Positions 1-18,279 of a stretch of 18,279 bases of DNA are shown in pieces. Under the pieces are notes generated by a model. That model was not told the DNA's origin and made no database searches. It worked only from the letters and a program-made list of their open reading frames with translations. Every line of letters begins with the position of its first letter. The first letter of the stretch is position 1. The DNA lies in IMG/VR virus record IMGVR_UViG_3300031278_000120; one strand, 5' to 3'. This DNA comes from a virus. The translations under genes and the position numbers were made by a program.

Positions 1-127
1 TTTCACCGATGCCCGGGTCGCCGCCGTCGCGGCGTCCGCGAACGAAGGGATCACCATGCGCTGCACGTCGTGCGGGTATGACCATGCGGCCGGCACGCCG
101 TGCCCGGTCCAGCTCAACAACCCCACC
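1..127. repeat. Terminal direct repeat: nt 1-127 are identical to nt 18153-18279. Interpreted as a circular-assembly overlap; the unique genome unit is 18,152 bp.
   Basis: Read directly: tttcaccgatgcccgggtcgccgcc...ccagctcaacaaccccacc occurs at both window ends. A long ORF passes through the junction in frame. Confidence 0.95.
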
Positions 128-1489
128 TACCCGCCCCGCCCCGCCCCCCAGCCCCAGCCGCAGCCGCAGCCCCAGCCGCAGGGCCAGCCGCAGCCCCAGC
201 CGCAGGGCCAGCCGCAGCCCCAGCCGCAGGGCCAGCCGCAGCCGCAGGGCCAGCCGCAGCCGCAGCCGCAGGGCCAGGGCCAGCCCCAGGGCCAGCCCCA
301 GGGCCAGCCGAGCGATCTCAGTGCGGCGATCGGCGCCGCGGTGCAGGCGGCGCTGTCCGCGGCCGGGATCATCGAGCCGGCCGACGGCCCCGGCGGCCCG
401 CGGCCGACGGTCGACCCGTCCCGGCCGCTGCCCGTGCGGGTCGCCGAGGCCGTCCCGTACCGGTTCGACCGGGGCCGGAACTTCATCCCCGGAGAGCACG
501 TGTTCTCCGCCGACGTCCACGCGATGGCGCTCAGCCGCGACCATGAGGGCACCGGCACCGACGCCGGGAAGCGAGTCATGGGCCTGCTGCGGGCGGCGTT
601 CGCCACCGCGGCCGCCGACGTCAACGAGCTCAACCCGACCATCCAGCGGCCCGACATGTACGTCGACCAGCAGGACTACCGGTACCCGATCTGGGCCAGC
701 GTCGACAAGGGCAGCCTCCCCAACGGGATCCAGCCCTTCGCCTTCCCCAAATACTCGTCCAGCTCGGGCCTGGTCGGCGACCACACCGAGGGCACCGAGC
801 CGACGGCCGGTTCGTTCGTGACCACCTCCCAGACGGTCACGCCGTCCCCTGTGAGCGGCAAGGCGTCGTTGACCCGCGAGGTCTGGGACATGGGCGGCAA
901 CCCCGCCGTCTCCACGCTGATCTTCAACCAGATGGTCCGCGGGTACAGGGAGGGCCTGGAGAGCGCCGCCGCGACGTTCCTGAACACGCTCACCGCGGCG
1001 ACCGACATCACGATCACGACCGCGTCCGCGGACGCCGTGCTCGCCGGGGACTGGGAGGCCGCGCTGGCCGGCCTGCAGTTCGTCCGCGGCTACGACTTCT
1101 CCGCGTTCGTCCTGGAGGCCGTCCTCTACAAGGCGTTCGCCGCGGCCAAGGACGGCAACGACCGGCCCCTGTACCCGATGCTGGCGCCGCAGAACGCCAA
1201 CGGGACCGCGGCGACCCGGTTCCGGACCCTCGACCTGGGGGGCGTCACCGGGATGCCGTCGTGGGCGCTGGCCTCCACCCCCGGTTCGCCGAACAACAGT
1301 TGGCTGTACGACCCGATGTTCGTCCACGGCTGGGCCACCCCACCGACCAGGCTGGAGTTCCCCGGCACCGACGCCTCCGCCGCCTACGCCCCGGTCGCGA
1401 TGGTCGACCTGGCGATCTGGGGCTACAAGGCGCTGGCCAACTCCGACGTCGGCGCCGTCCGCCAGGTCATCTACGACAGCGTCTCCTGA
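2..1489 (+). CDS. C-terminal part of the wrap-around ORF that starts at 16447: end of the protease module, a CCHC-like motif, a P/Q/G linker and an HK97-fold major capsid protein. An internal in-frame ATG at 56 gives a 477-aa product.
   Basis: Frame 2 is open from nt 2 and is the same frame as 16447..18279 after circular wrap. The translation (NELNPTIQRPDMYVDQ..., GKASLTREVWDMGGNPAVSTLIFNQMVRGYREGLESAAA...) has the pattern of HK97-family capsid proteins. The gene sits just upstream of the head-tail connector genes. GC3-rich codons. AAGGGA lies 5 nt upstream of ATG 56. Confidence 0.85.
   Translation, partial: FTDARVAAVAASANEGITMRCTSCGYDHAAGTPCPVQLNNPTYPPRPAPQPQPQPQPQPQGQPQPQPQGQPQPQPQGQPQPQGQPQPQPQGQGQPQGQPQGQPSDLSAAIGAAVQAALSAAGIIEPADGPGGPRPTVDPSRPLPVRVAEAVPYRFDRGRNFIPGEHVFSADVHAMALSRDHEGTGTDAGKRVMGLLRAAFATAAADVNELNPTIQRPDMYVDQQDYRYPIWASVDKGSLPNGIQPFAFPKYSSSSGLVGDHTEGTEPTAGSFVTTSQTVTPSPVSGKASLTREVWDMGGNPAVSTLIFNQMVRGYREGLESAAATFLNTLTAATDITITTASADAVLAGDWEAALAGLQFVRGYDFSAFVLEAVLYKAFAAAKDGNDRPLYPMLAPQNANGTAATRFRTLDLGGVTGMPSWALASTPGSPNNSWLYDPMFVHGWATPPTRLEFPGTDASAAYAPVAMVDLAIWGYKALANSDVGAVRQVIYDSVS
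146..310 (+). repeat. In-frame tandem repeat (about a 24-nt unit, cagccgcagccccagccgcagggc, plus degenerate copies) encoding 55 residues of only P, Q and G.
   Basis: Direct reading: PQPQPQPQPQPQGQPQPQPQGQPQPQPQGQPQPQGQPQPQPQGQGQPQGQPQGQP. Confidence 0.95.
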
Positions 1490-1562
1490 CCCCCGCCTCG
1501 TTTTTCCGCAGCGAAGATCCGTGCAGGCAAAAACAGCATCGACCTGAGAGGAGGTGTCCCCG

Positions 1563-2165
1563 ATGCCCACCATCGTGATCAGCGAGCGCCTGTCCACCGC
1601 CGACGTCGGGGACACCTGGCGGATCTGGCTGCAGGCCTTCGACGCAGACCAGGCCCGGGCGGTGCCGGACTCGGTCACCGCCACCGTCACCCTGCCCGAC
1701 ACGACCACCGCGGCGATGACCGTCACCGCGCAGGCCGCCACCGGCCTCTACGAGATCACCTACACCCTCGCCGCCGCCGGCCGGCACACCGCCGTGATCA
1801 CCACAGCGTCCACCGACTTCGGCGACGACGTAGACACCCTGGAGCTGCTCGCGTTCGCCGTCGCCGCGGACCCACCCACCGTCGACGACGTCGAGACCTA
1901 CCTGGGCACCACCTCCTACACCACCGCCGAGATCACCACCGCGTACAACGCGGAGCTCGCCGCCCAGCGCCACCGCTGCGACATCCCCGCCGACTACCCC
2001 GCCGACCTCGCCGAGGCCCTCTGCCGGCGGATCGCGGTCAACCTGTCCCGCCGCCAGAACGTCGCAGGGTTCGTCGAGGGCGACGCCGGCCTGGTCCGGG
2101 TCCCCGGGCAGGACGTGGAGGTCCGCCGCCTGGAGCGCCCGTTCTGGCGGCTGATCGCCCGATGA
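1563..2165 (+). CDS. Head-to-tail adaptor (gp6-like connector) with an extra N-terminal beta-rich, Ig-like region of about 100 aa.
   Basis: GGAGG at 1550-1554 lies 8 nt before ATG 1563 (the ORF track starts at GTG 1554). The C-terminal half (TVDDVETYLGTTSYTTAEITTAYNAELAAQRHRCDIP...LAEALCRRIAVNLSRR) resembles gp6-like connectors. Located immediately after the capsid gene. Confidence 0.6.
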   Translation: MPTIVISERLSTADVGDTWRIWLQAFDADQARAVPDSVTATVTLPDTTTAAMTVTAQAATGLYEITYTLAAAGRHTAVITTASTDFGDDVDTLELLAFAVAADPPTVDDVETYLGTTSYTTAEITTAYNAELAAQRHRCDIPADYPADLAEALCRRIAVNLSRRQNVAGFVEGDAGLVRVPGQDVEVRRLERPFWRLIAR

Positions 2166-2506
2166 CCGCCTTCGGGACCACCCGCGCCGAGCTCGCCACC
2201 GCCCTGACCGGCGTGTCCGGGGTCACCGGGTACGCCGAGCGCCCGGCCGCGGTGAAGCCGGGCGATGCCTGGCCCACCCTCGCGCTCGCCGAGCGCGGCC
2301 CCGGCCTGACCTTCGCCGTCAGCTGGAACATCACCGTGCTGCTGGCGGCCGACGAGGCGACCGCCACCGCCCGCACCGACGCGCTGCTGCTGGACCTGTG
2401 CGCCGCCCTCGACCCCGTCGCCTACGTCGACACCGTGACCCCCGTGGCCGTCGCGACCACCGCCGGGGACCTCCTCGGCCTGCAGATCACCACAAGGAGC
2501 GAATGA
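2162..2506 (+). CDS. Head-tail joining or tail terminator-like neck protein (114 aa).
   Basis: ATGA overlap with the upstream gene. Small protein between the adaptor and the major tail protein. The function rests on synteny only. Confidence 0.5.
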   Translation: MTAFGTTRAELATALTGVSGVTGYAERPAAVKPGDAWPTLALAERGPGLTFAVSWNITVLLAADEATATARTDALLLDLCAALDPVAYVDTVTPVAVATTAGDLLGLQITTRSE

Positions 2507-2507
2507 G

Positions 2508-2918
2508 ATGGCCGCCTACACCGGTGCAATCATGATGAAGAACGCCCTGGTCAAGCAGTCGACCACCGATTACGGCAACCAGTGCTCCAAGGCGCGCCTG
2601 GTGCCCGACTCCAACATCCAGACGATGCGGACCCTGGTCCCGGACGGGCAGATCGTCGACGTCGACAGCCCCGTGTGGACGCTGGAGCTCGCCGGCGTGC
2701 AGGACCACGAGTCCGGCGGCCTCGCCGCATACCTGACCGCCAACGCCGGCGCCCTCGTCGACTTGATCATCGCCCCGAACAACACCACCGGCGCCGTGCA
2801 GTGGACGGTGTCGGTGATGGCCCTGCCGGTCGAGTTCGGTGGGGAGACCGGCCAGTGGGCGACGTTCGACGTCGCCCTGCCGGTGTCCGGGCAGCCCACC
2901 GCCGGAACCGTCTCCTGA
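2508..2918 (+). CDS. Major tail protein (136 aa).
   Basis: AAGGAG at 2494-2499 lies 8 nt before ATG 2508. Located directly upstream of the frameshifted chaperone pair. Size and beta-rich composition fit the small major tail proteins of small siphoviruses. Confidence 0.6.
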   Translation: MAAYTGAIMMKNALVKQSTTDYGNQCSKARLVPDSNIQTMRTLVPDGQIVDVDSPVWTLELAGVQDHESGGLAAYLTANAGALVDLIIAPNNTTGAVQWTVSVMALPVEFGGETGQWATFDVALPVSGQPTAGTVS

Positions 2919-3238
2919 TGGCCGCAGTGATGCGGCTGACCGTCCACCCCGACGAGGGGGAGCCCTTCGAGGTGACCGCGGGGCAGCGGGAGATGGCGGC
3001 GTGGGAGGCGCAGCCCTTCGGGTGCAACGCCTTCGACGCGCTCGGCGTCAAGGGCGTGACGTTCCTGCGGTTCCTGGCGTGGGCTGCGATCCGCCGGGCC
3101 GGGCAGAAGGCGCCTGCCTTCGACACCTGGTCGGCGACGATCGACCGGGTCGACTTCGCCGACGACGACGACCAGGGGAAGGCGCCGGGCCCTACCCGGC
3201 GGGGTCGGCGCGCCGGGGCCTCCTCGACCTCGCCCTGA
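2918..3238 (+). CDS. Tail assembly chaperone, short (G-like) product, 106 aa.
   Basis: TGATG overlap with the major tail gene. MAAVMRLTVHPDEGEPFEVTAGQREMAAWEAQPFG... ends in an acidic DDDDQ tract. Followed by a -1 frame extension that has no start codon of its own. Confidence 0.75.
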   Translation: MAAVMRLTVHPDEGEPFEVTAGQREMAAWEAQPFGCNAFDALGVKGVTFLRFLAWAAIRRAGQKAPAFDTWSATIDRVDFADDDDQGKAPGPTRRGRRAGASSTSP

Positions 3239-3354
3239 CCCTCGGACAGCCCTGCAGCGAGGTCCTCGGCTGGGACGACCGGGACATCGCCACCGCCCTG
3301 GACTGGCTGGACGACCTGGCCGACGCCCGCAAGGACGCAGCACGCAGGAGGTGA
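2918..3354 (+). CDS. Tail assembly chaperone, long (G-T-like) product made by a programmed -1 frameshift near 3175-3193, about 145 aa.
   Basis: Frame 1 from about 3187 to 3354 encodes a plausible GC3-rich peptide (LLDLALTLGQPCSEVLGWDDRDIATALDWLDDLADARKDAARRR). It contains no ATG, GTG or TTG. It exactly fills the otherwise non-coding 3239-3357 gap before the next gene. Confidence 0.6.
3187..3193 (+). promoter_or_regulatory. Candidate -1 slippery heptamer G_GGC_CCT (X_XXY_YYZ in the zero frame). A second candidate is G_GGG_AAG at 3175-3181.
   Basis: Zero-frame codons are ccG GGC CCT; the -1 frame reads GGG CCC and then continues as the open T-like frame. Confidence 0.45.
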
Positions 3355-3357
3355 CCG

Positions 3358-3831
3358 ATGCAGGCCAATGTGGGTGACGACCAGTTGGGCCGCCTCGTCG
3401 GCGACCTCAAGGCGTTCAGTGCCGGCGGTGACGTGGCGAAGGCCCTGCGCAAGCGGCTCCGGGAGTCCGTCCCGGAAGCCCGCCGCCGCATCCGCGACAC
3501 CGCGGTGGCGATCCTGCCGCACCGGCACGGCCTCAACCAGTGGATCGCCTCCTCCAAGGTCACCGCGAGTATCCGGTTGCGCTCGCAGCGCTCCGCTGGG
3601 CTCAGCCTGCGCGTCGGCCGCAACTCCTCCCGCAAGCGCTCCGACGTACGCAAGATCGACGCCGGGGAGGTCCGGGCACCGTCGTGGGGCCGCCGCGGCC
3701 GCGGCGAATGGCACGCCCAGGCCGTCACCGGCGGGTTCGCCACCGACACGGTATCCGGGATGGTCGAGCAGTGGCGCGCCGCGGCCATCCGCGCCGCCGA
3801 CGACGCCACCCGGGAGCTGATCCATGGCTAA
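3358..3831 (+). CDS. HK97 gp10-like tail-completion or neck family protein (tentative), 157 aa.
   Basis: AGGAGG at 3346-3351 lies 6 nt before ATG 3358. The pattern ...AKALRKRLRESVPEARRRIRDTAVAILPHRHGLNQWIASS...LSLRVGRN...DVRKIDAGEVRAP... resembles the gp10 family as I remember it. The CDS is solid; the function is tentative. Confidence 0.45.
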   Translation: MQANVGDDQLGRLVGDLKAFSAGGDVAKALRKRLRESVPEARRRIRDTAVAILPHRHGLNQWIASSKVTASIRLRSQRSAGLSLRVGRNSSRKRSDVRKIDAGEVRAPSWGRRGRGEWHAQAVTGGFATDTVSGMVEQWRAAAIRAADDATRELIHG

Positions 3832-5434
3832 CGCCCGCGACGTCGTCGTCGACATCCTCGGTCGCGACAAGACCAGCGCCGCAGCGAAGTCCGCCGCCGG
3901 GAACTTCGGCAAGGTCGCGAAGGCGTCCAAGGGCCTCAAGGACGAGTTCCAGAAGGGTGCGATCGCGGTGGCCGCGGTCACCGGCGCCGTCGTCGGCCTC
4001 AACAAGGTCATGCAGGCCGGGCTGACGATGGGCCTCATCCGAGCCAACGCCCAGGTCGCGCTCGGCGCCACCGGGTACGCGCAGCTGTCCAAGGCCGCCG
4101 AGTCCTCCGCCCACAGCCTCGGGCTGACAACCAGCGAATTCATCAACAGCGCCGGCCAGGCCGCGATCCTGGCCAAGAACATGGGCTTCGGGCAGGCCAC
4201 GGCCGTGCAGTTCGGGGCCCTGCTGCCCGACCTGGCCAACCGCCTGTCGATCATGTCGTCGGGGCAGCGGGACGCCGCGCAGTCCTCCGACATGCTGCGC
4301 TCGGCGCTGGCGGGGGAATACGACCCGCTGCAGGCCGTCGGCATCAACATCAGTGCCGCGATCGTCGCGACGAAGGCCCTGGGCATCCAGCAGAGGTCCG
4401 GGAACAAGCTGACGATCCAGCAGGCCAACTCGTTAGCCGTCCTGTCGATCGTGCAGGACCAGACCGCCCAGACCACCCAGGTGATGGCCACCGCCCAGGG
4501 CAAGGCCTACCTGGCGGCGCAGCAGAACACCGCGGCGCTGAAGGAGCAGTGGCAGACCCTGCAGCAGCAGCTCACCCCCGCGATCTCTGACGCCCTGGCC
4601 GTCACCACCGAGTGGTTCGACGTGCTGCTGCACCCGGAGAAGCTCAAGCGCCTCGACCAGGCCACGAAGGAGTACAAGGACTCCGTCGACAACGCGGGCA
4701 AGGCCACCACCGGGATGACCTACTCCGTCGACGAGATGGCCCAGACCGCCTCCGGGTCCGCCCGCGACGTCTACGCCTACGCCCGCAGCCTCGACTACGC
4801 CCGGGAGGCCGCCGACAAGTCCGCCAACGCCCAGCTGGCCGACCGCGACGCCGCCCGCGGCTTCGCCCAGGCGCTCGCCGACGCCAAGGGCGAGCTGAAG
4901 GACAACGGGCGGACGCTGGACATCAACACGCAGAAGGGCCGCGACAACGCCGCCAGCCTCGACAAGATCGCCGCCGCGGCGAACAAGCAGGCCCAAGCAA
5001 TCTTGACGGCAGGCGGCAGCCAGGCGCAGTTCGACCGGTCCCTGTCGACGTCGCGCGCCCAGCTGGAGGCCATGGCCGTCCGGTTCGGTATGTCCCGGAA
5101 CGCGGCCGCCCGATACGCCCGCGAGGTCCTGGCCATCCCCAAGACGGTCACCTCCAACGTCACCCTCAACGTCAACACGAAGGTCAACCAGGCGAAGGTC
5201 AGCCTGGGCACCTATGACCGGCTGCTGCAGCTCAAGCCGGGCGGGGCGTTCGCCGCCGACCTGTGGTTCGCGCCCGTGACCACCCCCGGGCAGGCCCGCA
5301 CGCAGCCGGCGGCACCGGTGCACGTGGAGAACCGGGTGATGCTCGACGGCGTCCCGTTCGCCGCCATGACCGCCACCGCCGTCGACGCGGGCCTGGCCCG
5401 GCAGGCCTACCGGGCGCGGGTGGGGAGGCGCTGA
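3824..5434 (+). CDS. Tape measure protein (536 aa).
   Basis: Longest tail-region gene. Ala/Gln/Lys-rich with helical or coiled-coil character and an internal hydrophobic stretch (GAIAVAAVTGAVVGL). Located downstream of the chaperones, with an 8-nt overlap with the upstream gene. Confidence 0.85.
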   Translation: MANARDVVVDILGRDKTSAAAKSAAGNFGKVAKASKGLKDEFQKGAIAVAAVTGAVVGLNKVMQAGLTMGLIRANAQVALGATGYAQLSKAAESSAHSLGLTTSEFINSAGQAAILAKNMGFGQATAVQFGALLPDLANRLSIMSSGQRDAAQSSDMLRSALAGEYDPLQAVGINISAAIVATKALGIQQRSGNKLTIQQANSLAVLSIVQDQTAQTTQVMATAQGKAYLAAQQNTAALKEQWQTLQQQLTPAISDALAVTTEWFDVLLHPEKLKRLDQATKEYKDSVDNAGKATTGMTYSVDEMAQTASGSARDVYAYARSLDYAREAADKSANAQLADRDAARGFAQALADAKGELKDNGRTLDINTQKGRDNAASLDKIAAAANKQAQAILTAGGSQAQFDRSLSTSRAQLEAMAVRFGMSRNAAARYAREVLAIPKTVTSNVTLNVNTKVNQAKVSLGTYDRLLQLKPGGAFAADLWFAPVTTPGQARTQPAAPVHVENRVMLDGVPFAAMTATAVDAGLARQAYRARVGRR

Positions 5435-5435
5435 A

Positions 5436-6224
5436 ATGACCGTCGCGATCACCGCCACCGAGATCACGTCGGTGTACCCGTCGCGGCTGACCCTGTCGGT
5501 GACCGGGCTGACCGCCGGCGACGTCGTGAGCGTCTACCGGTACCTGGCCGGCGTGCGCACCGCCGTGCGCGGCGCCCTGTACGTCACCGTCGACGACACC
5601 GCGTTCGTCGCCTTCGACGCCGAGCTGCCGTTCGGCGTGACCATCCACTACGCCGCGGAGGTCAACTACTTCGAGGTCGCGTGGACCAGCTCCACCGCCT
5701 ACACCCTGGCCGGCGGGAAGGTCGCGATCTCCGACGCCATCACCGGGCAGTCCGCGGAGGTCGTCATCTCGGCGTGGCCGGACAAGCAGCATGACCGGCA
5801 GCTGTCGGTGATGCGCGTGGGTGGCCGCAGCGTCGTCGTGGCCGGCGAGCGCGGGCAGTTCACCGGGCAGATCGACGTGGTCACCGAGACCGACACCGCC
5901 CGGCAGAACCTCGACGACCTGCTGTCCTCGGCGACGTCGGGAATCCTGCAGATCCGCCAGCCCGGCGGGTACGGCGGCATCGACGCCTATGTCGCGGTCC
6001 TGTCCGACACCGAGTCCCGCTGGTCGCAGGACGGCACCGACACCCGCCGGATCTGGACCCTCACCGTCGCGCAGACCCAGGCGTGGGCGTCCGAGCTCGC
6101 GGCGCACACCTTCACCTTCGGTGACTTCGACGACGCCTACACCGGGCTGACGTTCGGTGACTTCGCCGCCGACTTCTCGGGTTCGACGTTCCTGGACTTC
6201 GACCTCACCGACTGGAGCGTGTGA
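5436..6224 (+). CDS. Distal tail protein (Dit-like) minor tail protein, 262 aa.
   Basis: GGAGG at 5424-5428 lies 7 nt before ATG 5436. It is the first gene after the tape measure and has a size typical of Dit. Confidence 0.6.
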   Translation: MTVAITATEITSVYPSRLTLSVTGLTAGDVVSVYRYLAGVRTAVRGALYVTVDDTAFVAFDAELPFGVTIHYAAEVNYFEVAWTSSTAYTLAGGKVAISDAITGQSAEVVISAWPDKQHDRQLSVMRVGGRSVVVAGERGQFTGQIDVVTETDTARQNLDDLLSSATSGILQIRQPGGYGGIDAYVAVLSDTESRWSQDGTDTRRIWTLTVAQTQAWASELAAHTFTFGDFDDAYTGLTFGDFAADFSGSTFLDFDLTDWSV

Positions 6225-7306
6225 TGATCACGCTGTCGGACGAGGCGACCAGCGTCCTGACCGGATCATTCACGTACTACCGCCGGGTGCAGTCGTGGCT
6301 TGGTGGCGACCTGCTCGCCGATGACGTCCCGGTCGTCGACGGGGGGGAGGAGATCGACCGGACGCTGCGGGTCCCGGAGCGGGTCACCCTCACCGTTCCC
6401 AGGCTCGACCGTGGCGTGTCCTACGCGCCGACCGAGGCGACGTCGCCGCTGGCAGCGTATGGGCAGCGGCTGGTCGTCCTGCTCGGCATCGGCCTCGGTA
6501 ACGGGGCCATCGACTGGTTCCAGCGGGGCGCCTACGTCATCACCGACTCCACCGCCGACGGGGACGCCGTGCAGGTGCAGGCAGCAGGCCTGCTGTGGCT
6601 GATCGATGAGGCCAGGCTTGTCAGCCCGTACCAGCCGACCGGTGGCCTCGTGTCGACGCTGCGTGGGCTGCTGGAGCCCGCCCTGACGGTAGTCGTGGAC
6701 TCCGGGCTCGACGACCGGTCGGTCCCCTCAGGGGTCAACTACGACGAGGACCGCCTCGGGGCTGTGTACGAGCTACTGACCGCGTGGCCGGCGGAGGCTC
6801 ACGTGACCGAGCAGGGCTACCTGTCGGTGGCACCTGCTGCGGACTCCAGCACGCCCGTGCTGACCCTCACCGACGGGACCGGCGGCACCGTGATGACCTG
6901 GTCGGGGGAGTCCACCCGGGACGGCGCCTACAGCGCTGTGGTGGCACGTGGGACGGCCAGCGATGGCGGGCAGTTGCAGGGTGTCGCCTACGACGCGACC
7001 AGCGGCCCGGTGCGCTACGACGGACCTTTCAACCCGCTGCCGGTGCCGTTCTTCTATCAGAGCCCGCTACTGACCACCGTGGCCCAGTGCCAGGCCGCAG
7101 CATCCAGCCGGCTCGCCACGCTGCGCCGATCGTCGGCCCGACGGATCACCGCGACGATGGTCCTGCATCCGGGCCTGCAGGCAGGCGACGCGGTCACCGC
7201 AACCAGCTCTGCCCTCGGGCTGGCCGGGCAGGTCTGCATCGTCGAGCGGCTCAGCCTGCCGTACGTGCCGGGTGAGATGCGGGTGACGCTGCGGGTGGTG
7301 GAGTGA
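6224..7306 (+). CDS. Tal-like baseplate hub or minor tail protein, 360 aa.
   Basis: TGATG overlap (GTG 6221 is an alternative start). It is the second gene after the tape measure. The N-terminus (SFTYYRRVQSWLGGDLLADDVPVVDGGEEIDRTLRVPERVTLTVP) resembles actinobacterial prophage tail hub proteins. Confidence 0.55.
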   Translation: MITLSDEATSVLTGSFTYYRRVQSWLGGDLLADDVPVVDGGEEIDRTLRVPERVTLTVPRLDRGVSYAPTEATSPLAAYGQRLVVLLGIGLGNGAIDWFQRGAYVITDSTADGDAVQVQAAGLLWLIDEARLVSPYQPTGGLVSTLRGLLEPALTVVVDSGLDDRSVPSGVNYDEDRLGAVYELLTAWPAEAHVTEQGYLSVAPAADSSTPVLTLTDGTGGTVMTWSGESTRDGAYSAVVARGTASDGGQLQGVAYDATSGPVRYDGPFNPLPVPFFYQSPLLTTVAQCQAAASSRLATLRRSSARRITATMVLHPGLQAGDAVTATSSALGLAGQVCIVERLSLPYVPGEMRVTLRVVE

Positions 7307-7307
7307 C

Positions 7308-8060
7308 GTGGATATCGCAGCCGTAAGGACCAGCCTGTCGGGGCTCGGCGCGCTCACCGGGACCGCCACGGCGGCCAAGAGCGGCTCCACGGTCACGTGC
7401 ACGGTCGGCGACACGACCGTGACCGTCCAGGTCGCCCGCGACCTCACCGTCGCCTCCGGGGACGTCCTGCTGCTGCTGCGGCAGGGCTCGGCGTGGTGGG
7501 CGATCGCCCGGCTGTTCGCGACCGGCCCGGCCGCGCCGGAATCGGACGTCGCGCCGGACCCGAAGCCGGCGACCGTCCACGGCACCCTGGTCGTTACCCC
7601 GGTGGAGACCCGCAGCTACCGGCCGTCCGGGTGGCGCACCGACAACGCCTCTGTCTACCAGGGCAGCTACGGCGGATGGGGTAACCACACCGGCTGCGCG
7701 TTCTACGGAGACAAACCCGAGAGTCTTTCTGGCGCAACGGTTACAGCCGCATCGATCAAGGTGTCTCGGGTCAGCGGTGGCGCCTTCGCCGGTGTGACCG
7801 GCAACCTCGTGAAGATCACTCAGTCGAAGAAGCCGACTGGTGCGCCGACCGTGACCGGCGGGTCATCGATCAGCCTGCCCAAGGTGGGTAGCTCGGCGAA
7901 GCTGGCCATTCCCACCGCCTACGCACAAGCCCTCGTCGACGGCACCGTGGGCGGCCTGGGCCTGTATGAGTCCGGCGGCAGCCCGTACGCCAGGACCGCC
8001 GGCCTGGACGACTGGAGCGCCGCCTGGACGCTCACGATCGATTGGAGCAGGACGACATGA
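7308..8060 (+). CDS. Minor tail protein (250 aa).
   Basis: GTG start 1 nt after the upstream TGA, preceded by GGTGGAG. Tail-tip position. The C-terminal half has visibly lower GC3. Confidence 0.6.
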   Translation: MDIAAVRTSLSGLGALTGTATAAKSGSTVTCTVGDTTVTVQVARDLTVASGDVLLLLRQGSAWWAIARLFATGPAAPESDVAPDPKPATVHGTLVVTPVETRSYRPSGWRTDNASVYQGSYGGWGNHTGCAFYGDKPESLSGATVTAASIKVSRVSGGAFAGVTGNLVKITQSKKPTGAPTVTGGSSISLPKVGSSAKLAIPTAYAQALVDGTVGGLGLYESGGSPYARTAGLDDWSAAWTLTIDWSRTT

Positions 8061-8575
8061 GCGGCACCACGAGCGTTTTCGGGATCCGGTACCCCACCTC
8101 CGGCGACAACGTCAGCCCGCTGGAGACCGTGTTCCAGACCATGGCCGACGACATCGATGACGCGATCGAGGCGCGTGCCCCGGGCGACTGGACCACCTGG
8201 ACGCCGTCGCACTCTGGCATCACCGTCGGCAACGGGGCGCTGGCCGCATCTTACGTTCAGATCGGAAAGCTCGTGGTCTGCCACTACCGGCTCACCTGGG
8301 GGTCCACGACGTCCTTCTCCGGCACGCCGCAGGTCTTCCTGCCGGTCGCCTCGACCGGGTACGGGGTCAATGACGCCCTCGGCGACGCCGCGTTCTACGA
8401 CTCGTCGGTCGGGTCGGCCAGCAGGGAGCCGGGTGGGGTGTTCTACAACTCGTCCGATCAGGTTTTCTTCGTCCGGGCATCAACGGTGACCTCGGGGACG
8501 GTGAACGCCACGAGTCCGTTCACGTGGGCGACGAGCGACACCCTGTCCTTCACCGCGACGTACCGGGCAGCCTGA
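8057..8575 (+). CDS. Tail fiber or receptor-binding-like minor tail protein (172 aa).
   Basis: ATGA overlap, with GGAG 9 nt upstream. The N-terminus (FGIRYPTSGDNVSPLETVFQTMADDIDDAIEA) resembles conserved N-termini of actinophage tail fiber proteins. It is the last structural gene before the lysis cassette. Confidence 0.5.
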   Translation: MSGTTSVFGIRYPTSGDNVSPLETVFQTMADDIDDAIEARAPGDWTTWTPSHSGITVGNGALAASYVQIGKLVVCHYRLTWGSTTSFSGTPQVFLPVASTGYGVNDALGDAAFYDSSVGSASREPGGVFYNSSDQVFFVRASTVTSGTVNATSPFTWATSDTLSFTATYRAA

Positions 8576-8739
8576 TGACCAAGCCGCCCCCGGGGTGGAC
8601 CCCCAGGTCGGACACCGTGCCGACGCCGCTGCCGCTGCCCGAGGTGCTGCCCCGGGAATGGTGCGACGTCTGCGGGTGCATGATCGGCAACCAGGTGACG
8701 CACGATGCCTGGCACGCCGACCATCCGAACCTGGGCTGA
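8575..8739 (+). CDS. Small Cys/His-containing protein (54 aa), function unknown.
   Basis: TGATG overlap with the upstream gene. GC3-rich codons. Contains the motif CDVCGCMIGNQVTHDAWH. Confidence 0.55.
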   Translation: MTKPPPGWTPRSDTVPTPLPLPEVLPREWCDVCGCMIGNQVTHDAWHADHPNLG

Positions 8740-8817
8740 GCCCAAAATGGGCCACCCCCCGACCCCCGGGGGAAAATCGTCACCCCACCCTATGCACCGA
8801 ACGGGAGGGCCCAGCTC

Positions 8818-9000
8818 ATGCCGTTCACCGCCGACGCCTGGCTCAGCGTCATCACCGTGATCATGCTGGCGCTCGGCGGCGGCATCATCCGGTTGATCAT
8901 CACCACCACCAAAACCGAGACGCTCATACGCGCACACCTCGCCGACGAGCGCGCACACGTCGCGTTACCGAGAGCCCTACCCAGAGGGAGCCAGCCATGA
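8818..9000 (+). CDS. Holin-like membrane protein (60 aa, one transmembrane segment).
   Basis: GGGAGGG lies 8 nt before ATG 8818. Has a hydrophobic WLSVITVIMLALGGGIIRLII segment followed by a charged tail. ATGA-coupled to the endolysin gene. Confidence 0.65.
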   Translation: MPFTADAWLSVITVIMLALGGGIIRLIITTTKTETLIRAHLADERAHVALPRALPRGSQP

Positions 9001-9737
9001 GAGTGATGCCCCGGTCCGCCTGGACCTCCGTGCCCCGCCCCGTCGCCGCCCTGGTCGACATGAGGGGACCGGTCGGCCTGGCGCTGCACTGGCCCGGCCC
9101 CAAGGCCAGCGACCCGCCGATCGGCGACCCCGGAACCAAAGTCATCGCCCGGATCCTCGAAGCCGAACGTGACTACCACGTCACCGGGCACGGCTGGACC
9201 GACATTGCCTACGGCGCGGCCGTCGACCAGGCCGGCCGCGTCTGGGACTGCCGCGGACTCCGCTACCGCAGCGCCGCCAACGGAAACCAAACCGTCAACG
9301 CCACCCACGGCGCGGTCACCTGCCTGCTCGGGCCCCACGAGCAGCCCAGCCCAGCCATGGTCGACGCCATCCGGCAGCTGCGCCGCACACTGTGGCTGTC
9401 CCGGTTCCCGCGGGCGCTCGCGGTGGTCGGGCACTGTGATCTGCACTCCACCGACTGCCCGGGCCCCGCCGTCCGGACCATGATCAGGCAAGGGGTGTTC
9501 ACCGCCCCGGAACCGATCATCACCCCGCCCACCCCACCCCAGGAGGACCCCATGCTGATGGCCGGAGCCAAGGACACCGAGCGCGCGTTCCTGATCGTCG
9601 ACACCCCACAGGGGCCCCGCGCGGTCTACATCCCGGACCCGCAGCTGATCCGACCTGCGGACCGGATGATCGAGTTCCCCACGCAGGCCAGCCTGGCCAC
9701 CACCTATCCGATCATCTCCGCGGTCGTCACCCGGTGA
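8997..9737 (+). CDS. Endolysin: N-acetylmuramoyl-L-alanine amidase (Amidase_2/PGRP type) with a C-terminal domain of about 70 aa after a Pro-rich linker.
   Basis: Motifs LALHWPG, GWTDIAYGAAVDQAGRVWDCRG and VVGHCDLHSTDCPG match the Zn-ligand His/His/Cys pattern of PGRP and T7-lysozyme-type amidases. ATGA overlap with the holin. The 380-aa track ORF from 8595 overlaps upstream genes, so it was trimmed. Confidence 0.85.
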   Translation: MRVMPRSAWTSVPRPVAALVDMRGPVGLALHWPGPKASDPPIGDPGTKVIARILEAERDYHVTGHGWTDIAYGAAVDQAGRVWDCRGLRYRSAANGNQTVNATHGAVTCLLGPHEQPSPAMVDAIRQLRRTLWLSRFPRALAVVGHCDLHSTDCPGPAVRTMIRQGVFTAPEPIITPPTPPQEDPMLMAGAKDTERAFLIVDTPQGPRAVYIPDPQLIRPADRMIEFPTQASLATTYPIISAVVTR

Positions 9738-9949
9738 CCCGGTACGCCAAGGCCCTGATCGCCGCCGCGGGGGCCGGCCTCGAGGCGGCCGCCGAGGTGG
9801 CCTCCCACGCCGAGCTGCTGCCGGCCGCGTGGCAGCCGTGGGCGCGGCTGATCATCGCGGTGGCTGTCGTGGCCGGGGTGTACCAGGTCCCCAACACCCC
9901 GCCCGGAACGGACCCTGGCCCCGCCCGGGCGGGGCTGCACCGCCCCTAG
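9734..9949 (+). CDS. Membrane protein of the lysis cassette (71 aa). Could be a second holin or a spanin-like protein; unknown.
   Basis: GTGA overlap with the endolysin. GC3-rich. Has a hydrophobic WARLIIAVAVVAGVY segment. Confidence 0.55.
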   Translation: MTRYAKALIAAAGAGLEAAAEVASHAELLPAAWQPWARLIIAVAVVAGVYQVPNTPPGTDPGPARAGLHRP

Positions 9950-10047
9950 GCTGGCCGCAGTCGGGTGTCCCGGGCCCCCGTGGCGCGGGACCGGCCTGGG
10001 AAACGGGCCCGCCGCCCCCGGGGCACCCGACCGCACGCGCGCCACGA

Positions 10048-10076
10048 TTGACACGCCACCCGTGAAGGTCGACGCT
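10048..10076 (+). promoter_or_regulatory. Candidate early promoter: -35 TTGACA (10048-10053), 17-nt spacer, -10 GACGCT (10071-10076). ATG 10083 would then be at or near the transcript 5' end (leaderless).
   Basis: Perfect -35 hexamer. The -10 keeps the A2 and T6 of TANNNT. It lies in the largest intergenic gap, between the lysis and early arms, and no SD precedes the downstream gene. Confidence 0.4.
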
Positions 10077-10082
10077 GCGGGC

Positions 10083-10271
10083 ATGACGCACACGAGCCTC
10101 CTCAGCCCCAGCCAGGCCGGCAACCGCGCCGGCGTGCACGCCGAGACGATCCGCCGGTGGATCCGCCAGGGCCGCATCACCCCCGCCCGGCGATCACAAA
10201 CCGGGCGGATCCTCGTCGACTGGGCCGACGTCGCCCGCGTCGCCGGCCTGGACCCCGAGCACGACGAGTAG
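10083..10271 (+). CDS. Helix-turn-helix DNA-binding protein (excisionase/MerR-like HTH), 62 aa. GTG 10062 is an alternative start.
   Basis: LSPSQAGNRAGVHAETIRRWIRQGRI is a typical Xis/MerR-type HTH. Confidence 0.65.
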   Translation: MTHTSLLSPSQAGNRAGVHAETIRRWIRQGRITPARRSQTGRILVDWADVARVAGLDPEHDE

Positions 10272-10284
10272 GGGGGGCGCTGCC

Positions 10285-10932
10285 ATGTCCCTGGAGGCCC
10301 TCACGTGGGCCCTGTACGACGTGCGGCTGTCCGACGACACGGTGCCTGCCGAGCGGCACATAGACGCACTCGCCAGGCTCATCCTGATCGCGATCGCCGA
10401 CCAGGCCGACCGCCTCGGACGCAACGCGATCATCTCCCGCGCCGAGCTCGCCGAGATCACCGGACTGGGGGAGACCACCGTCGGATCCCGGCTGCGGCGG
10501 CTGCGCAACTCAGGGCTGATTACTCCCGGTGACGACGGGCAGGTCGCGCACCTGCGGTACCGGGCCGCGGTCTGGGACCTCGCGGTCCGGATCCGGCCCA
10601 TGCGTCCACGACAGAAGGGGGTCGCGACGCGACCCCCTGAACAGGGTCGAGGGGGTCGCGGGGGCGACCCCCTCCCGAGGGGGTCGCGAGGGGGTCGCGA
10701 GGGGGTCGCGAGGGGGTCGCGAGGGGGTCGCGCTGGCGACGACCCACCCCACCACCCCTCCACCCACACCACCCCTCCACCGCGCGCCGCCGGCAGGCAG
10801 CCGGCCTCGGCCGGCGGCGCGCCGCGTGTGGACGGGCCGGTACCGCAGGAGCTGCGCGCCGACCAGGCCCCACCGGAATGGCGGTCCACCCGGGATGCGC
10901 TGCGTGCCCGCCGCCGCGCATCCGGAGCGTGA
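10285..10932 (+). CDS. Winged-HTH protein (replication initiator or replisome-organizer-like N-terminal domain) with an Arg/Gly/Pro-rich C-terminal half that overlaps an iteron array.
   Basis: N-terminal LEALTWALYDV...ARLILIAIADQADRLGRNAIISRAELAEITGLGETTVGSRLRRLRNSGLI is a wHTH pattern. The reality of the C-terminal 115 aa or so is uncertain (low complexity, several frames open). Confidence 0.6.
   Translation: MSLEALTWALYDVRLSDDTVPAERHIDALARLILIAIADQADRLGRNAIISRAELAEITGLGETTVGSRLRRLRNSGLITPGDDGQVAHLRYRAAVWDLAVRIRPMRPRQKGVATRPPEQGRGGRGGDPLPRGSRGGREGVARGSRGGRAGDDPPHHPSTHTTPPPRAAGRQPASAGGAPRVDGPVPQELRADQAPPEWRSTRDALRARRRASGA
10617..10731. repeat. Iteron-like array. It comprises the palindrome GGGGGTCGCG-a-CGCGACCCCC (10617-10637), the inverted repeat GGGGGTCGC-gggg-GCGACCCCC (10651-10672), and 5 perfect tandem 11-bp repeats GAGGGGGTCGC (10677-10731). 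A sixth forward copy lies at 10649-10659.
   Basis: Read directly: 9 copies of the core GGGGGTCGC, 7 forward and 2 reverse. The 11-bp period is not a multiple of 3, so the periodicity is at the DNA level. Confidence 0.9.
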
Positions 10933-10949
10933 CAACCCCACCGAACCTC

Positions 10950-10978
10950 TTGTGCACGTCGTGTGAGGCGTGTAATGT
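10950..10978 (+). promoter_or_regulatory. Candidate sigma70-like promoter: -35 TTGTGC (10950-10955), 17-nt spacer, -10 TAATGT (10973-10978).
   Basis: Lies in a locally AT-richer intergenic stretch (tgtaatgtcaagattgcagttaggg), upstream of GGAGG (11011-11015) and GTG 11024. Confidence 0.45.
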
Positions 10979-11023
10979 CAAGATTGCAGTTAGGGACACC
11001 GACCGGACAGGGAGGACCGCACC

Positions 11024-11326
11024 GTGACACTCACCACCGCCGGCCTACCCGCCACCAGCCGGTGCACCCGCTGCGGGCAACCCATCGCGTGGGGCCTGAC
11101 CCTGCCCGCCCGCCGCCGCATGCCCATCGACCCACAGCGGCGACCCGACGACGACCACACCGCCAACATCCTCGTCAGCGGAGACCCCCACGGGTCGATC
11201 CTGTGCCGCGTCGAATCCCGCGCCGAACCCATCCGCGACGGCGAGCGCCGCTACATGCCCCACTGGGCCACCTGCCCAGCCACCAACTTCTACGACGTGG
11301 ACGGCACCTGGCGTCCCAGAAAGTGA
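11024..11326 (+). CDS. Zinc-ribbon-like hypothetical protein (100 aa).
   Basis: GGAGG lies 8 nt before GTG 11024. Contains CTRCGQP...HWATCP (CxxC...HxxxC). GC3-rich. Confidence 0.6.
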   Translation: MTLTTAGLPATSRCTRCGQPIAWGLTLPARRRMPIDPQRRPDDDHTANILVSGDPHGSILCRVESRAEPIRDGERRYMPHWATCPATNFYDVDGTWRPRK

Positions 11327-11334
11327 GCCCCACC

Positions 11335-11547
11335 ATGGCGACGGTGTTCACCACCGACGAGATCACGGGGATCCTCTACGCCTACGGCTACCCCGTCGCG
11401 GACATCCAGGCCATGATCGACAGCCTCATCGAGTCCGGCACCGAAATCCCCCTCGACGACGGCCCCCGCCAGTTCACGCCCGGCGAGCTGCTCGTCCTCG
11501 GCGACGCCCTGCGCGCCGCCCAGCACGACCGGGACCTCAGGGACTGA
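11335..11547 (+). CDS. Hypothetical protein (70 aa).
   Basis: ATG lies 8 nt after the upstream stop. Acidic, GC3-rich sequence MATVFTTDEITGILYAYGYPVADIQAMIDSLIESG... Only the last 70 codons of track ORF 10963..11547 look coding. Confidence 0.55.
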   Translation: MATVFTTDEITGILYAYGYPVADIQAMIDSLIESGTEIPLDDGPRQFTPGELLVLGDALRAAQHDRDLRD

Positions 11548-11549
11548 CC

Positions 11550-11690
11550 ATGTGGATCTATCGCCAGACCGAGGAGGCACTCTGGACGGTCGGCTTCTAC
11601 AGCCCGGATGGCACCTGGCATCCCGAAACCGACCACGCCAGCGCCGATGACGCCGCTGCCCGCACGGCCTGGCTCAACGGCAACCGCTGA
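11550..11690 (+). CDS. Small conserved-looking hypothetical protein (46 aa).
   Basis: Not in the ORF track because it is under 60 aa. MWIYRQTEEALWTVGFYSPDGTWHPETDHASADDAAARTAWLNGNR. The WTVGFY.PDG.W...D....A..R...LNG pattern recalls small proteins common in actinophages (from memory). ATG lies 2 nt after the upstream stop. Confidence 0.5.
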   Translation: MWIYRQTEEALWTVGFYSPDGTWHPETDHASADDAAARTAWLNGNR

Positions 11691-11693
11691 ACT

Positions 11694-11736
11694 GGGGGCT
11701 CCCACCGGCCGGACCGGATCCCCGGTGGGAGCCCCC
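11694..11736 (+). terminator. Perfect 15-bp GC-rich hairpin (GGGGGCTCCCACCGG, 13-nt loop, CCGGTGGGAGCCCCC). Candidate intrinsic terminator or attenuator with no U-tract.
   Basis: Read directly. Lies in the 74-nt gap right after the stop at 11690. Confidence 0.5.
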
Positions 11737-11764
11737 CACCATCCCACCCCAGGAAGGGACACCC

Positions 11765-12412
11765 TTGACCACCGACCTGCCCCCATACCTGCCGCTCGGC
11801 GAAGCAGCCGCCACCCTCACCGCCGAAGGCCTCGCCCCCGGCGAGATCGAACGCCAGATCGAGACCCAGCTGCGCCGCGGGCTGGTCCTCGACCAGCCCG
11901 AAGGCGCCACCCGCGACCGCCTCCTGATCACCTACGCCGAGCTCGGCGAAGTCCGCGCCCGGATCCGGTCCAACATGTGGGCCGGCCGCCGCGGCCTCAC
12001 CGACGACGACGCCCCCGACCTGCGCCCCCTGAGCACCAGTCCCCACGAGCTGCTCACCTACGCCTCGCTCGGCATGTTCATCGAACACCTGTACAGATCG
12101 CTTCACCGGGCCCGCCTGGCGGCCGGGCAGGTCACCATCGCGTCGACCGCGACCGCCCACAGCCACGGGACGGAGATCGAGCTCGTCGTCCACCCGTACA
12201 TCGGCGACAACCACGGCAGCGACACCAAGGCCGCCCCGCAGGACGTCCAGCGGCTCGCCGACGCCCTCGACGGCCAGATCGTCGGCGCGCGCACCGTAGG
12301 CGGCCCCAGCGGTAACCCCGCCGACCAGATCGTCAGCATCCGCGGGACACACGTCGGCCGCGCCTGGCTCGTCGAGGCCTACGTCACCGTCCCCGAAGAG
12401 CAGGAGAGCTGA
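11765..12412 (+). CDS. Hypothetical protein (215 aa).
   Basis: AGGAAGGGA lies 5 nt before TTG 11765, the first start in the ORF. GC3-rich with a non-repetitive protein-like composition. Confidence 0.65.
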   Translation: MTTDLPPYLPLGEAAATLTAEGLAPGEIERQIETQLRRGLVLDQPEGATRDRLLITYAELGEVRARIRSNMWAGRRGLTDDDAPDLRPLSTSPHELLTYASLGMFIEHLYRSLHRARLAAGQVTIASTATAHSHGTEIELVVHPYIGDNHGSDTKAAPQDVQRLADALDGQIVGARTVGGPSGNPADQIVSIRGTHVGRAWLVEAYVTVPEEQES

Positions 12413-12416
12413 CCCG

Positions 12417-12692
12417 ATGCCCCGCAAGGCCACCGTCGTCGACCATCGCACCGACGACCTCACCATCGGCCTGGTCAACGCCCCCCGCGGCACCTGGCAC
12501 ACCGGGCCCGCCCGCGCCCAACTCGCCGACCACCTACGCGCCGCCTACACCGGCGGTCAGACAATCCGCTCCCTCGCCACCGACTACGGCATGTCCTACG
12601 CCAAGGTCCACAAGCTGCTCACCACCGACATCCCCGGCACCAGCGTCCCGCGGCCCACACTGCGCCCGCGCGGCGGTTACCACCGTGCCTAG
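12417..12692 (+). CDS. Helix-turn-helix DNA-binding protein (91 aa).
   Basis: AGGAG lies 10 nt upstream. GQTIRSLATDYGMSYAKVHKLL is a classic HTH segment. Confidence 0.65.
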   Translation: MPRKATVVDHRTDDLTIGLVNAPRGTWHTGPARAQLADHLRAAYTGGQTIRSLATDYGMSYAKVHKLLTTDIPGTSVPRPTLRPRGGYHRA

Positions 12693-12777
12693 AACCCGCG
12701 CCGAGCTCCTCGCCCGGCCCGCCCTGATCCCTGCCCAACCACCCATGAACCCCTGGTTCACACCCGGAGCCGCCCAC

Positions 12778-13200
12778 ATGAAGATCAGAAGCATTCAGAT
12801 CCGGCCCACCGACCAGGTGTGCAGCCTCGACGGCGTAGACGTCCGCGTCTGGCACGGCCTGACCAACCAAGGGCAGGACTGCCTCGTCTTCGTCCACCGC
12901 ATCGCCATCGACGCGATGGACCAGACCGGCCTCGCCGAGGCCATCGGGCCCGAAATCCCGCCCCCAACCACGATCACGCCGGCACTGGAGGACATCTCAG
13001 ACCTGATCAAGCTGGGCGCCCAGCAACTCGACACGATCACCCATGTCGTCGATCCCGGCCACGACACGGTCCAGACACTGTGGTGCGACCGCACCCGCGA
13101 GCACCAGCGGGTTCTACCGGACACGAAGCTGTGTCCCGGCTGCGGCCAGCCATTGCGCACCCCCGATCAGCAGGCAACCGACCAGGCAGGCAACCGGTGA
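12778..13200 (+). CDS. Hypothetical protein with a C-terminal zinc-ribbon-like motif (140 aa). GTG 12685 is an alternative start.
   Basis: GGAG (12766-12769) lies 8 nt before ATG 12778. Contains WCDRTREH...CPGCG. The 12685-12777 extension has poorer GC3. Confidence 0.55.
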   Translation: MKIRSIQIRPTDQVCSLDGVDVRVWHGLTNQGQDCLVFVHRIAIDAMDQTGLAEAIGPEIPPPTTITPALEDISDLIKLGAQQLDTITHVVDPGHDTVQTLWCDRTREHQRVLPDTKLCPGCGQPLRTPDQQATDQAGNR

Positions 13201-13547
13201 GCGACCACATCGATTGGATATCGCTGCCGGACGGGCCGCTGCCGGAAAACCACCGGGCGAACATGCTCGAACGCCTCGCGGAAACCCGGCGGAATTCGCA
13301 TCCAGAACTGATCGCCGCCGCGGAAGAAGGCGCCGCATGGATGCGCCACCACCTCGCGCTCGATCTCATCGGCATCGACGACGACACCGTGATGAGGGTC
13401 GCCACCTCGGTTGCCGGAGTCACCACCCCGCTGCTCATCCGTCAGGGTGTACCGCTGAGGGCAATCGGGCTGATCCAGCTCATGCTCGACATGGCCATCC
13501 ACGAGCCCGGACCGGTAGCCGGCGGCCGCACCCCAGCCGACTGGTGA
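13197..13547 (+). CDS. Hypothetical protein (116 aa).
   Basis: GTGA overlap. VSDHIDWISLPDGPLPENHRANMLERLAETRRNSHPELIAAAEEGAAWMRHH... is protein-like and GC3-rich. The upstream part of track ORF 12819..13547 is an off-frame artefact. Confidence 0.6.
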   Translation: MSDHIDWISLPDGPLPENHRANMLERLAETRRNSHPELIAAAEEGAAWMRHHLALDLIGIDDDTVMRVATSVAGVTTPLLIRQGVPLRAIGLIQLMLDMAIHEPGPVAGGRTPADW

Positions 13548-13798
13548 GCAGGACGTGGCAGCAGGGCAGCACCCGGGCGTGGCGCCGCGTCCGGGCCGCC
13601 GTCCTCGACCGCGACCACCACCAATGCCAGATCCGCGCCCCCGGATGCACCGGCCACGCCGAACACGTCCACCACACCCACGGCCGCGAAACCACCGGCG
13701 ACGACCCCCGCCACCTCGTCGCCGCCTGCGCACACTGCAACCTCGCCATCGGCCAACCAACCCCAGACCCCCCACCCACCGGAGGCACCACATGGTGA
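13544..13798 (+). CDS. HNH endonuclease (84 aa).
   Basis: WRRVRAAVLDRDHHQCQIRAPGC...HVHHTHGRETTGDDPRHLVAACAHCNLAIG follows the HNH pattern (RD..C, H...N...H/CN). GTGA overlap. Located just upstream of the terminase genes. Confidence 0.85.
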   Translation: MSRTWQQGSTRAWRRVRAAVLDRDHHQCQIRAPGCTGHAEHVHHTHGRETTGDDPRHLVAACAHCNLAIGQPTPDPPPTGGTTW

Positions 13799-14103
13799 AC
13801 ACAACCTGCTGGATTGCGCGCGAGCAGATCCAGATACCCGACTGGTTCACCCCGCAGTACGGCGATTGCCCCGCCGGCATGGCCACCGCCGAGTACCCCT
13901 TCGGCTTCCTCTGCCTGCGGGACATCGGACACCCAGGCCGGCACATCGCCGTCGGCCCCCAGCTGCTCATAGCTGCCTGGCCGGGCAGCCACCAGCCGAC
14001 CCGAGCAGACCTGGACGCAACCGACCACGTCGTCTGTGACTGTCCCTGCACGCAGTGCGTGGACAGCCACTGTTCGTCCTGCCAGATGGCGGAGGGCGAC
14101 TGA
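13792..14103 (+). CDS. Cys-rich hypothetical protein (103 aa).
   Basis: GGAGG (13781-13785) lies 6 nt before ATG 13792. The C-terminal cluster is CDCPCTQCVDSHCSSC. Confidence 0.6.
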   Translation: MVNTTCWIAREQIQIPDWFTPQYGDCPAGMATAEYPFGFLCLRDIGHPGRHIAVGPQLLIAAWPGSHQPTRADLDATDHVVCDCPCTQCVDSHCSSCQMAEGD

Positions 14104-14106
14104 CCT

Positions 14107-14149
14107 CCGCGCGGCGGCGCCCCGTTTTCTGATCTGGGGCGCCGCGCGG
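14107..14149. other. Imperfect GC hairpin (9 bp + 3-nt bulge + 5 bp, loop gttttctgatct) in the gap upstream of the small terminase gene. Could be a terminator or a cos-region structure.
   Basis: Read directly: ccgcgcggc(ggc)gcccc ... ggggcgccgcgcgg. Confidence 0.35.
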
Positions 14150-14199
14150 ACACCCCGGCCTGTCCGCTCTCTCCCCCCCGGCAGCGCAGAATTTCCCCC

Positions 14200-14505
14200 A
14201 TGGCCACCAGGCGGCCCAGCATCACCAGGGCACTAGCAAGATCACTCAGGGAGGCGCAGCTCACGCCTCGGGAGGAGGCATCGGCCACCCTGGCCCGCCG
14301 GCTGGCCATCGAGCTCGACGCAGCCGAGGAGCCGGCCGACATCGTGCGACTGGCCCGCAGCCTGAACGCCGTCCTCACGTCGCTGGGCATGAACCGGCAG
14401 CTGCGAACCCAGGTGGCCGCCGCTGGAGGTGCCACCGTCGATGACCCCGCCGCCGTCGCGCTCGCCGACCTCCGCGCTCGCCGTGGTGCCCACCCCGACG
14501 GGTGA
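14200..14505 (+). CDS. Terminase small subunit (101 aa).
   Basis: Located directly upstream of, and overlapping, the large terminase. Small, helical and Arg/Ala-rich (ATLARRLAIELDAAEEPADIVRLARSLNAVLTSLG), resembling actinophage small terminases. Confidence 0.6.
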   Translation: MATRRPSITRALARSLREAQLTPREEASATLARRLAIELDAAEEPADIVRLARSLNAVLTSLGMNRQLRTQVAAAGGATVDDPAAVALADLRARRGAHPDG

Positions 14506-16096
14506 CCTACCCCTCGGCTCGACCACCCCACGCCTCTACAGCAAGCCCCTGGTCACCGGGCCGCCCGGGCCCTGCGGCTGCGGCTGCGCCCTGACCGACC
14601 AGACGTCCTACGGCTACGACGTCGTCGCGTTCGCCGACCGGGTCCTCGGCGAGCCGCTCGACCCCTGGCAGCGGTGGCTGGCCATCCATGGCGGCGAGCT
14701 CCTGCCCGACGGCCGGCCACGCTGGCGCCGCGTCCTGGTCCTGGTCGCCAGGCAGAACGGCAAGACAACCCTCCTGCGCACCCTCGCCCTGTACTGGCTG
14801 TTCGTCGAACGCGTGAAGCTGATCTTCGGGGTCAGCACGAACCTCGACTACGCCCGGGAGGCCTGGGAATCGTGCGTCCAGCGCGCCGAGGCCCACCGGC
14901 TGTTCAAACCGCTGATCCCTCGCCGCGGCGGGATCCGCCGCGTCAACGGCGAGCAGACCCTCACCACCGCCGAGGGCTGCCGCTACCGGATCGGCGCGTC
15001 CAACCGGAAAGGCGGCCGGTCCCTGTCGATCGACCGGCTGATCGCCGACGAACTGCGCGAGCAGACCACGTGGGTGTCGTACAACGCCGCGTACAACGCG
15101 CTGCAGGCCCGCCGCCACGGGCAGGCCTGGTTCATCACCAACCAGGGCGACGATTCCTCGGTCGTGCTCAACTCCCTGCGCCGCGACGCGCTCAAGTCCG
15201 CCGACCCCCGGCTGGGCATCTTCGAGTGGTCCGGGCCCGACGGCTGCGACCTCGACGACCCCCAGGCGCTCGCCGCCGCCAACCCGAACCTGGGCCGGCG
15301 GATCGCCTGGGAGGACCTGCTCGGTCCGGCCCGCGCGGCGATGGCCGCCGAGGCCGCCGGCGAGCCCGAGGCCGCCATCGGATTCAGAACCGAGGTCCTC
15401 TGCCAACGGGTCGTCCTCCTCGACCCCGCCATCGACCCCGCCTCATGGGCGCGGTGCCTGGACCCCGGGTCCCTCGCCGACCTGCGGACCCGCCTGGCCG
15501 TCGTCATCGACGCCGCCCCCGACGGCGGCCACGTCACCGCCTACGCCGCCGCCGTCCTCGACGACGGCCGGGTCCGCGTCGACCCCGTGCAGGCCTGGTC
15601 CGGCCGCGGCTGCATCGACACCGCCGAACGGGCCCTGCCCGACCTGCTCGCCCAGGTGCGCCCGCGCAGCCTCGGGTGGTTCCCCACCGGCCCCGGCGCG
15701 GCCCTGGCCGCCAAGCTGCGCGACCGCAAGCAACGCGGCTGGCCCCCACCCGGGGTCAAGATCGAAGAGATCCGCGCCGAGACCGCGGCGGTGTGCATGG
15801 GCTTCGCCGGGCTCGTCGCGGCCGGGCAGATCGCCCACTCCGGGGACGCCCTGCTCGACGCCCACGTCGCGCTCGCCGAGCGCCACCACCGCCCGGGCGA
15901 CACGTGGACGTTCTCCCGCAAAGGCCAGGTCGGCCACGTCGACGCCCTCTACGCCGCGGCCGGCGCCGCCCACCTGGCGCGCACCCTGCCGCCGCCGCCC
16001 GACCCGATCGTCATCACCGCCCGACGCCCCCGTTGCAGCGGGGGGCCGTCTCAGCTGTGCCAGGCCGAAGGGATCCCCACAGAGGAGGGGGCATGA
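14441..16096 (+). CDS. Terminase large subunit (about 551 aa). Alternative starts are GTG 14429, 14483 and 14486.
   Basis: Walker A-like ARQNGKTT (GKT codons at 14758-14766) and Walker B-like LIADEL. DPWQRW motif. Size and position fit. GGAGG (14425-14429) lies 11 nt before ATG 14441. Confidence 0.9.
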   Translation: MTPPPSRSPTSALAVVPTPTGDLPLGSTTPRLYSKPLVTGPPGPCGCGCALTDQTSYGYDVVAFADRVLGEPLDPWQRWLAIHGGELLPDGRPRWRRVLVLVARQNGKTTLLRTLALYWLFVERVKLIFGVSTNLDYAREAWESCVQRAEAHRLFKPLIPRRGGIRRVNGEQTLTTAEGCRYRIGASNRKGGRSLSIDRLIADELREQTTWVSYNAAYNALQARRHGQAWFITNQGDDSSVVLNSLRRDALKSADPRLGIFEWSGPDGCDLDDPQALAAANPNLGRRIAWEDLLGPARAAMAAEAAGEPEAAIGFRTEVLCQRVVLLDPAIDPASWARCLDPGSLADLRTRLAVVIDAAPDGGHVTAYAAAVLDDGRVRVDPVQAWSGRGCIDTAERALPDLLAQVRPRSLGWFPTGPGAALAAKLRDRKQRGWPPPGVKIEEIRAETAAVCMGFAGLVAAGQIAHSGDALLDAHVALAERHHRPGDTWTFSRKGQVGHVDALYAAAGAAHLARTLPPPPDPIVITARRPRCSGGPSQLCQAEGIPTEEGA

Positions 16097-16395
16097 CCGC
16101 CGTCGAGGTTCACGAGAATGAGGGCTGGGCCGCCGTCTATCTGGACGGCGCCCTCCAGCGGGTAGGCGACAGCTACCTGGCCGACGAGTGGATACGCGAG
16201 CACTTCGGGGTGGTGACGGTCCAGGACGACGCCTTCATGCGGGGCAGCACCCTCCGGGACGACACGGCCCAGACACTGGACGAGGTCCAGGAGTACGCCG
16301 CCGCCCGGGAAGCCCGGCGACGGGTGGCGGCCGAGAAGCGGGCCGAGGCGCAACGGCTGTTGAGCGAAGCGCAGGCACTGGACAGTCAGGGCTGA
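16093..16395 (+). CDS. Hypothetical protein (100 aa) with a charged helical C-terminus.
   Basis: ATGA overlap with the large terminase, and AGAGGAGGGG upstream. GC3-rich. It is the real C-terminal segment of the spurious-looking track ORF 14674..16395. Confidence 0.65.
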   Translation: MTAVEVHENEGWAAVYLDGALQRVGDSYLADEWIREHFGVVTVQDDAFMRGSTLRDDTAQTLDEVQEYAAAREARRRVAAEKRAEAQRLLSEAQALDSQG

Positions 16396-16446
16396 TCCGT
16401 GCGATAGAGGCTGCCCCCGGCCAGGCCACGGGCTTACCCTTGCCGC

Positions 16447-18279
16447 ATGGGGCTGCTGAGCCGGCTGCGGTTCGCCAGGGACGTGTTCACCCGCGGCGAT
16501 CCCCGGCGGCAGGAGTTCAGCTGGGCGGTCGGGCACACCCCGTGGCCGGGATCCTGGCAGCACCTCGGGCAGCCGGTGTGGACGGCCGGGTCGGTGTCCC
16601 GCGCCGACGCCCTGCAGGTCCCCTCGGTGCTGCGCGGGCGCAACCTGCTGTGCTCCATCGCCGCCCTGCCGCTGCAGCTGCTCGACCCCGAGCGGGTCCG
16701 GATCCGCACCGGGGACTCCGCGGCCCGGCTGCTCACCCAGATCGACCCGAACACCGCCAACGTGACGACCATCGCGCAGACCATCGAAGACCTTGTCTTC
16801 GAGTCGGTCTCCTGGTGGGAGATCCTCGGGTTCGGCTGGGACGGCTACCCGGTGTCGGCCCGCCACGTCGACACGAGCGTCGTCACCCTCAACCCGCCGC
16901 CCGGGTACCGGATGCAGACCCTGCCGAGCGGCCTGGACCCCAACGGTGTCGTCTGGATCGAAGGCCGGCCCGTCCCCTACCAGCGGGTGATCAGGTTCGA
17001 CTCCCCGAACCCGCCGCTACTGCTGGCCGGCGCCCGCGCCATCCGACGCGCCGCCAAGCTCGCCGCCGCAGCCGAGATGTACGCCGACGACCCCGCCCCC
17101 CGCGGCTACTGGTACGCCCCCGACAGCGTCGACCCGGACCCGGACAAGGTCGCGGAGTTCCTCGACGCCTATGCGGCCGCCCGCCGCGACGGCGTCGAGG
17201 CGTACATGGGTGGGGGACTGCAGCGCAAGTCCGAGGACGTGATGTCCCCGGTCGACCTGCAGCTGGCCGAACTGCAGCAGCAGTCCGACCGGGAGATCGC
17301 CAACCTGATGGGGTTGGCCCCCTCTGACCTCGGGGTCAACTTGCAGGGGTCGGCGATGACCTACGCCAACGTCGTCGACCGGCGCACCGACCGGATCAAC
17401 GACACCTTCGCGCTGTTCATGCGTGCGACCACCGACCGGCTGTCGATGCCCGACATCACCAAACGCGGCTACAGCGTGCGGTTCGACCTCGACGACTACC
17501 TGAAGGCCGACCCGAAGACCAGGTGGGAGAACCACGCCACCGCGATCGAGCGGGGCGTGCTGTCGATCCCGGAGGTCCGCGAGGAGGAGAACCTCCCCGC
17601 CATCCCCGTCGAGCCGGCCATGCCCCCGGCGCGCCCGCCCGTCCCCGCCCCCGGAGGCACCATGAGCCGCGGCACCACCAGTCAGCACTTCGCCGGCACC
17701 GCCGGTGACCCCCTCACCTTCGATGCGCCGCCGGCCGGCACCCACTCCGCCACCTTCGCCGCCGACCCCGGCCGCCGCCGCGTCTCCGGGCTCCTGCTGC
17801 CCTACGGCGTCGTCGGCCGCAACCGTGCCGGCCGCTGGCGGTTCGCCGCCGGCTCCGTGACCTGGGACCGACAGGCGGTCTCCCGGATCAAGCTCGACCG
17901 CGAGCACGACCGCAGCCAGCTGCTCGGCGCGGCCACCGAAGTCCGCTCCAGCTCCACCGGCCTATGGTCCGAGTTCAAGATCGCCCGCGGGGCCAGTCAG
18001 GACGAGGCGCTCGCGCTCGCCGAGGACGGCGTCCTGGACGGCTTCTCCCCGGAGGTCGAGCTCATCGAGTGGGGGCCCGACCCGGCCGACCCGACCGTCA
18101 ACCTGGTCACCCAGGCCCTGCTCGTGCGCGCGGCACTGACCGCCGACCCCGCTTTCACCGATGCCCGGGTCGCCGCCGTCGCGGCGTCCGCGAACGAAGG
18201 GATCACCATGCGCTGCACGTCGTGCGGGTATGACCATGCGGCCGGCACGCCGTGCCCGGTCCAGCTCAACAACCCCACC
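16447..18279 (+). CDS. N-terminal part of the wrap-around ORF: portal protein (codons 1 to about 385), a Pro-rich linker, and an HK97-type (S78) prohead protease (codons about 406-575). There is no stop codon; it continues in frame into nt 2..1489.
   Basis: I translated all 611 codons by hand and found no stop, which is why the ORF track omits it. Portal-like N-terminus: SRADALQVPSVLRGRNLLCSIAALPLQLL. The protease pattern is LLLPYGVVGRN...IKLDREHD (His codon at 17905) ...DGVLDGFSPEVE (Ser codon at 18046, 47 aa after the His) ...ALLVRAALTADPAF. ATG 16447 is the first start after an in-frame TAG at 16405. Confidence 0.85.
   Translation, partial: MGLLSRLRFARDVFTRGDPRRQEFSWAVGHTPWPGSWQHLGQPVWTAGSVSRADALQVPSVLRGRNLLCSIAALPLQLLDPERVRIRTGDSAARLLTQIDPNTANVTTIAQTIEDLVFESVSWWEILGFGWDGYPVSARHVDTSVVTLNPPPGYRMQTLPSGLDPNGVVWIEGRPVPYQRVIRFDSPNPPLLLAGARAIRRAAKLAAAAEMYADDPAPRGYWYAPDSVDPDPDKVAEFLDAYAAARRDGVEAYMGGGLQRKSEDVMSPVDLQLAELQQQSDREIANLMGLAPSDLGVNLQGSAMTYANVVDRRTDRINDTFALFMRATTDRLSMPDITKRGYSVRFDLDDYLKADPKTRWENHATAIERGVLSIPEVREEENLPAIPVEPAMPPARPPVPAPGGTMSRGTTSQHFAGTAGDPLTFDAPPAGTHSATFAADPGRRRVSGLLLPYGVVGRNRAGRWRFAAGSVTWDRQAVSRIKLDREHDRSQLLGAATEVRSSSTGLWSEFKIARGASQDEALALAEDGVLDGFSPEVELIEWGPDPADPTVNLVTQALLVRAALTADPAFTDARVAAVAASANEGITMRCTSCGYDHAAGTPCPVQLNNPT
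18153..18279. repeat. Second copy of the 127-nt terminal overlap (identical to nt 1-127).
   Basis: Direct comparison of the window ends. Confidence 0.95.

Follow-up and report, generated by a model that had tools for sequence, protein, structure and literature searches.

A putative replication origin of the lambda-O style inside an initiator-type gene of an 18-kb phage

The locus and its repeat array

The stretch of DNA analysed here (the window) is 18,279 nt long, has a GC content of 71.6% and carries all genes of the phage on the + strand. As its two ends share a 127-nt overlap, the window represents a circularly closed assembly of ~18,152 bp. The locus under study contains a winged-helix gene, a short HTH gene in front of it, and a series of sequence elements lying in and just beyond the winged-helix gene. 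These features are listed below, with a strand where one applies.

10083..10271, + strand: MerR/excisionase-like HTH gene, immediately upstream of the winged-helix gene
10285..10932, + strand: initiator-type gene of 215 aa, with the putative origin elements inside it (ORF; PHROG replication-initiation matches)
10285..10599, + strand: coding region of the N-terminal winged helix-turn-helix (residues 1-105), presumed to bind the iterons (Pfam, AF2, hhalign)
10616..10638: inverted pair 1 (sites 1 and 2), AGGGGGTCGCG-A-CGCGACCCCCT, a presumed dimer site
10650..10673: inverted pair 2 (sites 3 and 4), arms split by GGGG; the counterpart in the relative L057 has another spacer
10677..10732, + strand: five perfect head-to-tail 11-bp iterons (GAGGGGGTCGC) (TRF; relatives)
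10741..10779, + strand: G-free C/A-rich tract of 39 nt, candidate unwinding or strand-asymmetry element (sequence)
10783..10823: GC-rich palindrome, potential hairpin or cruciform (DNA fold -27 kcal/mol, z -3.3)
10873..10923, + strand: coding region of the C-terminal basic helix (residues 197-213), a possible contact to the host replisome (AF2, relatives)
10919..10998: joint-lowest-GC 80 nt (55%, tied with 2494-2573), alternative unwinding site and/or promoter for the downstream genes

We observed that GGGGGTCGC is present in nine exact copies, all of them within 10617-10731 and none elsewhere in the window. In dinucleotide-preserving shuffles of the whole window (n=200) the same word occurred 1.45 +/- 1.22 times, and 0 of the 200 shuffles reached nine copies. 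The first two sites form a 21-nt palindrome at 10617-10637 (GGGGGTCGCG-A-CGCGACCCCC), with two 10-nt arms around a single central base. These are followed at 10651-10672 by an inverted pair with a 4-nt spacer, GGGGGTCGC-GGGG-GCGACCCCC, and at 10679-10731 by five head-to-tail copies of GGGGGTCGC. Thus four of the nine sites lie in inverted pairs, and the remaining five are direct repeats of 11 bp with no gaps between them. TRF recovered the tandem block at 10676-10732 (period 11, 5.2 copies, 100% match). The first-pass annotation had described nine copies arranged as a palindrome, an inverted pair and five 11-bp repeats, and both the count and the arrangement were confirmed. The word itself had been given too short, however: conservation extends over 10-11 nt, with eight exact copies of AGGGGGTCGCG and a ninth that differs at one position, and the nine sites carry AGGGGGTCGC(G). 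Outside the array, AGGGGGTCGCG with up to two mismatches was found 25 times against 27 expected, which is the level of chance.

The array occupies codons 111-149 of the ORF at 10285-10932, just after the winged-helix domain (residues 1-100), and its first site lies ~330 nt inside the ORF. The ORF is open through the array, and the encoded peptide contains PRGSRGGREGVARGSRGGRAGDD, exactly as the annotation had it. The starts of the five tandem units fall in frames 2, 1, 0, 2 and 1, and the encoded peptide is RGSRGGREGVARGSRGGRAG. This cycling of the 11-bp period through all three frames suggests selection at the level of the DNA. The array codes for the beginning of the linker that is predicted to be disordered, which is consistent with such selection. 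Although the window has five units and L057 four, both leave the array in the same frame, which indicates that the ORF truly continues past the array; it also stays open in L055 and L057. Going by the reading frames, the array is truly embedded within the gene and does not lie at its end. The tandem copy number was five in two assemblies, namely the window and the contig Ga0307417_10000406 (L055). Three further contigs of this phage, short-k assemblies from Logan, are broken within the tandem block and therefore give no copy number. An exact dimer of the iteron was absent from IMG/VR.

Beyond the iterons, the G fraction falls to 0.08-0.11. The G-free tract of the window is still 75-78% GC and is therefore no obvious unwinding element. 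The equivalent tract in two relatives (L059 and L058) and in the Arthrobacter phage Jessica is G-poor and clearly AT-enriched and uses rare A/T-ending codons. Its GC3 is 0.08-0.5 in L059 and L058, as against ~0.9 in the rest of the gene, and 0.25-0.33 in Jessica, as against ~0.67. Such codon use suggests that the DNA itself is under selection for ready opening and strand asymmetry. The palindrome that follows is matched by one at the equivalent position in each of L057 (z -4.1), L059 (z -2.2) and L058 (z -1.6). The low-GC stretch at 10919-10998, ~190 nt downstream of the array, spans the stop codon of the initiator gene and part of the intergenic gap at 10933-11023.

The winged-helix protein

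A single winged-helix domain was predicted by AF2 in the 215-aa protein. Residues 1-100 show the winged-helix pattern of helices and strands (pLDDT ~80-94), residues 106-194 are predicted to be disordered, and this disordered stretch is followed by a helix of 17 residues at 197-213. An Arg-rich C-terminal motif is found in most of the close relatives (P0002, P0005 and P0012 in A4; P0004, P0007, P0011 and P0013 in A1). The protein is without the C-terminal domain that is seen in longer family members.

We compared the protein with family profiles. All seven of its PHROG matches are replication-initiation families of the O-like or DnaD-like kind, the best being phrog_1032 (E 2.5e-11), with phrog_391, 'replication initiation O-like', at E 2.7e-5; the gene names in PHROGs and in RefSeq are annotation by homology. 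When the representative library was searched exhaustively with HMMER, 262 homologues were obtained. One family member, P0034, matches 230 cultured-phage records, and its matches are annotated as 'replication initiation protein', 'DNA replication protein O' or 'replisome organizer'. Several of the annotated homologues adjoin P, helicase or primase/helicase genes in a cII-O-P-like order. When a family profile built from 30 sequences was aligned using hhalign, it matched the O protein of the Stx phage phi24B (97.2%, E 4.7e-11) and gp24 of the Arthrobacter phage Jessica (97.4%). No similarity was detected between this profile and lambda O (hhalign probability 0.09), and direct homology to lambda O was rejected on this result. 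Neither Pfam Phage_rep_O nor Rep_3 gave a match in the protein. The annotation had placed the array in the initiator gene of the phage, and the seven PHROG matches together with the phi24B O profile match bear out an initiator-type gene. These profile comparisons support a gene of the broader O-like group and not of the lambda O (Pfam Phage_rep_O) family, and it can be placed in the broader group only, as there is no similarity to lambda O itself.

Other searches gave no relatives. Cultured phages were not matched by megablast of 9500-12500 or by tblastn of the domain, a word-index protein search with the winged-helix domain alone returned nothing, and a profile scan of IMG/VR for the initiator family likewise gave no match. 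The broad family alignment was too diverse for use in scanning.

These results also bear on another explanation, in which the array would be an operator or roadblock cluster for a winged-helix protein that regulates transcription. Binding there would serve autoregulation or gate read-through into the downstream genes, with no role as an origin. In the protein, Pfam and NCBIfam recognize nothing more specific than generic HTH families of the regulator type (HTH_24, at E 1.9e-6 for the N-terminal domain in Pfam; MarR; ArsR). Its structural neighbours are repressors as well, since Foldseek against the PDB returned only generic winged-helix repressors of the ArsR/MarR type, all with E > 0.01. Homologues are labelled in SEA-PHAGES only as 'HTH DNA binding domain protein', and in iteron plasmids inverted half-sites do serve autorepression. 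However, the sites do not lie at a promoter but ~330 nt into the ORF, scans for consensus sigma-70 promoters and for terminators found nothing near the array, and there are no further sites elsewhere in the genome. In addition, every PHROG match is to initiators, annotated homologues hold the position of O beside helicase or P genes, and the order of iterons, G-poor or AT-rich tract and palindrome is the layout of an origin. We therefore consider a purely regulatory role unlikely.

Genome context and conservation in relatives

The gene order of the phage begins with the terS-like gene and terL (14200-16096), which are followed by the genes for a major-head-like-region protein, the major tail protein, the tape measure and further tail proteins. 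After these come an amidase, a holin-like ORF, the MerR/excisionase-like HTH gene and the winged-helix gene, and then eight small ORFs and an HNH endonuclease (13544-13798). Using Pfam, PHROGs and NCBIfam, we found no polymerase, primase, helicase, loader or partition genes in the 18-kb genome, in agreement with the annotation, which had noted that the phage encodes no polymerase, primase or helicase. It had gone on to suggest that initiator and iterons might be the entire replication module. This claim is overstated in view of the eight small ORFs (46-215 aa) at 11024-14103, which have no assigned function; searches with Pfam, PHROGs, NCBIfam and PDB sequences gave no replication function for any of them.

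The GC skew shows no inflection at the array and declines monotonically across the whole genome; with all genes on one strand, it says little on the origin. Two independent contigs of the same phage end close to each other, L055 at 14153 and L002 (which begins there) at 14160. The physical genome end thus lies just upstream of terS, away from the array.

We also considered whether the array could be a partition (centromere-like) site or a packaging-recognition site, bound by the winged-helix or the MerR-like protein. Plasmid R1 parC contains sets of five 11-bp direct repeats, which the five contiguous 11-bp repeats of the window resemble. The MerR-like protein has a weak match to the small-terminase PHROG phrog_57 (E 2e-4), and no integrase was found in the phage genome, so that a plasmid prophage lifestyle is conceivable. 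Against partition, no ParA, ParM or ParB-like gene was found in the genome, and a ParR/parC system needs a ribbon-helix-helix adaptor and a ParM or ParA motor gene, whereas the neighbours in the window are of the winged-helix and MerR-like HTH types. As for packaging, the genome ends at ~14155, beside HNH, terS and terL and 3.4 kb from the array, and a terS candidate separate from the MerR-like gene is present at 14200-14505. A packaging site as the role of the array was rejected on the mapping of the contig ends. The MerR-like neighbour is kept in L057, in the P0003 contig and in the cluster AN Arthrobacter phages. It is missing, however, upstream of the L058 and L059 homologues, both of which have arrays, and it was rejected as the obligate binder of the array for this reason. 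A partition or packaging role is thus very unlikely.

The array was then compared among relatives. In the closest of these, L055 (97.4% identity to the window), all nine sites are retained, the five tandem units among them. Codons 1-110 differ between the two by five substitutions, all five synonymous. Codons 111-215 differ by three non-synonymous and two synonymous substitutions, none of which falls inside a 9-mer. L057 is a syntenic phage of 15.7 kb, and its domain shares 63% identity with that of the window. It has two inverted pairs and four identical tandem units of exactly the same word, and its core-to-core spacings are 13/21/13 as against 13/21/14 in the window. The 13-nt spacing of inverted pair 1 is thus the same despite a different centre sequence. 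The sites are 100% conserved between L057 and the window while the spacers and flanks have diverged; this is the comparison that the annotation had suggested, and its outcome is positive. A block of ~66 nt that is identical in the two could in part reflect recent recombination and not selection site by site.

More distant relatives have the same layout with other words. In L058 (56% identical) and L059 (48%), GGGGGTCTC-type words form an inverted pair and then four units at an 11-bp period. In L056, a homologue from an Alloscardovia MAG (39%), the palindrome AGGGGTGAAA-ATAT-TTCACCCCT is followed by four GGGGTGAA-type units at an 11-bp period and then by an AT-rich tract. L001 has repeats of its own followed by an AT-rich tract, and the Arthrobacter phage Abidatro likewise has its own repeats in the homologous gene. 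The Jessica gp24 gene carries inverted and direct repeats and then a G-poor, AT-rich tract at codons ~110-156, and in the phi24B O gene three palindromic iterons precede an AT-rich tract at the same place. We further examined 15 genes, lambda O being counted among them as an analogue. In 14 of these an 8-mer recurs three times or more in a cluster at codons ~88-165, and in the short loci the flanking DNA is almost free of such clusters. The 50 loci that were found as relatives through the terminase have a different non-structural region and so allowed no comparison of the array. The persistence of the layout even as the repeated word differs between lineages supports a conserved DNA element.

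This comparison also bears on the possibility that the repeats have no function as DNA and are low-complexity sequence, generated by slippage, that encodes a disordered Arg/Gly linker. Recent slippage would account for the 100% identity of the tandem units. Their number also differs (five in the window, four in L057), the segment is predicted to be disordered, and codons 111-215 show the three-to-two ratio of non-synonymous to synonymous changes against L055 given above. But slippage cannot make the same word inverted with conserved spacing, and an 11-nt unit yields no consistent peptide repeat. Moreover, the same layout arises from different words across lineages, with the position of the array kept in 14 of 15 family genes. 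Slippage as the whole explanation is barely credible.

We also noticed that the recognition helix and the iteron seem to vary together among the relatives, TTVG occurring with GTCGC and S/A-T-I/V-K with GTCTC. This covariation is suggestive but anecdotal, as it comes from six sequences and is confounded with phylogeny, and for P0003 and P0006 the DNA word was deduced from the encoded peptide only.

Comparison with known origins and the proposed mechanism

Ori-lambda lies within the O gene and consists of four iterons and an adjacent AT-rich region (PMC6022878). Small in-frame deletions of ori can leave O active in trans, and the segment encoded by ori is a tolerant linker (PMC6022878). The lambda record lists the four iterons at 39034-39118, equivalent to O codons 117-145. 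The resemblance to lambda O/ori that the annotation had pointed out holds for position, as the window array occupies codons 111-149 and both lie inside the initiator gene directly after the N-terminal DNA-binding domain; it does not extend to the protein, which is not detectably related to lambda O. In both cases multiple iterons are followed by a compositionally distinct tract. The O protein of phi24B, which is annotated as a replication protein, has an N-terminal domain homologous to that of the window protein. The differences from lambda are also clear. In lambda each iteron measures 18-19 bp and is internally symmetric, with a spacing of ~20-24 bp, whereas the window has contiguous 11-bp repeats and inverted pairs. 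Unlike lambda O, the 215-aa protein has no C-terminal P-binding domain, and no P, helicase or primase gene follows it. The tract of the lambda ori is AT-rich, while that of the window is G-free but GC-rich.

Of the cultured genomes, the closest in organization are those of the 15.5-kb cluster AN Arthrobacter phages (Decurrovirus, e.g. Jessica, 15.6 kb). They share the plan of the window, with structural and lysis genes followed by the MerR-like HTH gene, the winged-helix gene, small ORFs and HNH at the right end, and they have been described as lacking DNA metabolism genes (PMC5513430). Jessica differs from the window in its words, in its geometry (25-bp units with palindromes), in its lower GC and in the Cys-rich C-terminal part of gp24. 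A search that was not exhaustive found no published description of embedded repeats in actinophages.

The initiators of iteron plasmids (RepA of pPS10, RepE of F, pi of R6K) are, like the window protein, winged-helix proteins with direct-repeat iterons. In these plasmids the direct-repeat iterons adjoin the unwinding element and the same word also occurs as inverted repeats; the inverted repeats bind dimers, the iterons bind monomers, and the inverted half-sites serve autorepression. The plasmid Rep proteins have two winged-helix domains and 17-22-bp iterons outside the rep gene, whereas the window has one domain and 11-bp units inside the gene. Winged helices of the PhoB/OmpR type bind contiguous direct repeats of ~11 bp head to tail, with one protomer per unit. 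PhoB and OmpR differ from the window protein in being transcription activators of another winged-helix subfamily, and no homology to them is claimed; both this comparison and the one with plasmid Rep proteins are no more than analogies.

Taken together, we conclude, with a probability of about three in four, that the array is the cis-acting replication origin of this ~18.15-kb high-GC siphophage, in the style of lambda O and embedded in its own O-like initiator gene. Both the origin activity and the binding of the iterons by the initiator are what we infer from the locus. As an origin, the element is of a known kind, in a minimal form. The unusual points are the contiguous 11-bp iterons, a protein that ends in a short helix and has no C-terminal domain, the lack of a recognizable helicase, loader, primase or polymerase, and a tract that is G-free and not AT-rich.

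In the proposed mechanism, the winged-helix domain would bind the inverted pairs as dimers. It would bind the 11-bp direct repeats head to tail, with one protomer per helical turn and all protomers on one face of the DNA. The resulting O-some-like nucleoprotein complex would distort the DNA and cause it to open, either in the G-free tract next to the iterons or ~190 bp further downstream in the low-GC stretch. The next step would bring in the helicase and replisome of the host, possibly via the conserved C-terminal helix. Recruitment of a host helicase is proposed because the phage encodes no recognizable helicase, loader, primase or polymerase. As neither a C-terminal domain nor a helicase loader was identified, this last step is one that we purely infer.

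A more far-reaching reading, which we regard as doubtful, is that the 215-aa protein and ~200 bp of its own coding DNA make up a complete one-gene replicon of high-GC Actinobacteria. The protein would engage host DnaB/DciA directly through the 17-residue basic helix, and the GC-rich origin would open by means of the G-free tract, whose other strand is G-quadruplex-prone, and a cruciform at the palindrome, in place of an AT-rich unwinding element. On this reading the protein may be an O-like initiator that lost its C-terminal domain in a phage without a helicase loader.

The assignment of the array as an origin would have several consequences. The initiator family raises the question of how, in the absence of both a loader and a C-terminal domain, the host helicase is brought in, and it is a natural data set for protein-DNA recognition codes. 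Within the family, origins would be locatable from sequence alone, by a winged helix followed by 9-11-bp words that change between lineages. The ~750-bp cassette of initiator and origin could serve as a compact replicon for vectors in high-GC Actinobacteria. The 15-18-kb siphophages that were described as lacking DNA-metabolism genes (PMC5513430), along with their uncultured relatives, would gain an assignable initiator and origin, and the replication of these tiny actinophages would thus become experimentally tractable.

Surroundings of the initiator gene

The winged-helix initiator gene (10285-10932), which carries the iterons of the proposed replication origin, is flanked by two features of interest:

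10272-10278: poly-G run separating the MerR-like gene from the start codon of the initiator
12417-12692: HTH_58 protein, 91 aa (Pfam E 1.5e-13)

The poly-G run is likely to be the ribosome-binding region. We observed 7 G in the window against 6 G in L055, a contig 97.4% identical to it. The HTH_58 gene is a conserved neighbour: both in the syntenic 15.7-kb relative L057 and in the P0003 contig, which carries another initiator homologue, it lies two genes downstream of the initiator. The NCBIfam model of Cbp1, a protein that binds CRISPR repeats, weakly matches the HTH_58 protein (E 7e-5, well short of the cut-off). Between these genes, a segment of about 102 nt (11400-11501), within the small ORF 11335-11547, is absent in the close relatives L055 and L053. 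This ORF encodes 70 aa in the window but 34 aa in L053, since the segment is missing from the latter.

The G-free tract and phage Jessica

The bottom strand of the G-free tract (10741-10779), a candidate unwinding element, consists of successive G3-4 blocks, GGTGGAGGGGTGGTGTGGGTGGAGGGGTGGTGGGGTGGG, and fits a G-quadruplex motif. Such a motif might have a role in opening the GC-rich origin. We also examined the homologous gene of a cultured phage:

2501-3169 of Jessica (KT355473.1): gp24, from a 15.6-kb cluster AN Arthrobacter phage

The gp24 gene contains inverted repeats, ACGACACC/GGTGTCGT; a 25-bp unit that occurs twice in direct orientation, with a TACCCCCGGGGGGGTA palindrome in each copy; and an AT-rich, G-poor tract. 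Cluster AN phages are without DNA metabolism genes in the published description (PMC5513430).

Genome ends

The ORF close to the left end of the window (56-1489) encodes a protein of 477 aa, one region of which is major-head-like, and contains a repeat:

146-310: tandem repeat, 12-nt unit CCCCAGCCGCAG, about 14 copies

This repeat scores at periods 18, 24 and 42 as well. The first and last 127 nt of the window (1-127 and 18153-18279) overlap, indicating that the assembly is circular. L055 and L002, independent contigs of this phage, break at nearly one point, L055 terminating at 14153 and L002 beginning at 14160. This suggests a physical, cos-type genome end there, with terS just downstream and the HNH gene (13544-13798) alongside. 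Among the IMG/VR relatives found by terminase, the terL start was only ~190-410 nt from a contig end in many related small phages represented by independent contigs (L003-L006, L010, L011 and L014), a proximity consistent with defined genome termini adjoining the terminase genes across this small-phage group.
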